Made by a program: the position numbers and the translations under genes
Notes under the pieces: model-generated
The model's database searches: none
Seen by the model: only the letters and a program-made list of their open reading frames with translations
What the model was told of the DNA's origin: nothing
Source of the DNA: a virus
DNA length: 64,000 nucleotides
IMG/VR virus record: IMGVR_UViG_3300031566_000020
Location: 818 to 64,817 of that record
Reading direction: 5' to 3' (one strand)
Shown here: in pieces, positions 1 through 64,000 of the stretch
How positions within the stretch are numbered: the first letter of the stretch is position 1
Layout: every line of letters starts with the position of its first letter

Positions 1-81
1 ATTAAAACAACAGAAATATATGCTGAACCAGATAAGAAAATGATTAAAGAGTTTTGTGAAAAGATAAGGAATGAGAAATAA
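1..81 (+). CDS. 3' end of an upstream gene (partial)
   Basis: Frame 1 open from base 1 (IKTTEIYAEPDKKMIKEFCEKIRNEK) to TAA at 79-81. Confidence 0.55.
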   Translation: MKTTEIYAEPDKKMIKEFCEKIRNEK

Positions 82-124
82 TCTCTTATATAATATATCA
101 TTGATATACTTATATTGTATTATG

Positions 125-345
125 TTTTACCACTTTTATAAAAAGAAATACGATAGTATTTCTATTATAAAAAGCAGTAAAATATTACTGCTTATATTTA
201 ATAAAATCAATACGAAGTATTGTTTTATTACTTTTTATATACTTCGTATTGATTATTTTGAAAACTTCAGCATTTAAAATGCACTTATAAATTGCGTCCA
301 GAGGACGACGCAGTTGATGTATAATCAAACATTTGACGTATAAAA
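125..345. repeat. Intergenic cluster of inverted repeats/hairpins
   Basis: Imperfect ~27-bp IR 125-151/156-182; perfect 9-bp IR AAGCAGTAA/TTACTGCTT 172-193; perfect 16-bp IR AATCAATACGAAGTAT 205-220 / ATACTTCGTATTGATT 239-254; smaller hairpins to ~330. Confidence 0.85.
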
Positions 346-347
346 AC

Positions 348-376
348 TTGACAACTTTGCAATAATATGGTATACT
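348..376 (+). promoter_or_regulatory. sigma70-type promoter P1
   Basis: TTGACA 348-353, 17-bp spacer, TGG-TATACT extended -10 at 368-376; AAGGAG RBS before ATG 404. Confidence 0.85.
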
Positions 377-403
377 TGTATAGGAGTATAAAAGGAGAAA
401 ACT

Positions 404-634
404 ATGAATAGAAAACAACGAAGGGCAAATCGCTATAACTCTATTACTTTCAAGGGTTATAACAAAAGGCACACAAAAGGGGCTTCCGGTGCGTTACCTG
501 TTCATTTGGAACACTTTAGGAAGCTTGAATACATTAAAAAAGCAACAGAATTTGCAAAAAATGAGTTGAATAAAAACACAGAACCTGTTGTACTAGAACA
601 AGTTAATGAAAAAACAGAGGAAAAAACAGCCTAA
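404..634 (+). CDS. hypothetical protein (76 aa)
   Basis: ORF directly after P1 with AAGGAG RBS. Confidence 0.75.
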   Translation: MNRKQRRANRYNSITFKGYNKRHTKGASGALPVHLEHFRKLEYIKKATEFAKNELNKNTEPVVLEQVNEKTEEKTA

Positions 635-652
635 TTTTTGGGGTAATTTGCT

Positions 653-922
653 ATGAAAGCACTTTGGTCATTAAATGTTGAGATTTTAGAAGAATATTAT
701 GCTCTGCTTGAGAAACTTGAAGCGAAGTTTTTTAGACCATTAACCTATGAGGAGCAAGAGGTAGCTTTTTTAGAGTTGATGAAGCATAAGAATATCAAAC
801 CAATTGGGCATACTGAATTAAATAAAGAAGAATATATAAATGAGTTAGTTTCAAAAGGGAAAAAGATTTTAAATATAGATGAGGACGGATATAAATTTTA
901 CAAACCAAAGGATGAAGAATGA
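653..922 (+). CDS. hypothetical protein (89 aa)
   Basis: ORF track; operon context. Confidence 0.7.
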   Translation: MKALWSLNVEILEEYYALLEKLEAKFFRPLTYEEQEVAFLELMKHKNIKPIGHTELNKEEYINELVSKGKKILNIDEDGYKFYKPKDEE

Positions 923-1086
923 AAGAGATTAACATTGGTTATTATAGATTTCAAATTTTAAATGATGGCGGTACATCAAGTGAGAATGGAATTTTCTGTG
1001 GAAATCATATTGACAATATAATTTTAGAAAATAAATTAGAAGGTGTTGAATTAGAAGTTATTTTAAGACCGAAGGAGAAGAAATAA
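919..1086 (+). CDS. small hypothetical protein (55 aa)
   Basis: Read manually: MKEINIGYYRFQIL...; ATGA overlap upstream and TAATG overlap downstream. Confidence 0.55.
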   Translation: MKEINIGYYRFQILNDGGTSSENGIFCGNHIDNIILENKLEGVELEVILRPKEKK

Positions 1087-1601
1087 TGAAAAAACTAATC
1101 GTATTATTTTTAATGTGTTTTGCATTGACCGGATGTTCTCTTTTACCAAGAGTAACATTTGATACTCCAAATACATTACCACAATCAACGGACAAATCAT
1201 CAGCCAAATTTAAATGCTCCGGAAAGATTGAGTATTATGAAGATGGCACAGTAAAGTCATGCTCCAAAGGATTCTATCAATATCAAACGAATTATCAGAA
1301 GCAAGAACGTAAAATGACTATTACTGAAAGAGTAAAAAGCTATATCAATGCATTAGCCGGATGGGGATTTTGGGGTGTTGTTTTAATTATCATCTTATGT
1401 CCATCCTTGCTTGGCATCATAGTTGGTAGAGTTTTAGAAGCAACAGGTGGTATCGCTAAAACAACTCTTAATAAGGTTGCAAAGGCTGTACAAGAAGCAA
1501 GGAAGAATGGTAAGGATTTAAATGTGGCATTAGAATCCGAATTAGATGAAAAGAACAAGAAATATATTGCCGATTTAAAAGCAAAGGAGAAAATTAAATA
1601 G
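1086..1601 (+). CDS. lipoprotein with internal transmembrane segment (possible unimolecular spanin)
   Basis: Signal peptide MKKLIVLFLMCFALTG-C with lipobox LTGC; hydrophobic stretch ALAGWGFWGVVLIIILCPSLLGIIVG; AAGGAG RBS. Confidence 0.65.
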   Translation: MKKLIVLFLMCFALTGCSLLPRVTFDTPNTLPQSTDKSSAKFKCSGKIEYYEDGTVKSCSKGFYQYQTNYQKQERKMTITERVKSYINALAGWGFWGVVLIIILCPSLLGIIVGRVLEATGGIAKTTLNKVAKAVQEARKNGKDLNVALESELDEKNKKYIADLKAKEKIK

Positions 1602-1615
1602 TGTATTTTTAAAAC

Positions 1616-1644
1616 TTGACGACTTTTAAAAAATATGTTATACT
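1616..1644 (+). promoter_or_regulatory. sigma70-type promoter P2
   Basis: TTGACG 1616-1621, 17-bp spacer, TGT-TATACT 1636-1644. Confidence 0.8.
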
Positions 1645-1688
1645 TGAAGTGAAAGGTTTGGGAAGCTTACATTCTACAAAGGAAAATT

Positions 1689-2216
1689 ATGTTAAAAGAA
1701 ACTCCTAAAAATCTAATGTATGTTTACTTGGGTGGAATCATGTTGGGCGGTGAAGCTCAAAAACCAACAGTTGATTGGCGATATAGATTAAGAGAAAGCT
1801 ATGCCAATTGGAAAGGGCAAGGAATGTATGAGATTTGTTTTCTTGACCCTTGGAATGGGGAAGTAGGGGCTGTTATAGATAAAGAAGGTCTAACAAATGA
1901 AAGAGTTCCCGGCAAGGCAATATATGAAGGAGATAAATTAGCTATTAAAAAATCAGATATTGTTATTGCTAATTTTAATCAGTATGGAAGTCCAAGACCT
2001 TCTGTTGGAACATACTTTGAATGTGGAATGGCATTGGCATTTGATAAACCTTTGATTCTTATTGTTCCAGAAAGAGAGCATGAAAGATGGAGCAGACATC
2101 CATTTACAACTCAATCGGTAGCAATATATAAATCCGTTGATGAGTTAATAGAATCAAAAATTTTAAACTGGTTTTACAAAAGGACAAACTCTGCTATTTA
2201 TGAGTGGAATTTATAA
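1689..2216 (+). CDS. nucleoside 2-deoxyribosyltransferase-like / 5'-nucleotide N-hydrolase
   Basis: VYLGG N-terminal strand; SDIVIANF...SVGTYFECGMALAFDKPLIL matches NDT-family GTxxExG motif. Confidence 0.75.
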   Translation: MLKETPKNLMYVYLGGIMLGGEAQKPTVDWRYRLRESYANWKGQGMYEICFLDPWNGEVGAVIDKEGLTNERVPGKAIYEGDKLAIKKSDIVIANFNQYGSPRPSVGTYFECGMALAFDKPLILIVPEREHERWSRHPFTTQSVAIYKSVDELIESKILNWFYKRTNSAIYEWNL

Positions 2217-2824
2217 TGGCAAACAACGAAAAAATTATTAATGACTATTTAAAAACCTACTTAATTGGTGCTATGGAGAAAACCCAAGATAAAGATAATG
2301 GTAGGGGTTGGAGAGATAGGTTAAGACCTGAATTGGAATCCAGATTCGATTCAAATAATAATCCAGTTTATGTCTTTGACCCTACTATTATGGAAGAAGA
2401 ACGCACAGGATATGATGTAAAAGAATTCCATGAGAAATTAGAGGATTGGATTTCTTCAGGTAAAAGAGATAAGATTCGTGAAGCAATGGATAAAATTTGG
2501 AGAGGAAAAACATCTTTAAAACAAACAGAAACAACAAAAGCAGATTTGCATCATATGTTTGGTGATGTAGATTATGTTCGGAATTCCAATTTTATTATCT
2601 GTATGATTAATGAAGGCGATTCTCCTTGCGGTACATATTTTGAAGCCGGTTATGCTTATGAAAGAAATATACCTATCTATTTAATTCAAACAATGGCTCT
2701 TTCAAAGTATAATAAATCTTTTCTTGGTTGGGTTCTTGGAAGCGGTGGAGATATATTTCCTAACCAAAAACAATTACTGGAATATTTAGATAAGAGATAT
2801 AATTTAAAAAAGATGGAGAAATAA
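2216..2824 (+). CDS. second nucleoside 2-deoxyribosyltransferase-like protein
   Basis: YLIGAME; DYVRNSNFIICMI...PCGTYFEAGYAYERNIPIYLI; start taken at TAATG overlap. Confidence 0.72.
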   Translation: MANNEKIINDYLKTYLIGAMEKTQDKDNGRGWRDRLRPELESRFDSNNNPVYVFDPTIMEEERTGYDVKEFHEKLEDWISSGKRDKIREAMDKIWRGKTSLKQTETTKADLHHMFGDVDYVRNSNFIICMINEGDSPCGTYFEAGYAYERNIPIYLIQTMALSKYNKSFLGWVLGSGGDIFPNQKQLLEYLDKRYNLKKMEK

Positions 2825-2825
2825 T

Positions 2826-3212
2826 ATGAAATTTAATGAAGTCAAGGATAGTGGAAAAAGACAGCAGTTTGAAACAGGTAGCAAAAGGGATACAAATGAA
2901 GGGAAACCACGTTATGATTTGATTCCACCTTTGGCTTTGAATAGACTTGCTATGCATTTTGCTAACGGAGCAAAGAAGTATGGTGACCGAAATTGGGAAA
3001 AAGGACAGCCATTAAACAGATACATAGAAAGTGCTGAAAGACATTTACAAAAGATGAAGATGGGCATTGTAGATGAAGACCATGAATCAGCATTAGTATG
3101 GAATATAATGGCTTATATGCATACCAAGATGATGATAGAAACAGGGGAACTACCAAAAGAATTAGATAATGTTCCTAAATACAGCGAAGCAGTAAAAAAA
3201 TTATTTCAATAA
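2826..3212 (+). CDS. dATP/dGTP diphosphohydrolase (DUF5664-type)
   Basis: DSGKRQQFETGSKRD...GKPRYDLIPPLALNRLAMHFANGAKKYGDRNWEKG...ESAERHL family signature. Confidence 0.85.
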   Translation: MKFNEVKDSGKRQQFETGSKRDTNEGKPRYDLIPPLALNRLAMHFANGAKKYGDRNWEKGQPLNRYIESAERHLQKMKMGIVDEDHESALVWNIMAYMHTKMMIETGELPKELDNVPKYSEAVKKLFQ

Positions 3213-3226
3213 CAAGGAGAAAGAAA

Positions 3227-3370
3227 ATGAAACCTAGGAAGGAAGTGATTGAGGACGTATTAAATGCTTTTTTGGGTATTGATGGACAAGAAGAAGGAGT
3301 AAGTGCAGTTTTAGATGATGATGAAATTGATTTGCTATCAACAGCTATTGATGAAGCTTTGAAAGGATAA
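3227..3370 (+). CDS. small acidic hypothetical protein (47 aa)
   Basis: Read manually; AAGGAG RBS. Confidence 0.55.
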   Translation: MKPRKEVIEDVLNAFLGIDGQEEGVSAVLDDDEIDLLSTAIDEALKG

Positions 3371-3371
3371 C

Positions 3372-3587
3372 ATGAAAATCCAAGTCAAAATTAATAGAGA
3401 TAATGAAAATCTATATTGCACATATTACAAAGAGCTAATTCCTATTGATGAAAAATATTTAGAAGTCACAGATTATTATTTAGATGATGTCATCATAAAT
3501 GTTTATAGTTATGAATGTATGGACATGTTAGTTAATGACCATATGGAAGAATATGATGAATCACCAGATATTTTCGGAGATTTTTAA
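3372..3587 (+). CDS. hypothetical protein (71 aa)
   Basis: ORF track; tightly packed with neighbours. Confidence 0.65.
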   Translation: MKIQVKINRDNENLYCTYYKELIPIDEKYLEVTDYYLDDVIINVYSYECMDMLVNDHMEEYDESPDIFGDF

Positions 3588-4600
3588 TGAAAAAGGTTGT
3601 AATACTAGATGCCGGAGTTCTTACTCACCGCAGTATCTTTGCTTGGGGTGCTGAAAAAAGAAGACTGTTGCTAAAAGGCACAGATGATGACCCAAGATGT
3701 CCGGCTAGTTATACATATTTAAATACCTGTTATGCAACTTTAAAGAAGATAGGAATAGATAAAGATGATATTGTAATAGTGGCTAAAGATGGATGGAATT
3801 CATGGAGAAAAGCGTTCTTACCGGAATATAAAGGGCAAAGAAAGGCTTTAAGAAAAAGCCATGAAGAAATTGATTGGAAAGCTCAATATGCAATCATCAA
3901 TAGGTTGGAAAGACAATTAGATAAATATACTAATTGGCATGTACTACAATTAAATAATGCTTTTAACTTTGCTGATTTATGTTTAACAGATGAAGGGCAA
4001 GAATTAAATATAGAAGACTATGATATTGACATGGCTACGGAGTATGGTATTGAGTGTGATGATATTATGGCTGTAGCAGTTAAGTATTTTAAAAACTATG
4101 ACGAAATTGTTTTAATGACAATTGATGAAGATATTTCACAGTTAGTTTATTATAAAAATGTTAAGATTTTTAATCCAAATTTAAAAAGTCCAACGAATAA
4201 AGCTAATAAAGGATATTACGAAATTGTAAAAGAACCTCTAAAAATCAGGGCAAAGAAATACAGGTTAGGAGATAAGTCAGATAACATTTTAGTAAACAAA
4301 AATCACGATACACCAAGAGATGTAGAGATAAGACAGCTTGTTATTAATCTGATAGATTTGCCGGGGTGGGTGGAAGAACCTATTTTGAAACAATTAAACA
4401 ATTTAGATTATGAGAAAACAATAGATTATAATAATTTGCCATTTCAAAACTCTTTGGGAAAAAGATTTGATACAATTTACAGCAAGAAATCAGTTCGTAC
4501 TTATGAAGAATCCATTGAAAGAGATACAAAGAAGCAACAGATAGATGCTGAAAAATCCAAATTAAAAAGAAGTCAGAAGAAAAAGAAGGTTAAAGTATGA
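3587..4600 (+). CDS. 5'-3' exonuclease / flap endonuclease (T4 RNase H-like PIN domain)
   Basis: ILDAG, VAKDGWNSWRKAFLPEYKGQRK, ECDDIM, TIDEDISQL, GDKSDNI acidic motifs. Confidence 0.88.
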   Translation: MKKVVILDAGVLTHRSIFAWGAEKRRLLLKGTDDDPRCPASYTYLNTCYATLKKIGIDKDDIVIVAKDGWNSWRKAFLPEYKGQRKALRKSHEEIDWKAQYAIINRLERQLDKYTNWHVLQLNNAFNFADLCLTDEGQELNIEDYDIDMATEYGIECDDIMAVAVKYFKNYDEIVLMTIDEDISQLVYYKNVKIFNPNLKSPTNKANKGYYEIVKEPLKIRAKKYRLGDKSDNILVNKNHDTPRDVEIRQLVINLIDLPGWVEEPILKQLNNLDYEKTIDYNNLPFQNSLGKRFDTIYSKKSVRTYEESIERDTKKQQIDAEKSKLKRSQKKKKVKV

Positions 4601-4731
4601 AGATTGACCCTTTGGATATTTATAAATCAATAAGAAAGACTTGGAAAAAGAATCCAAAGACCGAAGTACATAAAACAAAGAAGCGTAAATCAAAACAACA
4701 GGAAAAAATAGATTTAAAGAAGGAGTATTGA
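4597..4731 (+). CDS. small basic hypothetical protein (44 aa)
   Basis: Read manually; ATGA overlap; fills the gap. Confidence 0.5.
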   Translation: MKIDPLDIYKSIRKTWKKNPKTEVHKTKKRKSKQQEKIDLKKEY

Positions 4732-4732
4732 T

Positions 4733-4981
4733 ATGCCATATATTAAAAGGGATAGGAGAGAAGAACTTGAAGGCTTGTATTTTAACATGAAGAATGTTGG
4801 TCTAAAAGCAGATGGCGATATTAATTATCTCTTATATAAGTATTGTAAAGAAGTGATTAAGCCAAGCTACAATAATTATAAAAATTTTTGTGGTGAGTTG
4901 CGTCAATGTGCTACAGAGATTGAAAGAAGGATTTTAGCAGAATACGAAGATGAAAAAATTCAAGAAAATGGAGATGTATAA
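4733..4981 (+). CDS. conserved phage protein (MPYI...YEDEKIxENGDV family, DUF6899-like)
   Basis: MPYIK start, GDINY, and C-terminal RRILAEYEDEKIQENGDV, typical of a small phage family found beside nucleotide-metabolism genes. Confidence 0.7.
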   Translation: MPYIKRDRREELEGLYFNMKNVGLKADGDINYLLYKYCKEVIKPSYNNYKNFCGELRQCATEIERRILAEYEDEKIQENGDV

Positions 4982-4995
4982 TAAAGGAGAAGAAA

Positions 4996-5271
4996 ATGGC
5001 AAATGAAGGTTATGATAGAAAAAAAGATGTTCAGCTTTTCAAAGAAGGAATTAATGTTGGTAAGGAACGTGGCAATCGTTATTTAAACGTGGTTGCTTAT
5101 CAGTATGATGGTGGTGAAAAGAAGATTCGTATTGAAGTTTCTAATAAGAACACGAACCCTAATGCTGACCCTAAAAAGCAGTGGATTAGAGTTGCCGGGA
5201 TTTCTCAAATTACAAAGGCTGAAGCTGAAGGTTTAGTAAAACTTTTAGAAAAAGCAATTTATAAAATTTAA
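4996..5271 (+). CDS. PC4-like ssDNA-binding protein
   Basis: YDRKKDVQLFKE...LNVVAYQYDGGEKKIRI...W...ITKAEAEGLV resembles prokaryotic PC4-like proteins. Confidence 0.55.
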   Translation: MANEGYDRKKDVQLFKEGINVGKERGNRYLNVVAYQYDGGEKKIRIEVSNKNTNPNADPKKQWIRVAGISQITKAEAEGLVKLLEKAIYKI

Positions 5272-5282
5272 GGAGCTGATTT

Positions 5283-6071
5283 ATGGCAAAAGTTATTCAG
5301 ACAGTAGCATGGACTATGAAGGATGATGCTGTTATTAAGTTAAAAGAATCTAATACAGCATATGATGTAGATGAAAAGGTAGATGCCTTTTTAAAGGGAA
5401 AAAATCTCTATGATGAGTTAGATGGAAAGAAAGTTGAAGTAGAGATTGATGAAGAAAAAGGACATAACGGAACAATTATGCGTCTTACTCTTGCTGATGG
5501 GAAAAAAGAAGAACCTAAAGCAGAAGAACCAAAAGAAACTCCTAAAGAAGAACCTAAACAGCAAGAAAAAGCAGAACCTGTCAAAGATGAATTGATTATA
5601 AAAGAATTGACAGTTGCTGGAGTTTCGGTAAAAAATGCTGGTGTTACTTTCAAAGAAGAAGAAAAGGTTTGGTATACACTTGATAGTACAATTAATGCAC
5701 AGGAATTTAAAGATAAGTATACAAAAAAAGTTGTTGAAGTTTCTATTTTGAAAACAGATAAGGGCAATGATGTAATCAAAGGTTATACTGTTAAAGAGGA
5801 TGATGTTAAATCAGAAGATGAAACAACCGAACCAGATGAACCAAGCATGACACAAAAGGATGCTTTTTACAGAGTAAAACAGCTAGAAAGTCAAGTTCGA
5901 TATTTAAAGGAACAGCAATCAGCATCTTTTGAAGCACAGTCAGCAGTAAATTCTGCAAACCAAGCAATCACCGGATGTATTGAAGATGATATTGATAAGG
6001 TGCTTGTAAAACTTGAAAAAATTGCAACTAAGAATTATGAGATGATTCAGAAGTTAAAAAATAAGGAATAA
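5283..6071 (+). CDS. hypothetical protein, two beta-rich domains with acidic linkers (possible SSB)
   Basis: Two segments ending in similar KKVEVEI/KKVVEVSI...KG.N motifs; KEEP-rich linker; replication-module position. Confidence 0.45.
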   Translation: MAKVIQTVAWTMKDDAVIKLKESNTAYDVDEKVDAFLKGKNLYDELDGKKVEVEIDEEKGHNGTIMRLTLADGKKEEPKAEEPKETPKEEPKQQEKAEPVKDELIIKELTVAGVSVKNAGVTFKEEEKVWYTLDSTINAQEFKDKYTKKVVEVSILKTDKGNDVIKGYTVKEDDVKSEDETTEPDEPSMTQKDAFYRVKQLESQVRYLKEQQSASFEAQSAVNSANQAITGCIEDDIDKVLVKLEKIATKNYEMIQKLKNKE

Positions 6072-6074
6072 ACC

Positions 6075-7139
6075 ATGACTGATAAAGAGATTAAACAGCT
6101 TGAGAATTTAATCACAGTTCCTTCTCCTTCTGGATTTGAAGGCTATATTGCCGATTACATAAAAGACCAAGTGTTAGAAGTTCTTAAAGAGGGCAATGTA
6201 GAAGTTGATTTCCAGAAGAATGTTATTGTGAAAATTGATGGTGTAGATACATCAAAAACCATCATGATTGATGCTCATTTAGACCAAATAGGTTATGTTG
6301 TAACAAACATCAGCAAAGAGGGTTTATTAAGCATTGGTATGCTTGGAGGAAGTGATTCATCTATTATTAGTGCAAGGCATCTAAACATCATTACAGATGG
6401 TGGTATTATTAATGCTGTAGTAGATAGAACGCATTCTCATTTGGTTTATGATGAAGATGATGAAAATGTAGGAAATTTATCTGATGCACAGATTGATATT
6501 GGTGTAAGAAGATTTGATGAAGTATCAAAGTATGTAAAGATTGGTGACCCGGTTGTATTTCATCCTCATTTCTATAAATTAATGGAAGATTTTTATGCTG
6601 GATATGGCTTTGATGATAAAGCCGGATGTTGGGTTTTATTAAACACTATTAAGAAATTTGCAAAATCAAAACCTCCGATTAACATTGTTTTTGTTTTTAG
6701 TTCCCAAGAGGAAACAGGAACACGATTGCCAACTATCGTAAATCGCTTTAATCCATCAGCAATCATTTCAATTGATGTTACATTTGGAACAGATTATGGC
6801 TTTGGTGATGTTCTTGATAGACAAGTTGGAACATGTGAACTTGGAAATGGCGGTGTTATTTATAGAGGACTTGGCTTAGATAAAGAGTTCTATCTTGCTT
6901 TAGAAAAAACAGCCATTACTAAAAAACTACCATTCCAAACTCAAGCAAATGCTATTTCAGGTGGATTTACTTCTTTGATGGTTTCATCAGAATTAAACGG
7001 AATAAAAGCAAGTGTTATAGGAGTTCCTTTAAGAAACATGCATACTCCTGTTGAAATTATTTGCCTAAAAGATTTAATGAATGTTTCTAAACTATTAACA
7101 TCTTTTTTGAAGAATCCAAAAATTTCAGAACTTATTTAA
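6075..7139 (+). CDS. M42 family (TET/FrvX) metallo-aminopeptidase
   Basis: PSPSGFE, DAHLDQIG, DDKAG, SQEETG, ISIDVT, LRNMHTPVE. Confidence 0.92.
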   Translation: MTDKEIKQLENLITVPSPSGFEGYIADYIKDQVLEVLKEGNVEVDFQKNVIVKIDGVDTSKTIMIDAHLDQIGYVVTNISKEGLLSIGMLGGSDSSIISARHLNIITDGGIINAVVDRTHSHLVYDEDDENVGNLSDAQIDIGVRRFDEVSKYVKIGDPVVFHPHFYKLMEDFYAGYGFDDKAGCWVLLNTIKKFAKSKPPINIVFVFSSQEETGTRLPTIVNRFNPSAIISIDVTFGTDYGFGDVLDRQVGTCELGNGGVIYRGLGLDKEFYLALEKTAITKKLPFQTQANAISGGFTSLMVSSELNGIKASVIGVPLRNMHTPVEIICLKDLMNVSKLLTSFLKNPKISELI

Positions 7140-7151
7140 GTTAGGAAAAAA

Positions 7152-9008
7152 ATGCATAATCATATCAAAAATCAATATGCTCAAGTTTTAGTTGAGTACC
7201 TAAAAGACCTTTTATCTACAGAAATTAAGAATGATAAGAGTGCTTTTCCATGTCCTGTTTGTAAACGTGAAACAGCTTTTCTTTATCCAAACCAAAAAAC
7301 TAATTTCTATTGTAATCATCCGGAGTGTAATTTCAAGGGTGATATTTTTGATTTGATAAGAAAAACAAAGAAACCTGATTTCTCTGATGCTGATATTGCT
7401 GTTTACTTACAGCACAAATTCCAAGTTGAAATAAAAGATGATATAAATGATATTCTTTCTTTATATAAGAAGAATAATTTTAGTCTTTTTCCTTTAGAAC
7501 CAAATTCTAAAACCCCACAAAAAGGTTTTATGTGGACAGAAAAGAATTATAAAGACCCTGAAATCTGGAAAGAATGGGTTGATAGAGGATACGGACTTGC
7601 TATACGGTTAGGCGAAGCATCAAATGTTATAGCAATTGATATTGATTCAGATGAAACATATGAAAAGGTTAAACACTTACTTCCTGAAAACACTTTAATT
7701 CAAGATACCAAAAGAGGTCGGCATTGGGTGTTTGTTTATGAGGAAGATTTTAGTGGTATTAAACATTTGAATTTCCGTAACAAAGGTTATGATATGGAGC
7801 TTCGTGGTAATAATGCTTATATCGCTATTGCTCCAACATCTGCAAATGGTGAGATTAGAAAATGGAATAATAAAAAGATTCAAAAAATGCCACAAGAATT
7901 AAAAGATTTTATTCTTGGTCTTATTGATGCAAATACAAAGAATGTTGAAGAAGACATTCAAGAAGCAATTGATAAAGAAGAATTAGGTACAACTATTGAT
8001 GGTTTAGAAGGTAGATGTAATGACACATTTGTAAAAATGGGCGGTATTTTAAGGAAGAAATTAAATCTTGAAAATACAAAGGTAGCATTATCTGTATTTA
8101 ACCAAGCGTTAGACAACCCAATGCCTGATAAAGATATTAGAAATATTCTTAGGCAATTAGATAAATATCAAACATATGATAAAGAAGAATTATCGCAAGA
8201 AGTTTTGGAACGCTTAGAGATTATTAAGGAAGGAACAGCATTTCAAATTGCCAGTTCGTTAAAAAGGGAACAAAAAGATGTTGAAGATGTATTGAAGCAT
8301 TTAGAAGATGAACAAAAAGTATTAAATATTAAAGGTAGAAAGTATAAGGTTCTTGAAAATGTAAAATGGACAAGTCAAAAAGAAGAATTAGGTATTCCAG
8401 TTGATTTTGTTTGCCCTTTTTTCCATAATATTGCAAGGTTTTATCAAGGTGGTATGGTTATTATTGGTTCTCCTACAGGTCATGGAAAAAGTCATATTAC
8501 AGGTAACATTATTAAGCAACTATGGGAACAGAAAAGAAAGACGTATTTGATTAATACAGAGCCTGAAGGCGGTATTGGTAAAATAACACAGACATTAGGA
8601 ATTCCAAACGAAGCATATTTAGTGCCTGAAAAAAATGTTTGTCATCCAACGGATATTGAATTAGTAGATAATGCTATTACAGTTGTAGATTGGTTGAGAA
8701 TGAAGGAAGGAGATTTTACTCAAACAAGTAACACATTCCATCATTTTCAACAGCAACTGTTAAAACATAAAGGATTTTTGATTATTTTAACACAAATAAG
8801 AAAATCCAACAACGAATGGTTTGCACCAGACCAAGTTGAAGAATTTGCATCTTTAGCGTGTAAATATTTATGGGGTAATAACGGAATAGATGGTGAAAAC
8901 ACATATTTCTTGGCAACAAAAATTCGTGATAGTAAAATTGGAAAACAAAACGTAACTATTCCAACATATTTTAACCCAACAACTAAAATCTTGGAAGTCC
9001 GGAAATGA
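7152..9008 (+). CDS. primase-helicase: Zn finger + Prim-Pol (AEP) + RecA-type helicase
   Basis: CPVC...CNHPEC Zn finger; LFPLEPNSKTP, AIDIDS, TKRGRHWVF, ELRGNNAYI Prim-Pol motifs; GSPTGHGKS Walker A; TVVDWL; ILTQIRK. Confidence 0.88.
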   Translation: MHNHIKNQYAQVLVEYLKDLLSTEIKNDKSAFPCPVCKRETAFLYPNQKTNFYCNHPECNFKGDIFDLIRKTKKPDFSDADIAVYLQHKFQVEIKDDINDILSLYKKNNFSLFPLEPNSKTPQKGFMWTEKNYKDPEIWKEWVDRGYGLAIRLGEASNVIAIDIDSDETYEKVKHLLPENTLIQDTKRGRHWVFVYEEDFSGIKHLNFRNKGYDMELRGNNAYIAIAPTSANGEIRKWNNKKIQKMPQELKDFILGLIDANTKNVEEDIQEAIDKEELGTTIDGLEGRCNDTFVKMGGILRKKLNLENTKVALSVFNQALDNPMPDKDIRNILRQLDKYQTYDKEELSQEVLERLEIIKEGTAFQIASSLKREQKDVEDVLKHLEDEQKVLNIKGRKYKVLENVKWTSQKEELGIPVDFVCPFFHNIARFYQGGMVIIGSPTGHGKSHITGNIIKQLWEQKRKTYLINTEPEGGIGKITQTLGIPNEAYLVPEKNVCHPTDIELVDNAITVVDWLRMKEGDFTQTSNTFHHFQQQLLKHKGFLIILTQIRKSNNEWFAPDQVEEFASLACKYLWGNNGIDGENTYFLATKIRDSKIGKQNVTIPTYFNPTTKILEVRK

Positions 9009-9143
9009 AATATTCTAAACAGATTTTATCAGAAAAATCAAAAGAAGAACTTATTAAAATAATCCTAACTTTGCAAGAAGTCAAAGAAGAAAACCCCTAC
9101 ATTGTTAAGGTGGATACAAGAAAAGGTATGATTAAGGATTAAA

Positions 9144-9680
9144 ATGAAAATCCCTATTGATAAGATTGAGATAGCAACAGGCTATAAAGTTAAAAGAAAC
9201 ATTGTTTCTATTGGTTTTGATTGGGCTTCAAGAGCTGGTGTATCTATCATTAAAACAGATGAAAAAAATGCAGAAGTAGAATATATTTTTGTTGAGTTCA
9301 AAGGAAATAACCCAAAAGAAAAATATAAAAGAATGGTTAGAACATTAGAATATTTGGTTTCTTCACAAGATATTGCTATTATTGAAAATGTTTTTGTTGG
9401 ATTTAACAGAAAAGGTTCATTGGAATTAGCTAAATACCATGCCTTTGCTATAAGTGAATGTATAAGGAAAAATGTAAACTATGAAACAGTTATGGCAAAA
9501 GATTGTAGAGCAAAGTTAGGAATTAAAACAACAAAAAAAGCCGGGTATGGTAGAGGAATGGCAAAGAAAGCAGTAGCAGATTATCTTGAAAACACTTTCC
9601 AAATTAAATTAAATGATGAAGATGCAAGTGATTCTGTTATTTTAGCAATGCTTGGTATATTAGAAGGGATTAAATTCTAA
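9144..9680 (+). CDS. ruvC: RuvC-like Holliday junction resolvase
   Basis: IGFDWASRAGVS (D), IAIIENVFVG (E), DEDASDSVILA (DxxD). Confidence 0.75.
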   Translation: MKIPIDKIEIATGYKVKRNIVSIGFDWASRAGVSIIKTDEKNAEVEYIFVEFKGNNPKEKYKRMVRTLEYLVSSQDIAIIENVFVGFNRKGSLELAKYHAFAISECIRKNVNYETVMAKDCRAKLGIKTTKKAGYGRGMAKKAVADYLENTFQIKLNDEDASDSVILAMLGILEGIKF

Positions 9681-9846
9681 TGACAAATGAAGAAAAAGCA
9701 GAGATTATTACAAAAGAAATAGAATATAAACAGGCACAAATTGATTATTTAGTCAAGCAAATCGAACTTGCAACACAATTGTTAAATCATTTAGATAAAA
9801 TCGAAATTGATGACAACTTGATTAGATTTGATTGGAGTGATTTAGA

Positions 9847-10071
9847 ATGAAAAATTCATACGGATTTACCACAAAAGAATTAATAGACAGATTAATTCTA
9901 ATTGGAAAAATGGGAGGATATACTATTGGTATTAAAAAACCATCATTAAAAATTTACCAGAATTATGCTAGAGTTTATTTGGATGAATATCCAGAACAAA
10001 AGGAAGAGAGAAAAGAATTTTTTGCAAAGAGATGGAACTTACAAAACGAAGCATTAAAAAGGATTGCATAA
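9847..10071 (+). CDS. hypothetical protein (74 aa)
   Basis: ORF track; packed. Confidence 0.6.
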   Translation: MKNSYGFTTKELIDRLILIGKMGGYTIGIKKPSLKIYQNYARVYLDEYPEQKEERKEFFAKRWNLQNEALKRIA

Positions 10072-10250
10072 TGGGAAATAAATATTCAGAGTGGGAATTT
10101 AATGGGGCAAGTGATAGTATAAGTTTTATAGACGATTTTGATTATACAGGTTCTGATGATTTTGCAATTAGTTATTCTTGGTTTTTTGAAGTCAATCCTG
10201 ATTATGGAGTTTTTCAAAATATGTATAACCGATTTTTGAGGAAAGAATAA
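10071..10250 (+). CDS. hypothetical acidic protein (59 aa)
   Basis: Start at TAATG overlap with upstream gene. Confidence 0.55.
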   Translation: MGNKYSEWEFNGASDSISFIDDFDYTGSDDFAISYSWFFEVNPDYGVFQNMYNRFLRKE

Positions 10251-10444
10251 TGAAAAGATTACCAAAAGTAAGAAACAAATACACAAAAAAAGAAGTTTAT
10301 TTTAGATTCTTTGCATCAGAAGAATTTTGTGATTGTTTTTGGTACACAGTAACTACTGACCCATACGGATTTGAAATCGGATTTATAAGTCATTATACAC
10401 CAGTAGGAACAACATGGGGGGAGTTAAGAAATGCAAAGTCCTAA
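10250..10444 (+). CDS. hypothetical protein (64 aa)
   Basis: TAATG overlap. Confidence 0.6.
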   Translation: MKRLPKVRNKYTKKEVYFRFFASEEFCDCFWYTVTTDPYGFEIGFISHYTPVGTTWGELRNAKS

Positions 10445-10778
10445 ATGGAAACAGTTTCAAGATTATATTGCTAGTAGATTACAATGTATTGACCCTAATG
10501 CTAGAAGCACAAAAGGAAGTGGCAACTGTGGTGAATTAGGAGATGTGAATAATAAGTATCTTCTTGTTGAGTGTAAGGATACTGATAAAAAATCTGTTAC
10601 ATTTAAGAAAGATGTTTGGGATAAGCTAAAAGGTGAGCTTCCTTTTCATAGCACAAGAATTCCTATGTATGCTATGCAAGACAAAGACGGAAACAAGTGG
10701 GCGGTAGTAGATTTGGATGATTTTCTGGATATTTTTATTGACCATATATATTATGATGAAGGATGCGGAAATGAGTAA
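10431..10778 (+). CDS. PD-(D/E)XK nuclease, Hjc-like resolvase
   Basis: WKQFQ...TKGSGN...GDV...LLVECK; GGGGAG RBS. Confidence 0.75.
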   Translation: MQSPKWKQFQDYIASRLQCIDPNARSTKGSGNCGELGDVNNKYLLVECKDTDKKSVTFKKDVWDKLKGELPFHSTRIPMYAMQDKDGNKWAVVDLDDFLDIFIDHIYYDEGCGNE

Positions 10779-11439
10779 AAAATTAAAATCTTATAAAAAT
10801 AAGGTTTATAAAACAAGATTTGGGATTGAATTAGAAGCCGAATTTCCTGAAAAAGTTGATATTATGGTCTTGCGTCAGCGTTATAGAAAGCTTTTAAAAA
10901 GCTGGACAGTAACAACAGATACTTCTTTAAACAACGGATTAGAATTTAAGCCAAAAGATATAAACAAACTTAAATTCACAAAAGAAACTCTTGATGAAAT
11001 ATCAGAGATTTTACATATAATTCGTAAAAGAAAAGGTACTTGTTCTTCAGCACAATGTGGATTACATATTCACATTGATATGACATCTTATACAAGCGAA
11101 GAAATTTTAAAAATAATCAAAGAAATGATAGCTAGGCAAAACTATATTGTAGAAAATTTTAATGTATCAGAAGATAGATTAGCAATGTATTGTCAATTAA
11201 TTAAAAAATCTGATTTAAGAAAACTAAAGGCTGAAACACTTGAATCTTTTAGAGCCGGGGATTATATTCCAAACATTAAATATTTAGATTCAAAATATTA
11301 TGTTTTAAATGTAAAAAGTTTGCAAGAATTTAATACAATAGAATTTAGACTTTTCAATGGAACAAAATATATAAGAGATATTAAAAAAATATTAACTTTT
11401 ATTTATGAATTTCTAATTAATGCGTTGGAAAGAGAATGA
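10771..11439 (+). CDS. putative amidoligase (glutamine synthetase-like COOH-NH2 ligase, Amidoligase_2 type)
   Basis: FGIELE, WTVTTDTSL, GLEF, CGLHIHID, KYYVLN, TIEFRLFNGT. Confidence 0.82.
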   Translation: MSKKLKSYKNKVYKTRFGIELEAEFPEKVDIMVLRQRYRKLLKSWTVTTDTSLNNGLEFKPKDINKLKFTKETLDEISEILHIIRKRKGTCSSAQCGLHIHIDMTSYTSEEILKIIKEMIARQNYIVENFNVSEDRLAMYCQLIKKSDLRKLKAETLESFRAGDYIPNIKYLDSKYYVLNVKSLQEFNTIEFRLFNGTKYIRDIKKILTFIYEFLINALERE

Positions 11440-11585
11440 ATATAAAATATTTAAAATACATTATTTTTAGTACAGGAATAATAATTATTTTAGGAATATT
11501 AGTAAGTGGTACTAAAATAGCATGTTCTCCACATTTAGATTTGAAAGATGGAACAGTAGGAATAAAAATTGGAGGAGAATTTTGA
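11436..11585 (+). CDS. small membrane/lipoprotein (49 aa)
   Basis: Read manually: MNIKYLKYIIFSTGIIIILGILVSGTKIAC...; ATGA overlap. Confidence 0.5.
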   Translation: MNIKYLKYIIFSTGIIIILGILVSGTKIACSPHLDLKDGTVGIKIGGEF

Positions 11586-11758
11586 GTAAATTAAATTTTG
11601 GTATTATTGGGTATGAAAGAAAAGTAGGATATTCTAAAAAAAGAGGATGGATTTTTTGTTATAAATGTCACAGGGAAGTAAGGGATGATATGATAACTGA
11701 CAATGGATGTATTTGGTGTGATACTGAATATCATTCAAAGGAGAAAAATAATGGATAA
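11582..11758 (+). CDS. small Zn-finger protein
   Basis: CYKC...CIWC; TTG start after GGAGGAG. Confidence 0.55.
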   Translation: MSKLNFGIIGYERKVGYSKKRGWIFCYKCHREVRDDMITDNGCIWCDTEYHSKEKNNG

Positions 11759-12908
11759 AAGTGAAAGAAGAAAAAAATTAGAAGAAACAATGAAAGCTTT
11801 TAATAAAAAACAGAAAGATTCTGTCTTAGATTTTGGTGTTTCTCATGAAGAATCTGAAGTAATTCCTACCGGAATAAAAGCTATTGATGATTTTATTGGT
11901 GGTGGAACAAAGCGTGGAACTTTCTCTATTATCTATGGTGGATATTCTGTTGGTAAATCAACAATTGTTTTACAACAAATTGCCCATGCACAAAAGGAAG
12001 GACAGATTTGTTGCTATATTGATTTAGAACATAGCTTTGAGAAAGAACGTGCTAAAGCTTTAGGAGTTAATTTAGATGAATTAGTATTAGCTGAAAAATG
12101 CCAAAATGCAGAACAGGCACTAGAAATTATTCGTGCATTGTGCAAAGAAAAAGCAGTTGATTATTTCGCCATTGATTCAGTACAGGCTATGTCACCTTTA
12201 AATGAGCAAGAAAATAAAGGAAAAGAAAGACAGCTTGTTGAAAAAGAGATTGCTGAATTGGCAAGAACATTAAGTAAATTCTTTAGAGTAGTTGCACCGG
12301 ATGTATTTAATGCTCAAGCAAGTATTGTAATGATTGGACAGGTTAGAATTCATGGTATTGGAACATTCTTTACAAGAGCAGGGCTTACAGGCGGTGAAGC
12401 ACTTAAACATTGGGCTTCACAGATGATTTTCATGCGTCAAGGACAATCTGCTGATGCTCCTGTAAAAGAGTTTAAGAAATATTTTCTTGATAAAGATGGA
12501 AAATTACGGTACAAAACAGAAAAAGATAAGATTGGCTTTGATTGTGTGCTTAAATTAGAGAAAACAAAATCTTCAAAATCTGCTTCTGAAGGTGAAGATG
12601 TTCATGTTCCTTTTGTTTTTGATTATGGGTTTGTAAACGAAGTTAAGCAAGAAGAAGTTGAAATAAAAATAGAAGGAACACCGGAAGAAAAAGAACAGAT
12701 TGAAAAAGAGTTAAAAGAAAAGGGTATTTTAGAAAAATATTCAACTTCAGAAGAACCAAAATCTGCTTATGACCCATTAAAAGAAGGGTATACACCGCAT
12801 CCTGTTAAAGAAGAAGGGGAAATTAAACCACCGCAAGGTGGAACAGGAGAAACAAAAATAGAAGAACCAAAAAAGAAACGTGGCAGACCAACAAAGGAGA
12901 AGAAATAA
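11751..12908 (+). CDS. recA: RecA/UvsX-like recombinase
   Basis: IPTGIKAIDDFIGGG, YGGYSVGKST Walker A, YIDLEH, AIDSVQA Walker B, IGQVR, GGEALKHWAS; AAGGAG RBS. Confidence 0.92.
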   Translation: MDKSERRKKLEETMKAFNKKQKDSVLDFGVSHEESEVIPTGIKAIDDFIGGGTKRGTFSIIYGGYSVGKSTIVLQQIAHAQKEGQICCYIDLEHSFEKERAKALGVNLDELVLAEKCQNAEQALEIIRALCKEKAVDYFAIDSVQAMSPLNEQENKGKERQLVEKEIAELARTLSKFFRVVAPDVFNAQASIVMIGQVRIHGIGTFFTRAGLTGGEALKHWASQMIFMRQGQSADAPVKEFKKYFLDKDGKLRYKTEKDKIGFDCVLKLEKTKSSKSASEGEDVHVPFVFDYGFVNEVKQEEVEIKIEGTPEEKEQIEKELKEKGILEKYSTSEEPKSAYDPLKEGYTPHPVKEEGEIKPPQGGTGETKIEEPKKKRGRPTKEKK

Positions 12909-13189
12909 TGACATGTAAAAACTGTGAAAAAGAATTGTTAAAAGCACGTTATAAAGAACTTTATAATTATGCTATTTTAGCTTATGATGCAACTGGTAGA
13001 GTAGCAAAAGAGAGATTAGCTGAACTTAAAAAACAAATAGAGGAAGCATAATGAATGGAAAAATAGCTAAAAAGTTAAGAAAAGAAGCAAACAATATGTA
13101 TGATAATGCTCCTGAAAAAGTACAGAAGAAGACATCACGCAGACGCATTTATCAATGGTTGAAAAATCAATTTAAGAAGGGAAAATAAA

Positions 13190-13663
13190 ATGACAAGTAG
13201 AGATGTAAATAAATTAATTAAAGAAGGCGAATCCGGAGTTGAAAAGCTTTATGCATCTCATATGAAGTATTTTAACATTGTGGATACTTGGGCTAAGAGA
13301 TTAACTGAAGGTGATATTCTTGATGAATATGAATTATCACAAGCAATGGAACAGCTTACAGGCTCTTTAATGAAGTTGGGAACTGTGGCTGGTGCATTAG
13401 ACGCTTTAATGGAAGAAATTGAACATGAAGAAGAAGTTACTCAATATAACTCATTTGAGAAATTAAGGGTACAGGATGTTAATGTTGTTAAAGCCAATGC
13501 TAGACACAAGATTGGAAAGATTCGTAAATGGAAATCAGACTTTCAGAACTATTTTAATTCTGCACAGTCAGCAGTTATTACTTCTCAATCAAGATTAAAA
13601 AGATTAACAGTTGAAAAGGGTGCAAAAGGGGTAGATTACTGTGGCGAAACACCAAACACATAA
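13190..13663 (+). CDS. helical protein (possibly UvsY-like recombination mediator)
   Basis: All-helical 157 aa between recA and the polymerase; functional call from position only. Confidence 0.4.
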   Translation: MTSRDVNKLIKEGESGVEKLYASHMKYFNIVDTWAKRLTEGDILDEYELSQAMEQLTGSLMKLGTVAGALDALMEEIEHEEEVTQYNSFEKLRVQDVNVVKANARHKIGKIRKWKSDFQNYFNSAQSAVITSQSRLKRLTVEKGAKGVDYCGETPNT

Positions 13664-13667
13664 TATT

Positions 13668-15590
13668 ATGTCACTTGATTCTTTACTAAATAATGCTATT
13701 GTTTATGATATCGAAACCTACTCTATGGATGAATACGGTAGGGAGATAGATATTCAAACAGATAACGAAAGGTATATAGAACTTGCCCAAGTTAGATGGG
13801 TAGGAATTTATTCTTTTCGTGATAATAAAGAATACTATCTTGAAGTATCTAAAGACAGACAAAAAATACAAGAATTATTAAGAACAGCTTATGTATTGAT
13901 AGGATTTAATAGTGAAGATTTTGACTATCCGATTCTTGTTAATAATGGTTTAATTGAATCTTCTCAAAAAGTAAACCATGTAGATTGTATGAAAATCCTT
14001 GGGTCAAATACAATGATTGATAAAAAAGGATTTAAATATAAAGGTAGAGGAGAACTTATGAATTATAAGTTCAAAAGAAATACTCTACAATGCATGGCTG
14101 AAACAATGAAGTTGCCTTTTCAGAAAAGCACAATTGATTATAAGATTTTTTATAAAGATACTTATACTGACGAAGAAAAGAAAGAAATTATTACTTATCT
14201 CCGGAATGATATTATGGCAACCAAAAGCTTATTTGATAAACTCTGGACTTACTGGATGCCATTTACAGAACTAATTGATTGGAAAGAAGTACAAAACCTT
14301 TCATGGATAAAGAACTCAATTGCATCTTTGACATATAAATCAGCCTGTTTTGCTCTTGGCACAGAACCAACATACTCTGATAAGAAAAGCAAATCTGAAG
14401 AAATGGGTGGGAGAGTTCTACTTCCTAATTACGAAGAAGCAAGACAGGTATGGTATGTAGATTTCGCAAGTCTATATCCTCATATTATGTGTATGTTTAA
14501 TTTGTTTGCTGAAGTCGAAGAAGGAAAAGGATGGAATGGGAATGAGCTTTTTAAAACAAGAGGATATTATGATATCACTTACAAACATGCTTTATGTAAA
14601 GAAGTTGAGAAAAGATTAAAGGAACGTATTGAATTAAAGAAAAAGTATGGTAAAGATTATCCAATGGTTTACGCTTTGAAGATTTTTTGTAATTCATTAT
14701 ATGGAGCAAGTAGAAGCTCTATTTTTGAAAAGATTCATACAAAGAATATTGGATGGGATACATGCTGGTTAGGGCAACAGATTCATGAGTTCACGCAAAA
14801 AGAATTAGAAAATTATGGTTTTGAAGCAATCTATGGCGATACGGATAGTGTCATGTTAATTGCCAAAGAGGAAAAGCATTTAGACAGAGATTACCTTTCA
14901 ATTTGTTTGAAAAAGATTGTCAAGAAAATTTTTGAAAATGTTCCTTTTCCAGTAGAAACATTTAAAATTGATATTGAAGATTATATCCATTATATGATGT
15001 TTCCTTTTACAGAACAACCTATGGTTGATGAAAAGACAGGCAAGAACATAAAGAAGGGAAATAGGCTTGTAAAGGAATGGAAAGGAAATAAAAAGAACTA
15101 TCTTTATATTACTGATGGAAAAGATGGTCTTGATATTAAAATTACCGGGCTTCCTATCAAAAAGGATGGGGCTACGGAATTAGGAATGAAGATTTATGAA
15201 GAAGTATTAAAAGAGAAGATTCTTGAAAATAAAAGGGCTAAATTCTCAAAAGAGTTTATTGAAGAAACGGTTGAATCCTATTTGAAGAAAAAAGAGATTA
15301 TGCAGTTGATTTCCAGAGAGTTTAAGGTGAAACCCTATGATACATATAAGGTTACGAAAGATAAAAAAGAACCAACTGGAATACATGCTCAAATAAGCAA
15401 GGGTTATTTCAGCTATGGAGAAGGTGTTATTAACCTTATTAAGAACAATAAGATAGGGAAAGCCGGAAAGGTGGCTAAATACTGTACTGTTGATGAAGCC
15501 ATTGAAGCCGGATTAAGGGTAAAAGACCTTGATTTGGAGAAGCTCTGGAATGAATTAAATCCCTTTATAGAACTTGACAAAACCCCTTAA
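13668..15590 (+). CDS. polB: family B DNA polymerase with 3'-5' exonuclease
   Basis: YDIET (ExoI), GFNSEDFD (ExoII), YLRND (ExoIII), DFASLYPHIM, KIFCNSLYG, YGDTDS, KKNY. Confidence 0.95.
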   Translation: MSLDSLLNNAIVYDIETYSMDEYGREIDIQTDNERYIELAQVRWVGIYSFRDNKEYYLEVSKDRQKIQELLRTAYVLIGFNSEDFDYPILVNNGLIESSQKVNHVDCMKILGSNTMIDKKGFKYKGRGELMNYKFKRNTLQCMAETMKLPFQKSTIDYKIFYKDTYTDEEKKEIITYLRNDIMATKSLFDKLWTYWMPFTELIDWKEVQNLSWIKNSIASLTYKSACFALGTEPTYSDKKSKSEEMGGRVLLPNYEEARQVWYVDFASLYPHIMCMFNLFAEVEEGKGWNGNELFKTRGYYDITYKHALCKEVEKRLKERIELKKKYGKDYPMVYALKIFCNSLYGASRSSIFEKIHTKNIGWDTCWLGQQIHEFTQKELENYGFEAIYGDTDSVMLIAKEEKHLDRDYLSICLKKIVKKIFENVPFPVETFKIDIEDYIHYMMFPFTEQPMVDEKTGKNIKKGNRLVKEWKGNKKNYLYITDGKDGLDIKITGLPIKKDGATELGMKIYEEVLKEKILENKRAKFSKEFIEETVESYLKKKEIMQLISREFKVKPYDTYKVTKDKKEPTGIHAQISKGYFSYGEGVINLIKNNKIGKAGKVAKYCTVDEAIEAGLRVKDLDLEKLWNELNPFIELDKTP

Positions 15591-15602
15591 ATATGGTATA
15601 CT
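15574..15602 (+). promoter_or_regulatory. sigma70-type promoter P3, overlapping the polB 3' end
   Basis: TTGACA 15574-15579, 17-bp spacer, TGG-TATACT 15594-15602. Confidence 0.85.
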
Positions 15603-15699
15603 TGTAGTGAAAGGTGAAGAATGCAAACAAATATAATTCAAGACATAAACCTGATTTTAATTGGTATAAATATAGGAATGTTATTAATTGGTTCATAAT

Positions 15700-15918
15700 A
15701 TGAAAAAAGTCATTCAAAAAATACTTGAGTTTAAATGCTACAAATGCTCTGGAACAGGGTTAATTGAAAAAACATTTAAATCAGTAAAACAAAACGAAAT
15801 TCCTTTTATACACAGTAAATGCCCTACTTGTGACGGAACTGGAATTTATAAAGAAACTTTTTATTATTTTATTGATGGTAAAAAGAAAATAGCATTTTCA
15901 GGAGATACTTTAAAATGA
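15700..15918 (+). CDS. DnaJ-type Zn-finger protein
   Basis: CYKCSGTG...CPTCDGTG. Confidence 0.7.
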   Translation: MKKVIQKILEFKCYKCSGTGLIEKTFKSVKQNEIPFIHSKCPTCDGTGIYKETFYYFIDGKKKIAFSGDTLK

Positions 15919-16142
15919 CAAAGAAACTATTCAAAAATGTACTTGAACCATTTAAAAACTCTATTGTTTATAAATCAGTTAAAGAAGGACAGACTTCTTT
16001 TAGAATAACACAGCAATTAGTACAATCTATTTATTTAAAAGCAAGAAAATTGAAAACATTGGCAACACTCATCTTAACTATTCCGGCTAACAAAGAGGAA
16101 AATTACATACTTAGATGCCAAATCAGCAAGGAGAAAAAATGA
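15915..16142 (+). CDS. hypothetical protein (75 aa)
   Basis: ATGA overlap. Confidence 0.6.
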   Translation: MTKKLFKNVLEPFKNSIVYKSVKEGQTSFRITQQLVQSIYLKARKLKTLATLILTIPANKEENYILRCQISKEKK

Positions 16143-16801
16143 AAAAGATTTTAACAATTTTATTTGCATTTTTATTTGTTACAAGCACAGCAATGGCTTA
16201 TTCTGGAACATTGGTAAGCCCGGAAGCAGAACCGAAAACGGTTGTAGTTAGCATGTTTGACAGAATTCAAGACTATACTGTTTCTCTTGTTATGGTAGGA
16301 GAAGGTCTTGGCACTTGTAGTGGAACAATGGTTTATGAAGACCAAGAAGCACAATACATTATTACAGCAAAACACTGTGTAGAAGGTGCATTAGAAGTTT
16401 ATGTTGAAAATAATATGGCTTATAGATGGCAAACATCTTTAGAAGATGATATGGCATTGATAACTTTGAAAGAGAAAATTTATACAAAAATTCCGGCAAA
16501 TTTGGCTTATAGACCATTAAGAAAAGGTGACAAAACTTATCTTATTGGATATCCTAGTACAGTTAGATATACAACCCAAGGAACAATGATATTAAAAACT
16601 AGAGATTGGGTTATTTATGATATGAAAGTAATTCCCGGCTGTTCTGGTGGAGGAATTTTTAATGATTATGGGCAATTAGTTGGAGTAATATGGGGTGCAT
16701 ATATAAATGTTGAAAGAGAAAACCCAATGAAATCACTTGGAGAAGGTATTGAAGATGTACGAACCTTTTTAAGAAAGGTACTGCCACAGGCAATAAAATG
16801 A
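16139..16801 (+). CDS. secreted trypsin-like serine protease
   Basis: Signal peptide MKKILTILFAFLFVTSTAMA; triad motifs ITAKHC, DDMALI, PGCSGGG. Confidence 0.88.
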   Translation: MKKILTILFAFLFVTSTAMAYSGTLVSPEAEPKTVVVSMFDRIQDYTVSLVMVGEGLGTCSGTMVYEDQEAQYIITAKHCVEGALEVYVENNMAYRWQTSLEDDMALITLKEKIYTKIPANLAYRPLRKGDKTYLIGYPSTVRYTTQGTMILKTRDWVIYDMKVIPGCSGGGIFNDYGQLVGVIWGAYINVERENPMKSLGEGIEDVRTFLRKVLPQAIK

Positions 16802-17223
16802 GTTATTTAATTATTTTAGAAAAATTAATGTTGGCAAGTTTATTAGGTTTCTTTATTGGTAGAGAAAGAAAGAAACAGGATAAACATGGTGGGTCAAGAA
16901 CCTTTGCTCTTGTATGCCTTGGGTCTTGCTTGATTGCCTTAATTTCTTTAGAATTGCTAAAGATGCCAAGACCAGAAGGAGTTGTCATTAATTTTACTAG
17001 AATGGTTAGTTATGCTATTGCATCAATTGGTTTTATAGGCAGTGCAGTTGTAATACATCATAAAGGTGAAGTTGATGGATTAACAACAGCTTCAGCTATT
17101 TTTGGTATTGTTCCGGTTGGTATTGCAATCGGATTCGGATACTATTTTTTAGGCACAGTTGCTAGTGTCCTTATATATATTTTATTAGAATACAAATATT
17201 GGTTTGATAAAGGAGATGTGTAA
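16798..17223 (+). CDS. mgtC: MgtC/SapB family membrane protein
   Basis: LLGFFIGRER...GSRTFALVCLGSC...IGFIGSAVVI...GLTTASAIF...GIAIGFG. Confidence 0.88.
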   Translation: MSYLIILEKLMLASLLGFFIGRERKKQDKHGGSRTFALVCLGSCLIALISLELLKMPRPEGVVINFTRMVSYAIASIGFIGSAVVIHHKGEVDGLTTASAIFGIVPVGIAIGFGYYFLGTVASVLIYILLEYKYWFDKGDV

Positions 17224-17225
17224 CA

Positions 17226-18281
17226 ATGGCTAAAGCACATAAAGTTTGGTCAAAAGATAAAATTGATATATTGCGTGACCTTTGGACAAATCCTAATTTT
17301 TCTATTAGTGATATTGCCAAAGAGTTAAACGTAACATATGATGCTGTTAAACATGCATTAAGGCGGTATAATTTAACGCATTATAGGAAAGTAAAACAAG
17401 ATAAAGCTTCTTCTAGTTCAATGCAAAAAATGTTAGAAGCTATTGATGTAAAAGCATTTGAAAAGTTAAAAAAGGAATGCACATTAGGTTGGAAAGTAAC
17501 TAAATCAAAGAAAAAGAAAGGTTCAGGAATTACAGGTTGGGAAAAATACATGATTATTGCAGATGTTCATGCACCTAAACATAATGAAGCAGTATTGAAA
17601 TCTATTTTAGATTTAATGGATGATGAACCTTTTGATGGTGTCATCAATCTTGGAGATTTTGTAGACCTTGAACCTATAAGTCATTGGACAAAAAATAAAA
17701 GAAAGACACTAGAAGGAAGAAGATTACTAGAAGATTATGTTGTTGCAAATTCCATTTTAGATGAATTTGATAAAAGACTTCCTAAAAATGCATCAAAGTA
17801 TTATTTTTGGGGAAATCATGAAGATTGGTATAATCAGTTTATTGAAGAATTACCAGCATTTGAAGGGTTTGCAGACCCAACAATTGAATTAAAGTTAGCA
17901 GAAAGAGGTTATAAAGTATTTCCTTATAATCATATAGAACAGTTTGGAAGATTGAGTATAACACATGGCATTTATGCAACATCAGATTCAACAAAAAAAC
18001 ATATTGATGAATTAAAAACAAATGTGATGTTTGGACATACTCACACACAAGCAGAAAAATATTCCTCATCAGAAGCTAGAACATTAGCAATGGGAGGATA
18101 TAACTTAGGATGTTGCTGTGATTTAGCACCAGAATATATGAGAGGAAGACCTCATAAATGGACACATGGTTTTGCTATATTGTATGTTGAAAAGAAAACA
18201 GGATACTTTTTTGTTGATTTAAAAAGAGTGGTAGATGGACGTTTTATTCACAATGATAAATTATATGATGGAAATAAATAA
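17226..18281 (+). CDS. HTH + calcineurin-like metallophosphoesterase
   Basis: N-terminal WSKDKIDILRDLW...SISDIAKELNVTYDAV HTH; ADVH, LGDFVD, GNHE, THG, GHTH. Confidence 0.85.
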   Translation: MAKAHKVWSKDKIDILRDLWTNPNFSISDIAKELNVTYDAVKHALRRYNLTHYRKVKQDKASSSSMQKMLEAIDVKAFEKLKKECTLGWKVTKSKKKKGSGITGWEKYMIIADVHAPKHNEAVLKSILDLMDDEPFDGVINLGDFVDLEPISHWTKNKRKTLEGRRLLEDYVVANSILDEFDKRLPKNASKYYFWGNHEDWYNQFIEELPAFEGFADPTIELKLAERGYKVFPYNHIEQFGRLSITHGIYATSDSTKKHIDELKTNVMFGHTHTQAEKYSSSEARTLAMGGYNLGCCCDLAPEYMRGRPHKWTHGFAILYVEKKTGYFFVDLKRVVDGRFIHNDKLYDGNK

Positions 18282-18293
18282 GAAAGAAAATTT

Positions 18294-18515
18294 ATGACAT
18301 TAACATTTAAAACGTGTCCTATTTGTGATGGTACAGGAAAGCTGTCTATTTTAAAAAGCAGAATAAATATTTTCAGTAAGTTATTAGGTCAAAATATACC
18401 TTTGCTTAAAGATGACCACCAGCAATGCTCTCATTGTAAGGGAACAGGAAGGGTCTATGTAAAAATAAATCCTTTTTTTAACCCTTGGAATCCATTTAAT
18501 AGGAGTGATTCATGA
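18294..18515 (+). CDS. DnaJ-type Zn-finger protein
   Basis: CPICDGTG...CSHCKGTG. Confidence 0.7.
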   Translation: MTLTFKTCPICDGTGKLSILKSRINIFSKLLGQNIPLLKDDHQQCSHCKGTGRVYVKINPFFNPWNPFNRSDS

Positions 18516-18641
18516 GCCGAAACGGAAAAGATAAGTTTTATCGTACCTTAAACTTAGATGAACATGAAAAAAATGCTTTAAGAATATATAATGAAGTGAA
18601 AAAGAAAGTAAACAAAAGCAACAAAAAAGAGGACAAATGAT

Positions 18642-18887
18642 ATGCAACCTATCCAACTTGTAGAAGATGTTCAACCAGTTTATACTACTGTCAAATATAA
18701 GGGTAAGGACAGAGTAATGCGTAGATTTGGTGCTGTTACTTTAACAGATAAGTATGGTAAGACAAGAGAGGTCAGACCAGCCGAATATCTATATGAATAT
18801 AGGGATGGTAAAAACATTTTACATTACTCTAAAACACCATTTAGAAGTACAGGAAATAAGGAGAAAAAGAATGAAACACAGAAATAA
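18642..18887 (+). CDS. hypothetical protein (81 aa)
   Basis: ORF track; GAGG RBS. Confidence 0.6.
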   Translation: MQPIQLVEDVQPVYTTVKYKGKDRVMRRFGAVTLTDKYGKTREVRPAEYLYEYRDGKNILHYSKTPFRSTGNKEKKNETQK

Positions 18888-18977
18888 AGTTAAAAGATTA
18901 CAAAGAAAACAAAGAGTGTTTGATGAAAAGTACACAAGTGAACGTGGATTTAAAAAACCAGGAAGCGTTAAGAAGCC

Positions 18978-19169
18978 ATGAGATACGAGTATAATTGTGA
19001 ACATTGTGGTAATATAGAATATGCATTTCGACCTGTTGATTTAAGAAATGACCCAACAGTTTGCCCAAAATGTCACAAACATATGCACAGATTGATAGGT
19101 ACTCCAAGTTTTATTTTTAAGGGAACAGGTTTTTACGAAACGGATTACAAAAAATCTAAGGAGCAATAA
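18978..19169 (+). CDS. FmdB family Zn-ribbon protein
   Basis: MRYEYNCEHCG...CPKC...RLIG...FKGTGFYETDY. Confidence 0.85.
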   Translation: MRYEYNCEHCGNIEYAFRPVDLRNDPTVCPKCHKHMHRLIGTPSFIFKGTGFYETDYKKSKEQ

Positions 19170-19170
19170 T

Positions 19171-19317
19171 ATGCAACCACCTAGAAAAAAAGAAGGTTTA
19201 GTAAAACATAAGGGTTGTGAAGGATGTACAAAGAAATGTGTATTCAATTGTCCTTGTACAACAAAAAATAAACAAGAAACTGATAGACCATATGGGTGTC
19301 ATTCATGCAACTCTTAA
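19171..19317 (+). CDS. Cys-rich microprotein (48 aa)
   Basis: Read manually: ...GCEGCTKKCVFNCPC...GCHSCNS; AAGGAG RBS. Confidence 0.55.
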   Translation: MQPPRKKEGLVKHKGCEGCTKKCVFNCPCTTKNKQETDRPYGCHSCNS

Positions 19318-19429
19318 CAGACATTATTACAATTCTATGTGTTGTGAGTTGGTTTATAATTATCTTTAGTGGATTAATTGCTTGGAGTTTTATTGCACTT
19401 TTCATAGAAGTATCGCAAAGGATAAGGAA

Positions 19430-19693
19430 ATGAAATATTCTTCCGGTGATATTTTATATTATGTAAACCCATTTGTATTTTTTATTGATGTGGTCAGAAT
19501 AGACTATGCCTATAAAGAGGAGGATGGAACAGTTTATTATATAGACCATACAGGAGCTTATTTAAGGGAAGAAGAACTATTTAAATCATTTAGTCAAGCA
19601 CAAAAGAAAGCGTTTCAGTTATTAGAAAAGTTTACACATGAATGTAAGTACAACATTTTAAATAATAAACCACAATTGAGAGAAGAATTATAA
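19430..19693 (+). CDS. hypothetical protein (87 aa)
   Basis: ATG after AAGGA RBS. Confidence 0.6.
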   Translation: MKYSSGDILYYVNPFVFFIDVVRIDYAYKEEDGTVYYIDHTGAYLREEELFKSFSQAQKKAFQLLEKFTHECKYNILNNKPQLREEL

Positions 19694-19929
19694 TGGAAAT
19701 GGTTTCTGTAAATAGTACAAACATAAAGCAAATTGGATATGAAGAAGATATTTATATCACAATGAATAGAAAAACATCCAAGCTTCGTGTTGTTTTTCAG
19801 AATGATAGAGTATACGATTATTACCAAGTACCGATTCATTTATTCAATGCATTTAAGGAAGCAAAGAGTAAGGGCAAATTTTTTCATGAAAATATAAACA
19901 ATCAATTCAAATATGAGAGGGTTAAATGA
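19693..19929 (+). CDS. KTSC domain protein
   Basis: VNSTNIKQIGY...LRVVF...YDYYQVP...AKSKGKFFH. Confidence 0.9.
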   Translation: MEMVSVNSTNIKQIGYEEDIYITMNRKTSKLRVVFQNDRVYDYYQVPIHLFNAFKEAKSKGKFFHENINNQFKYERVK

Positions 19930-20084
19930 ATACAGATTTTGAGTATACCGATTTATGGTGTTCTAAATGCGGTTATAATGTAGTTGATTTTATGTATGAA
20001 ACAGGAAAAGAACAACAATGTGACTGTCAATCAACATTGCATCCGGATTTTAATCCTGAACTTTGGTATAAAGGTGATGATTAA
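19926..20084 (+). CDS. small Zn-ribbon protein (52 aa), paralog of 24749-25000
   Basis: Read manually: CSKCG...YETGKEQQCDCQSTLHPDFNPELW. Confidence 0.7.
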   Translation: MNTDFEYTDLWCSKCGYNVVDFMYETGKEQQCDCQSTLHPDFNPELWYKGDD

Positions 20085-21213
20085 TTTAGAAAAGATTGAA
20101 CTTACAAATTTTCAAAAACATTCCCATCTGGTTTTAGAATTTAATGATGGGGTTAATATTTTATATGGTTCAAGTGATGCTGGTAAATCATGTGTCAGGA
20201 GAGCTATAGAATTTCTCTGTGATTTTAATGTTTGTGATGGTATTCGTAAGACCGGAACAAAGAAAACAGAAGTTAAGGGCTGGTTTTCAAATGGGGTTAT
20301 TGTAACAAGAGTTCGTAGCACAAGTATCAACAGGTATATTTTAGAGAAAGACGGAAAAGAACAGATTTTTGATGCTATTGGTAGAAGTGGAGTTGAAGAA
20401 ATATAGGAAGCGATAGGCATTTACCCTTTAGAATTTGATGATAAGAAACTTTATTTAAACACACAGCCACAAATTGCTTTACCTTTTTTATTTGATTTAA
20501 GTCCTTCAGATAGGGCTAGGATTTTTAATAAGCTTACCGGAAATGATATTCTAGATAAACTCTTTGGGCAATTCAATAAAGACATTTTACGCATTAAAAG
20601 AAAGTATAAAGAGGAAGTTGAGAATTTTGAAGAAAGGTCAAAAGAAATTGATGAAAAAGAAATAGAGAAGGAAAAAGTAGAAGCACTTCACATGCGGTTA
20701 AAAGTACGCATAAATGACATCAAAAACAGGTATGAAAAATATTCTAAGTTGTTAGAGTTAAAGGATTTACAAGTAAAAAATAGTGAAAACATAAGTAACG
20801 TAAAGACCGTTCTAAAAAACTTCACTTTTCCAGAAGATACTGAAATTAAAAAGCTTAGAGAAAATGTAGTGTCATTTAATGAGCTATTAGAGGTCAAAAA
20901 ACGCTGTGAGAAGCTCTCTGCTGGTTTGGAAGGGGTCAGAGGTCAGTTAAAGGCTTTGCGTTTGCCTACGCTTGATTCTGCAAAGATACAGGGCAAAATA
21001 GAAAGGTTCAACACCCTGAAATCCCTGAAAGAGAAACTTGACAACAATGAGAAAATATGTTATACTATACAGAGAGAAGTCAAAATAGGGGAAAAAGAGC
21101 TTTCTGTTTCATTAGATAGACAAAAATGTTTACTTAAAGAAATGAAAATTTGTCCAATTTGTAAAAGAGAAATAGACAATTCTTGTATAAAGGAGAATTT
21201 TAATGAAAGATAA
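20077..21213 (+). CDS. sbcC: SbcC/Rad50-like ATPase N-terminal half (Walker A, coiled coil, Zn hook) with in-frame TAG at 20404-20406
   Basis: IELTNFQKH, YGSSDAGKS; frame stays open after the TAG (EAIGIYPL...QIALPFLFDLSPSDRARIFNKLTG) and joins ORF 20692-21213 in frame, ending CPICKREID. Confidence 0.82.
21038..21066 (+). promoter_or_regulatory. sigma70-type promoter P4 embedded in sbcC-N
   Basis: TTGACA 21038-21043, 17-bp spacer, TGT-TATACT 21058-21066. Confidence 0.75.
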
Positions 21214-21445
21214 GATAGCAGAGGTGATAAAGAAAAAGGACTTTCATTATGAGTATGATGACCCAAGAGACTTAGCCCAAGCCATTGTTGACCTTATCGC
21301 TAAAGAGTTGCCGAAGGAGAAGGAAATGTCTGATTATGCTCCTAATGGGAGTGTTGAAAAAGCAAGGAATAACCAGTCAAATATGAGTGGCTTCAACCAA
21401 TGCCTTAAAGACATCAAACATAAACTGGGGAATAAAACTGCATAA
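21203..21445 (+). CDS. hypothetical protein (80 aa)
   Basis: AAGGAG RBS; C-terminus encoded through repeat copy 1. Confidence 0.65.
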   Translation: MKDKIAEVIKKKDFHYEYDDPRDLAQAIVDLIAKELPKEKEMSDYAPNGSVEKARNNQSNMSGFNQCLKDIKHKLGNKTA

Positions 21446-21514
21446 ATTTTAAATCAAGTTTCATGCAAATGAACACACTTTCATATAAATGAACATAAAC
21501 TGGGGGGGGGAGTT

Positions 21515-21610
21515 ATGAGTGTATGCTATGTGTGTGGAAAACCTGAAGATAAATGCACCTGTGGAAAAGAAGGAACTTACAAAGGCAAACATAAACTAAC
21601 GGAAGGGTAA
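21515..21610 (+). CDS. Cys-rich microprotein (31 aa)
   Basis: MSVCYVCGKPEDKCTCGKEG...; start codon supplied by repeat copy 2. Confidence 0.5.
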   Translation: MSVCYVCGKPEDKCTCGKEGTYKGKHKLTEG

Positions 21611-21695
21611 ACAGCGTGGCTCGTAACCACAACCTTATTGAGTCGCCAAGCGTCTTGGTAAGTGGACAGGGATTACAACCCTGCCCTTCCGACCA
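21600..21695 (+). ncRNA. tRNA-like structured element (non-canonical or degenerate tRNA)
   Basis: 8-bp acceptor-like stem CGGAAGGG/CCCTTCCG plus ACCA end; 5-bp stem/7-nt loop CAGGG-ATTACAA-CCCTG adjoining the acceptor; hairpins GTGG-CTCGTAA-CCAC and CCAAG-CGT-CTTGG; T-loop and D-arm are non-canonical. Confidence 0.55.
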
Positions 21696-21717
21696 AACAT
21701 AAACTGGGGGTGGAGTT

Positions 21718-21912
21718 ATGAGCAAGGCAAGGTGTAAAAACTGTAAAGAGGTAATTGAATCAAAACATAGACACGACTTTGTAGCCTGTAAATGCTTTAA
21801 GAATAAGCAAAACACAACAGGGATATTCATAGATGGTGGGAATGACTATAGAAGATGTGGAGGAAACTTTGATAATTTAGAGTGGCTAGATAATAAACTG
21901 GGGGTGGAATGA
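21718..21912 (+). CDS. conserved small phage Zn-binding protein (IESxHRHDFVxCxC family)
   Basis: CKNCKEVIESKHRHDFVACKC...IDGGNDY. Confidence 0.75.
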   Translation: MSKARCKNCKEVIESKHRHDFVACKCFKNKQNTTGIFIDGGNDYRRCGGNFDNLEWLDNKLGVE

Positions 21913-22055
21913 AAAAGACCACCAAATATAAAAAAAGAATATGGGAAGATAGGTTGCTTTGTGTTGAAACAACAAGCGATATTGTTGAAAGATACTTCAA
22001 AGGAAATTGGGATGTTAAGTTCAGGAATGAGGAGAACGGGGAGGAAACAAAATGA
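21909..22055 (+). CDS. small hypothetical protein (48 aa)
   Basis: Start supplied by repeat copy 5; ATGA overlaps at both ends. Confidence 0.5.
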   Translation: MKKTTKYKKRIWEDRLLCVETTSDIVERYFKGNWDVKFRNEENGEETK

Positions 22056-22669
22056 TTAGTGACCGTTTATGTGTAGAAGAAAGACATTTTAAAATCGCAA
22101 AAGAGATTAGACCATCTATTAAAAAGGATAATATTGTTTTAATTTATGGTACATCAGGAACAGGAAAAAGTGAAGTAGCTGATTGTTTGCAAGGGGAATT
22201 GTTTAATAAAAATATTTCAAGTTTTGTTCTTTCTTTAGATGATTATTATAACACTATTCCAAGTTTAAGAAATACTAATCGTAAAAAGATGGGATTAGAT
22301 TCTGTTGGATTACAAGAGATTGAATGGGAGCATTTAAGTAGAATTTGTGCAGACTTTCAAGAGAAGAAAACAATCTATTTTAAAAGAGTACATAAATTTG
22401 CAGATATTATTGAACATAATTCAATTGATACAGAAGAAGTTGATGTAATTATTATTGAAGGTTTATTTGCTGGTTATATGAAAAATTATGGTTATGGTGA
22501 CTTTGCAGTTTATTTAGATGGTAATCCAGCTCAAACATTAGCCTTTAGGGAAAAAAGGCGAAAAGAAAATCCTAATGATTCTTTTAGACAGAAAGTAGTG
22601 CAGAAAGAATTTAACATCATTTGTCAGTTAAAAAGATACGCTGATAAAATTATACCGTTTGAGGAATAA
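22052..22669 (+). CDS. uridine kinase / phosphoribulokinase-like P-loop kinase
   Basis: IYGTSGTGKS, LSLDDYY, VIIIEGLFA, FAVYLD. Confidence 0.75.
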   Translation: MISDRLCVEERHFKIAKEIRPSIKKDNIVLIYGTSGTGKSEVADCLQGELFNKNISSFVLSLDDYYNTIPSLRNTNRKKMGLDSVGLQEIEWEHLSRICADFQEKKTIYFKRVHKFADIIEHNSIDTEEVDVIIIEGLFAGYMKNYGYGDFAVYLDGNPAQTLAFREKRRKENPNDSFRQKVVQKEFNIICQLKRYADKIIPFEE

Positions 22670-22670
22670 A

Positions 22671-23594
22671 ATGAAACTTCTTTATTTTCAAGATGGTCAT
22701 GCAAGTGGAAAGAACTCATGTAATTATATCTCTAATTATTTTGAAGATTGGTTAGAGATGTATGATGAGATTCTTTCTATTGCAAAGAAAAATAAATGCG
22801 AAATGATTTTAGATGGTGGCGATTTAGTTGATACCCCAATGCCATCATATAGAGTTCTGGATGAAATAGCAGACCGGACAGAGAAAAACAAGATTCCTGT
22901 TTTTTCTTTATTTGGCAACCATGCTTCACGATTTCATTCAATGGAACACGCACAGTACACAGGATTGGCTCATTTAATTAAGAGAAGTGAGTATTTCAAC
23001 TATCTGGATAACTTTAAAAACGAAGAAGTAAATATTCATGCAATAGAATATTCTCATGATGTTGAAACAAAGATTAAAGAAGACGGTCTAATGTTTCATG
23101 GCGATTCTAATAAGTTTAAAATTTATGTTGTACACGCTTTTATTTGTCCAAAAGAGTTTCCTTTTGCAACCCATGTTGTACCGGAAGATATAAAGACGAA
23201 TGCTGATTTAGTTTTAGTAGGGCATTATCATGACCAATGGGAAAAGAAAATAGGTGATACAACTTATTTAGGTATTGGCTGTATTGGAAGAATGGATATT
23301 TCGGAAAGAGATATTATTCCTACGGTGCTGTTGATTGACACAGATAAAAGAGAATGGAAGAAGATACCTTTACAATCTGCAAAACCAGCAGAAGAAATTT
23401 TTGATTTAGCAAAAGTGGAAGCATTAAAGGCAAAGAGCAAATCAATTGATGAATTTTTAAACAGTATTTCTTCTGTTAAGTTTAAAGGTATTAGGGTAGA
23501 AGATATTATAAAGAACATTGCAACAGAGCAAAAAGTTGATAAAGAAGTGTTAGATTTAATTTTTGATAAAATTGGAGAAATTAATGGATTATAA
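22671..23594 (+). CDS. sbcD: SbcD/Mre11-like metallophosphoesterase nuclease
   Basis: FQDGH, GGDLVD, FGNH, VHAF, VGHYH, IGCIGR; next to SbcC parts. Confidence 0.88.
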   Translation: MKLLYFQDGHASGKNSCNYISNYFEDWLEMYDEILSIAKKNKCEMILDGGDLVDTPMPSYRVLDEIADRTEKNKIPVFSLFGNHASRFHSMEHAQYTGLAHLIKRSEYFNYLDNFKNEEVNIHAIEYSHDVETKIKEDGLMFHGDSNKFKIYVVHAFICPKEFPFATHVVPEDIKTNADLVLVGHYHDQWEKKIGDTTYLGIGCIGRMDISERDIIPTVLLIDTDKREWKKIPLQSAKPAEEIFDLAKVEALKAKSKSIDEFLNSISSVKFKGIRVEDIIKNIATEQKVDKEVLDLIFDKIGEINGL

Positions 23595-23811
23595 AGCTGA
23601 ATTTGACAAATTACAAGAAGATATTAATAATAAGAAGCTTGAGAAAGCCAAGCTGGAAGAACGATTAGAAAATCTTCAAAAAGAACAAAAACAAATTAAT
23701 CAAGAGTTGGTAGAACTTGGACTGACTTCTGAAGAATTAGATGATACGATTTATAAATTAGAGGAAGAAATTAAAGCGGAGATTGAGAAATGCCAAAAAA
23801 ACCTAAGTTAA
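23584..23811 (+). CDS. coiled-coil protein (75 aa), possible middle segment of split SbcC
   Basis: Heptad-rich Leu/Glu/Lys sequence; follows sbcD. Confidence 0.65.
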   Translation: MDYKAEFDKLQEDINNKKLEKAKLEERLENLQKEQKQINQELVELGLTSEELDDTIYKLEEEIKAEIEKCQKNLS

Positions 23812-23972
23812 AAAAATATTTAGTAGTATTTGAAGACCCTGAACCATATATTGAGGTAGTGGTTAAAGCAAGAAATGAAAACGAAGCGATTAAAAAGGCT
23901 GAAAAGAAAGAACCAGACGGAATTTTTATAGACATACAGGAAATAGAGGAAGTAAAAAATGGGAAAGAATAA
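23790..23972 (+). CDS. hypothetical protein (60 aa)
   Basis: ORF track; packed. Confidence 0.6.
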   Translation: MPKKPKLKKYLVVFEDPEPYIEVVVKARNENEAIKKAEKKEPDGIFIDIQEIEEVKNGKE

Positions 23973-24141
23973 ATTAAAAAAGATAGAAATTAAAAGGAAA
24001 TATGTATATACAACATTTACAGATGGAACTGTTTGTAAACATCCTAAACATGCAACAGATGTATCTGTTGAACTTAGACAACCAAAAGTTCAGCCATTAA
24101 TACAAAAATTTCCTATAACTTTAAATGATATAATTATATGA
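23959..24141 (+). CDS. hypothetical protein (60 aa)
   Basis: GAGG RBS; packed. Confidence 0.55.
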   Translation: MGKNKLKKIEIKRKYVYTTFTDGTVCKHPKHATDVSVELRQPKVQPLIQKFPITLNDIII

Positions 24142-24749
24142 AAGATAAAATTAAACAATTAGAAGAAGCTTTTGAAAAATTCTCCAATAAAGTCGGAAGA
24201 CTTCAAGGGGAATACTCTACTTTAAGAATACAACAAGAAACAAGTGGAACTATAATTGAGAAATTAAAACATCAAGAAGAAGTTTATACAAAAGCGGTTC
24301 AGCTATTAACTTTAGTTCAGCAAATAACAAGAGATAAAGTGAAACAGGGATTTGAAGATATTGTTAGTCATGCATTGAATTATATTTTTGAAAGTGATAA
24401 GTATTCTTTTGAGTTGGATTTTAATACAAGGGGAAATTTACAGACTTTAGATTTCAAGGTTAGAACCCCGGATAAAGATGAACCTTTAGATTTAATTGAT
24501 ACATCAGGGGGTGGAGTGATTAATATCGTGTCCTTTGCATTAAGAGTTGTCTTGATGGAGCTTACACAACCTAAGACAGAAGGATTTATTATTGCAGATG
24601 AAACCTTTGCTAATTTAAGTGAAGACCGGATTGAAAGAGCAAGTCAGTTCTTAAAGGAAATAAACCAGAAAATGAATCGGCAAGTGATTGCGATTTCACA
24701 CCAAAACAAAATGTTGGATAGTGCAGATAAATTAATTGAGGTAAAATAA
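24138..24749 (+). CDS. sbcC: SbcC/Rad50-like ATPase C-terminal half
   Basis: Coiled coil followed by signature TSGGGVINIVSFALR, Walker B FIIADETF, and H-loop AISH. Confidence 0.9.
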   Translation: MKDKIKQLEEAFEKFSNKVGRLQGEYSTLRIQQETSGTIIEKLKHQEEVYTKAVQLLTLVQQITRDKVKQGFEDIVSHALNYIFESDKYSFELDFNTRGNLQTLDFKVRTPDKDEPLDLIDTSGGGVINIVSFALRVVLMELTQPKTEGFIIADETFANLSEDRIERASQFLKEINQKMNRQVIAISHQNKMLDSADKLIEVK

Positions 24750-25000
24750 TGGAAAAATATTGTAAAAATTGTGGTGAAGAAGTCCAGCAAGAATTATATG
24801 AAACAGGTATTGAAGAATTTTGTCGCTGTCAATGTACTTTAGAACCTGATTTTAATCCAGACTTATGGACAAACAATCTATTGGAAAGAAAACGTAAGAT
24901 AGCAAGGGATTTGAAAGACAGGATGAAAAAAGAATGGACAGGTCTGAATGGACAAGACTACCAAGAACAAACTCCATTAGAAAGTTTTGAAAATGAATAA
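24749..25000 (+). CDS. small Zn-ribbon protein, paralog of 19926-20084
   Basis: CKNCG...YETGIEEFCRCQCTLEPDFNPDLW. Confidence 0.7.
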   Translation: MEKYCKNCGEEVQQELYETGIEEFCRCQCTLEPDFNPDLWTNNLLERKRKIARDLKDRMKKEWTGLNGQDYQEQTPLESFENE

Positions 25001-25808
25001 TCCAATTATAATTTGTGCTTCAGGCAATTCTGTGCCTTTTTTGAATAGCCAATATTATAGAACGCATTGCGGATTACCATCAAAACTTCAATACACAATA
25101 CAGAATAATGTTTCTATTGGATTGAATTGGTTCTTTAAATACGGATGCCGGACAACTTTTACATCTTGGGTAGATTGGCAGTGGTATGTTTGGACAAAAG
25201 AACAAACACAATCTTTACCGCTTATGGTTGGAAATTATGACCAATCTTTAAAAAATCATAATGAAGATTTAACCAATAAGAATACGATTTTGTTGAAAAG
25301 TAGCAACACATATTATGGCAAAGAATCAATCGAAAAGGGAGTATACACAAAGCATTTGGTAGGGATTTGGGCTATGAGCCTTGCAGTTTCTTTGGGGTTT
25401 AAAGAGATATACCTTCTTGGCTATGATTGTTGCGAAGTAAACGGACAAACACATTTTTATCAAGGGGTTATTGATGTAAATCAATCAGTTCCTTTGAAGT
25501 TAAGAGGAAAGGTTGTTGAAAACAGACCTATATTTAGAGGAGTAGGAAAGAAAGAAGATGGGAAATATAAAACCGGAACATATAACCGGAAAGGTAAAGA
25601 TATAAGCGATACATATTTTGATAAGTTCACAACAGAAAAGGATGTCAAAATTTATAATGTATCAGAAGAAAGTATCATAACATCTTTTCCTAAAATTTCA
25701 TATGAAGAATTATATGAAAGAGTTGGCGATATTAAAGTTGATAATGATGCAATTAGGGATAAAATAAAGGAAGCTTTACATGAAAGAGCTTGTGATTGTA
25801 ACCGTTAG
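24993..25808 (+). CDS. MptE-like/DUF115 (Maf- or sialyltransferase-like) glycosyltransferase
   Basis: IICASGNS, IGLN, WVD, AMSLAVSLGFKEIYLLGYDC...THFY, KIYNVSEES...FPKIS. Confidence 0.7.
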   Translation: MNNPIIICASGNSVPFLNSQYYRTHCGLPSKLQYTIQNNVSIGLNWFFKYGCRTTFTSWVDWQWYVWTKEQTQSLPLMVGNYDQSLKNHNEDLTNKNTILLKSSNTYYGKESIEKGVYTKHLVGIWAMSLAVSLGFKEIYLLGYDCCEVNGQTHFYQGVIDVNQSVPLKLRGKVVENRPIFRGVGKKEDGKYKTGTYNRKGKDISDTYFDKFTTEKDVKIYNVSEESIITSFPKISYEELYERVGDIKVDNDAIRDKIKEALHERACDCNR

Positions 25809-25871
25809 TTTTGCGATATCAATTATATTAATTCCTGTCTATGTTTTATACAGGATATATAAAGGACTAAG

Positions 25872-26126
25872 ATGAGTTTAATATCAATAATGGGATGGGT
25901 AGGCAATATATTTTTCATTCTAGGGGCAATTTTTCTAGCAATGAAATGGATATCCGGATGGCATTGTCAAATCTTGGGTAATATTTGTTATGTTGTTTTC
26001 GCTGTTCTCATGGGGGTTGAAGGGGTGAGCCTTTGTGCTTTGTCTATTTTGTTAATAATTATAAATATATTTGGATGGAAAAATTGGAAGGAGCAAAAAA
26101 ATCAATGGATAACTATAAAAAATTAG
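25872..26126 (+). CDS. PnuC-like short (3-TM) membrane protein
   Basis: GWVGNIFFILGAIFLA...GWHCQILGNICY...NIFGWKNW. Confidence 0.6.
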   Translation: MSLISIMGWVGNIFFILGAIFLAMKWISGWHCQILGNICYVVFAVLMGVEGVSLCALSILLIIINIFGWKNWKEQKNQWITIKN

Positions 26127-26275
26127 ACTGTGTTAAAGGACTTTTAATGGGAATGGATAGACAGCTTCAGGCATTATGGGATAAGTCTATAGGCGAAGAA
26201 GCTCAAAATATTGTCATTGATAGATATTATGAAGCTATTATTAATTTTTTAAATGAGGAAGACACTAATGCCTAG
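26105..26275 (+). CDS. hypothetical protein (56 aa)
   Basis: AAGGAG RBS. Confidence 0.55.
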   Translation: MDNYKKLDCVKGLLMGMDRQLQALWDKSIGEEAQNIVIDRYYEAIINFLNEEDTNA

Positions 26276-26537
26276 ACCACACAGAAAATGGACAGTTATA
26301 TCTTCATATTTTAGAGAAGTGCTTGATACACCAACAAAAGCGATTATAAATGACCTTTTGAAAGAGGATAAAAACATTCTTCTTTTCATTAAAAAAGATG
26401 AACAAGATGAAGACCCAAAGAAAGGTCAATCAGAAAAGTTTAAAAAATTATGTGAGTTGTATGAAAACGAAACCAAATTAGGGAAAATAATTATTTCAGC
26501 AGTACCGGATATTGAAAAATACATTGAAATAGATTAA
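26268..26537 (+). CDS. hypothetical protein (89 aa)
   Basis: GAGG RBS; packed. Confidence 0.6.
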   Translation: MPRPHRKWTVISSYFREVLDTPTKAIINDLLKEDKNILLFIKKDEQDEDPKKGQSEKFKKLCELYENETKLGKIIISAVPDIEKYIEID

Positions 26538-26538
26538 A

Positions 26539-26718
26539 ATGAATATACTTTTAAGAAAAACATTATTATATCGTGTAATTAATTTAGTTGTTATAGGAAT
26601 GATTGTGTTTCTTATAACAAAAAACGTAGAAGAAGCACTTAAATTGAGTCTTGTGGTTGAAGTAACAAAAACTGTACTCTATCTTGTATACGAATATTTT
26701 TGGGAGCTTTCTCACTAA
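26539..26718 (+). CDS. DUF2061-like small membrane protein (59 aa)
   Basis: Missed by ORF track: MNILLRKTLLYRVINLVVIGMIVFLITKNVEEALKLSLVVEVTKTVLYLVYEYFW (KTxxYR...K..LY..E..W pattern). Confidence 0.65.
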   Translation: MNILLRKTLLYRVINLVVIGMIVFLITKNVEEALKLSLVVEVTKTVLYLVYEYFWELSH

Positions 26719-27434
26719 TGGAACTTAAAAACTTTATAATTTTAGGCAATTCAAAATGCGGTACAACGGGGCTGTATGCAACCATGAGCCAGCATCCTCA
26801 GATTGTTCCAGCAAGAACAAAGGAATTGTATTTTTTTGGTTCACCGAAATACACAAAGGGTGTTAATTGGTACAATAGCCAACTAGGAAAGTGTGATGAA
26901 AATCAAATCACAGGAGAATCTACACCTCCGTATTTTTTCCGAAAAGCATCAGTTCTCCAAATTTATAAATATGATAAAGATTTAAAGTTTATTGTTCTAT
27001 TAAGACATCCTGTGAAAAGAGTTATTTCTCATTATAACCATACGAGTGTACCTGGATATGCTTATCCGTTCTCAAAGTTTTTAGATAAAACATTAAAAAG
27101 GATATATATTGAAGCCCACCCATTTTTAATTTTATACCATGTCATTGGGAAAAGCTGTTACTATCCTATGATAAAATATTGGCTTTCTTATTTTCCAAAG
27201 AGCCAATTCCTGTTTGTTAAAAGCGAAGAGTATTTTACTCAGTCACAGAAGGTGTTAAACGAAATTTATAGGTTCTTAAATATTAGCGAATATGATACAG
27301 AGGTAATCCACGCATTAAAGGGCAAATACAGAGCAACAGTGACCGACGAAGACATCAAGCGATTAGAAGAGTATTATAAACCTTACAACAAACTGTTACC
27401 AGCCTTAATTGGTGAAAAATTTACATGGGAGTAG
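26718..27434 (+). CDS. PAPS-dependent sulfotransferase (heparan sulfate sulfotransferase-like)
   Basis: FIILGNSKCGTTGL (5'-PSB), QHPQI...KELYFF, GESTPPY, IVLLRHPVKRVISHY (3'-PB). Confidence 0.9.
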   Translation: MELKNFIILGNSKCGTTGLYATMSQHPQIVPARTKELYFFGSPKYTKGVNWYNSQLGKCDENQITGESTPPYFFRKASVLQIYKYDKDLKFIVLLRHPVKRVISHYNHTSVPGYAYPFSKFLDKTLKRIYIEAHPFLILYHVIGKSCYYPMIKYWLSYFPKSQFLFVKSEEYFTQSQKVLNEIYRFLNISEYDTEVIHALKGKYRATVTDEDIKRLEEYYKPYNKLLPALIGEKFTWE

Positions 27435-27439
27435 GATAG

Positions 27440-28051
27440 ATGAAAAACTATTTTTCTATAAGAAACGAAGAGCATATTAAGTTACAGTTGGAAGGAATGA
27501 AACAGCTTATCAATTTCTTCAGAACAGAATGCGGTGTCTATGCTTATTTAACCTATGGTTCGTTATTAGGGGCTGTTAGAAACCAAGATGTTATAGGTCA
27601 TGATACTGATTATGATATTGCCTATATGTCTAAATTCTCTGAACCAAAAGATATTCAGGCTGAATGGAGAGAGATATGCTGTAAACTAATTGATAACAAT
27701 ATGTTAGGCAAAATTTGGACTAAGCAAGGCATCTTTATCCATCCAACAAAAGACCAATTAGGTGATTTTTCCGGACAGATGCATGTGCAAACTCCAAATA
27801 GGGTTATTCATATTGATGTGTATACTTCCTTTTGTAAGAATGGAAAATACCATTTGAGTTTTGGAATTCATGGACACTTAAAGAGAAGTGATATTGTTCC
27901 TTTTGGCAAAGTAACATTAAGAGGTATTGACTTTCCAGCACCAAAAAGACCAGAAGCAATATTAAAATTTATGTATGGTAAGGATTGGATGACCCCAAAA
28001 GAAGCATATAAATATCAAGGAAAACGAAAGAAACTTTGGGAGTACAAATGA
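27440..28051 (+). CDS. licD: LicD family phosphotransferase
   Basis: YGSLLGAVRNQDVIGHDTDYDI, IDVY, PAPKRPEAILKFMYGKDW. Confidence 0.9.
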   Translation: MKNYFSIRNEEHIKLQLEGMKQLINFFRTECGVYAYLTYGSLLGAVRNQDVIGHDTDYDIAYMSKFSEPKDIQAEWREICCKLIDNNMLGKIWTKQGIFIHPTKDQLGDFSGQMHVQTPNRVIHIDVYTSFCKNGKYHLSFGIHGHLKRSDIVPFGKVTLRGIDFPAPKRPEAILKFMYGKDWMTPKEAYKYQGKRKKLWEYK

Positions 28052-28455
28052 AAAAAGTAATTACTTTCATGGTTGGAGATTTGTTTCACATAGGACATCT
28101 TAATATGCTTCAGAACGCTAAGAAGCTAGGAGATTATCTTATTGTTGGGATTCCTACATCATGGACTATAAAAGAACATATTAAAGGGAAAACTCCGATT
28201 TTTTCAGCAGAGGAAAGATTACGGATTGTTCAGGCTTTAGAGATTGTAGATTTTGCATTTATTTATACAGACAATGATAGTTTAGATGAATCAATAAGAT
28301 TATTAAAACCGGATATTATTTGCAGAGGAGATGACAACAAAAACTTTTTTGGTAAAAAAGCGTCAGAAGAAATAGGATGTGAGATTGTATATTTTCCATA
28401 TACACAAGGAATTTCATCAACAGAAATTAGGAGAAGATTATGCGAAGAAAATTAA
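28048..28455 (+). CDS. HxGH cytidylyltransferase (TagD / glycerol-3-phosphate CTase-like)
   Basis: GDLFHIGHLNML, LIVGI, EERL, PDII, YTQGISST. Confidence 0.9.
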   Translation: MKKVITFMVGDLFHIGHLNMLQNAKKLGDYLIVGIPTSWTIKEHIKGKTPIFSAEERLRIVQALEIVDFAFIYTDNDSLDESIRLLKPDIICRGDDNKNFFGKKASEEIGCEIVYFPYTQGISSTEIRRRLCEEN

Positions 28456-28631
28456 CAGATGAAGAAGTTTACATGATAGTTCGTGCAGAAGAAGAATGTG
28501 GTATGAACACTTTACTTCAAGAACTGTTTACATCAGAAAATCCTGTAGTTTATTGTGAGATTGATGAGAAGGGGTGTTTCGGAGAGTATACTGTTGAAGA
28601 AAAACATAAGAAAGTTAGGAGTAAAAAATGA
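28440..28631 (+). CDS. hypothetical protein (63 aa)
   Basis: AGGAG RBS; packed. Confidence 0.55.
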   Translation: MRRKLTDEEVYMIVRAEEECGMNTLLQELFTSENPVVYCEIDEKGCFGEYTVEEKHKKVRSKK

Positions 28632-29200
28632 GGGTAATATTTGGTGGAAATTCTGATATAGGAAAAGCGATTGAAGGGGAACATATATCTAGAAAAGATT
28701 GTGATGTAACAAAATTTAATGATGTTCTGCATATTATACAAACTTATAGACCAAATGAGATTGTGGATTGTGCTGGGGTTATTTATCCATCATCAATTTA
28801 CAGTTCAGATGTTTTAAGTTGGGAGCATGAGTTGAAGGTAAATTTAATAGGTTCTTACTATATTGCAAAGCTAGGTACACTTAATATAAACGCAAAGATT
28901 GTTTTCATTGGGTCTACAAGCGGATTAAGAGGTAGGGGTGATTGGAGTGGGTATTGTGCATCAAAGGCTGGATTAATATCTCTTGTTCAATCAATGGCTG
29001 AAGAAGGATATAATGCATGGGTGGTAAATCCATCAAGAACAGCAACCAAAATGAGAAAAAAGCTTTTTCCGGATGAAGACCAAAACACTTTATTGCAACC
29101 TTCAGATATAGCAAAAGTTGTGCAAGGATGTTTTGACGGTGTTTATAAATCCGGTAGTAGTATTACAGTAAAAAAAGATAAAATAATTGTAGAGGAGTAA
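28628..29200 (+). CDS. SDR oxidoreductase (Bcs1-type ribulose-5-phosphate reductase-like)
   Basis: GGNSDIG, AGV, NLIG, GSTSGLRGR, YCASK, NPSRTATKMRKKLFPDED. Confidence 0.8.
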   Translation: MRVIFGGNSDIGKAIEGEHISRKDCDVTKFNDVLHIIQTYRPNEIVDCAGVIYPSSIYSSDVLSWEHELKVNLIGSYYIAKLGTLNINAKIVFIGSTSGLRGRGDWSGYCASKAGLISLVQSMAEEGYNAWVVNPSRTATKMRKKLFPDEDQNTLLQPSDIAKVVQGCFDGVYKSGSSITVKKDKIIVEE

Positions 29201-29202
29201 TT

Positions 29203-29604
29203 ATGAAACTAAAATTTAAAACAGATGGTATTTTTACAGACATCACCGAAAAATTAAAGCCAACAATTAAAGATGGTATTTTAGTGGTATCAACCCAACA
29301 TACAACATGTATGTTAGCTATTCTTGAAAATGAATCATTGTTAAAGAAAGATATGGAAGGATTTTTAGAAAGAATTGCTCCGGAAAAAGGTGTTTATGCT
29401 CATGATTATATTGAGAAAAGAGATGTTCCTCCGGATGAAAGAATTAACGGTTTTTCTCATATCAGAGCAATGATGTTTCAACCATCATTAACAATTCCTG
29501 TAGAAGATGGCAAACTGGTACTTGGAAAATGGCAAACAGTATTCTTAATTGAATTAGACCCAAAAAGGGAACGAACTCTACATGTTGTCGAAATCGAAAA
29601 ATAA
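29203..29604 (+). CDS. yjbQ: YjbQ/UPF0047 family protein
   Basis: QHTTC, ENE...D, YAHD, NGFSHIRA, LVLGKWQTVFLIELD. Confidence 0.9.
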   Translation: MKLKFKTDGIFTDITEKLKPTIKDGILVVSTQHTTCMLAILENESLLKKDMEGFLERIAPEKGVYAHDYIEKRDVPPDERINGFSHIRAMMFQPSLTIPVEDGKLVLGKWQTVFLIELDPKRERTLHVVEIEK

Positions 29605-29613
29605 GGATTTATT

Positions 29614-32310
29614 ATGACTGACCAAATGCATCTTTTAAAAAAAGTTACTGATTTGCTTAAAGATAATAATATCGAATATTTCCTTGACTGTGGAACTCTA
29701 CTTGGTGCAGTTAGAGAAGGAGATTTTCTTGCTCATGATGCCAATGATATTGATATTGGATTGAAGCAAGAGGACTATTGGAAAGTAAGAACCATAATAG
29801 ACCGACATTTTGAGTTAGAATATAAAAATTATTGGAGAGCTGAAATTGCAGTTACTCTTGATAATAAATGCCATCTAGATATGTTTTTCTATACAGATGA
29901 AGGGAAATATCTAGCAACTCAAGCATGTTTAGGTAACCCAATGCAAAGAGGGATTAATATAGAATCTGAAACACGAAGATTAAAAGAGAATATTTTTCCT
30001 TTGAAAACAATCAAAATGAAAAGAAAAACTTTCTTTGTTCCAAATAATCCGGAAGCTGTATTAGAAGAACAATATGGGAAAGAATGGAGAACTCCTGTTA
30101 CAAAATGGTATCATGAATATGGACAGGGCTTAAATCCGGAGCATAGAACCATAGGAATATTAATCACAGCGTTTTTAAGAGATGACAAGCTTTTTAAAGA
30201 AGTAAATTCGATATTACAGTATTGCGATAAAGATGACCTATTCAGAAAATGGATTCGTATTTATATTGCTGACCAAGGAAATCCAGAATGGTCAGAAGAA
30301 AAACAAAGATTCTATGACCAATTAAGAGCAAACGGACATAAGATATTTAAAACACCTTACAATTCCGGGCTATCATACAACAGGAACTTTTTGGTTGAGC
30401 AAAGCAACGAACCATACCTGATGATTATAGATGATGATTTTGAGTTTACCGAAAAAACGGATTTAACTCAAATGATTGAAATTTTAAATCATAGAGAGAA
30501 AAACGGAATTGTTGGTGGAGATATTGATGAAAGACCTCCATATCATGCAAACTTAATGTTTGAAGTTAAGGGTGGAATTAATCATCTTTATAGAATACAA
30601 AAAATGAATCAAGAACAGAATGTTAAGAATTACAAATACTATTATACAGACATTGTGCTTAATTTCTTTTTAGCCAAACGAAAAGTCTTAGAAGATGTTA
30701 AATTAGACAACAATTTAAAATTGGTTGAACATTCTGACCACATGCTCCGTATTAAAAGAGATTCAGATTGGAAAGTGTGCTATTGTCCAGATGTTACATG
30801 TAGACATCAAAGAGGTAGAGATAGTGATGAGTATCGTAATTTCAGGCATAATCATAACTATGTGCAAATGTTTTTAGATAAATGGAATATTAAAGAAGAA
30901 AGAAACGCACACAAAGTATATGTAACTCCAATAAAAGAAATTAAGTGTATTGAAGAAAAACCTGAACATAAAGAAAAAATAAAAGTTGTTCAGATTGCAA
31001 GGATTCCATGTGCCAATAGTGCATATGAAGTGTCAAACCTATTAAATAAGTATTCAGATAAATATGAATCACGTTATATTTTAGGAGCAGAATATAGCCG
31101 AAACAATCAAACTATTCCTTTCAGACAATTTCCTTATGATATCTTATGGAAAGAAAATCAAGAGGAAGCTATTAGACTTATTAAAGAAGCAGATATTATT
31201 CATATTCACCACGATTCATGGGAAGACATAGAACAATATTTTGAAGGAAAGTGTGTTGTAAGTACGTTGTATAATTTAACACAGTCTTTACAGTATAAAG
31301 ATAATAAATTTAATAATGATTATCTTAATAAATTAAAATCTTTTGGACATATAACAGTTGCAGACCAGCCACTTCAAAAAATAATGTTCAGTGATATTTC
31401 AACTGACACTGTTCCATTAGTAAAAATGATGTTTGGGTTAAGAGTTTATGACAACGGAAATAAAAATGTTGTTATAGGCTTTGCTCCAACAAATAAAAGC
31501 CCTATAGGTATAGGAAGTAAAAGATTTGAAGAAGTTATGACTGTGATAAACGGTCTTAAAGAAAAATATGACTTTGAATTTAAATTAATCGAAGGACTTC
31601 CTTATGAAGAAAATTTGGTAGAAAAAGGCAAATGTGACATCATTATTGATGATGTTGATGATAGGTATGAAAAGGCTCACAACACAACTATTGAAGCTGG
31701 AATGCTCAATGCAGTTCCATTGACTAATTATAGTGGAGATTGGTATCCAGCACATAAGACATCAATCATTAACTTACAAGAAACTTTAGAGTTATATTTA
31801 GAGAACCCGGCATTGATAGAAGATTATCGTAAACGGATTTTGGAAAAATGGAGAGCCGAAGTGTATACTCCTCAAAATTTGTTAAAAGAATTTGAAAGAG
31901 TTTATGATAGTTTAACAATAAAGAAATCTATAGAAGAAATAGCAATACCAGATACAAAAGATTTATCAATTAAAGAAGAATTTATTTTACTAGATTCAAT
32001 TTTTGAACAAAATAAAATTGATTATTGTTTAATAAAAACAAGTTGTTTAGATGCAGTAAGGTTTGGAGAACCTCGTTTAACACCAGATACAATACATATA
32101 GCGGTAAAAGATATTGAAAAAGCGTCAGCGATTTATAAAGAATTAAATTTAAAATTAAAGGTTAAGTTTTCTACTAATATGCCACCAAAAATGAAAGAGA
32201 TTGGATTTTTTGGAAGGGCTAGAAAGATTCCATTTCCTGTAATTCCATATCTTCAAAATTTTTATGGATATGGAACAAGGTGGAGAAAGTATGGTATAAC
32301 AGAACAATGA
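29614..32310 (+). CDS. four-domain glyco-enzyme: LicD + GT-A (GT2/GT12-like) + GT-B (GT4-like) + degenerate LicD
   Basis: GTLLGAVREG...DIDI; GLSYNRN...IIDDDFEF...VLNFFLA; IGFAPT...DIIIDDV...TIEAG; C-terminal YCLIKTSCLDAV...PVIPYLQNFYG. Confidence 0.85.
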   Translation: MTDQMHLLKKVTDLLKDNNIEYFLDCGTLLGAVREGDFLAHDANDIDIGLKQEDYWKVRTIIDRHFELEYKNYWRAEIAVTLDNKCHLDMFFYTDEGKYLATQACLGNPMQRGINIESETRRLKENIFPLKTIKMKRKTFFVPNNPEAVLEEQYGKEWRTPVTKWYHEYGQGLNPEHRTIGILITAFLRDDKLFKEVNSILQYCDKDDLFRKWIRIYIADQGNPEWSEEKQRFYDQLRANGHKIFKTPYNSGLSYNRNFLVEQSNEPYLMIIDDDFEFTEKTDLTQMIEILNHREKNGIVGGDIDERPPYHANLMFEVKGGINHLYRIQKMNQEQNVKNYKYYYTDIVLNFFLAKRKVLEDVKLDNNLKLVEHSDHMLRIKRDSDWKVCYCPDVTCRHQRGRDSDEYRNFRHNHNYVQMFLDKWNIKEERNAHKVYVTPIKEIKCIEEKPEHKEKIKVVQIARIPCANSAYEVSNLLNKYSDKYESRYILGAEYSRNNQTIPFRQFPYDILWKENQEEAIRLIKEADIIHIHHDSWEDIEQYFEGKCVVSTLYNLTQSLQYKDNKFNNDYLNKLKSFGHITVADQPLQKIMFSDISTDTVPLVKMMFGLRVYDNGNKNVVIGFAPTNKSPIGIGSKRFEEVMTVINGLKEKYDFEFKLIEGLPYEENLVEKGKCDIIIDDVDDRYEKAHNTTIEAGMLNAVPLTNYSGDWYPAHKTSIINLQETLELYLENPALIEDYRKRILEKWRAEVYTPQNLLKEFERVYDSLTIKKSIEEIAIPDTKDLSIKEEFILLDSIFEQNKIDYCLIKTSCLDAVRFGEPRLTPDTIHIAVKDIEKASAIYKELNLKLKVKFSTNMPPKMKEIGFFGRARKIPFPVIPYLQNFYGYGTRWRKYGITEQ

Positions 32311-32891
32311 TAAATATACTTATAACAGGACATCCTAGAAGTGGTACACATTATATTGCTAATCTTTTAAATGCTTTAGGACATTCGTGTACCTACGAAA
32401 AAAGAAATCCTAATGGTTTTACTGCTTCTTGGAAACATATTAAGAGTGGAGTTTTTGAACCGCCATGCAGAGAAACAGAAATCGTTTGTGATTTTGATAA
32501 AATAATTCATCAAGTCAGACATCCTTTAAAGGTTATTGCATCTTCTACTACACTTTGGACAATGAGCATGATTTATATGGCTCAATTTATAGAACTTCCA
32601 GACCCAATTGTTAATAGAGAAAACACAATAAAAAATTGTATGGTTACTTGGTTAAAATGGAATGAGTTTATTGAAAAGAAAGCAGTATGGCGATATAGAT
32701 TAGAAGATTTAAAATATGTAAATAAAGAATGGTGCGAACAATTGGAAATCCCTTATTGTGAGATACCAAATAAAAGTCCTGTAAATACTAGAAAACATAT
32801 AGAATTAAATTGGTCAGATTTATATAAAATCAATACTGAATTAACAACAGAAATAAGGTCAAAGGCTTTTGAATATGGATACTCAACCTAA
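32307..32891 (+). CDS. second sulfotransferase-like protein
   Basis: ILITGHPRSGTHY (5'-PSB), HQVRHPLKVIAS (3'-PB). Confidence 0.8.
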   Translation: MINILITGHPRSGTHYIANLLNALGHSCTYEKRNPNGFTASWKHIKSGVFEPPCRETEIVCDFDKIIHQVRHPLKVIASSTTLWTMSMIYMAQFIELPDPIVNRENTIKNCMVTWLKWNEFIEKKAVWRYRLEDLKYVNKEWCEQLEIPYCEIPNKSPVNTRKHIELNWSDLYKINTELTTEIRSKAFEYGYST

Positions 32892-33705
32892 AATCGCAAT
32901 TTGTATTCCTACAATTCTAAAAGATAATGGCTTAATGCAATCACTTAATTCGATACTTGATGTTTATCAAGACAATTGGGTAGTGCTTATTGGTGAACAG
33001 AATAATATCGAAGATTATAGTGAAGAAAAAACTATTTTCTATCATACAGCTTGTGCAAAGGCACATGATGATTTACATCAGGATAGATTTAAAGTGGTTA
33101 AACTTCCTTATGATTGTGGTTTATCTTATGCAAGAAATAAGCTTGTTGAGAAAGCAATGGAAATAGGAGCAGATTATTGTGTTATTTCAGCAGATAGTAT
33201 TATGTTCACAGAATCAATGAAAAAATTAAATGAGTTATTTATTTGCTTTAAGGAGTATGATGTTGTTGGGTTAGAATTAAAAGGACGTATTTCTTGGGAA
33301 GCCTATTTAGATATACAAGAAGCATTTGTATTTGATTTTATTGAAAGGCATCCGGTTAATGCTCTTTTAGATAGATATACAGACAAGCAAATAACGGTTC
33401 ATACTTGTGATGTAATACGGAATTTCTTTATGGCAAAAACTCCGGTTTTAGCTTCTGTTCTATGGGATGATAATGTGAAGATGGGGGAGCATGGTGATTG
33501 GTTTTGGAGATTAAAACAAGAAGGGTTTAAGGTAGGATTTACAGATTATTGTGAAGGTCAGTATCGTTCAAATATAGAAACAGAATATAAACAGTTACGT
33601 CAGAAGAACTTAGAGATTGGTAAGGATTATATGAAAAAGAAATACAATCTCAAAAAATGGCATGAATATATTCATTTAGAAAGAGTTAGGAAACCCAATG
33701 TTTAA
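32875..33705 (+). CDS. GT-A glycosyltransferase (GT2/GT12-like), paralog of the GT-A domain in 29614-32310
   Basis: ICIPT, LPYDCGLSYARNKLV, CDVIRNFFMAK, EHGDWF; DxD degenerate (ISADS). Confidence 0.8.
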   Translation: MDTQPKIAICIPTILKDNGLMQSLNSILDVYQDNWVVLIGEQNNIEDYSEEKTIFYHTACAKAHDDLHQDRFKVVKLPYDCGLSYARNKLVEKAMEIGADYCVISADSIMFTESMKKLNELFICFKEYDVVGLELKGRISWEAYLDIQEAFVFDFIERHPVNALLDRYTDKQITVHTCDVIRNFFMAKTPVLASVLWDDNVKMGEHGDWFWRLKQEGFKVGFTDYCEGQYRSNIETEYKQLRQKNLEIGKDYMKKKYNLKKWHEYIHLERVRKPNV

Positions 33706-34399
33706 TATAATAAAAACAATATTTGATACAACAATTGCTATTTTTTTCTCTATTGAAACATACCAGTTTTTATTTTGTTTACTAATCACAGTTTCCATAC
33801 ACGAATTGGCTCATATGCTAGTGGCTCTAAAATGCGGTATGGGGGTCAAAGCATTTTCAATAGGGTTCGGTAAACCTTATTTACATAAAACCTTCAAGGG
33901 GATAGATTTTAGGCTTTCTCCGTTGCCTTTTGGGGGGTATTGTGACATAAAGGGCATGGAATCCAAGGAAGAACCTGATGATTTTTTGGCACATCCATAT
34001 AGGAACAAATTTGCTGTTTTAATTGCCGGAGTAACTGTTAATATCCTGTTTGCCTGTATTTGCTACATTATAAACTTTGGTTCTATTCGGCTTGGGTTTG
34101 CAATAGACATGGAGTTTTTAAAGGCATTGTTTACAAAGGATTATGAAATGGTAGCCTTTTTGGTTAGAAACATTCCTATGAATTGGCTTATTTTACAGCT
34201 ATCCTTGCTTAATATGTTCTGTGGATTAACCAATTTAATTCCTTTTCCGGCTCTTGATGGAGGGCATTTATGGGAAGTATTATTAGAGAAACCTTTAGGA
34301 GATAAATTTATTCCTGTTTACAGAGCTTTAAATTACTTTGGATTTATATTTTTGATTATTTTACAATTATATTTGTTATGGTGGGTTTACTTTAAATAA
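33698..34399 (+). CDS. M50 site-2 intramembrane metalloprotease (RseP-like, no PDZ)
   Basis: IHELAH, FSIGFG, LPFGGYC, AGVTVN, NLIPFPALDGGH. Confidence 0.92.
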   Translation: MFNIIKTIFDTTIAIFFSIETYQFLFCLLITVSIHELAHMLVALKCGMGVKAFSIGFGKPYLHKTFKGIDFRLSPLPFGGYCDIKGMESKEEPDDFLAHPYRNKFAVLIAGVTVNILFACICYIINFGSIRLGFAIDMEFLKALFTKDYEMVAFLVRNIPMNWLILQLSLLNMFCGLTNLIPFPALDGGHLWEVLLEKPLGDKFIPVYRALNYFGFIFLIILQLYLLWWVYFK

Positions 34400-34408
34400 G
34401 GAGTTATC

Positions 34409-34801
34409 ATGGAAAAACCAAGATTTACAGTTCAATACGAAGATAATACAAACTTTTCTGGAGTTACAATGGAAAGAGATTGGATGAAAATTGATGAATC
34501 CAAGAAGATTATCCGGGCTATTTTTGTATTTAATAATTCTCAAGTTATTTTAGAAGGTTACAAACAATACAACCATGTTATTGAAAAAGTTGCATTTGGA
34601 AAAAGCGGTATTAGTAGATTTATGTATATGGGAAGAAAAGAAAATAGCACTGATATTTTTGTTATTGATTTATTAAATAAGAGAATGTTTAAAAAAGAAC
34701 TTCCTATTTATCAAGAGTACGGAAAGCAAATTCTTAATGGTTGGCAAGAAGGTAAATTAAATAACCCAAGAATGCTATTCAACAATGCCGAAATTCGCTA
34801 A
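34409..34801 (+). CDS. hypothetical protein (130 aa)
   Basis: AAGGAG RBS. Confidence 0.7.
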   Translation: MEKPRFTVQYEDNTNFSGVTMERDWMKIDESKKIIRAIFVFNNSQVILEGYKQYNHVIEKVAFGKSGISRFMYMGRKENSTDIFVIDLLNKRMFKKELPIYQEYGKQILNGWQEGKLNNPRMLFNNAEIR

Positions 34802-35111
34802 TACTTATATAAAGAAATGTAATGCTCTAGGTATTAATCCATTAACACAGGATGAACTTGTGGAGCTTTGCAAACAGCTTCCAAAGTATCAAAAGAAGAC
34901 CTATCTCCAATTGTTGAGTTGTTTTAGGGTTGGAATATCAAGAACATGCTGTAATGGTTATTTAGAATCACAAACTTTAAACGACCTTTGGTTAATGTTT
35001 TATATCAATGAAGCATTTGGGTGGGGGTGGTTTGAAGGAAAGAATGAATGGATAAGAGTAAATAAATACAGCTCTCCAAAAATTATCTTAGATATTCCGA
35101 AGGATTCTTAA
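34785..35111 (+). CDS. hypothetical protein (108 aa)
   Basis: Last + strand ORF; converges with the structural operon. Confidence 0.6.
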   Translation: MPKFANTYIKKCNALGINPLTQDELVELCKQLPKYQKKTYLQLLSCFRVGISRTCCNGYLESQTLNDLWLMFYINEAFGWGWFEGKNEWIRVNKYSSPKIILDIPKDS

Positions 35112-35619
35112 AATCAACAAGAATTTTAGCTTCTGGAACAATTAAAGGGTCACTGTCAAAATACTTTTTTATATAGGAAGACATTCTTAAATAGAGAGTA
35201 TTATCTTTCACATCAAAAACAGAAGTTTGCTGTACATTATATTGTCCATTATAAAAATCAATTTCATTCTCAATCCCTGATTGATATACAATATTATAAG
35301 TAATGTAAGGCATTATCGTTTCAGCTAAAGATTCTACAACTCCCTCACCAGCTATTGAAGCAATAGTTACATCCCAAGATTTAAAAACATATTCCACTTC
35401 TCCGTCTTCATCTAATAGAAAATCCATAACTTCAAAATCAGTAGAATAGTTACGAAATTTTGCTTGATAGTAGATATGCTTATTACCATCTCTGGTAATT
35501 TGTATCCATTTATCTCTATCACTATATTCATTTTTTAGAGTAGAATCGTTTTTATTATCATACCTATTTGCAGTTTCTAAAACAGGTTTCTCTCTCATTT
35601 CATCTCTTGGAGTTGTCAT
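35083..35619 (-). CDS. hypothetical, probable tail-tip associated protein
   Basis: Last gene of the - strand operon; ATGA overlap. Confidence 0.6.
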   Translation of the reverse strand: MTTPRDEMREKPVLETANRYDNKNDSTLKNEYSDRDKWIQITRDGNKHIYYQAKFRNYSTDFEVMDFLLDEDGEVEYVFKSWDVTIASIAGEGVVESLAETIMPYITYNIVYQSGIENEIDFYNGQYNVQQTSVFDVKDNTLYLRMSSYIKKYFDSDPLIVPEAKILVDFKNPSEYLR

Positions 35620-36611
35620 GTGACGTAAATCTTTCCTTCTGAATAAGTATTTGGGTTAATATAATACATCATTAATTTAACTTCAAAGTCTACACCTGAT
35701 GCTTTATAAGTTTTGTATTCAACATGGGAATAGTCTGTTTCTGTAGTTGCTGGTGAAATCTGAAGCATATCACCAGAAATTTCAAAATCAAACTCTTGGT
35801 CATTCTTCTTTGTAAAAACTTTCTTTTGGTGTGCAGTATTTACTCTTTCTTCGCTGACTAATTCAAAGGCATCATATGGTGGATTTGTTGTAAATAAAAC
35901 ATCATCAAACCAATCATTCACAACATCCACTGCATCTTCATATGAATAATAAGCTAATAAGCCATTAAATGTAACAACTCCACTATCTTCCCAATACTGT
36001 CCGGGTGTTTCACATCCTTCACAAGCACAAACAGCATTATCAGCCCCTATATATCTTTCTCCGGGTAAAACATGAACCGGATTTTCACTTACAGGAACTG
36101 GAAAATGAGCTTGAGGGTATTTGAATCCGTAGCCAACACCAGCAGTATATAATTCGGAAGGGTTTGGTGATAAAAGCTCTGCTCCGCATCCAGATGTATA
36201 TGTAATACCTTGCCAATCATATAAATGAAATTGAACAGCCATATAACCACTTCTTGTATAACTAAAAACATTTTGAATAGTAACATCTGCATTTGACTTA
36301 ACAAGAATTACTGGTTTAAGGTAAGGCAATAATTCATCAGTAATTGCAATTGTTCCTGTAAATTCATATTTTGCTCTTTCAGGCAAAAGGGTATTTTCTT
36401 CTGTTGATGTGGCTTCTGGTATATCTTCATGCTCTAATACTGTCCAATCAGATTCATAAACAATATGAGAATTTTTAACATATTCATGAGCTGACATCCT
36501 ACGAAAATCAGGAACTTTTTCTATTATAGTAAGGTTCTTATTATTCTCTGAAACCTTTTCCTTAATATAATCTAATTTTTTTGGTTGATTGTAAGGTCTA
36601 TGTTGTGTCAT
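35616..36611 (-). CDS. probable minor tail protein (331 aa)
   Basis: Position; MTQHR start resembles the neighbour's MTQYR; C-terminal YINPNTY resembles AINPNTY (paralog-like). Confidence 0.55.
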   Translation of the reverse strand: MTQHRPYNQPKKLDYIKEKVSENNKNLTIIEKVPDFRRMSAHEYVKNSHIVYESDWTVLEHEDIPEATSTEENTLLPERAKYEFTGTIAITDELLPYLKPVILVKSNADVTIQNVFSYTRSGYMAVQFHLYDWQGITYTSGCGAELLSPNPSELYTAGVGYGFKYPQAHFPVPVSENPVHVLPGERYIGADNAVCACEGCETPGQYWEDSGVVTFNGLLAYYSYEDAVDVVNDWFDDVLFTTNPPYDAFELVSEERVNTAHQKKVFTKKNDQEFDFEISGDMLQISPATTETDYSHVEYKTYKASGVDFEVKLMMYYINPNTYSEGKIYVT

Positions 36612-37255
36612 TTTATTTTTTCTTTTGTTAATGCATCATAGGTATTAGGGTTAATCGCACATAACTCTGCTTTAACAAGTAATTGTGAATCTGCATCTTC
36701 TACAGAAAAGAAAGCATTGTAATAGAAAGTATAATTATCCCCTTCTTGATGCCATCTATAACTTTCATTAAAATCTAAACAATTTACAGTTTCATTAATA
36801 TCGTTATAAATATAAGATTTTAATTTCATATAATTTATAACTCTCTCTGTCATATTATGGAACGTAAGTTGAGTTTGAATAATACCAACTGTTTTTGTGT
36901 ATTCCCAATCATCTTCAGATGTGCCCGGAGCATATAGGTGGGCTGGTATTCCTTGTGGTACTCTAAAATCTTGAGTTGGATATAAAAAAAACCATCCTCC
37001 TCTATAGCCTGATTGATAAGCTGTAGAGGGTTCTGGTTCAATAGATGTATAAATTATTCCATTCCAATCATAGAGGTCATAATAAGTAGGAGTTGTATCA
37101 AGAGAATAAATTTTATTCATCTTAAATACAGGAACAGACTGTTCTATTGGCTTCTGTTTCTCTATTTGAGAAATGCGATAGAGAATATCTAAAGTTTCTT
37201 GATATATATCATTAAGTTTGCTATTTTTATTAACAAAAGTACGATATTGTGTCAT
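36608..37255 (-). CDS. probable minor tail protein (215 aa)
   Basis: Shares LYDWxGI.YTS motif with 35616-36611. Confidence 0.55.
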   Translation of the reverse strand: MTQYRTFVNKNSKLNDIYQETLDILYRISQIEKQKPIEQSVPVFKMNKIYSLDTTPTYYDLYDWNGIIYTSIEPEPSTAYQSGYRGGWFFLYPTQDFRVPQGIPAHLYAPGTSEDDWEYTKTVGIIQTQLTFHNMTERVINYMKLKSYIYNDINETVNCLDFNESYRWHQEGDNYTFYYNAFFSVEDADSQLLVKAELCAINPNTYDALTKEKIK

Positions 37256-39930
37256 TAAGAATCCTCATTATCAATTGTTAGTTCAGTTTTCATATCTGTT
37301 TTACCAGCAACTAAATATTCAGATTCAGCTTGAATATATTCGTCATCTGTATCATCAGGAAATTGAGAGTTAATAATCTCTAATTCTTCTTGAGATTTTG
37401 AATTATCAGCGTTAATGGTAACTTTCCTATCAGCAGATGTGATTGTGATAGATTTTGCACTGACAGGAAAACCATTGTTTCCATTAAATGTATTTGCTGA
37501 TGTTGTATTATCAATATTTATTCTAGTTAATAAACCAATCTTATAATATAAGTAACAATCTATTGTCATTGTTAAATCACAAGAGGTATCAGGAAGAACT
37601 GTTCCGTTGATATTTTTTAACAATTCATATTCTAAATCAGCTACTGTTTTTGCATAATCAACATAATTATAAGATTCATCAGTTTTCTTGTATAAGCCAT
37701 CTCCTCTATCATATAAATAAGGAGTTACGTTTTTTACACCATTTCTACAACTGATTTCTTTATATGGGGCATCACCAACATAATAATACCCAAGTTCAGT
37801 TTCAGTATCATTCCATTTTCTTTGTCGCCAATGTGAAGCATTTAAAAGCATCCAGAGGTCTTCAGTAACAGGAGCTAAAGATGTTCCTATAAACCAAAAA
37901 TGTTTTGAGATTGTACTTCCTAAATCAATCTCTCCCATTTTCTGTACAGTTGGTGACCAGAAATAAGTATATTGAGGAACAGAATTCCATGTTCCTTCAT
38001 GGATTCGCTGTGCAATATTTCCGGGTCTTGATGCACTACGATTTAATGGATTATAAAGACCATTATCACTAATAAAGAATGAAGTAACATGCTGGTCAAT
38101 CTGTGTTCCTAAATCAACTTTAATTCCTTTATATTTTTTAGGATTATCCTCATTGCTAGGGTTAATATAAGGATTATAAATTCTAGGATTGCTCAATAAA
38201 ACATCATACAAAGATAATCTAGCCCCTACACTTGGTAATGAAAGAGTAATAGTTTGTACCTTTGCTGTTGGTTCATCTTGATAAGCAGTAACTTCAACTT
38301 GTTCTTGAGAATCTGAATAGATACAGTTCAATTCTGCAATCTTTCCATTAAAAACTGTTACACCATCAATTGTAATAAGAACAGTATTTTGTGATGTTAT
38401 TGTAGATGATGCACCTTCTAATGTATGATTTAAATCATCATGTTTTCGTGTTAAAGTAAATGTTGCTTGACTTTCAGTTCCTTCAGAGTGAGTTATTTCG
38501 ATAGATTCCATAACCAAGTCAGTATTACCTAGTGTAACTCCATCAATTTTAACAACAAAATCCGATAAGTCAATAGGAACTATATCATCAATAGATGTAA
38601 TAGCAACTGTTTCTTTTGTTAAACATTTAAAATCACTATTAACATAGAAGTAATCATAAGCTAATGCTGTAAATTCACTGTCCAATTCAAATGCATCTAC
38701 AATATTAAAATCAGAATCAATCTCAAATGTTTCTTGAGAAACAGCTTTAAAATCTGTGTCTATTTCAAAATTAGACCTATCATCAAGAGTATAGATTTCT
38801 CCTGTTGTTGAATCAGTTCCGGCATAAGTTATGCCTTTATTAGAGTTATTTTCTATTTGATAAACGTCATCTGTATCACTTAAATCAATTGTTACTTTGC
38901 TAGATATATCAGAAATTTGGATTTTAGAAATCAGACCACTAGCACCAGATACATAAACATAATTTCCGGTAGTATCAAGACAAATATCTTTTGCAGTGTT
39001 TATTGCAGAAATTGTTGTTCCTGTATATACTGGTGCGGTAGGTGTAGAAATATCAATTTTAATAAGTTTAGCTGGAGAAGTATTTGTTACTGCTAACAAA
39101 TAGTTTCCAGAATTTATAATTTTATTGATATTAGCACCTATTACTGGAAATGTAGGTGTTTGTACAGATGATGTTATTGTCAAAACCGAAGGTGTTACTA
39201 ATGCATCAGTAAGTGTAACTGCTGATGTTGGTGTTTCTACAGAAGAAGTAATTGTTAAAACAGAAGGGGTAATTGTGACATTTGCGTTGTATTCTTCTGT
39301 TGGTGGAGTAAAAGTTGTTGTCCATCTTGCCACATCAGATACACGAATTTCATCTATCCAACCATTAAGATAATATCCAGCATTATCAGACATTCGACCA
39401 AATTCTAAAGCAACTGCTCTATCAATAAAAGCAGTTGTACTAACACTTGCTGTAGCACCTTGTGGAACACCATCTTTAAAAATATACATACTTGTTCCAG
39501 ACCGAACAATAGCCAAATGAAACCAAGAGCCTGTTGTTTCAGTAACTGCTCTGCTAAAATCAATACTTCCACCAGCATCCCTTACTCTAAGGTTTCCACC
39601 TTCCCATGCTATGTAAAAGTAGTTTCCACTACCAGTTACCCTTGAACAAACCGTTGTTGATGGTGTGGCACTGTTCAAATATAACCAACAATCAATTGTC
39701 CAATCATTTGCTCCAAAATCCCAATCTGCATGGTCACCAACTGATAAATAATCACCAAATGCTGATGTAAGGCATGACCCTGTGCCAAACTTTTGTTTAG
39801 CAGTGTCTACTTGGGCATTACCTTCAGCAGTGATTGTGTGACCAGTAGCAGAATAATCAGTAAATGTTGTTGATTCATCTACTCCATCACAATGTATAAG
39901 TAATTTTACATTACTATCTAAACCAGCCAT
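37255..39930 (-). CDS. tail tip/hub protein with N-terminal LamG (concanavalin A-like) domain
   Basis: LLIHCDG...WTIDCW...WFHLAIVR...GWIDEIRVS; later hub-like VKIDG...IEITHSEG...TFTL. Confidence 0.75.
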   Translation of the reverse strand: MAGLDSNVKLLIHCDGVDESTTFTDYSATGHTITAEGNAQVDTAKQKFGTGSCLTSAFGDYLSVGDHADWDFGANDWTIDCWLYLNSATPSTTVCSRVTGSGNYFYIAWEGGNLRVRDAGGSIDFSRAVTETTGSWFHLAIVRSGTSMYIFKDGVPQGATASVSTTAFIDRAVALEFGRMSDNAGYYLNGWIDEIRVSDVARWTTTFTPPTEEYNANVTITPSVLTITSSVETPTSAVTLTDALVTPSVLTITSSVQTPTFPVIGANINKIINSGNYLLAVTNTSPAKLIKIDISTPTAPVYTGTTISAINTAKDICLDTTGNYVYVSGASGLISKIQISDISSKVTIDLSDTDDVYQIENNSNKGITYAGTDSTTGEIYTLDDRSNFEIDTDFKAVSQETFEIDSDFNIVDAFELDSEFTALAYDYFYVNSDFKCLTKETVAITSIDDIVPIDLSDFVVKIDGVTLGNTDLVMESIEITHSEGTESQATFTLTRKHDDLNHTLEGASSTITSQNTVLITIDGVTVFNGKIAELNCIYSDSQEQVEVTAYQDEPTAKVQTITLSLPSVGARLSLYDVLLSNPRIYNPYINPSNEDNPKKYKGIKVDLGTQIDQHVTSFFISDNGLYNPLNRSASRPGNIAQRIHEGTWNSVPQYTYFWSPTVQKMGEIDLGSTISKHFWFIGTSLAPVTEDLWMLLNASHWRQRKWNDTETELGYYYVGDAPYKEISCRNGVKNVTPYLYDRGDGLYKKTDESYNYVDYAKTVADLEYELLKNINGTVLPDTSCDLTMTIDCYLYYKIGLLTRINIDNTTSANTFNGNNGFPVSAKSITITSADRKVTINADNSKSQEELEIINSQFPDDTDDEYIQAESEYLVAGKTDMKTELTIDNEDS

Positions 39931-39943
39931 AATTTAAACCCCT

Positions 39944-40366
39944 TTATGCTAATTGAATTATTCCGCTACTTGACCAATTAATTTGAAATGTTCCGTTTAA
40001 TACAACCTCGTCATCTCCAAAATCAATAGAACAAATAAGGTCATCTGTTCCTATTGTATCATCATAGATAACTGCATGACGAGCTGTAAAAGATGCTGAT
40101 GTCCATGATAAATTATCTGCATCAAAATTTGCAACGTCATTAGCATCATCCTGTGTAACAGACTGATTGGCTAATGTTTTTTGTTCGTAACCAGTACCAC
40201 TTGTTTCTACTTCATTTGCAGAAACATCAGCGAGAACATCATCATCAGCGTCAAAACTATGACTAGAATCCAATAAAAGAACTTTTATTGTATCCCCACC
40301 TGTTCCCATATCCATTAATGCATTCATTAAATTAGCTTTTGCTCTATTATAAACACCTGAAGCCAT
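39944..40366 (-). CDS. conserved phage tail structural protein
   Basis: DTIKVLLL...ANEV..GTGY...FDADNLSWT.ASFTARHAVIYDDT...LICSIDFG. Confidence 0.7.
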   Translation of the reverse strand: MASGVYNRAKANLMNALMDMGTGGDTIKVLLLDSSHSFDADDDVLADVSANEVETSGTGYEQKTLANQSVTQDDANDVANFDADNLSWTSASFTARHAVIYDDTIGTDDLICSIDFGDDEVVLNGTFQINWSSSGIIQLA

Positions 40367-40368
40367 TT

Positions 40369-40551
40369 TTATTCCTCCTGATATTGTCCACTTAATTTTA
40401 AAGGTTTTTGAATATTCACTTCAAAATCATTTGAACCATCTGTATAATAAGTATATTTTTTTAAAGCTGGTATTTTTTGTACACTACCATCTTTTAAAGT
40501 TACTGTGATAAAACTTTCTTTAGTAACAATTTCTTTTACTATTTTATCCAT
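40369..40551 (-). CDS. hypothetical protein (60 aa)
   Basis: AGGAG RBS; packed. Confidence 0.55.
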   Translation of the reverse strand: MDKIVKEIVTKESFITVTLKDGSVQKIPALKKYTYYTDGSNDFEVNIQKPLKLSGQYQEE

Positions 40552-40559
40552 TATTTCTC

Positions 40560-41162
40560 CTAAGTAATTAATGATGTATCTTCGGTAAATTCATATGTAC
40601 CACCGGATAATTCTGTTACTCTTACAATTGTAGAAGGAACTGCGTAAGTAGCAATCCAAATATCTCCGTTTCCATCTACAGTCATTGACTTAGCATTTGT
40701 GATAGTAGTTCCGCTTTTTGTTAAATCAACAGTTGTTTGAAGAACTCCGGATGTGTTGTATTTTAAAAGCTTGGCATTAGCTCCACTTGCAGAGCCGGGC
40801 AACAAATACCATAAATCAGAGCCACTTATTAAAACATCAACAGGGTCTTCTGATTCAGGGTTTGTAATTTCAACGGTTGTTGTTAAAGGATTTGAAGCTG
40901 AAATAATTTCACCCAATAAAGTTGTATCTGAATAAGCTAAATAGATATAGGTTGCATCTCCGGCAATTGCCACAATTTCATCCACATATTTATTTAAACT
41001 ATAGTATGTCTGTTCAGGGTCAAGACATCCTTGTTTTTTCAAAATACAATAATCACTACTATTCTGTGCAAAAGCTGTCCATAAATGGTTGCTATTTGTA
41101 TCAGAATACATAGCAGTGACATCTTCATTGCTTGAAAAACTATGTTGAGTTGTGATTGTCAT
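40560..41162 (-). CDS. beta-propeller-like structural protein
   Basis: Repeated D-xx-G-xx-W/Y strands (DGNGDIWIAT, SGSDLWYL). Confidence 0.5.
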   Translation of the reverse strand: MTITTQHSFSSNEDVTAMYSDTNSNHLWTAFAQNSSDYCILKKQGCLDPEQTYYSLNKYVDEIVAIAGDATYIYLAYSDTTLLGEIISASNPLTTTVEITNPESEDPVDVLISGSDLWYLLPGSASGANAKLLKYNTSGVLQTTVDLTKSGTTITNAKSMTVDGNGDIWIATYAVPSTIVRVTELSGGTYEFTEDTSLIT

Positions 41163-41175
41163 TATTTATCCTTTA

Positions 41176-41808
41176 TTAATTATCTAACCATTTAACTACA
41201 AATACAGGACTTGCACTAAATCCAGTTGTTTGAGAAGCTGGAATTACTACACATATATTTGCATATAAATTGGTAGCTGTGCTTAAATAACCACTTCCAT
41301 CATTTAATTCCAAATAATTTCCGTCTGTACTTCCAGCCATTCTTGTTCCGGTTGTAATCCATCCAGCTCCGGGTAATCCTGAAGTTGTTACAACACCACG
41401 AATAAAACTTGAAGATGGTGTTCCACTTCCAAGCATTGCTCCTGTTGCTGTGTTTAAATTATCATCATCATATACTTCTAACTGTGGTTCTGATGCTGTA
41501 GAAGCGTCAAATGCAAAACAAAGAACATACCTTTTATTAACATTGCCCATATTTGGTATATCTTTTAATTCATCTGCACTTGTATCTTGAAGTAAATATG
41601 TATCCATGATAATTTGTGCCCCTGTTAATATTACACCAGCAGAAATAAGTTCTGCCTGTGATGGCACATCTTCCCCATCTGCTACTACGCTATTTCCAGC
41701 AGTAAAGATAAGTTTATCTGAACTTTCTGCATACTCAACCCACTCAACCCCACTTGTTCCTTGTGGTGAATCAGTTGAATCACAATTTACATAGACTTTT
41801 AAAGCCAT
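41176..41808 (-). CDS. structural protein (210 aa)
   Basis: AAGGAG RBS; Thr/Ser/Gly-rich; tail region. Confidence 0.55.
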   Translation of the reverse strand: MALKVYVNCDSTDSPQGTSGVEWVEYAESSDKLIFTAGNSVVADGEDVPSQAELISAGVILTGAQIIMDTYLLQDTSADELKDIPNMGNVNKRYVLCFAFDASTASEPQLEVYDDDNLNTATGAMLGSGTPSSSFIRGVVTTSGLPGAGWITTGTRMAGSTDGNYLELNDGSGYLSTATNLYANICVVIPASQTTGFSASPVFVVKWLDN

Positions 41809-41823
41809 ACTATTTCTCCTTTG

Positions 41824-42240
41824 TTAAGCCCAAGCATCTACACGAAATGTGCAGACTACTCTTTGCCAAGTTATTCTTTTCTTTCGTGAATCTAAAGGAA
41901 ACTGAAAAGAAGTTAATCTTTTCACCTTATAATCTTTTGTTGTTGTACTTGTTAAACCAACCTTTAACACATATTTTGTATTTTTAGCTATAGTTGTTAA
42001 AAGTGCATTCATTTCTGCAACTAATCCGGCATATGTGGTATTTTTTAACATAAAAGTTAATGTTAAATCCCAAGGTTCTGTTGAACCAGCCGAAATAATT
42101 GACCCCTGTCCTCTTAGAGAAGTATGTTCTACAAAAGATTGAGGGTCTTGGAAATCATCAATATCAGTCACATATTCAAATGTATACTGCAATGATGTTC
42201 CTGTTGAATCATATAATTTAAATGTTGGTATGTATGCCAT
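41824..42240 (-). CDS. distal tail (Dit)-like protein
   Basis: Immediately downstream of the tape measure gene; beta-rich 138 aa. Confidence 0.55.
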   Translation of the reverse strand: MAYIPTFKLYDSTGTSLQYTFEYVTDIDDFQDPQSFVEHTSLRGQGSIISAGSTEPWDLTLTFMLKNTTYAGLVAEMNALLTTIAKNTKYVLKVGLTSTTTKDYKVKRLTSFQFPLDSRKKRITWQRVVCTFRVDAWA

Positions 42241-42242
42241 GA

Positions 42243-45035
42243 TTATTTGTCCTCTATTTTATTATCTATGACTTTAGCCCCTTTTTCTTTTGGGTTATTT
42301 GCCACTCTATCCCACATCTTATCTAGCTGTTCATTAAAAATATAAACAATTCTTGGTTCAATTTCAGATACTGCTTTTTTGAAATCTTCTTTAGAAGTAG
42401 AACCAATACTAAAGTTCTTTCCATCTATAACCAAATCCATTGTAACATGATGTTCAGATTTAGCTACTGTGCCTGTCTGTGGTATAGGAGTTCCATATTT
42501 TTTAGCTTGTGCTTCTTGAGCTAAAACTGCCATTGTTTTTCCGCTTGATAATGCACTATCCATTCTTCTTCGTGCTTCTTCTAAACGTAAATTTTTCCTA
42601 GCTTGTAGCTCTTGCTGTGCTACAGTCTGTCCTATATCTGTTCTTCCAACAACTCCTCTATCAGAAACAGGTACATTTATCTTTTGTCCGCCTTTAAGCT
42701 CCTGAAAGCCAAACTGTGTTTTACCTTTAAAAAACGATAATGCTTGTTGTTCTTTAAAAATATCACCAAAATTCTCTTTAAAGACATCAAGAGCTTTACC
42801 ACCTTTTTTAACAAATGCACTAAAATCTACATCTCCAGCTAAAACATCACTTAATCCTTTAGCCATATCAACACCATATTTTTGTGCAATGTCATAAAGT
42901 TTTTTGGCTCTATCGGATAAATCAGTACCTAATTCTTTTTCATCATTGATAGCTTGTTCTTTTTTAAGTTGGTCATCTAATACTTCAAAAATATCTTTTT
43001 CTTTTTTATAACGCTTATTTAATGCCTGTTCTGCTTTAAGAATTTCTGAAGTAGAAGCTCCTTCTAATTTTAGTCTGTCAAGGGTATTTTTAATAATAAC
43101 ATCTTGTAATTTGCCCTGACGAATAAAATTATCTTCTTTCTTTTTATCATTAATTTCTGATTGTTTTTGAGCTTTATCTACTTCTTTTTGTTTTGCAAGT
43201 ATTTTTTCTAATTCAGCTCTTACTCTTTCAATATTAACACCTTCACCTAATCCTAAATTTGCACCTGTTCCAGCAACATCTATTTTTGCTAAAACTGCTT
43301 CGATTTCTTCTATTGAAAGATTTCCTTTAAGCCCTTTATTAATAGCACCAGCCATATCCTGACCTATTTTATCAAAGGTCTTATGAGTAGCTTTTGCATC
43401 TTTTTCTAATTTATTTGCTTGTTCTTTAACTTGGAGAGCAGTAAAGATACCAACACCTATTGCTCCAAGAGGAGTTGCTAAACCAGTAACAATTTTTTTA
43501 GCGATACTTGGAACTGTAGCAGTAGCAAAAGCTAACAGTTGGGCACGAAACGCACCAACACCTATAATTCCTCCAGCTATTAAAGCGTTTTTAATTGTAT
43601 AACCCATTGCTTCAGCACTACGTTCAACATCTTCTTGTGCCCCAACAACTTTTCTTAAAAGATTAATATATTTATCACCACCTACTAATCCTTCTGTAAA
43701 AGCTTTTCCAATGAGTTTATTTAAGTTTTTATAACGGTCTGTTAAACCACTAATTGTTTCTGTTTGTTTATTAAATGTTTCGTCAAATGCTTCAAGGTCT
43801 GGTCTTAAAGCAAGGTTTTCTCTTAATACGTTTTTCAAAGAAACTAATGATGCAATAATTTCAGTCCTTCTTGCTCCAAATAATTCGCCTAATGATTCAG
43901 CTAAATCGGCTGGAACTTCATCAACTGTTTTAAGTTCGGATAATCTATCAACTAACGCAAGAATAAATTCTGTTGTTCCTTGGGTACTTGGGTCAAAACT
44001 TAATTGTAATTTTTGAGATATTCCTTGAATATCAGCCAAAGCACTTAATAATGTTGTTCTTAATAATCTTCCAGCCCTCTTTGCCTGACCACCTGTACTA
44101 AGAGTGGCTAATACAGCAAGAGTATCATTAATAGATAAATTAGCTATGTTAGCTGTACCAGCAAATTTTTCTAAATCTTGGTTTAATTCTGTGATTTCAA
44201 AAGCGTTTGTTTGCCAAAGTTTATCTGTTAAAGCAAGAGCATTCTTAATAGCTAACTGTTTTTCCTCTGTGCTTCCAAGATTATTTGTTAAAACACGCAA
44301 AGAACGAGCAAAAGCTTTAGCAGTTTCTTCACCTTCACCAAATAAATTAACAGCTAATTTCAAAGAACCAATACCACCAGCTAAAGATTCTTCAAGTGTA
44401 AAACCAACAGTAGCAAACTTCTGAATAGCATTAGTAACTTCTGTTACGCTTCTACCAGATTTAATAGAAAATTCTTCGATTTGGTCTTGTAATCCACTAA
44501 AATCATAACCCGGAGAAGTAGCAGATAAGTTGCGGTTTAATTTTTGCATTGCTCTATCAAATTCAGCAATAGTGGCTAATCCATCTTTGATTGTACGAAA
44601 AACTGTGGCAATACCTTGACGTAAAGCAAACCAAACAGGGATAGTCAAAACAGCACGTTTTAATAGAGTTTTTAAGTTATCACCAAAACTTCTTGTGACA
44701 TTAGCTCCATTTTTTACTGTTTGATTAACAACCTGTTGATTTTTACCATAACCAGCAACAGTTCTTGTTAAAGTTTTATATTTACCATCTACACCTTTTA
44801 AAACAGTTTCGTATGTTCTAAGCTGATTTGCAACTGTTCCGTCACCAAGCTTAATTCCTTTAGCGTTATAAGTTATCTTCTTTAGTTCATTAGATACAAC
44901 ACTTGCCCCTTTTACAAACTCTGTGCCTAAAGTTTTGGCTAATGTTTTATTTGTTAAATCAAGAACCTGTATTTGCCTTTTAGCTCTTGAAATGTCAGCA
45001 TCATATTGTATAACTACTCTGTCACCTAAAGCCAT
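42243..45035 (-). CDS. tail tape measure protein
   Basis: 930 aa Ala/Gly/Leu-rich helical protein; FDRAMQKL...FSIKSGRSVTEVTNAIQKFATVGF TP901-type core; follows two chaperone-sized genes. Confidence 0.88.
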   Translation of the reverse strand: MALGDRVVIQYDADISRAKRQIQVLDLTNKTLAKTLGTEFVKGASVVSNELKKITYNAKGIKLGDGTVANQLRTYETVLKGVDGKYKTLTRTVAGYGKNQQVVNQTVKNGANVTRSFGDNLKTLLKRAVLTIPVWFALRQGIATVFRTIKDGLATIAEFDRAMQKLNRNLSATSPGYDFSGLQDQIEEFSIKSGRSVTEVTNAIQKFATVGFTLEESLAGGIGSLKLAVNLFGEGEETAKAFARSLRVLTNNLGSTEEKQLAIKNALALTDKLWQTNAFEITELNQDLEKFAGTANIANLSINDTLAVLATLSTGGQAKRAGRLLRTTLLSALADIQGISQKLQLSFDPSTQGTTEFILALVDRLSELKTVDEVPADLAESLGELFGARRTEIIASLVSLKNVLRENLALRPDLEAFDETFNKQTETISGLTDRYKNLNKLIGKAFTEGLVGGDKYINLLRKVVGAQEDVERSAEAMGYTIKNALIAGGIIGVGAFRAQLLAFATATVPSIAKKIVTGLATPLGAIGVGIFTALQVKEQANKLEKDAKATHKTFDKIGQDMAGAINKGLKGNLSIEEIEAVLAKIDVAGTGANLGLGEGVNIERVRAELEKILAKQKEVDKAQKQSEINDKKKEDNFIRQGKLQDVIIKNTLDRLKLEGASTSEILKAEQALNKRYKKEKDIFEVLDDQLKKEQAINDEKELGTDLSDRAKKLYDIAQKYGVDMAKGLSDVLAGDVDFSAFVKKGGKALDVFKENFGDIFKEQQALSFFKGKTQFGFQELKGGQKINVPVSDRGVVGRTDIGQTVAQQELQARKNLRLEEARRRMDSALSSGKTMAVLAQEAQAKKYGTPIPQTGTVAKSEHHVTMDLVIDGKNFSIGSTSKEDFKKAVSEIEPRIVYIFNEQLDKMWDRVANNPKEKGAKVIDNKIEDK

Positions 45036-45427
45036 TATTCGTCACCTTCTTTATCTTCAGTATTTTTTACACCAGAAAAAATAGGAATGTCAAACTGATT
45101 TTTCTTTTTACTGTTTCTTTGTTTGCGTTCTTCACGCTTCATTTTTCTTAAATCTTTTTCTATCGTTTTGGCTCTCCAATATAAAAAAGCATCACATCTG
45201 GAATTGTTATCTATTACTTTTTCATCAAGATTTTCCCACTCCATACTTGATAGTTCTGAATAAAGCATAGAATAGACACGAAGCCAATAAAGAAATAAAT
45301 ACTGTAATCCTGAAAAGGTATTCCGATTTTTAAATATATTAATTCCAGAACAGTCTTTTGAACAAGTATATATCTCTTGCCAATAAGAAGACCTTGCGAG
45401 TTGTCTAATCTTATCTTCAATATTCAT
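45035..45427 (-). CDS. tail assembly chaperone-like protein (T position)
   Basis: Position directly before the tape measure gene. Confidence 0.5.
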   Translation of the reverse strand: MNIEDKIRQLARSSYWQEIYTCSKDCSGINIFKNRNTFSGLQYLFLYWLRVYSMLYSELSSMEWENLDEKVIDNNSRCDAFLYWRAKTIEKDLRKMKREERKQRNSKKKNQFDIPIFSGVKNTEDKEGDE

Positions 45428-45429
45428 TA

Positions 45430-46068
45430 TTATGTTAAGCTCAATAGTAAAGATTGAACTCCATCTAAAGCTATAGTAGATAATCCAGATTCATCTTTTT
45501 TATAAGCTTCAAAGGAATCCCAAATCTTTTTTGTTTTATCATTAACAACTTCTTCTGTACACATATAAGCAAGATATCTATAATATTCAACTTTAACCTG
45601 TGATTCAATACAAGGCGATAAATATTCAGCTATATCAATTAAAATATTTTGAAATCTTGTGTTTATTTCATCTTGTTTTTCCAATGCTTTTGCTAATCTT
45701 TCAGGTTCATCAGAAGGTATTAGGGCTGTTTCAAGCATTGCATCTCTTAATTCGCTTAAAATCTGCTCTTTTTCTTTTTCTAATGCCGGAATATCAATGT
45801 TTTGAGATTCTTTTAATATTTTAATCCAGTCCTTCTTTGTAACATTATCTTTATCCTTATAAAGTTTAATCTTTTCTTTGTTCTGAATACGTTCTGCTAC
45901 AATCTGGTCTTCCTGACTAGGCATTCTAACCCTATAAGTAGCGTCTTTATAAGAAAATAAGTATTTATTATCTTCAATCAAAGCTCTTGTTGAAGTGCAT
46001 AAATTTAAATCCTTTAAAGTCTGTTGGATTTCTGCTTTCTTTTCTTGTGATAATATTTCGTTTTCCAT
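45430..46068 (-). CDS. tail assembly chaperone-like protein (G position)
   Basis: Position between tail tube and tape measure; AAGGAG RBS. Confidence 0.5.
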   Translation of the reverse strand: MENEILSQEKKAEIQQTLKDLNLCTSTRALIEDNKYLFSYKDATYRVRMPSQEDQIVAERIQNKEKIKLYKDKDNVTKKDWIKILKESQNIDIPALEKEKEQILSELRDAMLETALIPSDEPERLAKALEKQDEINTRFQNILIDIAEYLSPCIESQVKVEYYRYLAYMCTEEVVNDKTKKIWDSFEAYKKDESGLSTIALDGVQSLLLSLT

Positions 46069-46086
46069 ACTATTCTCCTTTAATTG

Positions 46087-46293
46087 TTAAAAGCCATACT
46101 GGGTTTCATCATCTTCATCTAATTTTAAAAGGTCTTCAATACTAATCATTTTATCTGCTAAACCAGAATAATCATTATAATAATGTGTGTGAATTTCAAC
46201 AGTTCTCATTTCTTTAAGTTCTTCAATAGCTTTTCTAAGGTAAGCAAGTTCGGTTTCAATCATTTTAAGACGGTCAGTTTCTGGTTCACTCAT
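46087..46293 (-). CDS. hypothetical protein (68 aa)
   Basis: GGGGAG RBS. Confidence 0.55.
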   Translation of the reverse strand: MSEPETDRLKMIETELAYLRKAIEELKEMRTVEIHTHYYNDYSGLADKMISIEDLLKLDEDDETQYGF

Positions 46294-46334
46294 GGTATCT
46301 CCCTTTTTAAATAAAAAAACCCCTATTGCCTAGA

Positions 46335-46601
46335 TTATTCATCTGACTTAGGGGTATATATAGGAAACTCTTTATACTCTCTCCCTTCAGCATAAAACAC
46401 AATGGTATTGCGAAGGGTACGAAATTCTTCGTAAATAAGTTCTTTTAAAAGAGCCTTTTGAAGACCAAGCACATTCTTGGTAACTTCAGAAATATTAGGT
46501 TGTTCTTGTAAAACTTCAATCTGTTTACAAGCCTTACCAACCAAACTCCGGCTCTGGTCTTTACAAATCCTTTTAATAAATTCCTTAGTTGCTTTGTCCA
46601 T
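46335..46601 (-). CDS. hypothetical protein (88 aa)
   Basis: AAGGGG RBS. Confidence 0.6.
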   Translation of the reverse strand: MDKATKEFIKRICKDQSRSLVGKACKQIEVLQEQPNISEVTKNVLGLQKALLKELIYEEFRTLRNTIVFYAEGREYKEFPIYTPKSDE

Positions 46602-46623
46602 ACATTCCCCTTACATTTTGCAA

Positions 46624-46648
46624 GGGGAGGAAGGTTATCTCCCTCCCC
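46624..46648 (-). terminator. GC-rich hairpin after the tail tube gene (no clear U-tract)
   Basis: GGGGAGGGAG-ATAAC-CTTCCTCCCC on the - strand. Confidence 0.5.
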
Positions 46649-46666
46649 AAGCATTAAACTACTTTA

Positions 46667-47902
46667 TTATAAATCGCCTACTGTTGTTGTAATCTTAACA
46701 TCATCAGATTCAGCAGAAACATCAATTGTGCCAAATTCGTTAGCACTAATTGAAAAACTGCCACCTGTGTATGATAAATTATCAACCTGATAACCAATTA
46801 AGAAGATATCTTTATCAGCATTGTTATAAATCTTAACAGTAATTTTAACATCATCACTGAAAGATTTAACACTTGATGCTAGGTTAGCAGAAGCTAAACT
46901 TGCCATGAAAGCTCTATCACCACGATACCGTTTTACTCTTGCACTAAAATCAACAGTTACAGGACTGTCAGAAACTTCACGAAGGATTCTTTGGTCATTA
47001 CCAAGAACCTTTTCATCAATTCTGTTAAATGTAACTGTAAGTGATAAAGAGGACAATCTATCCAATTCTAATTCAGTAACACCGTCATCAATTAAAATAG
47101 TGACGTTCTCTGCTTTGAGGAAGCAAATACTGTCAGAATCAACTGATGTTGGGTCACCGGAAGCTGGAAATGTACCAGCACTCCAATAAACGTGATAGAT
47201 ATCTCCTGTTGTAGCAGAAAGAATTGTTACTGTTGTAGTTCCATTAACATATGTATAATCTGTTGTGATTTCAAGGGTTTTAGCTTCGCCTGAACGAACA
47301 CGCACAACTGACATAACATACACACCAGCGTTATGTGGGTCTACTACAGGTGTTGGGTCAGAGATATCAATAGTATAATTCTCTGCACTATAACCAGAAC
47401 CAACTGTAGATTTGCTGAATGTTAAACATTTGTTTGCACCAGCAAAAATACGTCTGTCATCTCCGCTAAGTTCGATATCCCTTGTAATACGTCCTTCAGG
47501 GTCATCTACGTTTAGTGTAATGCTATTAACTGTACACTGTGGAATCCAAATTGTTGAATCAAGGCTTCCAGCATATGCGTCTTTTATGTAGAAAATAGCG
47601 TCGGTTAAGGAGCTATTGAAATCAGCTACATCAAGCCCCCCGGATGGTTCTGAAGCTAAGTTTGCTAAACAAAGATAACTAGCAATCTCACCACGTTCCA
47701 ACTGTGATAATGGAACTGTGACTACAGGTGTTTCTGTGTCTGTTCCACATTTTGTTTGTTTTCCAATTACATAAACTTTTTCTGACCCTACGCTTGGGTC
47801 TGCCCCTATACCTGTCAATCCATGAAGTTCATCATTTGAACCAGCTATAATTGGACGAAAGTAAGGGCTTACTGCTCTTGCGTGTCTAATATCGTCTGCC
47901 AT
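46667..47902 (-). CDS. major tail (tube) protein with Ig-like insertion
   Basis: 411 aa Thr/Ser/Val/Asp-rich; after neck genes and before chaperones/TMP; strong RBS; hairpin downstream. Confidence 0.65.
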   Translation of the reverse strand: MADDIRHARAVSPYFRPIIAGSNDELHGLTGIGADPSVGSEKVYVIGKQTKCGTDTETPVVTVPLSQLERGEIASYLCLANLASEPSGGLDVADFNSSLTDAIFYIKDAYAGSLDSTIWIPQCTVNSITLNVDDPEGRITRDIELSGDDRRIFAGANKCLTFSKSTVGSGYSAENYTIDISDPTPVVDPHNAGVYVMSVVRVRSGEAKTLEITTDYTYVNGTTTVTILSATTGDIYHVYWSAGTFPASGDPTSVDSDSICFLKAENVTILIDDGVTELELDRLSSLSLTVTFNRIDEKVLGNDQRILREVSDSPVTVDFSARVKRYRGDRAFMASLASANLASSVKSFSDDVKITVKIYNNADKDIFLIGYQVDNLSYTGGSFSISANEFGTIDVSAESDDVKITTTVGDL

Positions 47903-47978
47903 GTTTCAATTTCTCCTTTTAACTATATTTATTAATCTGTATTCAACTTCGGCACTGCGAACTGTATCTGACCATACT

Positions 47979-48227
47979 TTAACTAACTAATTTTTCTAAT
48001 TTCGACACCTTTTCTCCTTGTACTGCAAAGGATTTATCCAACTCTGTTACCTTACGGTCAATATCATTTACTCTTTTTTCAATCTTTTCAACATCAATAG
48101 CAAGATGACGTAAATCGTTAAACTTTATTGTCAAAAAAGCAATAGATGTGATAAGAGCATTTACTACTCCTAAAATAAATAAATAAAATTTCCAATCTCC
48201 GAACATCTCTATCTCCTTATTCTGCAA
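47979..48227 (-). CDS. single-TM coiled-coil protein (holin/XhlA-like)
   Basis: WKFYLFILGVVNALITSIAFLTI followed by a coiled coil. Confidence 0.45.
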   Translation of the reverse strand: MQNKEIEMFGDWKFYLFILGVVNALITSIAFLTIKFNDLRHLAIDVEKIEKRVNDIDRKVTELDKSFAVQGEKVSKLEKLVS

Positions 48228-48711
48228 TTGAAATATTGCAAGTTATTCTATGTCTAAACTTTTCAAAAAGATTAGCATCCTCTGTGCTTCTAATGGCTGT
48301 ATCGGAAACAAAATCAATTGAAGCTTTACCATTCAAAGCTTTAAATGGCGAATCCGGTGTTCCTGAATTTGGGTCATATTCATAAACATCAAATCCATCA
48401 TTAATTGTTGTTGCTACCCATTCAGCCAAATCAGCTCTCATTCCATCATCTAAAGCACGAATGTCAATAATCATAAGAAAGGATTCTAATCTTCGATTTT
48501 GACCTACAAATGCTCTTGGAGCTGTTTTGCTGTCTATATAAATAGATATATTAGGTAGTGTCCAATCATCCTGTGGAGTATTGCCTACTCTTATATCTAT
48601 TGCTTGGTTTGACCCTTTATAAAAAATAGTCAAATCGTTTGCTTCATCTGTTAAAAAATCAACAAATGAATTTTCTAAATTTCTTCTAGTTTGCCAAGTA
48701 AGATTACTCAT
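48217..48711 (-). CDS. tail terminator/completion-like protein
   Basis: WTLPNISIY, IIDIRA..D..R..L..W, RHRITCNI; position before the tail tube. Confidence 0.6.
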   Translation of the reverse strand: MSNLTWQTRRNLENSFVDFLTDEANDLTIFYKGSNQAIDIRVGNTPQDDWTLPNISIYIDSKTAPRAFVGQNRRLESFLMIIDIRALDDGMRADLAEWVATTINDGFDVYEYDPNSGTPDSPFKALNGKASIDFVSDTAIRSTEDANLFEKFRHRITCNISIAE

Positions 48712-48713
48712 GA

Positions 48714-49049
48714 TTAAAATAAGCTTTCTGTTATTTCAAGAGTTAAAATTGTTGTTTTATCAACAGAAGTTGTTGCGTTCCATGTGGTTTTTAACTGTAA
48801 TTTATAAAAACCAACTGCTAAATTAAGGTCAGTTGTGTTTAACGTGATATAAGCATACCCATTACCAACATTTGTTTTATCAAAATCGGAATCAGATTTT
48901 GAAATAACAGCAGTTCCAGCACTATTTTCAACCTTTAAAGCAAATGTAGCAGTGGTGATAGCTGTATCATAATAAAAACTTAACCTTTTGGCTTCTGTTT
49001 GAACTAAAGATAATTTTGTTGTATTTTTTCCATTAATAGTTACTGACAT
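48714..49049 (-). CDS. BppU-like beta-sandwich protein
   Basis: TATFALK...GYAYITLNTTDL....YKLQLK...TT. Confidence 0.55.
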   Translation of the reverse strand: MSVTINGKNTTKLSLVQTEAKRLSFYYDTAITTATFALKVENSAGTAVISKSDSDFDKTNVGNGYAYITLNTTDLNLAVGFYKLQLKTTWNATTSVDKTTILTLEITESLF

Positions 49050-49177
49050 TATTCTACCTCGATTTTAATAAGAATATCTGTTGTTAATTCAATATTTATT
49101 TCCTGTACTACTTCTGTTGTTTCTTCTGTTTCAACAGGAGGTAAAAAACCCTTAGTTATTAAAGTAAGACCACTCAT
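49049..49177 (-). CDS. small hypothetical protein (42 aa)
   Basis: Read manually: MSGLTLITKGFLPP...; AAGGAG RBS; TAATG overlap. Confidence 0.5.
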   Translation of the reverse strand: MSGLTLITKGFLPPVETEETTEVVQEINIELTTDILIKIEVE

Positions 49178-49179
49178 AT

Positions 49180-50289
49180 TTACTCCTTCACCACTTTATA
49201 AGTTTCCATCTGATTAGAACCGTCATAAGTGGCTGTTAAAGTATATGTTGCGATTTCGTTTTCAGCATTATCACAATCTGTTTTTGATGAATAAATTTTA
49301 ACTGTTGCGGATGTTAAAAGTCCACTTGAATAAACAGGGGATGAAATTCTATAATTTTCTTGACTTAATCCTAAAATATAAGGAATTTTATCAGTTTGTG
49401 TTTTAATAGAATCAACATTTCCATCTACAGTTGTTAAATTGCTATTAATTGTATCTACAATTCCATCAACCACAACAACTTTTGCATCTAAGGTATCAAT
49501 CTTTGTTTCATTTGCATCCACTTCGGTTATAATTTCGTCTTTATCTGAAGTTGCTTCTGAACGCTTTACAGCATCATATGTTTCCAAAGCTGTATCTATG
49601 TCACTAGAGCTTAAATCGTTTAATGCATCAATCTTTGTTTCATTTGCATCCACTTCGGTTATAATTTCGTCTTTATCTGAAGTTGCTTCTGACCTTTTCA
49701 CACCATCATATGTTTCTAATTCAGTAGCTATATCAGAAGAACTTAAATCATTCAGATTTCCAATAGCAGTAGTAATAGCTTCTTTATCTGAAGTTGCTTC
49801 TGTTCTTGTTGGTGGGTCATAAGAATTTAAAGAAGTTGTTACATGCCCTTCAACATTTCCTTCAATAGCCAAAGCAGAAACATCAGCTTTCAAATCACTT
49901 GCTCCGGCAACTGCTCCACCGCCAACTTGAGTAACATCTACTTGTAAGTTATCGGTGCTGAAGAATGAATCATATACATTTGTCGGAACTACCATAAATC
50001 TTGCGAAAGTAGGAAGACATAAATCTGCATCTTGTATAACAACTTCTAATAATCCTAAAGTAGCTGTATCATCAGTTGTTAATGTTAAATCGTACCATCC
50101 ATCACAATTGGTAACAGCAGACCAAGCATTTCCGCTAATATCTGTTGTTCCAGCTCCATTATGTTTTAGTAATTCTGCTTGGTCAGCAGAAGCTAATACG
50201 ACATTAGTTACTGGTGTTACTGCATCTGATATATCCATGAAACAGCCAATACGAACATCAACTGCTGTGGATTGTTTTAAGAATTGCAT
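49180..50289 (-). CDS. virion fibre/decoration protein with 44-aa tandem repeats
   Basis: RSEATSDKDEIITEVDANETKID repeated with a 132-bp period. Confidence 0.65.
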   Translation of the reverse strand: MQFLKQSTAVDVRIGCFMDISDAVTPVTNVVLASADQAELLKHNGAGTTDISGNAWSAVTNCDGWYDLTLTTDDTATLGLLEVVIQDADLCLPTFARFMVVPTNVYDSFFSTDNLQVDVTQVGGGAVAGASDLKADVSALAIEGNVEGHVTTSLNSYDPPTRTEATSDKEAITTAIGNLNDLSSSDIATELETYDGVKRSEATSDKDEIITEVDANETKIDALNDLSSSDIDTALETYDAVKRSEATSDKDEIITEVDANETKIDTLDAKVVVVDGIVDTINSNLTTVDGNVDSIKTQTDKIPYILGLSQENYRISSPVYSSGLLTSATVKIYSSKTDCDNAENEIATYTLTATYDGSNQMETYKVVKE

Positions 50290-52340
50290 TGTATCATCCT
50301 CCTAAAATGTGTTAAAACTGGTATTGAAATCCCTGATAATAAATCTAAACCATCTTCAGTTCCATCTCCACCATTATAAATTGATTTTACTTGGTCTTCT
50401 GTTAAAGCTTTTCTATATATCCTTAAATCATCCATATGAGAAGTAGATATTTCTGTTGGAGTTCCAGCATTTGAATATCCATTTGAACAGACAATATCAA
50501 TATCAGAAATATCAGCTATCCATGCAGTTGTATCAGTAGTGGCATAGACTGTACCTTCAACACCATTGAGATATAGCTTTGGAGAAACACCATCTTGTAC
50601 AAGAGCAACATGATGCCAATTATTTAACCATGTTTCTGTTAGAGGAGAGGAAGCACTCCAATTACGAGAACCTCCTTCGTAATGGTGGGCATAAAAATAA
50701 CTATTTTGTCCTCTAATAATAATATATGATTGGTTATAAGCACCATCTCCACTATCTCCAATTCCAAAGAAAGAACAAGTATTTGCTGTTGGGTATACCC
50801 AAAAAGTTATTGAACCAACAGTATCATCTTTTATTATAGGAATTAAATCATTATAAGTTAGGATATCTCCACCAGCCAATAATCTAAGACCTGTATTTAT
50901 CTTTCCAGTTGTTGTGAATGTAGCTCCTGTTCCGCTAACTATAAGTCCATCTACAACACCAGCAGAATCTTCAATAACAGTAGTTGCGTCAGTATCATTC
51001 ATTTTGTAATGAGCAAGTTCATGAGTATATGGTTTTGTTGGTGGTATAAAATTTGTTGTATGCCTAAGTGTATCTAATTGTGCTGGTGTTGAAAGTCCAT
51101 CAAATCTGCGAAAAGAAAATTCATCTATATAGCCATTGAAAGCATTAGCGGTTATGCTTGAATATTTGCCAAGTGTCCAAACATAACCTAAAGTAGCTCC
51201 TGAATTAACTGTAGAACCTGATAATTTCTCTCCATCAATAAAAATATACCAATCAGGATATACAGCACCAAAACGACCACCACAAGTTGCATATACATGA
51301 TACCATTGTCCAGCACTTAGGGATTTATTTCCAATAGTATTACCCCACCAAACCCAATCTCCTGTGGTATGATTGTAATATATTGTTACAGCACCAAAGC
51401 CAACAATCCAATATAATCTTGAAGTTAATGTCGGAAAATAAATCCAAAATTCAAATACATAAGGAGATGTATTTCCATAATTATCCGTACCTACTCCTTG
51501 TATATCTGCTGAATCTGATTGACTAAAATCAAATGCATAACTTCCAAATTTGCTTGTAGCAGTATAACTTAAATTTGCTGGTTCTACCGTAACATCATTA
51601 AGCATAGCATTATCGGTATTTTCTTCACCATGAAGAAGAACCTTCATATAACTATCAATTTCGTTTGGATTTCTAGGTACAATTAGATTTTCTGTTCCAT
51701 TTCCAGAATTGTAAAATGCTGTCATTTCATCTGCTGTAAGCATTCCAGACCAAATCCTAAATTCATCTAAATAATCTGTGAAATATGTACTGCCAGTACG
51801 TCCAATTATGGTAGTAGCATCTCTATAAGTTCCAGAAATACCTGTAAAATCTAAAGTATCAGCAAGAGAATTATTAACATAAATTTTTACTTCTTCATTT
51901 GTACTATCCCAAACAATAACAATACATTGCCAATCCGTTGAATCATAAATGTAATCTGTTGTTTGATATTGGTCGCCTAACCCTATTGAAAGACTAGCCA
52001 TTCCACCACTTTCAACTGTGCCTAATTGAACATGAAAACGTGTGGTAGCAGAAACAGCAGATGGTACAATAACAGGTGAACCTTCAATAGTGCATCCTTT
52101 TATCCAAAATCCAATTGAAAAATCTTCCAAATCACCTAGTATTTGATGTGGATTAAATGGGCATGTGATATACTTTCCAAGAGTTGTAAAATAAAAACAG
52201 CCAGTTCCGACTTTTCCTGTATCATGTAACCATGATGTATATGTATTCACAGTTCCTGTAAAATTACCTGTACTGTCAATAACATTTTGCCCATCAGCTA
52301 TATTATCATTCAATCCATATCGCAATAATAAAGTTGCCAT
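50277..52340 (-). CDS. triple LamG-domain virion protein
   Basis: Three LamG-like blocks (FSIGFW...LDEFRIW; FEFWIY...IDEFSF; HYKMND...ITFWV...MDDLRIY). Confidence 0.8.
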   Translation of the reverse strand: MATLLLRYGLNDNIADGQNVIDSTGNFTGTVNTYTSWLHDTGKVGTGCFYFTTLGKYITCPFNPHQILGDLEDFSIGFWIKGCTIEGSPVIVPSAVSATTRFHVQLGTVESGGMASLSIGLGDQYQTTDYIYDSTDWQCIVIVWDSTNEEVKIYVNNSLADTLDFTGISGTYRDATTIIGRTGSTYFTDYLDEFRIWSGMLTADEMTAFYNSGNGTENLIVPRNPNEIDSYMKVLLHGEENTDNAMLNDVTVEPANLSYTATSKFGSYAFDFSQSDSADIQGVGTDNYGNTSPYVFEFWIYFPTLTSRLYWIVGFGAVTIYYNHTTGDWVWWGNTIGNKSLSAGQWYHVYATCGGRFGAVYPDWYIFIDGEKLSGSTVNSGATLGYVWTLGKYSSITANAFNGYIDEFSFRRFDGLSTPAQLDTLRHTTNFIPPTKPYTHELAHYKMNDTDATTVIEDSAGVVDGLIVSGTGATFTTTGKINTGLRLLAGGDILTYNDLIPIIKDDTVGSITFWVYPTANTCSFFGIGDSGDGAYNQSYIIIRGQNSYFYAHHYEGGSRNWSASSPLTETWLNNWHHVALVQDGVSPKLYLNGVEGTVYATTDTTAWIADISDIDIVCSNGYSNAGTPTEISTSHMDDLRIYRKALTEDQVKSIYNGGDGTEDGLDLLSGISIPVLTHFRRMIQCNS

Positions 52341-52342
52341 TT

Positions 52343-52849
52343 TTAAATTTTACCTTTTCCTAAAACTGATTTAATAAGTATATTTACTTCTGCTAAAGTT
52401 GCATCTATATAATTTTTTGCTTTAATAGGCTTCGTTGGGTTAATCAAAAATCCACCGGAACTACTTTGATACCATCTTCCACCGCTTTGACCAGCAGTGG
52501 GCTGTGGAACACCCGGAGCAAATTGACCTCTACTTCTTGGTGGTGTTTTTCTTCCACTTTGAGCCACACCAAAGTTCTGCCAATACCAATAAGGTGCATT
52601 TTGGTTCAAATACTCAATATCGCCAACACCCCAACTTGCTTCGCCCAACTGAACTGCAAAAAATGAATTAGCCAAGTTTCCTTCAGAACCAGCTCTTTCA
52701 ATTCGTTCTGTAATTTTCTGACGAATTAGAGTTTCTGTTTCTCTTGCTAATCTTTCAATCTGTATAGCTGATAATTTATAAAGACTGTCTATCTGACGCT
52801 TTACAAATCCAGCATCAATACCTGTAATTTTAACTCTATAATGAACCAT
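52343..52849 (-). CDS. neck protein (HK97 gp10-like)
   Basis: EGNLANS...WGVGD..YLNQNAPYW...NFG...IKAKNYI. Confidence 0.6.
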   Translation of the reverse strand: MVHYRVKITGIDAGFVKRQIDSLYKLSAIQIERLARETETLIRQKITERIERAGSEGNLANSFFAVQLGEASWGVGDIEYLNQNAPYWYWQNFGVAQSGRKTPPRSRGQFAPGVPQPTAGQSGGRWYQSSSGGFLINPTKPIKAKNYIDATLAEVNILIKSVLGKGKI

Positions 52850-53271
52850 TATGTATCTCGCCTAAAAAGAATAATTTTACTATAAGAAGAATAAGTTGTT
52901 GGATAAATAAGAAACTTATTTCCTACAGCTTCACTATAAGCGTAATATGCGTTACTGTCAATAGTAATTGCTTCTGCATTTTTAATCAATTCCACATCAT
53001 CATCAGAAACAATTATTGCTAAAGCCCCTGTTTGGGCTACTCCTAATCCTTGATAGGAAAGAGAAGACCCACTAATTGTTTTCTTTAAAATCTTAACAGG
53101 AATAGCGTTCATATATGTTTCTGTCCATCCTGTATCACGATACTTATCGTATCTTGTTCCTTTTGTTTTTGACTTCTTCAATGTAACCAAAGCTGTTTCG
53201 TGACATCTGCGGAAAATATCATCAAATACTTTTTTATTAATATTAGGTAATGGCATTATTCGCTTGTCCAA
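52849..53271 (-). CDS. head closure/stopper-like protein
   Basis: Beta-rich 140 aa in the neck cluster. Confidence 0.5.
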   Translation of the reverse strand: MDKRIMPLPNINKKVFDDIFRRCHETALVTLKKSKTKGTRYDKYRDTGWTETYMNAIPVKILKKTISGSSLSYQGLGVAQTGALAIIVSDDDVELIKNAEAITIDSNAYYAYSEAVGNKFLIYPTTYSSYSKIILFRRDT

Positions 53272-53630
53272 TCTACATCTTCATATTCTAAGTAAATATA
53301 TTTTTTGGCAATCGTTTTGACTACCCCTGATGCTAACTCTCTTTCTACTTCTAAATAGCAATCGTGGCAAAAATTATCCGTTTCATCTTTAGCAACAGTA
53401 ACAGTAAATTCACCACTTTCTGCATCAGTGATTTCTATTTCATCATCACTTCCACCTGTTACATCAGATGTTGCCATTTTTGTGTAATTGCCATCTGCAT
53501 CAGTAAATTGTGCCCTTAAAGTCCATCCAGTAATATCTGTGTCACGAACAACAAAAGGAAAACTCAAAGTATCACCTTGATAAAACTTCTCATCATCATC
53601 CCAATTGTATCTTATTTTATATGTACTCAT
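53256..53630 (-). CDS. BppU-like beta-sandwich protein
   Basis: FYQGDTLSFPFVV..TDITGWT..AQ...GEFTVTV...T...YLEVE. Confidence 0.65.
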   Translation of the reverse strand: MSTYKIRYNWDDDEKFYQGDTLSFPFVVRDTDITGWTLRAQFTDADGNYTKMATSDVTGGSDDEIEITDAESGEFTVTVAKDETDNFCHDCYLEVERELASGVVKTIAKKYIYLEYEDVDWTSE

Positions 53631-54223
53631 GATATGTCCTCACGCAATTCAGTTGTAATATCCCCCAAATAGCTTTGGAAATGTACAAATGCTTCTTTAA
53701 TTTGTTCTTGGTCTGATTTATCTCTTTTTGCTTCAATAGTCAAATCCGGAATAGCAATCTTAACATTCTGTGGATTGATTAAGATAGAAGCGATAATAGC
53801 GATAAAATAAAGTTCATTTGTACTTGGGTCTGTATCGTTTACAGCAACAACAGTTGTGCCGGATATTTCAAAGGTTTTTTTGTATTGATATTGCACAAAA
53901 TAACTTAAAGCACTTTCGATATAACTTGAAATCTCTGTATCTGAATATTCAAGGTAATATGAATAAGTAATAATAACCGTATCATTTGCTGTTAAAGATG
54001 CGGATACTGTCACATAACCTGTGCTTGAGCTATAAGTAAAACTAGATGTAGCTACTCCATTAATTGTAACAGCAATTGTAGCAGAGGATACATAATCTTT
54101 TGATAATTTAAAGGTATTGTCAGAAGAATAAGTAAAAACTTGTCTTCCATCAGTCCTTAATGTATCTTGAATCAGCCCTCTTACGATTGACGTTATACTT
54201 GCTACTGTGTTTGTAAGTGCCAT
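53627..54223 (-). CDS. head-tail adaptor with Ig-like insertion
   Basis: IVRGLIQD...YSDTEISSYIESAL; near the major capsid gene. Confidence 0.6.
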   Translation of the reverse strand: MALTNTVASITSIVRGLIQDTLRTDGRQVFTYSSDNTFKLSKDYVSSATIAVTINGVATSSFTYSSSTGYVTVSASLTANDTVIITYSYYLEYSDTEISSYIESALSYFVQYQYKKTFEISGTTVVAVNDTDPSTNELYFIAIIASILINPQNVKIAIPDLTIEAKRDKSDQEQIKEAFVHFQSYLGDITTELREDIS

Positions 54224-54707
54224 AAGGTTTATCCTCTTTTTTCAATAAAACTTCGTTTTTGTCTTCTCTTACTTTTATAATTTCAAAACCATTTTTTCTT
54301 AAAATATATGCTGGTTTATAAGCTTTTGTTTTTACATTAAATTTAATAAAGTGCCTATTTTTAATATTAACCTTGATAAATAACGCATTTAATTTTTGCC
54401 AACTTAAATAATTAATAAGGTCTTGGAAATCTGTTTGATTATCAGAAAGCACTTTAATATATTTTCGTTCTGACTTATCTTTATAGCCGACCACTAATAA
54501 TACAGCCTTTATTTCTCCACAGTCTTCCTTCACATAGCATTTATTATTCCATTTCATGCATTCGTTAAATACCTGTTTAGCAACAGTAGCATCAGTAAGA
54601 AAATAACGCTTATTATCTTTTGTGATATAAAAATCTCCATAAGAATCACGCTTTTGGCAATAATAAATAAAATTTTTTAAATCTTTTGACTTTAGTGGTC
54701 TTATCAT
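54150..54707 (-). CDS. hypothetical basic protein, GNAT-like fold suspected
   Basis: MIRPLKSKDL start; YVKEDCGEIKAVLLV; LRKNGFEII. Confidence 0.45.
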   Translation of the reverse strand: MIRPLKSKDLKNFIYYCQKRDSYGDFYITKDNKRYFLTDATVAKQVFNECMKWNNKCYVKEDCGEIKAVLLVVGYKDKSERKYIKVLSDNQTDFQDLINYLSWQKLNALFIKVNIKNRHFIKFNVKTKAYKPAYILRKNGFEIIKVREDKNEVLLKKEDKPYGTYKHSSKYNVNRKRADSRYIKD

Positions 54708-54729
54708 TTTTCTTTTTTCTATTAAAGGT

Positions 54730-54768
54730 TAAAAGAAGTGGTGGAGGAGGATTTCTCCTCCTCCCCAC
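54730..54768 (-). terminator. rho-independent terminator after the major capsid gene
   Basis: GTGG-GGAGGAGGA-GAAA-TCCTCCTCC-A-CCAC then TTCTTTT on the - strand. Confidence 0.8.
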
Positions 54769-54784
54769 ATATTACCTATAACTA

Positions 54785-55765
54785 TTAGCTACGAGTGAAT
54801 TTTGAGAAACAATAATCGTTAAGTGCGGTGGCACTATATTCTTCAAAACCTACGAAGCCTTTAGCGATTTTGCTGTTAGAACCAATGTTAATCTCGTTTC
54901 CTGTAGAGATAACAATACGTTCCTTTGAAGCTGGTTTCATTTCTGTATCGAATGAATTTGCCAACTCTGCTGTCTGACGACGAGCAACTAACAAAGGACG
55001 ATTCTTTTTAGCATCAGAAACTGCTACAACGTATGCTTTTGTTGCTGACATAACGGTTGTTGATGAACCGTTAATAGTAACAGCTAATGATTCAATAGGA
55101 ATGTGCTTATCTACAACATCATAGATAGAAACAGCTTGATTCTTATTGGCATCATAGTTTAACAACATAACGTCAGTTGTAACTGTTCCACCAGTGATAA
55201 GAACTAGATTGCGTCCATAAGGAGCAACTTCTCTAGCCATATCAACTAGGTCAGGAAATACGAATTTGGTTTCGCCACTACGAAGAGTGTGTAGGTTTGA
55301 AACAGTTATAGCACCAGCATCAACAAGAGCTAGAACAGCATAAATTTCCTGTCTGTCCATAGCTTCCTGAATCATGTCAGCGTTGAAAGTAAGTACATCA
55401 TGGTCACCCTGTAACCAATCCTGTAAACAAACATAAATCTTTTCAGAAACTAAGTCTGTCCAAGTAACTTCGGTGCGTGAACTTGGGGTAACTGCTGTTT
55501 CTGTTAGATTACATCCGCTAGTTAGTGTGCGAACCTTCTTTGTTACTGTTTCAGGAGCTAGGTAGTAAAGATGCTCTCCACGACCAACTCTCTCAAACCG
55601 GGCAATTGCGTCAATTACTTCAGGGATAGGAAGCTCAACATCATAGACATCACCAATTGTCTTTGCAATGAAAAGTTCTCTATCCGCATCAGAGTAATTC
55701 CTTGCTTCTTTCATTTTTTCTGATAGAACTGTTTTTTGTTCTGCGGTTAATTTGATTTTACTCAT
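54785..55765 (-). CDS. major capsid protein (HK97 fold, inferred)
   Basis: 326 aa; follows protease-scaffold; GGAGGA RBS; terminator after; precedes neck genes. Confidence 0.75.
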   Translation of the reverse strand: MSKIKLTAEQKTVLSEKMKEARNYSDADRELFIAKTIGDVYDVELPIPEVIDAIARFERVGRGEHLYYLAPETVTKKVRTLTSGCNLTETAVTPSSRTEVTWTDLVSEKIYVCLQDWLQGDHDVLTFNADMIQEAMDRQEIYAVLALVDAGAITVSNLHTLRSGETKFVFPDLVDMAREVAPYGRNLVLITGGTVTTDVMLLNYDANKNQAVSIYDVVDKHIPIESLAVTINGSSTTVMSATKAYVVAVSDAKKNRPLLVARRQTAELANSFDTEMKPASKERIVISTGNEINIGSNSKIAKGFVGFEEYSATALNDYCFSKFTRS

Positions 55766-55797
55766 TTCTTTTGTTTCCTCCTAATAATTATTAATAA

Positions 55798-57519
55798 TTA
55801 TTTGTCTTTTTTCAACACGACTGTTGATGATTCCCTATCCTCTAATTTTTGTTTTCGGATAGAAGCCATTACTTCTTTAAAACTGTCTGTTTTTACTTCT
55901 GCACCTGTATCTAAATTTTCTTCAGCTTTTTCTTCCTCAACTTCAGCTTTAACTTCTTCTTTAGTTTCTGGAATCTTTGCCTGAAGTTCATCTTTTTCCT
56001 TCTTTACTTTTGCTAATTCAACTTTTACCTCATTTAGATAATCTTCATCAGAAAAGTCTTTAGCATATTCATTGTCTTTTAATTCCTCTTTACGAGTAGC
56101 AACGATTTCTGCATCTGCTTTTGCTTTTACAGCTTGAGCAACTTTTTCTTCATTAAGATAATCCTCATCAGTAAAGTCAGCAACAAACTCATTGTCTTTC
56201 AACTCAACTTTAAGTTGTCCGATTTTTTCAGCGTTAGCCCTGACTTCTTCAATTTCAGAATCTTTAGCTTGTAAAGTGTTCTGAAGTTCTTCGATTTTTG
56301 CTTTCAGCTCGGTGTTTTCTTCTTTAAGAACTTCTAGTTCAGACTTCTCGACTTCTTCTGCCTTTTCTTCAGTTTCTTCAGCCTTTTCCTCTGTTTCTTC
56401 TTCGGCTGTTTCTTCTGTTTCTTCGGCTTTTTCTTCGGTTTCTTTAGCTTCTTCTTCAGCCTTCTCTTCGGCTTTAGGTTCGGCTAATTCTTCACGAATT
56501 TTTGCTACTATTGAATCATCGAGTAAATCCTCATCAGAAATGTCCTTAACAGCATCACCAAGTTCAGCACGAATTTCTTCGATTTTGGCTAATTGTTCTT
56601 CTGTCACTTGACTATTTCCTCCTTGTTCGGATTTATCATTGTTCTCACCTTTTAATACATCTCTATATTTATCTAACTCCTGTTTTGCTTTTGCTTGTAA
56701 TTCTTCAGCAGTTATAGAATCAGAAATAGGTTTAATCTGATTTACAACTTCTAAAGCATAACGGTATTGAGTTAAGTCAATCTTTCCTTCCATATCTTTA
56801 AAGGGAAGATGTCTTGCTTTTTTATCTTCAACTTCGCTTTTAAGATAAGAAGGCTCAATAACTGCAAAAGAGGAATTAGGCAAAGAATTGATATAGGTTG
56901 TTTGCCATTTTCCAGCTTCCAAAATCTTGTTGCAATTTTCTTCAATCTGTGAAGCAAATACAACTTTATTTTCTGATAATCTAGCCTTAATAAGATTAGC
57001 ATACTCATAAGTTTTGGCTTTTGGATAAGCTGGTGCATGAGTGATTAACATTCCTACACCTTGGAAATCAACTTCATGTAACCTGATAGTACCGTCAGCT
57101 AATTGTTCCTGTCTTTCAGTTTCAGCTAACAGCTCAAAAGAAACACTTAATGTTCCAGCGTCAAGTGCTTCTAATGCCATTGCATATTCATCTTTATAGA
57201 TGTTTTTTGCAAAAGAGTAAACAATTTCAATTTCTTCTTGGTCATTTACCCAAGCATCTAATATAATACCAACAATCCATCCGTAACCAAAATGTTCAAG
57301 GTTTACCTGTGAACCTATTAATCCTTGAATACCAGTTTCAACTGCTTGTCTTGCCAAACGAATACCATTTAAATTGGCTACTTCGATTGGAGCATAAACA
57401 GACTGAAATAGGGCTGTATGAGTTGAAGGTAAAATAATTCCGACTTTCTGTGCAACTTCTTGAATGCGATTGGTTTCTTGTGCAACAGAAGTTGTTTTTG
57501 CATACATTTTTAATTTCAT
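55798..57519 (-). CDS. prohead protease + DUF6582-like domain + acidic scaffold fusion
   Basis: QVNLEH, LSVSFE, VDFQGVGML protease-like motifs; YINSLPNSSFAVIE...RHLPFKD; Glu/Lys-rich coiled tail. Confidence 0.7.
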   Translation of the reverse strand: MKLKMYAKTTSVAQETNRIQEVAQKVGIILPSTHTALFQSVYAPIEVANLNGIRLARQAVETGIQGLIGSQVNLEHFGYGWIVGIILDAWVNDQEEIEIVYSFAKNIYKDEYAMALEALDAGTLSVSFELLAETERQEQLADGTIRLHEVDFQGVGMLITHAPAYPKAKTYEYANLIKARLSENKVVFASQIEENCNKILEAGKWQTTYINSLPNSSFAVIEPSYLKSEVEDKKARHLPFKDMEGKIDLTQYRYALEVVNQIKPISDSITAEELQAKAKQELDKYRDVLKGENNDKSEQGGNSQVTEEQLAKIEEIRAELGDAVKDISDEDLLDDSIVAKIREELAEPKAEEKAEEEAKETEEKAEETEETAEEETEEKAEETEEKAEEVEKSELEVLKEENTELKAKIEELQNTLQAKDSEIEEVRANAEKIGQLKVELKDNEFVADFTDEDYLNEEKVAQAVKAKADAEIVATRKEELKDNEYAKDFSDEDYLNEVKVELAKVKKEKDELQAKIPETKEEVKAEVEEEKAEENLDTGAEVKTDSFKEVMASIRKQKLEDRESSTVVLKKDK

Positions 57520-57521
57520 AA

Positions 57522-58106
57522 TTAATCTCCTAAGTCAAGAATATCTAATGCTTCAAGAATATTTAAAATATCCTTTTTTCCTACTATTATTGAATCGTCT
57601 TTTATCTGAATTGATTTCTTTCCAGCGATTAATGTTTTTTCTTCGTTGAAAAGAAGTTTTGTTCCTTTTATTGTATCTTTAAAAGAATCAAAGATTAACT
57701 TTTTTCCTTTAATCTCCGCTTCTTCTGAAATGTTAAACTTTCTAAAGGCAACAACATCAACTTCTTCATGTACTAAATAATTAACCAATCCTCTTAAAAG
57801 GATAACATCTTCTGTTGAAAAAAGCTTTTTACCTATCGTTGAAAATGCTTCTTTTGTCTGTACTGCTTTAATGCCTTCTAAGAGATACTCATTTTCACTT
57901 AAAAATAATAAAATACCTACTAATGAAAAAACTTGTTTATATTCTAAAAGCTTGTAGCCACGAAGTTTAAAAAGTTGGTCTTTTAATCTTCTGCGTCTTA
58001 CTCTTCTTTGTCTTTCAGAATAAACATTAACTGTTGCTGGAGTAGCCTGTTCAAAAACTAAAACTGAATTAAATTTTCCGGAATTAAAACCAAATGAGTT
58101 AAACAT
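57522..58106 (-). CDS. 14-residue periodic repeat protein
   Basis: Gly every 14 residues over ten positions (one is Ala). Confidence 0.7.
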   Translation of the reverse strand: MFNSFGFNSGKFNSVLVFEQATPATVNVYSERQRRVRRRRLKDQLFKLRGYKLLEYKQVFSLVGILLFLSENEYLLEGIKAVQTKEAFSTIGKKLFSTEDVILLRGLVNYLVHEEVDVVAFRKFNISEEAEIKGKKLIFDSFKDTIKGTKLLFNEEKTLIAGKKSIQIKDDSIIVGKKDILNILEALDILDLGD

Positions 58107-58115
58107 TTAAATCCT

Positions 58116-60212
58116 TTATGAAATTATGTAACATTGGCTGTGTGGAAATCCGGTAATCAATTCATAGTAACCAGCCGGGTTGTATTCTGTTCCATCTCCA
58201 CCATTATAAATATCAAGAATCTGTTGTTCAGTTAAAGCTGTTTTGTAGTATCGGAAGTCGTCGATTTTGCCTTGGAAATAATAATATCTTGTTGAGTTGT
58301 TGAAATATAAATCTCCTATTTCCATATTATCGACACCACTTACTCCTGCAATCCAGAGTGTTGGGTCAGTATCATTTTTAAGAGTGGAATATGCTGTGTT
58401 ATCAATATATAAAACAGGACTTGTTCCATTCTGTACTAAAACTAGATGATGCCAATTAGCTACAGATGCCGATATATTAGTGATAGACCATTTGGTAGCT
58501 CCAGCAGATGCATGCGAGATGCTTATTTGTTCGTTATCGTTGTTGTATCTTATCCCAAACCAAGAGTCAGCATTTGTGTCTGCAAAACTCCATAGAAAAG
58601 TATTGTCGCTTGAGACATCCTCGGCATAGAACCAGAAAGATACAGAACCAGAAGTATCTGAAGAGACATCTGTAAAAAGATTCGCTAGACTAACATACTC
58701 ATTCATTCCATTGAACTCAAATGCAGAATTAATTTTACCAGCAACGGACAAATTGCTAGTATTCGTAGAGGCTGTTCCATTATTCGCCCCATACCCATCA
58801 TCCGTTACTGTAGTGTTTCCAGCATCATCATTGCATTTAAAATGAGCATAAGCATCAGTTTCTGTTCCAGTTCCTTCATAGTAGATATTAGCTACTTCTG
58901 TAGGAGATAAAGCTGTTTTGTAATATCGGAAATCGTCAATTTTTCCTGGGAAAAAGAATTGATTACCGCCATTGTTATAATTTGAACATCCTATACGTCC
59001 ATTATCTATTCCACTTAAACCAGCAAACCATAATGTTGTATTAATTTCTTTATTCCATTCTCCTGATGATGTAACATCAACACCATTTAAATAAAATTTT
59101 GGTCGGATACCATCTTGAACTATTGCAAAATGATACCAAGTAGTAGATTCTATTACAGATGTTAATATCCATACCCATGTATTTGTGCTACTTATTCTAT
59201 AAAAAATTTTTATTTCTGAATTAGAATCAGTATAATCAGTAGAAACTATAAAATTATCTGTACCAGCATTCGTATCTCCTAAAGCAAAAATATGCGTATC
59301 TTCATCAGTAATATCATCTTTATTAAACCAAAAAACAATGCTTCCTATTGTGTCACTTGCTATATCAGTTTGCAAAGCATCAACATTTATATATTCATCA
59401 GCCCCATTAAACTCAAATCCACCAAAGCTTACTCCATTATTTGTTACGGTGTGTCCGGTATTTCCACTATCCGTTTCATCACCATCCATATGAAGAAGTA
59501 ACTTTGTATTTGCATCAGATGTATGGGCTGATGTTGGTACTGTTATTGTGTCTGTTTTTCCGCTATTAGGAGAAGCATTAAATGGGTTACCATTATATAC
59601 TCTAAATTCATCCATTGCTCCATTATGAGGATATGTTGTTCCTATTGTGGTTGCCCCTATTAAGAAATTTCCAGTAAATGAATCGTTAGCTAACATTGTT
59701 TGATATGTTACTTGGTTACCATCAACATAAAACCCAATTTCATTATCAATAAAAACCATAGCAACATGTCGCCAAATCCCATCAGCAAGGAGTACATCGT
59801 TATCAGAATCAGGAGTAGTGATGCTTGAACCACCTGATTTTATAGCAATAGATATATTAGCATTTCCTGTTCCACCTATTACAACATAATATCTATTATT
59901 AACATCTTCATAATGTGTAAAAGGAGAAATATGACTTGGAAAACTATCTATTCTTATCCAAAAATCTACTGTCCATTCACCAGTATCACTTCCAAATATA
60001 TCCCAATCGGCTGAATCTGGAACAGTTAAATGTGTTTCCTCACCATTAAACTTTCCACCGCCTGAAAAATAACCATTAACAGGAACTTTACCAGCACCAG
60101 CTAACGTATCTGCATCTCCAGAAGCAGTTCCGTTATTTCCACCACTACCATAATCTGTTACTGTAGTGCTTTCAGCATTTTCATTTAATTTATAGTGAGC
60201 ATAAGCTCCCAT
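58116..60212 (-). CDS. triple LamG-domain virion protein (head region)
   Basis: AHYKLNE; WTVDFW...MDEFRVY; IVFWF...IDDFRYY; AHFKCND...VSFWF...IDDFRYY. Confidence 0.82.
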   Translation of the reverse strand: MGAYAHYKLNENAESTTVTDYGSGGNNGTASGDADTLAGAGKVPVNGYFSGGGKFNGEETHLTVPDSADWDIFGSDTGEWTVDFWIRIDSFPSHISPFTHYEDVNNRYYVVIGGTGNANISIAIKSGGSSITTPDSDNDVLLADGIWRHVAMVFIDNEIGFYVDGNQVTYQTMLANDSFTGNFLIGATTIGTTYPHNGAMDEFRVYNGNPFNASPNSGKTDTITVPTSAHTSDANTKLLLHMDGDETDSGNTGHTVTNNGVSFGGFEFNGADEYINVDALQTDIASDTIGSIVFWFNKDDITDEDTHIFALGDTNAGTDNFIVSTDYTDSNSEIKIFYRISSTNTWVWILTSVIESTTWYHFAIVQDGIRPKFYLNGVDVTSSGEWNKEINTTLWFAGLSGIDNGRIGCSNYNNGGNQFFFPGKIDDFRYYKTALSPTEVANIYYEGTGTETDAYAHFKCNDDAGNTTVTDDGYGANNGTASTNTSNLSVAGKINSAFEFNGMNEYVSLANLFTDVSSDTSGSVSFWFYAEDVSSDNTFLWSFADTNADSWFGIRYNNDNEQISISHASAGATKWSITNISASVANWHHLVLVQNGTSPVLYIDNTAYSTLKNDTDPTLWIAGVSGVDNMEIGDLYFNNSTRYYYFQGKIDDFRYYKTALTEQQILDIYNGGDGTEYNPAGYYELITGFPHSQCYIIS

Positions 60213-60213
60213 A

Positions 60214-63200
60214 TTATGACCTCGTTACTTCTAAAATAATTGTTACACGTTGAATTGTTGTTACAGAATCAACATTAAATCTTAAAATATCATCCTCTGA
60301 AATAGCAGTTGTCCAACCTGTTAAAGTTGAATCTTGTGATTTTGTAGCAGTTGTGATTGTAGGCGGTGTTGCACCAGAACCTATAATTGAATCAGCATCA
60401 GTAGCCGGATAATTTGCGTATGTATCTTTCCAAATATCAACAACGATACTTCCTGATTGGTCAGCTAAAAGAGTTACCTTTGTAATTGTTCCACCAAAAG
60501 GAACTAATAAATCACCAGCAACACCTGTAGAAATTTCAGAACCACCACCGTCAATAACGAAAGAAACACTAGATTTTTGTAAGCTTGTTACATCTGTTTC
60601 AATTGCATCTAAAGCTTCCTGTACAGTTACTCCGGAATCATCTGTGTTGATATTGTTTGCATCTGTAGTGTCTACGTTTTCAACATTACTCAAGCCAACT
60701 TGTGTTTTTGTAACAGTATGTGGGTTGCTCACATCATCTATGTGGTCTTGAACCGTTACACCAGATTCATCAGTATCAATATTACTTGCAATCGTTGTAT
60801 CAACATTCTCTACATTACCAAGACCAACATCTGAAGCGGTTAATGCATCAACTGTATCATCTACATATTTCTTTGTTGCTGGTTCATAATCTCCATTAGG
60901 AGTAAAGGCATCAGTGTTCTCTTTATAAAGATAACGAACATCCCCTCTTGTATTGTTATGATATTGAGTATGGTCATCATCAGAAAGACCAGATAAATTT
61001 CCATGGTCTGTAGCTAATACTGGTGTAAATACCGTATCAAATGCAGACTGAATTAATACAGGAGTTGCAACATTTTGTTTAATAATAATTCTTCCAATTA
61101 AAATACCATTTTTTGAAATATGTGCTGGTAAAAGAGTAGGTGGTGCTTCTGCTTCAGCACTACTAGAAGAAGCATATGTATTTTGAGGATAGATGAGAGC
61201 AATTTCTTGACTATCTGCTTCTGCATAAATCCAAATATTCGCATATTGATTATTATCTATATTCTGTAATGTCGCTAAAGAAGTATCGTTCCATTGTAAA
61301 ACAGAAAATTGGGTGACACCACTATCTTGCCATGTTCCAGCTACTCCATTATACCAGTAATATTCTACTGTATCTCCTGATGTTGATGTATCAACTGCTG
61401 GAATATCATATTCATTGAATAAACTCCACAATTTACCTTTGGTTACTGCAATGGTTTGTCCACCGGGAGCAGAAATAGCTAATCCACCATATTCTTTATC
61501 TCTATATACATGACCTTCAGCTTTCAACCGTTCCAAGATGTTTGTTATAGCATCGCCAGTTTTCCAAGGATTATTTAAAATATGTAAAACATCTTCTTCA
61601 TTAACAACCGTTGCTAAAGGAAAATCAGTATCATAATCCCATTCATAACTATCTGATTTTACAACAACCTGTGAACCACCAGCATCATCATATTCAATAC
61701 CTACATAACGTGTAGTATTTATATCAATTTCTATGTTAGTTTCTGCGTCAAAATCGAAGAAAAGAATTTCTGCGACATCATCATCTGTTACTTTTATCCA
61801 ACCAGTACCAGCAGATACATCAACTTGTCCAGAACCACTATCTGTGACTACTCCACCAGAAATAAGTCCTACAGAAAATCCTAAATTAATAGCATCTTGT
61901 ACAGATGTATAAGTTGGTGTTCCTAATTGTGCTAGTTCTACATTATCAGCGTCAGTTGTATCAACATTCTGAACATTACCTAATCCCACTTGTGTAGCTG
62001 TTACAGAATGTGGATTGTTTGTTAAATCCTTGTGAGCTATTGCATTGTCATAAGATGTTTTCTGAATTGTAATGTTATCTTCGATAACAACCCCTGTTGA
62101 TGATGTATAATGAAATGTATTTCCCCAAGGAGTTCCATCATAAACAACTCTACCACCACGACTTGTAACACATCCATAAGTTAATCCTGCATGTGCAGTA
62201 ATAGACTTAGCATAAATAAGAGCATTATAATCGGCTTGAATGCCAAAGGTACTATTAGATAAATAAATAGTATCTAAAACAGCATTACTTCTATAAACTT
62301 CAAAGTGATAATCACCTGATGCGGTATATACATCTTCATAAAACACATAATCACAATCATGAATTCTGCTTTTTCCGAGAAGTGTATTGTTAATGCCATT
62401 TCCACTGATTATAATAGGAACTTTAAAATTAAATATATCAATTGAATCTGAACTAAAATTGCCTGTACCAACATTAATCTTAAATGTAGTTTGTTCGCCA
62501 TCGGCAAACTTTTTTATTTGAGATAAAGTATGGCTGACAGTTGCCCAAGGACTTCCAACAGAACCATCACCTGTTGTATCATTTCCTGTAGTTTCTACAT
62601 AATAATTGATTGTTCCATCGCCAACATATGCTTTAGGAATTTCAGTTACTGCGATTTCATTTACTCCACCATAATCAAGATATTGGTCAGTATTTTGCGT
62701 ATGTGCTGTTCCCTGTAATGTTGATACATCACTCTCAACAGCATCTAGGGCTTCCTGAACATTGACACCTGAATCGTCTGTGTCAATGTTATTAGCGTCA
62801 GTGGTGTCTACATTCTGCACGTTGCCAAGTCCTACATCGGATGCGTCTACGCTGTGTGGATTACTAACATTATCAATGTGGTCTTGTACATTTTCACCTG
62901 ATGTATCAGTAGTTACTTGGTCTGCGGTTACAGAATGTGGATTGCTTGTGTTTGTTAAATGGGCTACAAGACTATCATATTCAGCTTCTGATAAAGTTAA
63001 TTTATCAAATACTAAACCAGAAGTGAGAGTTCCATCATTATTTGCAAAAGATGAATTATCGTGTACTAAAATACTACCTCTATCAACCTTATATCGTTTA
63101 AAAACTGGTGATGCACTATCAGAAATTGAACAATAATAAACATATGATAAATAATCAGCATAAATACCTATGGATGAACCACCACCGCCTAATTTTAGAC

Positions 63201-63999
63201 TATTAAAATATCCCTTACTTCTTTCAAGATAAATAGGAGCAAAGCTATTTGTAACTTCACAATCAAATAAATAAACTATATTACAATCATAAAGTTTAAC
63301 TCGCCCATTAATAAGAGTATTACTTTCACCAGCTCCTAATAAATATACTGCACATTTAAAATCGTAAAGAGATACTGTTTCGGTGAATGTTCCAGACCCT
63401 ATATTTATTTGAATGAACGATTCGTTATTTTTGGCGATTTTTGGACAAATACTTAATGCATGTGATATAGTTGCAAATGGATTTCCAACAGAACCATCTC
63501 CTGTGGTATCATTTCCTGTTGTTTCTACATAATACTCTATATAAGTAGAAAGAGCTTTTGGTATTTCTGTAACTGCTATCTCATTAACACCACCATAATC
63601 TAAATATTGGTCAGTGTTTTGCGTGTGTTGGTCTGTTTCGATTGCGTCCAACGCTTCTTGTACAGTTACTCCTGAATCATCCGTATCAATGTTGTTTGCA
63701 TCCGTAGTATCTACATTCTCTACATTACCAAGACCGACTTGAGTTTTTGTAACTGAATGCGGATTAGCTACAGAATCAATATGTGTTCTAGCTTCTAAAG
63801 CAGTAACATCATTTGCTCCACCAGATTCTCCATCAGATAATTTTTCGGCTGAATCTACAACTCCATTATTATCAGTATCATAAACTGCTTTTTCCATATC
63901 AGAAGCATCAATTGTAGCTAAATCTTCTTCTATAGAATTTAATGCATCTTGAACAGTTACACCGCTATCTTCTGTATTGATTTCAGATGCTTCCGGCAT
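60214..63999 (-). CDS. large repeat-rich virion fibre protein (5' end probably outside the window)
   Basis: Repeated NPHSVTxxQVGLGNVENVDTTDAxNIDTDDSGVTVQEALDAIE; duplicated YYVETTGNDTTGDGSVGxP beta-helix blocks; DDDHTQY motif. Confidence 0.8.
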   Translation of the reverse strand: MPEASEINTEDSGVTVQDALNSIEEDLATIDASDMEKAVYDTDNNGVVDSAEKLSDGESGGANDVTALEARTHIDSVANPHSVTKTQVGLGNVENVDTTDANNIDTDDSGVTVQEALDAIETDQHTQNTDQYLDYGGVNEIAVTEIPKALSTYIEYYVETTGNDTTGDGSVGNPFATISHALSICPKIAKNNESFIQINIGSGTFTETVSLYDFKCAVYLLGAGESNTLINGRVKLYDCNIVYLFDCEVTNSFAPIYLERSKGYFNSLKLGGGGSSIGIYADYLSYVYYCSISDSASPVFKRYKVDRGSILVHDNSSFANNDGTLTSGLVFDKLTLSEAEYDSLVAHLTNTSNPHSVTADQVTTDTSGENVQDHIDNVSNPHSVDASDVGLGNVQNVDTTDANNIDTDDSGVNVQEALDAVESDVSTLQGTAHTQNTDQYLDYGGVNEIAVTEIPKAYVGDGTINYYVETTGNDTTGDGSVGSPWATVSHTLSQIKKFADGEQTTFKINVGTGNFSSDSIDIFNFKVPIIISGNGINNTLLGKSRIHDCDYVFYEDVYTASGDYHFEVYRSNAVLDTIYLSNSTFGIQADYNALIYAKSITAHAGLTYGCVTSRGGRVVYDGTPWGNTFHYTSSTGVVIEDNITIQKTSYDNAIAHKDLTNNPHSVTATQVGLGNVQNVDTTDADNVELAQLGTPTYTSVQDAINLGFSVGLISGGVVTDSGSGQVDVSAGTGWIKVTDDDVAEILFFDFDAETNIEIDINTTRYVGIEYDDAGGSQVVVKSDSYEWDYDTDFPLATVVNEEDVLHILNNPWKTGDAITNILERLKAEGHVYRDKEYGGLAISAPGGQTIAVTKGKLWSLFNEYDIPAVDTSTSGDTVEYYWYNGVAGTWQDSGVTQFSVLQWNDTSLATLQNIDNNQYANIWIYAEADSQEIALIYPQNTYASSSSAEAEAPPTLLPAHISKNGILIGRIIIKQNVATPVLIQSAFDTVFTPVLATDHGNLSGLSDDDHTQYHNNTRGDVRYLYKENTDAFTPNGDYEPATKKYVDDTVDALTASDVGLGNVENVDTTIASNIDTDESGVTVQDHIDDVSNPHTVTKTQVGLSNVENVDTTDANNINTDDSGVTVQEALDAIETDVTSLQKSSVSFVIDGGGSEISTGVAGDLLVPFGGTITKVTLLADQSGSIVVDIWKDTYANYPATDADSIIGSGATPPTITTATKSQDSTLTGWTTAISEDDILRFNVDSVTTIQRVTIILEVTRS

Positions 64000-64000
64000 T

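Follow-up and report, generated by a model that had tools for sequence, protein, structure and literature searches.

To our knowledge, every characterised CDP-alditol route (ribitol, arabinitol, glucitol, mannitol, methylerythritol) uses a cytidylyltransferase of the IspD fold. TarI and ISPD both have this fold, and human ISPD is mutated in dystroglycanopathies. TarJ is a medium-chain dehydrogenase, and we know of no dedicated SDR partner for ISPD in mammals.

All characterised CDP-alditol routes use PF01128 enzymes, and reduction ahead of cytidylyl transfer is confined to the Bcs1-type route (PMC10918830). Its representative, Bcs1/Acs1 of Haemophilus influenzae, is a bifunctional CDP-ribitol synthase with IspD and classical SDR domains. 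TarI/TarJ of Staphylococcus and Streptococcus and the mammalian ISPD (CRPPA)-fukutin-FKRP system follow a common logic, that of a CDP-ribitol donor and a phosphotransferase, and in mammals ISPD, FKTN and FKRP make or use CDP-ribitol (PMC4873967). CDP-6-D-glucitol (HS5.17/HS5.18 of C. jejuni), CDP-mannitol (Mnp1/Mnp2) and CDP-arabinitol (AbpA/AbpB) are likewise made for surface glycan by two-gene cassettes of a cytidylyltransferase and a reductase (PMC10918830), although there a PF01128 enzyme is joined to an extended SDR (PF01370) that reduces the CDP-ketose.

Here, a phage locus is described in which a short classical SDR is combined with a PF01467 nucleotidyltransferase of the HxGH type and with LicD proteins. 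It is proposed, with moderate confidence, that the locus encodes both the synthesis and the use of a CDP-activated alditol phosphate, with CDP-ribitol the most probable product, and that the HxGH enzyme stands in for the IspD fold.

Organization of the locus

The window, i.e. the whole 64,000-nucleotide stretch of DNA that was analysed, belongs to an uncultured phage represented by an IMG/VR virus record of 68,226 bp (73% complete). The genes in question form a run entirely on the + strand. A sulfotransferase gene (26700..27434; PF00685, 63.1 bits) lies at its upstream edge, followed by a stand-alone LicD-family phosphotransferase (27440..28051; 203 aa, PF04991), the HxGH nucleotidyltransferase (28048..28455; 135 aa, ATG start, TagD/ECT-like fold), an acidic 63-aa ORF (28440..28631), the SDR (28628..29200; 190 aa), a YjbQ/UPF0047 protein (29203..29604; 133 aa) and an 898-aa fusion in which a LicD domain at the N terminus is joined to a GT2 domain and other parts (29614..32310). 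All of the genes named in a preliminary description of this DNA are present where it had placed them, on the + strand. The stop and start codons overlap as ATGA at 28048 and 28628 and there is a 16-nt overlap at 28440; the LicD, HxGH, ORF and SDR genes are translationally coupled.

Some 20 independent contigs, metagenomic or viral, repeat this gene order with homologues of 60-87% identity, and a recurrence of this kind marks the genes as real and not chance ORFs. A homologue of the sulfotransferase (60-64% identity) is also found upstream of LicD in two other loci, L100 and L101. The pathway had been called minimal, a term that does not fit the locus: YjbQ is conserved in the unit and is followed by three LicD domains as well as by glycosyltransferases and sulfotransferases. 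Scans of the region for promoters and terminators did not outperform shuffled sequence, and the operon boundaries are therefore those given by gene spacing only. No match to the region was obtained by blastn against cultured phages, nor by a single-protein scan of viral contigs.

The SDR belongs with the reductase halves of IspD-SDR fusions

The SDR matches PF00106 at 52.9 bits and begins with a Gly-rich NAD(P)-binding motif, GGNSDIG (residues 6-12). It is a member of a distinct family of short SDRs, 175-220 aa in length, across which the catalytic residues Asn72, Ser96, Tyr109 and Lys113 are invariant. The motifs NPSRTATKMRKKLFPDED and GLRGR, from which a likeness to the reductase half of Bcs1-type enzymes had been suggested, are literally present, and a signature of the form PxRxxTxMR...F(P/G)xE(D/E)..LLxP plus SxxGxxGR is common to the window SDR, the bacterial fused forms and the form found in Yersinia phage YerA41. 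The sole longer homologue found was P0121, a 475-aa IspD-SDR fusion whose SDR half is 32% identical to the window SDR. P0121, YerA41 gp151, the bacterial fusions and the split phage SDRs fall in one tree and family, and the suggested likeness is upheld by the clustering of the window SDR with the SDR halves of fused proteins, as judged through IspD-SDR fusions of the Bcs1 architecture. The window SDR is predicted to be a ketose-phosphate reductase of this nucleotidyltransferase-coupled, Bcs1-type family, which would yield an alditol phosphate. An Arg after beta-strand 2 (ISRKD), typical of NADP-preferring SDRs, gives a hint of the cofactor. A profile search of the PDB with the SDR family returned only generic FabG-like matches and no CDP-alditol enzyme, and a scan of genome contigs with the SDR alignment returned 79 ordinary SDRs (generic pattern YxASKAG) and one true family member, in locus L001.

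Pairing of this SDR with a nucleotidyltransferase is recurrent. In viral loci L084-L093 the SDR gene lies directly after an IspD or NTP-transferase gene, and L001 has the order IspD-SDR-YjbQ. Fused IspD-SDR proteins of approximately 450 aa were found in 5 of the 301 genomes searched from the same class as L001, flanked by genes for either a TagF-type protein (PF04464, 217 bits) or a GT8-LicD fusion (PF04991, 130 bits). In L083, an NTP-transferase fused to RpiB is encoded 4 kb from the SDR, a hint that the SDR substrate is a pentose.

An HxGH enzyme occupies the IspD position

The enzyme encoded upstream of the SDR matches PF01467 at 68 bits and contains the motifs HIGH (residues 14-17) and ISST, the former invariant in the SDR-linked clade. 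Its PDB matches include human ECT (73 bits) and B. subtilis TagD (chain 1coz, 64 bits). With the glycerol-3-phosphate cytidylyltransferases (GCTs) TagD, TarD and Cps3B it shares the fold, the size (~130 aa), the HxGH and ISST motifs and a Lys pair; K46 is invariant in the clade and K/R48 is present, and these align to the QKQKK stretch of TagD, i.e. to Lys44 and Lys46, which bind the phosphates in GCT. Characterised GCTs share 60-70% identity with TagD and carry the motif RTxGISTT with the essential Arg113 (PMC8262930), whereas the phage enzyme has approximately 35% identity in the aligned region, does not keep RYVDEVI, has an obligatory SDR link and has PYTQGISST as the counterpart of RTxGISTT, with Tyr replacing Arg113. 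The Tyr was considered as a clade-specific mark of changed specificity and rejected, as metagenomic TagD-like proteins share it. The enzyme is remodelled in the SDR-linked clade, which carries an insertion relative to TagD-like proteins and changes at five of their near-invariant positions (F/Y10 to G, D38 to S, E39 to W, Y45 to I and W97 to N); G10, W39 and N97 appear exclusively together with the SDR link.

The HxGH gene is directly upstream of the SDR, and usually overlaps it, in the window, in L081 and L082 and in 18 metagenome loci. The partner of the SDR is an HxGH nucleotidyltransferase in the slot of the IspD-fold enzyme, as had been read from the sequence alone. SDR-linked HxGH enzymes form one tight clade (at least 65% identity) and are always followed by the SDR, which is absent beside HxGH genes of 61% identity or less (five loci with downstream DNA) and in 55 TagD-like loci. 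In contrast to the HxGH enzymes, their SDR partners are not one clade: the SDR of L102-104 belongs to an IspD-linked subgroup, and a single SDR clade among HxGH partners is rejected by an AU test (p = 0.0002) with a group delimited post hoc from the tree. That at least two SDR lineages are paired with one HxGH clade argues for functional coupling and against a single chance juxtaposition that was then inherited. No IspD (PF01128), NTP_transf_3 (PF12804) or NTP_transferase (PF00483) gene was detected in the 68-kb record, although this is 73% complete and the absent portion could encode IspD. The record contains only one PF01467 gene; in many relatives there is another, separate HxGH paralogue, such as the one at L100:8541-8933. 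The earlier proposal of a non-orthologous version of the known route, with the HxGH enzyme as the predicted replacement of an IspD-fold cytidylyltransferase, is well supported by this synteny.

Stand-alone and fused LicD proteins

The stand-alone LicD protein scores 32.4 bits with PF04991 (cut-off 22.6), with only residues 33-61 matched. It contains the motifs GSLLGAVR and DTDYD, and comparison with 12 relatives shows G40, L43, G44, R47, D55, D57, D59, D126 and W183 to be invariant. When the AF2 model (pLDDT 89, pTM 0.87) was compared with the PDB using Foldseek, the top matches were all FKRP, including the CDP-ribitol complex 6kam (E 7e-10 to 2.5e-9, TMq 0.55-0.58), and the next were other nucleotidyltransferase-fold proteins with E values of at least 3e-4. 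The predicted fold and the presence of the DxD motif agree with the assignment of this protein to the fukutin/FKRP superfamily in the preliminary description. Members of the LicD family use CDP-choline, CDP-ribitol or CDP-glycerol, and fukutin and FKRP also accept CDP-glycerol (PMC8262930), so the fold does not name the donor. In the SDR-HxGH phage clade, LicD is never further than one or two genes away, and the stand-alone protein is a candidate consumer of the CDP-alditol. The 898-aa fusion (PF04991, 33.6 bits, residues 16-71; PF00535, 37.1 bits) is a second candidate; its homologues (60-62% identity) have the same position in L099 and L100.

Proposed pathway and alternatives

In the proposed pathway, the SDR would use NADPH to reduce a ketose phosphate from the host pentose-phosphate pool (ribulose-5-P or xylulose-5-P) to an alditol 5-phosphate, which the HxGH nucleotidyltransferase would couple to CTP. 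Transfer of the alditol phosphate to a glycan acceptor would then fall to the stand-alone LicD and to the LicD domain or domains of the 898-aa fusion, and neighbouring glycosyltransferases and sulfotransferases may elaborate the acceptor further, with YjbQ as a putative accessory third component. The substrates, the nucleotide (CTP), the step order and the acceptor are inferred, and ribitol is favoured. The route would be that of Bcs1/Acs1, from ketopentose-5-P through ribitol-5-P to CDP-ribitol, and both systems have a classical SDR reductase, but the phage module differs in its PF01467 HxGH enzyme in place of PF01128, in its separate genes, in the addition of YjbQ and in being phage-encoded. 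The fold of the cytidylyltransferase likewise sets it apart from TarI and ISPD. A precedent for the chemistry on the HxGH fold is provided by archaeal RibL, a small enzyme that nucleotidylates FMN (a ribityl 5'-phosphate) and uses CTP at 40% of the ATP rate (PMC11423594), and by Entamoeba FAD synthase; both are small and annotated as cytidylyltransferases. The likeness is one of fold and chemistry; their substrate differs in carrying an isoalloxazine ring, and their product is a cofactor.

An unlikely alternative is that the HxGH enzyme is an ordinary glycerol-3-phosphate cytidylyltransferase supplying CDP-glycerol to LicD, and that SDR-YjbQ is a separate cassette that landed alongside and either cooperates with a host enzyme of the IspD/TarI type or has an unrelated substrate. 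The JGI annotation of several clade members is glycerol-3-phosphate cytidylyltransferase, TagD is among the best PDB and NCBIfam matches, and LicD-family enzymes can, as noted, use CDP-glycerol. Furthermore, sister HxGH enzymes without an SDR still adjoin LicD or GT genes (L113, L115), from which the ancestral job of the lineage was probably CDP-glycerol synthesis or similar and may be unchanged. However, the TagD score (TIGR01518) is 70 bits, far under the equivalog cut-off of 165.4, and the replaced residues include the essential Arg113 of GCT as well as D38, E39, Y45 and W97 of TagD-like proteins. CDP-glycerol could be made by the second HxGH paralogue in many relatives, and glycerol-3-P is abundant in any host, so no reductase would be needed. 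Elsewhere the SDR is always tied to a nucleotidyltransferase, and the HxGH-SDR adjacency survives a swap of the SDR.

It is distinctly improbable that the logic of the module is as proposed but the chemistry different, either because cytidylyl transfer to a ketose phosphate comes first and leaves a CDP-ketose for the SDR to reduce, or because the polyol is arabinitol, xylitol, erythritol or a hexitol. The CDP-glucitol, CDP-mannitol and CDP-arabinitol routes do run cytidylyl transfer first (PMC10918830; bioRxiv 10.64898/2026.05.22.727167), and in polysaccharide loci that vary in content the SDR family has non-IspD NTP-transferases as partners, too. The RpiB/LacAB family isomerises other sugar phosphates too, and the RpiB part in L083 scores below the rpiB equivalog cut-off. 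The extended SDRs (PF01370) of those routes have a nucleotide-sugar pocket, whereas the phage pairs PF01467 with a short classical SDR of 190 aa that resembles the SDR half of IspD-SDR fusions. In the characterised fusion, reduction precedes cytidylyl transfer (Zolli et al. 2001, as cited in PMC10918830), and bacterial fused relatives adjoin genes for TagF-type teichoic-acid polymerases.

The nucleotide itself is uncertain, because the best NCBIfam match of the HxGH enzyme is the heptose-1-P adenylyltransferase domain (rfaE_dom_II, 82 bits against a cut-off of 181.5, compared with 70 bits for TagD), and small HxGH enzymes annotated as cytidylyltransferases, EhFADS and RibL, can prefer ATP (PMC11423594). 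Even so, an adenylyltransferase (RfaE domain II/RibL type) that makes an ADP-linked sugar or polyol for the glycosyltransferases, with LicD using a host CDP donor, is very improbable: both scores are far below their cut-offs and little apart, the heptose pathway genes (GmhA, GmhB, kinase) were not found in the gene run, and LicD genes directly flank the HxGH enzyme and are translationally coupled to it.

If the CDP-alditol reading is true, a second, unrelated fold for CDP-alditol synthesis would constitute a clean case of non-orthologous gene displacement, and annotations of glycerol-3-phosphate cytidylyltransferase in phages and metagenomes would hide other specificities. The 135-aa enzyme would also be a small alternative for producing CDP-ribitol, a hard-to-obtain reagent, and phages would carry complete donor and transferase modules for polyol-phosphate glycans, which raises the question of the decorated target.

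YjbQ, the decorated target and the 63-aa ORF

The only cultured phages with a relative of the SDR are YerA41 and GN1, both of which have glycan-like hypermodified thymidine. The YerA41 relative, gp151 (annotated IspD, 31.5% identity), is a fused IspD-SDR in a phage glycan-type gene cluster, whereas the window genes are split and of HxGH type. In YerA41 DNA, thymidine is hypermodified with an oligosaccharide-like group of approximately 1 kDa (PMC9023294). The mass fragments of 184 and 346 m/z from YerA41 are not an obvious fit to ribitol phosphate, so YerA41 serves as a lead only; a link between gp151 and the modification would be hypothetical. No priming transferase, flippase or polymerase was found in the glycan island of the window. 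Together with the hypermodified thymidine of YerA41 and GN1, this raises the speculative and rather doubtful reading that the island builds a polyol-phosphate decoration on phage DNA or the virion and not on the host envelope, with YjbQ a genuine third CDP-alditol enzyme. A thymidylate-synthase-like gene, a sign of 5-hydroxymethyl-pyrimidine DNA chemistry, was not found in the record, from which 27% of the genome is missing.

YjbQ itself matches PF01894 (109.8 bits) and TIGR00149 (88.4 bits, above the cut-off of 67.75). In the window, L081, L082, L084, L086, L001 and 13 metagenome loci it follows the SDR as the conserved third gene of the unit, whether the partner is of HxGH or IspD type. Its solved relatives are all titled 'hypothetical protein', and the conserved partnership opens this uncharacterised family, for which many structures have been solved, to experiment; if YjbQ were a third enzyme of the pathway, this would be the first physiological context for the long-orphan UPF0047/YjbQ family.

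The 63-aa ORF, the YjbQ gene directly after the SDR and the phage nature of the window were absent from the preliminary description. The ORF has no Pfam or NCBIfam match, but it is conserved and its position shifts, since homologues (44% identity over 45-48 aa) sit between the SDR and YjbQ in L097, L098 and L100.

Results

The gene run lies in phage DNA of 31% G+C, taken from an IMG/VR virus record of 68,226 bp whose completeness was judged to be 73%. In the window, primase, UvsX-like recombinase and DNA polymerase genes lie on the + strand arm and tail and virion genes on the - strand arm; the + strand arm ends in the gapless gene run of the island. There, a sulfotransferase (26700-27434) is followed by a 203-aa LicD (27440-28051), an HxGH nucleotidyltransferase (PF01467, 28048-28455), a 63-aa acidic ORF (28440-28631), a 190-aa SDR (PF00106, 28628-29200), YjbQ/UPF0047 (29203-29604) and an 898-aa LicD-GT2 fusion (29614-32310), and then by a second sulfotransferase-like gene, a glycosyltransferase paralogue and an M50 protease, all on the + strand. 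ATGA stop/start overlaps at 28048 and 28628 indicate that the genes are translationally coupled. A 273-aa protein (24987-25808) that matches MptE-like/DUF115 weakly (26.5 bits against a cut-off of 34.6) has homologues of 42-54% identity upstream of the module at three related loci (L097-L099) and is a possible further transferase of the island.

The window SDR is an unusually short classical SDR, and a search of 5.8 billion proteins placed it in a distinct, nearly all metagenomic family of 175-220 aa, in which Asn72, Ser96, Tyr109 and Lys113 are invariant and a C-terminal block is conserved (consensus GRxDTKMRxxLFPxEDxxTLLxP); the motifs quoted for it in the preliminary description are literally present in the window. 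On nine viral contigs the SDR lies directly behind a gene matching IspD (PF01128) or the related NTP_transf_3 or NTP_transferase families, and a Gastranaerophilales MAG contig (L001) has the gene order IspD-SDR-YjbQ. Only one longer homologue was found, an IspD-SDR fusion of 475 aa with the Bcs1 architecture; it shares 32% identity and the motifs with the window SDR. Five more chromosomal fusions of ~450 aa were found among 301 genomes of the MAG's class (L185:8247-9605, L186:8309-9655, L187:7689-9044, L188:1227-2576 and L189:2843-4204), flanked by a TagF-type CDP-alditol phosphotransferase (PF04464, 217 bits) or a GT8-LicD fusion (PF04991, 130 bits); such Bcs1-type fusions suggest that ribitol-phosphate polymers are made in this class, a non-photosynthetic cyanobacterial lineage. 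In an alignment, one signature is common to the split and fused SDR forms. Furthermore, on a viral contig (L083, which also has GDP-mannose dehydratase-like genes) a family SDR is followed 4 kb downstream by a 389-aa fusion of an NTP-transferase and an RpiB-type sugar-phosphate isomerase (12220-13389), which points to pentose phosphates. On the strength of its gene context, the SDR family is the predicted reductase of nucleotide-activated alditol synthesis. Among alditols, ribitol is the best-supported candidate, because the characterised enzyme of IspD-SDR architecture is the H. influenzae CDP-ribitol synthase (as cited in PMC10918830).

The HxGH enzyme has the TagD/ECT fold (PDB search: human ECT 73 bits, TagD 64 bits). 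It scores 70 bits with the curated TagD model, which has a cut-off of 165.4, and 82 bits, slightly above the TagD score, with the heptose-1-P adenylyltransferase domain; judged by sequence, it is not an ordinary TagD. Its clade comprises ~40 clusters of close relatives at ≥67% identity, followed by a sharp drop to generic TagD-like proteins at ~45%. In a metagenome scan and tblastn survey, an SDR lay immediately downstream of clade members (≥65% identity) at 18/18 metagenome and 2/2 viral loci with downstream DNA, with YjbQ next wherever the contig extends there, and no SDR was found beside HxGH enzymes of ≤61% identity (0/5 loci with downstream DNA) or at TagD-like loci (0/55). In a tree the SDR-linked enzymes are monophyletic, and their sister enzymes, which have no SDR beside them, adjoin LicD or GT genes. 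The clade has an insertion and replacements at residues near-invariant in TagD-like proteins (F/Y10 to G, D38 to S, E39 to W, Y45 to I and W97 to N), which flank the HxGH and GDD motifs; Gly10, Trp39 and Asn97 are confined to the SDR-linked clade.

Many relatives have a second HxGH paralogue near the module, 31-40% identical and on separate long tree branches (L100:8541-8933, L101:478-846, L105:533-925, L081:10620-11021 and L109:2013-2423), and this paralogue is a candidate for the true CDP-glycerol enzyme. It has been lost from the window phage, which retains three LicD domains.

The 203-aa LicD retains its family's invariant Gly/Leu/Arg and DxDxD residues, and the only strong PDB matches of its predicted structure (pLDDT 89) are to FKRP, the mammalian ribitol-phosphate transferase. 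At every locus with enough DNA, the HxGH-SDR-YjbQ trio has a LicD gene or domain no more than one or two genes away. Since fukutin and FKRP also take CDP-glycerol (PMC8262930), the LicD fold does not identify the donor.

Discussion

Three types of reductase serve the characterised CDP-alditol routes, in every case alongside an IspD-fold enzyme (PMC10918830; PMC4873967; bioRxiv 10.64898/2026.05.22.727167). The Bcs1 reductase is a classical SDR with an IspD-fold partner, whereas the window pairs its SDR with an HxGH enzyme; TarJ is a medium-chain dehydrogenase serving an IspD-fold route, and the glucitol, mannitol and arabinitol routes use an extended SDR acting on CDP-ketose. A literature search found no description of an HxGH-type enzyme in a CDP-alditol route, nor of a phage-encoded CDP-ribitol pathway. 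The preliminary description had proposed a CDP-ribitol to LicD route with a TagD-type enzyme replacing IspD, and comparative genomics appears to bear out this central idea: at the sequence level, the genes present, the families to which they belong and the replacement of IspD by the HxGH enzyme are established. On balance we lean towards a CDP-alditol route using an HxGH cytidylyltransferase, with lower confidence in ribitol as the specific alditol.

In such a route, the SDR would use NADPH to convert host ribulose-5-P (or xylulose-5-P) to an alditol 5-phosphate, the HxGH enzyme would cytidylylate it, and the LicD enzymes would move the alditol phosphate onto a glycan built and sulfated by neighbouring enzymes; the substrates, nucleotide, step order, YjbQ role and acceptor are those that we infer. 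The ribityl 5'-phosphate of FMN is nucleotidylated by archaeal RibL, likewise a small HxGH enzyme, which also works with CTP (PMC11423594); this is a precedent for such chemistry on the HxGH fold.

The main rival, an ordinary CDP-glycerol synthase beside an independent SDR-YjbQ cassette, is considered unlikely. Most of the 20 HxGH-SDR loci are not independent, because their cytidylyltransferases form one clade. The SDR partners are not one clade: at three loci (L102-104) a 71%-identical HxGH enzyme is combined with an SDR of the IspD-linked subgroup, and a single clade of HxGH-linked SDRs was rejected by an AU test (p = 0.0002, for a group that was defined only once the tree was known). As the HxGH enzymes form one clade but their SDR partners do not, adjacency has been kept or rebuilt across partner exchange, which speaks for a functional pairing over a single inherited accident. 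In addition, the 68,226-bp record (73% complete) was searched for IspD, NTP_transf_3 and NTP_transferase genes and has none, and its only PF01467 gene is that of the module.

Among cultured phages, SDR relatives were found only in Yersinia phages YerA41 and GN1, IspD-fused and inside a glycan-type cluster; YerA41 gp151 (MW570730.1 93990-95357, L176), annotated as IspD, is an IspD-SDR fusion of Bcs1 architecture. The gp151 gene is surrounded by genes for KpsC-like transferases, a carbohydrate esterase, a glycerophosphodiesterase and two further SDRs, and lies beside the phage's dNK and DNA polymerase genes. YerA41 DNA contains hypermodified thymidine, with a modification of ~1 kDa (PMC9023294; PMC13697223), which leaves open the idea that these modules might decorate phage DNA and lends it no support. 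The replication arm of the window has two adjacent nucleoside 2-deoxyribosyltransferase-like genes (1689-2824), an Amidoligase_2 gene (10717-11439) and a PRK/uridine-kinase-like P-loop kinase (22052-22669). Phage nucleotide and DNA-modification systems are known to include genes of these types; a search of the 68,226-bp record (73% complete) found no thymidylate-synthase-like gene.

YjbQ/UPF0047 lies directly behind the SDR in split modules, with HxGH or IspD partners alike (in the window and at L001:1240-1668, L081:8583-8990, L084:2378-2806 and L086:8513-8941), and is missing both from the fused bacterial IspD-SDR loci and wherever the partner is the other NTP-transferase type. The family has nine solved structures, each deposited as a hypothetical or uncharacterised protein, and SDR modules provide it with a recurrent genomic context. 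The 63-aa ORF has homologues of ~44% identity (L097:7983-8126, L098:2629-2772 and L100:7959-8093), and the position of the small acidic ORF shifts from the cytidylyltransferase/SDR gap in the window to the SDR/YjbQ gap in relatives.

What the first reader, a model, noticed from the sequence alone, without database searches (positions are those of the whole stretch)
29614..33705. 898-aa LicD/GT-A/GT-B/LicD' fusion and a paralogous GT with GT12 (B4GALNT)-like motifs
The GT-A domain (GLSYNRN...IIDDDFEFTEKTDL...IVGG...TDIVLNFFLA...EHSDH...KVCYCPDVTCRH) resembles from memory the catalytic domain of animal GM2/Sda synthases (GRN..V...VDDDFVF...DGVVNFFLA). The 278-aa paralog keeps the scaffold but has ADS in place of DDD. 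The C-terminal LicD copy lacks the G-TLLG and DxD motifs. This suggests a processive assembly-line polymerase with inactive acceptor-binding modules, reminiscent of FKRP's GT-A-like stem plus LicD.
Basis: partly seen in the sequence, partly recalled or inferred. Interest (0 to 1): 0.65.

Follow-up and report, generated by a model that had tools for sequence, protein, structure and literature searches.

The report
Phage four-module glycan-building enzyme
An uncultured phage encodes one large soluble protein that joins a phosphate-linking transferase, two different sugar transferases (one the closest known relative of the animal GM2-ganglioside enzyme) and a dead extra copy of the first module, so the phage probably builds its own teichoic-acid-like glycan, though on what target is unknown.

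Summary
ORF 29614-32310 (898 aa) has four modules. LicD (1-172) keeps all four catalytic Asp of FKRP. The GT-A (178-440) has human B4GALNT1 (GT12) as closest solved relative: family profile E 8.9e-31 against 2.4e-10 for the next GT2, and Z 24.1 against 18.4. It keeps DDD and three of the five GT12-only donor residues. The GT-B (455-770) is GT4-like, with E-x7-E and Z 22.5 to BshA. The C-terminal LicD-like module (780-898) has no conserved acidic residue.

The 276-278-aa paralog (32869-33705) belongs to a monophyletic clade in which A-D-S replaces DxD and is itself nearly invariant. It is therefore a maintained variant, not decay.

About 30 full-length relatives (39-60% identity) occur on phage-sized contigs. 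The same modules also occur permuted (GT-B-LicD-GT-A-LicD') and split, which is strong evidence of functional coupling.

Surrounding genes fit synthesis of a decorated, phosphodiester-containing glycan: a cytidylyltransferase, a second LicD and sulfotransferases, with methyltransferases and APS kinase in sister phages.

Processivity and the acceptor (host envelope polymer, virion protein or DNA) remain untested.

The parts
29614..32310 (+). 898-aa four-module protein (P0001): LicD - GT12-like GT-A - GT4-like GT-B - degenerate LicD'
   Evidence: ORF and translation. AF2 pLDDT 85.1 with four domains. About 30 full-length relatives at 39-60% identity. No hydrophobic segment, maximum KD19 0.87.
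29614..30129 (+). Module 1, residues 1-172: active-looking LicD (CDP-X phosphotransferase, NTase fold)
   Evidence: Pfam LicD 33.6 bits. Family profile against FKRP E 3e-6 over 15-158. Invariant D42/D45/D47 and H87-x-D89 align to FKRP D360/D362/D364 and H-V-D416, which are essential in FKRP.
30145..30933 (+). Module 2, residues 178-440: GT12-like inverting GT-A
   Evidence: B4GALNT1 is the best hit: phmmer 3e-8, family profile 8.9e-31 over 222/237 positions, Foldseek 2.4e-15, VIA Z 24.1, rmsd 2.5, 230 aa, 25% identity. Invariant R189, DDD273-275, N350, E372-H373, H398, Y407, R411.
30976..31923 (+). Module 3, residues 455-770: GT4-like retaining GT-B
   Evidence: VIA Z 22.5 to BshA, 20.2 to PimA, and many other GT-B enzymes. 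E686-x7-E694, K636 and H530/H532/H533/D534 are conserved. It is the best-conserved module, with 72 invariant columns. Relatives P0059 and P0060 carry Pfam Glycos_transf_1 hits. An intein sits inside E-x7-E in relative P0061.
31951..32307 (+). Module 4, residues 780-898: LicD' (LicD-derived NTase fold without catalytic residues)
   Evidence: hhalign to module 1: 94.5%, E 8e-8. The stand-alone AF2 model has pLDDT 92.7. The best fold match is the FKRP catalytic domain (Foldseek 1.2e-3, TMq 0.63-0.65; VIA Z 8.3, tied with other NTases). There are only 4 invariant columns, none acidic, and median identity is 23%.
32307..32891 (+). Small sulfotransferase-like gene (P0003) wedged between the fusion and the paralog
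   Evidence: Weak Pfam Sulfotransfer_3 hit on the GHPRSGT loop (E 5.4e-5, below cut-off). ATGA overlap with the stop of P0001. No counterpart in the syntenic locus L004.
32869..33705 (+). GT12-like paralog with A-D-S in place of DxD (P0002; the ATG at 32875 gives the 276-aa form)
   Evidence: 30% identity to module 2, E 6e-23. Of 27 relatives, 25 have [AS]DS, with D109 invariant and A108/S110 at 90% or more; G-L-S, R-N, N185, E-H and Y-x-x-x-R are kept. The ADS/SDS clade is monophyletic, 29 leaves, support 1.0. It lies 0.1-3.5 kb downstream of the fusion in L004, L005, L006 and L008.
26700..29604 (+). Upstream supply and decoration genes of the same operon: sulfotransferase, stand-alone LicD, cytidylyltransferase, SDR, UPF0047
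   Evidence: Pfam: Sulfotransfer_1 3.4e-17, LicD 1.3e-7, CTP_transf_like 1.4e-18, adh_short 4.4e-14, UPF0047 1.1e-31. The cytidylyltransferase scores similarly against TagD and RfaE domain II, both below cut-off.

Best explanation
P0001 is a soluble, cytoplasmic, multi-module glycan synthase of an uncultured tailed phage. Three modules look catalytically competent. Module 1 is a LicD phosphotransferase that would move an X-phosphate (glycerol-, ribitol- or choline-phosphate) from a CDP-activated donor onto a sugar hydroxyl. Module 2 is an inverting, metal-dependent GT12-like GT-A that would add a beta-linked sugar from a UDP-sugar. Module 3 is a retaining GT4-like GT-B that would add an alpha-linked sugar. 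Acting in turn on one growing chain, they would make a phosphodiester-containing hetero-oligosaccharide or repeat polymer of the wall-teichoic-acid type II or capsule kind. Neighbouring genes would then decorate it, with sulfotransferases here and methyltransferases in sister phages. The CDP donor would come from the adjacent cytidylyltransferase. The fourth module (LicD') has lost all catalytic acids and is always C-terminal. The separate GT12-like paralog has a fixed A-D-S instead of DxD. The most likely role of both is substrate handling (holding the phosphorylated acceptor, or oligomerisation), as the dead GT-A stem does in FKRP. Module identities and the conservation of their active sites are shown. 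The order of reactions, the donors, chain length and the acceptor are inferred. My estimate for the acceptor is a host envelope polymer or lipid-linked precursor about 45%, virion proteins about 35%, DNA or other about 20%.
For: Domain identities rest. Catalytic residues are invariant across 30 relatives in modules 1-3 and absent in module 4. The same four modules recur fused in two different orders, and also split into LicD-GT-A(-LicD') and GT-B-LicD' proteins. That is Rosetta-stone evidence that they act together. The operon context supplies a nucleotidyltransferase, a second active LicD and sulfotransferases. Sister loci swap in FkbM/TylF/class I methyltransferases and an APS kinase, so the core builder is constant and the decorators vary. 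LicD enzymes can polymerise glycerol-phosphate from CDP-glycerol (CpsC; PMC11666461). One-chain enzymes that alternate a sugar transfer and a polyol-phosphate transfer are known (CpsD, same paper). FKRP uses a dead GT-A domain to hold a phosphate of its acceptor (PMC6965139). There is no transmembrane segment. The genes are translationally coupled.
Against: No biochemical data exist for any member. The inter-domain arrangement in the model is uncertain (pTM 0.52), so no channel from site to site can be claimed. The cluster has no initiating phosphoglycosyl transferase, flippase or ABC exporter in the window, which an envelope polymer would need from the host. The cytidylyltransferase is not confidently TagD-like, since it scores slightly higher on heptose-1-P adenylyltransferase. 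The paralog keeps every other donor-site residue and its ADS is under selection. This fits an altered enzyme as well as it fits a binding module. The host is unknown, and no cultured phage has the fusion.
Confidence: 0.6

Rival explanations
1. Virion glycosylation machine. The enzyme and its partners decorate capsid, tail or fibre proteins in the cytoplasm before lysis, giving the particle a charged (phosphate/sulfate) glycan coat. The closest parallels are chlorovirus capsid glycans built by multidomain viral GTs, and glycosylated mycobacteriophage virions.
For: All proteins are soluble. No lipid-carrier or export genes are present. The core (fusion plus ADS paralog) is conserved across phages that are only 35-60% identical and sits at the same place, next to the converging structural module. 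That looks more like a core phage function than a strain-specific conversion gene. An intein inside the GT-B active-site motif of a relative is typical of genes a phage cannot afford to lose. A DUF115/MptE-like gene with weak CstII similarity is linked to the cluster. The precedent is PBCV-1 A111/114R, one protein with three GT functions (PMC7826918).
Against: No acceptor protein was identified. LicD, CDP-polyol and sulfate chemistry are unknown on any phage virion. The position next to the structural genes is at the end of the opposite transcription arm, not inside the structural operon.
Confidence: 0.35
2. The 278-aa ADS paralog is an active glycosyltransferase with altered chemistry (metal-independent, or using a different donor), so the system adds three sugars and not two. 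It is not an inactive acceptor-binding module.
For: In the wider family the GT12-like domain typically comes in pairs, adjacent or fused. Both copies keep DxD in 50 of 52 two-domain proteins, so the ancestral state of the pair is two working enzymes. The ADS clade keeps G-L-S, R-N, N-F-F, E-H and Y-x-x-x-R, and A-D-S is itself nearly invariant with the central Asp invariant. It forms a single old clade (support 1.0) and is not a recent decay product.
Against: In B4GALNT1 the first and third Asp (D356, D358) bind UDP and Mn (PMC12217166), and both are lost here. The enzyme family is metal-dependent (PMC12430364).
Confidence: 0.45
3. Non-processive stepwise builder. The three sites each act once (or a few times) to make a short defined side chain or cap on an existing polymer, rather than a long repeat polymer.
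For: There is no TPR or other known primer-binding/processivity domain as in CpsD (no such Pfam hit). The precedent for multi-GT viral proteins (A111/114R) is a stepwise builder. Variable terminal decorators (methyl, sulfate) in sister loci suit a defined end structure.
Against: A LicD enzyme (CpsC) does polymerise. Alternating GT/phosphotransferase fusions in bacteria are polymerases. The presence of two active LicD domains in the locus would allow both priming and elongation.
Confidence: 0.4
4. DNA hypermodification. The modules glycosylate and phospho-decorate a modified base in phage DNA.
For: The window also carries nucleotide-metabolism oddities: a MazZ-like dATP/dGTP diphosphohydrolase domain, two nucleoside 2-deoxyribosyltransferase-like genes, an amidoligase and a P-loop kinase. 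Phage GT-A and GT-B enzymes do glycosylate DNA (bioRxiv 10.1101/2023.12.21.572611 and PMC13326640, listed). T4 alpha-glucosyltransferase is among the GT-B fold matches (Z 19.5).
Against: That fold match is no better than dozens of unrelated GT-B enzymes. No base-hydroxymethylating or TET-like enzyme was found beside the cluster. LicD and sulfotransferases have no known DNA substrates.
Confidence: 0.07

Closest known systems
Human B4GALNT1 (GM2/GD2 synthase), CAZy GT12; PDB 9h6j-l
   Same: Module 2 and the paralog share its GT-A core over the whole catalytic domain (profile E 8.9e-31; Z 24.1; 25% identity). They share the T-F-L-R strand, DDD, N437 (N350 here), H483 (H398) and the GT12-specific Y501-x3-R505 helix (Y407, R411).
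   Different: The phage domain is about 250 aa, soluble and cytoplasmic. It lacks the B4GALNT1 membrane anchor. K284 and R457 are not conserved at the aligned positions. Donor and acceptor are unknown. [quoted passage not shown]
FKRP / fukutin (LicD-family ribitol-phosphate transferases of the dystroglycan pathway)
   Same: It has a LicD NTase catalytic domain with the same four essential Asp, in one chain with a GT-A-fold domain. One of the two folds is kept as a non-catalytic substrate-holding part (PMC6965139).
   Different: In FKRP the GT-A is dead and the LicD is alive. Here the GT-A and one LicD are alive and a second LicD is dead. A GT-B module is added. There is no zinc-finger loop and no evidence of the FKRP tetramer.
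Capsule polymerase CpsD with transition transferases CpsA/CpsC (Actinobacillus pleuropneumoniae), and Bcs3 of H. influenzae b
   Same: One polypeptide alternates sugar transfer and polyol-phosphate transfer to make a teichoic-acid-like polymer. A non-catalytic domain handles the primer. CpsC shows that a LicD enzyme can polymerise glycerol-phosphate from CDP-glycerol (PMC11666461; PMC10299916).
   Different: In CpsD and Bcs3 the phosphotransferase module is TagF-like (PF04464), not LicD, and the primer-binding part is TPR. They are bacterial, membrane-associated and linked to ABC export. No TagF-like or TPR hit occurs here.
Chlorovirus PBCV-1 multidomain glycosyltransferases (A111/114R, A064R)
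   Same: A virus-encoded single protein carries several glycosyltransferase functions, with linked sugar methyltransferases, and builds a virus-specific glycan in the cytoplasm (PMC7826918).
   Different: It comes from a eukaryotic giant virus, the product is an N-linked capsid glycan, there is no LicD/phosphodiester chemistry, and the GT families differ.
Phage-borne licD + ispD pair in 'Flandersviridae', and prophage-encoded TarP of S. aureus
   Same: These are phage-encoded LicD with a cytidylyltransferase (PMC8008677) and a phage-encoded GT-A that remodels wall teichoic acid (PMC9650247; TarP is among the GT-A fold matches at Z 16.9).
   Different: Those are single-domain accessory genes. 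Neither has a GT12-like domain, a GT-B, a dead LicD copy or a fusion.

Membership tests
CAZy GT12 (B4GALNT1-type GT-A) | GT-A fold with an acidic DxD metal/nucleotide motif | tested here: met
   AF2 model and fold matches. D273-D274-D275 are invariant in 30 relatives and align to B4GALNT1 D356-D358. This is not met for the paralog P0002, which has A-D-S.
CAZy GT12 (B4GALNT1-type GT-A) | Closest relative among characterised/solved GTs is a GT12 member over the whole catalytic domain, clearly above GT2 and other GT-A families | tested here: met
   Profile E 8.9e-31 over 222/237 positions, against 2.4e-10 (N-terminal third only) for the next GT2-type chains. Foldseek 2.4e-15 against 5.7e-9. VIA Z 24.1 against 18.4.
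CAZy GT12 (B4GALNT1-type GT-A) | Donor-binding residues reported as conserved only in GT12: K284, N437, R457, Y501, R505 (PMC12217166) | tested here: inconclusive
   N437, Y501 and R505 are matched by invariant N350, Y407 and R411. K284 aligns to a variable T/P position, which is K in some distant relatives. R457 aligns to L370, next to the nearly invariant K369. Three of five are met.
CAZy GT12 (B4GALNT1-type GT-A) | Assignment by CAZy/dbCAN family models, and beta-1,4-GalNAc (inverting) activity | not testable with these tools
   No CAZy HMM library is available and there is no assay. Pfam places both under Glycos_transf_2.
LicD family (PF04991, CDP-X phosphotransferases) | Pfam model above gathering score, and an NTase fold with the acidic residues essential in FKRP (D360, D362, D364, D416) | tested here: met
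   For module 1: 33.6 bits against a cut-off of 22.6. Invariant D42, D45, D47 and D89 align to the four FKRP residues.
LicD family (PF04991, CDP-X phosphotransferases) | The same catalytic residues in the C-terminal module (LicD') | tested here: not met
   Homology to module 1 is supported (hhalign E 8e-8; FKRP is the best fold hit). But no Asp or Glu is conserved in 780-898; only K787, K808 and K861 are. It is LicD-derived and not a working LicD.
CAZy GT4-type retaining GT-B | Two-Rossmann GT-B fold with the C-terminal E-x7-E motif | tested here: met
   Z 22.5 to BshA and 20.2 to PimA, 285-293 aa aligned. E686 (90% or more) and E694 (invariant) are eight residues apart.
CAZy GT4-type retaining GT-B | Sequence-level match to Glycos_transf_1 (PF00534) or to a solved GT4 | tested here: inconclusive
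   P0001 has no Pfam or PDB sequence hit. Relatives P0059, P0060, P0077 and P0080 carry PF00534/PF13692.
TagF-like multi-domain teichoic/capsule polymerases (CpsD, Bcs3, TarL) | A TagF-like (PF04464) polyol-phosphate transferase module | tested here: not met
   P0001 has no PF04464 hit at E up to 1. The phosphotransferase module is LicD. It therefore works like these enzymes at most by analogy and is not a member.

The most novel reading that the evidence does not exclude
A widespread group of uncultured tailed phages makes its own anionic, teichoic-acid-like (phosphodiester plus sulfate or methyl) glycan with a self-contained, cytoplasmic, LicD/GT12/GT4 assembly enzyme and puts it on the virion. 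This would be a phage 'glycocalyx' built with chemistry so far known only from bacterial walls and the animal dystroglycan/ganglioside pathways. The prokaryotic-virus GT12-like family (at least 1,700 sequence clusters) would then be the pool from which the animal GT12 enzymes are drawn, or a sister of it.
Probability: 0.25. Interest if true: 0.85.

Novelty: new variant of a known kind. Interest (0 to 1): 0.6.

Why it matters
GT12 is known biochemically only from four mammalian GalNAc-transferases, and its first structure dates from 2025. A large viral and bacterial family that keeps its hallmark donor-site helix gives small, soluble, easily expressed models for that fold, and bears on where the animal enzymes came from.

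The fusion is also a natural mix-and-match kit. It combines a LicD phosphotransferase, an inverting GT and a retaining GT in one soluble chain, with natural permuted and split versions. That is directly useful for enzymatic synthesis of phosphodiester-linked glycans of the teichoic-acid and capsule type.

It offers natural experiments on what 'dead' catalytic folds do, in the mirror image of FKRP: here the LicD is dead and the GT-A alive.

Biologically, it points to an unstudied layer of phage-host interaction. Either the host surface is rewritten during infection, or the virions are glycosylated.

Tried and rejected
I therefore took the genomic context of relatives from IMG/VR loci only.

A scan of 185,579 representative prokaryote genomes with GT-B-derived patterns found no relative. 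The GT-A alignment was too diverse to derive a scan pattern. Presence in cellular genomes is thus barely tested. The ESM Atlas lists mostly viral clusters and some Planctomycetota clusters as nearest neighbours.

Cultured phages hold no full-length relative. Only a roughly 140-residue stretch of the GT-A domain matches (31% identity), in 184 Salinibacter ruber phage records and 2 Vibrio phage records, all annotated hypothetical.

The phage DNA polymerase has no match in cultured phages, and the recombinase has only distant ones. No host could be assigned. Frequent Shine-Dalgarno motifs (35 of 53 genes against 9.5 expected) and 31% GC only hint at a low-GC, SD-using host.

Literature hits for 'GT12' in bacterial genome papers were false matches to GT125 and to locus tags. 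I found no published statement on prokaryotic or viral GT12.

PHROGs gave nothing useful for the three proteins, and NCBIfam gave only sub-threshold hits.

I considered that the paralog pairs with module 2 as a pseudo-homodimer like the B4GALNT1 dimer. No multimer prediction was available to test this.

I considered circular permutation as the origin of the two domain orders and rejected it. LicD' is C-terminal in both, so the difference is a relocation of the GT-B module.

Full report
**Setting.** The window is most of a 68,226-bp IMG/VR virus record (linear, CheckV 73%) with about 31% GC. It is a tailed phage.
- The plus-strand arm carries primase, a UvsX-like recombinase, DNA polymerase and many accessory genes.
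- A converging minus-strand arm from 35083 carries baseplate-, tape-measure- and virion-protein-like genes.
- It has no close cultured relative.
- The finding lies at the end of the plus-strand arm, in a run of tightly packed or overlapping genes: sulfotransferase, LicD, cytidylyltransferase, SDR, UPF0047, the 898-aa protein, a small sulfotransferase-like gene, the 278-aa paralog, and an M50 protease.

**Observation.**
- AlphaFold2 with 30 relatives gives a confident model (pLDDT 85.1) of four domains joined by two disordered linkers.
- The inter-domain geometry is not reliable (pTM 0.52).
- None of the three proteins has a hydrophobic segment.

**Module 1 (residues 1-172) is a working-type LicD.**
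- Pfam LicD scores above threshold.
- The family profile hits FKRP at E 3e-6.
- The four acidic residues whose mutation abolishes FKRP activity (D360, D362, D364, D416; PMC6965139) align to D42, D45, D47 and D89.
- All four are invariant in 30 relatives.

**Module 2 (residues 178-440) is GT12-like.**
- A single-sequence search of all PDB sequences returns human B4GALNT1 as the only significant GT (E 3e-8).
- A profile of 28 phage domains returns it at 8.9e-31 over 222 of 237 positions. The next chains (assorted GT2-type enzymes) reach only 2.4e-10 and match only the N-terminal nucleotide-binding third.
- Foldseek gives 2.4e-15 against 5.7e-9.
- An exhaustive structural scan gives Z 24.1, rmsd 2.5 Å, 230 residues and 25% identity, against Z 18.4 for the next GT-A.
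- The B4GALNT1 structure paper lists K284, N437, R457, Y501 and R505 as conserved only within GT12 (PMC12217166).
- The phage family keeps N437 (N350) and the Y501-x3-R505 helix (Y407, R411) as invariant residues. It also keeps the shared T-F-L-R strand, DDD and H483 (H398).
- K284 and R457 are not kept at the aligned positions.
- I therefore call it GT12-like. Formal CAZy membership could not be tested.
- The domain family is large. There are 1,741 clusters (50% identity) at E ≤ 1e-30, and the nearest Atlas clusters are mostly Uroviricota.

**Module 3 (residues 455-770) is a divergent GT4-like GT-B.**
- It has no sequence-level Pfam or PDB hit.
- It has strong structural matches: BshA Z 22.5, PimA 20.2, and many others.
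- It has a conserved E686-x7-E694 motif, K636 and a D-I-I-H-x-H-H-D strand.
- It is the most conserved part of the protein (72 invariant columns).
- In one relative an intein is inserted inside the E-x7-E motif. That is where inteins usually sit: in indispensable active sites.

**Module 4 (residues 780-898) is a LicD copy that has lost its chemistry.**
- Profile-profile comparison with module 1 gives 94.5% probability and E 8e-8.
- Folded alone (pLDDT 92.7), its best match is the FKRP catalytic domain. Foldseek gives 1.2e-3 with TMq about 0.64. VIA gives Z 8.3, tied with other small nucleotidyltransferases.
- It is the least conserved module (median 23% identity).
- Only three lysines and a P-x-P-x3-Y-L...W tail are conserved, and no acidic residue.

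**The paralog.**
- P0002 is 30% identical to module 2.
- Among 27 relatives, 25 have [A/S]-D-S where the family has D-D-D. The central Asp is invariant and the flanking Ala and Ser are conserved in at least 90%.
- G-L-S, R-N, N-F-F, E-H and Y-x3-R are also kept.
- On a tree of 235 domains the ADS/SDS sequences form one clade (29 leaves, support 1.0). It is sister (support 0.89) to the clade that holds the LicD-fused GT-A domains. This tree is midpoint-rooted and built from the best 150 hits plus chosen relatives.
- The loss of DxD therefore happened once, long ago, and the new motif is under selection.
- In the wider family the domain usually comes in pairs, adjacent or fused, and both copies keep DxD in 50 of 52 two-domain proteins.
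- The pair here is thus a derived version of a two-enzyme pair. Whether the ADS copy still catalyses is open.

**Architecture across relatives.**
- About 30 proteins of roughly 900 aa share the window's order at 39-60% identity, on contigs up to 139 kb.
- A sister group (L005, L006, L008; P0037, P0039) has GT-B-LicD-GT-A-LicD' in one ORF.
- Other forms are LicD-GT-A-LicD', LicD-GT-A-X-GT-B-LicD', GT-A-LicD-GT-A, X-GT-B-LicD' and GT-B-X.
- In the forms examined that contain it, LicD' is the C-terminal module.
- The ADS paralog lies just downstream of the four-module gene in all four related viral loci that have it.
- The flanking decorators differ. There are sulfotransferases here. L006 has APS kinase plus FkbM- and TylF-type methyltransferases, and L005 and L008 have class I methyltransferases.
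- P0003 has no counterpart in the closest locus, L004.

**Mechanism.**
- Shown: the module identities, intact active sites in three modules, loss of the active site in the fourth, genetic coupling, and a constant core with variable decorators.
- Inferred: the three sites act on one chain to make a glycan containing a beta-sugar, an alpha-sugar and an X-phosphate. The CDP donor comes from the neighbouring cytidylyltransferase, whose specificity is unclear. LicD' and perhaps the paralog hold the phosphorylated acceptor, by analogy with the FKRP stem and the CpsD TPR domain.
- LicD-driven polyol-phosphate polymerisation has precedent in CpsC.
- Processivity, chain length and the acceptor are unknown. 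I give host envelope polymer about 45%, virion proteins about 35%, and DNA or other about 20%, for the reasons listed under the rival explanations.

**Comparison and novelty.**
- All four folds are known, and phage licD plus a cytidylyltransferase has been noted before (PMC8008677).
- Three things are new as far as I could find in the searchable literature. One is a large phage-centred family that is the nearest relative of animal GT12. The second is its fusion with LicD and GT4 modules in several orders. The third is the paired 'degenerate' parts: a dead LicD and an ADS GT-A.
- I rate it a new variant of a known kind (multi-module glycopolymer synthases), of solid interest to glycobiologists and phage biologists.
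- The score is limited by the unknown target.
- Earlier first-reader notes on this genome describe the surrounding cluster.

Noticed in passing
relative P0061 (aligned to window 31669-31698, P0001 residues 686-695): A homing-endonuclease intein (PF05204 + PF14528) is inserted inside the E-x7-E motif of the GT-B module of a stand-alone GT-B-LicD' relative. Another relative (P0050, 1219 aa) also carries an intein domain.
   Followed up: partly
window 24987-25808 (+): A 273-aa protein has a sub-threshold MptE-like/DUF115 hit (E 6e-6) and weak similarity to CstII sialyltransferase (E 0.05). Copies lie beside the glycan cluster in L004, L005, L006 (two copies) and L008. It could be a nonulosonic-acid or Maf-type transferase.
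   Followed up: partly
L006:8884-9471 and L006:12742-14000; L005:8621-10005; L008:12747-13397: Sister phages replace the sulfotransferases with an APS kinase and FkbM-, TylF- and class I methyltransferases. So the glycan core is constant and its decoration varies between phages.
   Followed up: partly
window 1689-3212 (+) and 10717-11439 (+): Two nucleoside 2-deoxyribosyltransferase-like genes, a MazZ-like dATP/dGTP diphosphohydrolase N-domain and an amidoligase_2 gene hint at non-canonical nucleotide or DNA-base metabolism.
   Followed up: no
window 16115-17223 (+), 6075-7139 (+), 33698-34399 (+): There is an unusual set of host-physiology genes for a phage: a trypsin-like peptidase, an MgtC-family membrane protein, an M42 aminopeptidase, and an M50 site-2-type protease directly after the paralog. 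The M50 protease is also present after the paralog in L004 and L008.
   Followed up: no
relative P0013 (55% identical, 900 aa, 55-kb contig): NCBI names it 'MAG: glycosyltransferase [Candidatus Helarchaeota archaeon]'. Given the phage context of all other relatives, this is probably a phage contig binned into an archaeal MAG.
   Followed up: no
L022 (Salinibacter phage 14_1, OR896218.1 25175-26293): The only cultured phages with a relative of the GT12-like domain are 184 Salinibacter ruber phage records (and 2 Vibrio). There it lies in a 372-aa protein annotated hypothetical. This is a possible experimental handle.
   Followed up: partly
window 28628-29200 (+): The SDR gene is short (190 aa) and matches Pfam adh_short only from profile position 50 onward. 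The N-terminal dinucleotide-binding part may be missing or encoded separately.
   Followed up: no
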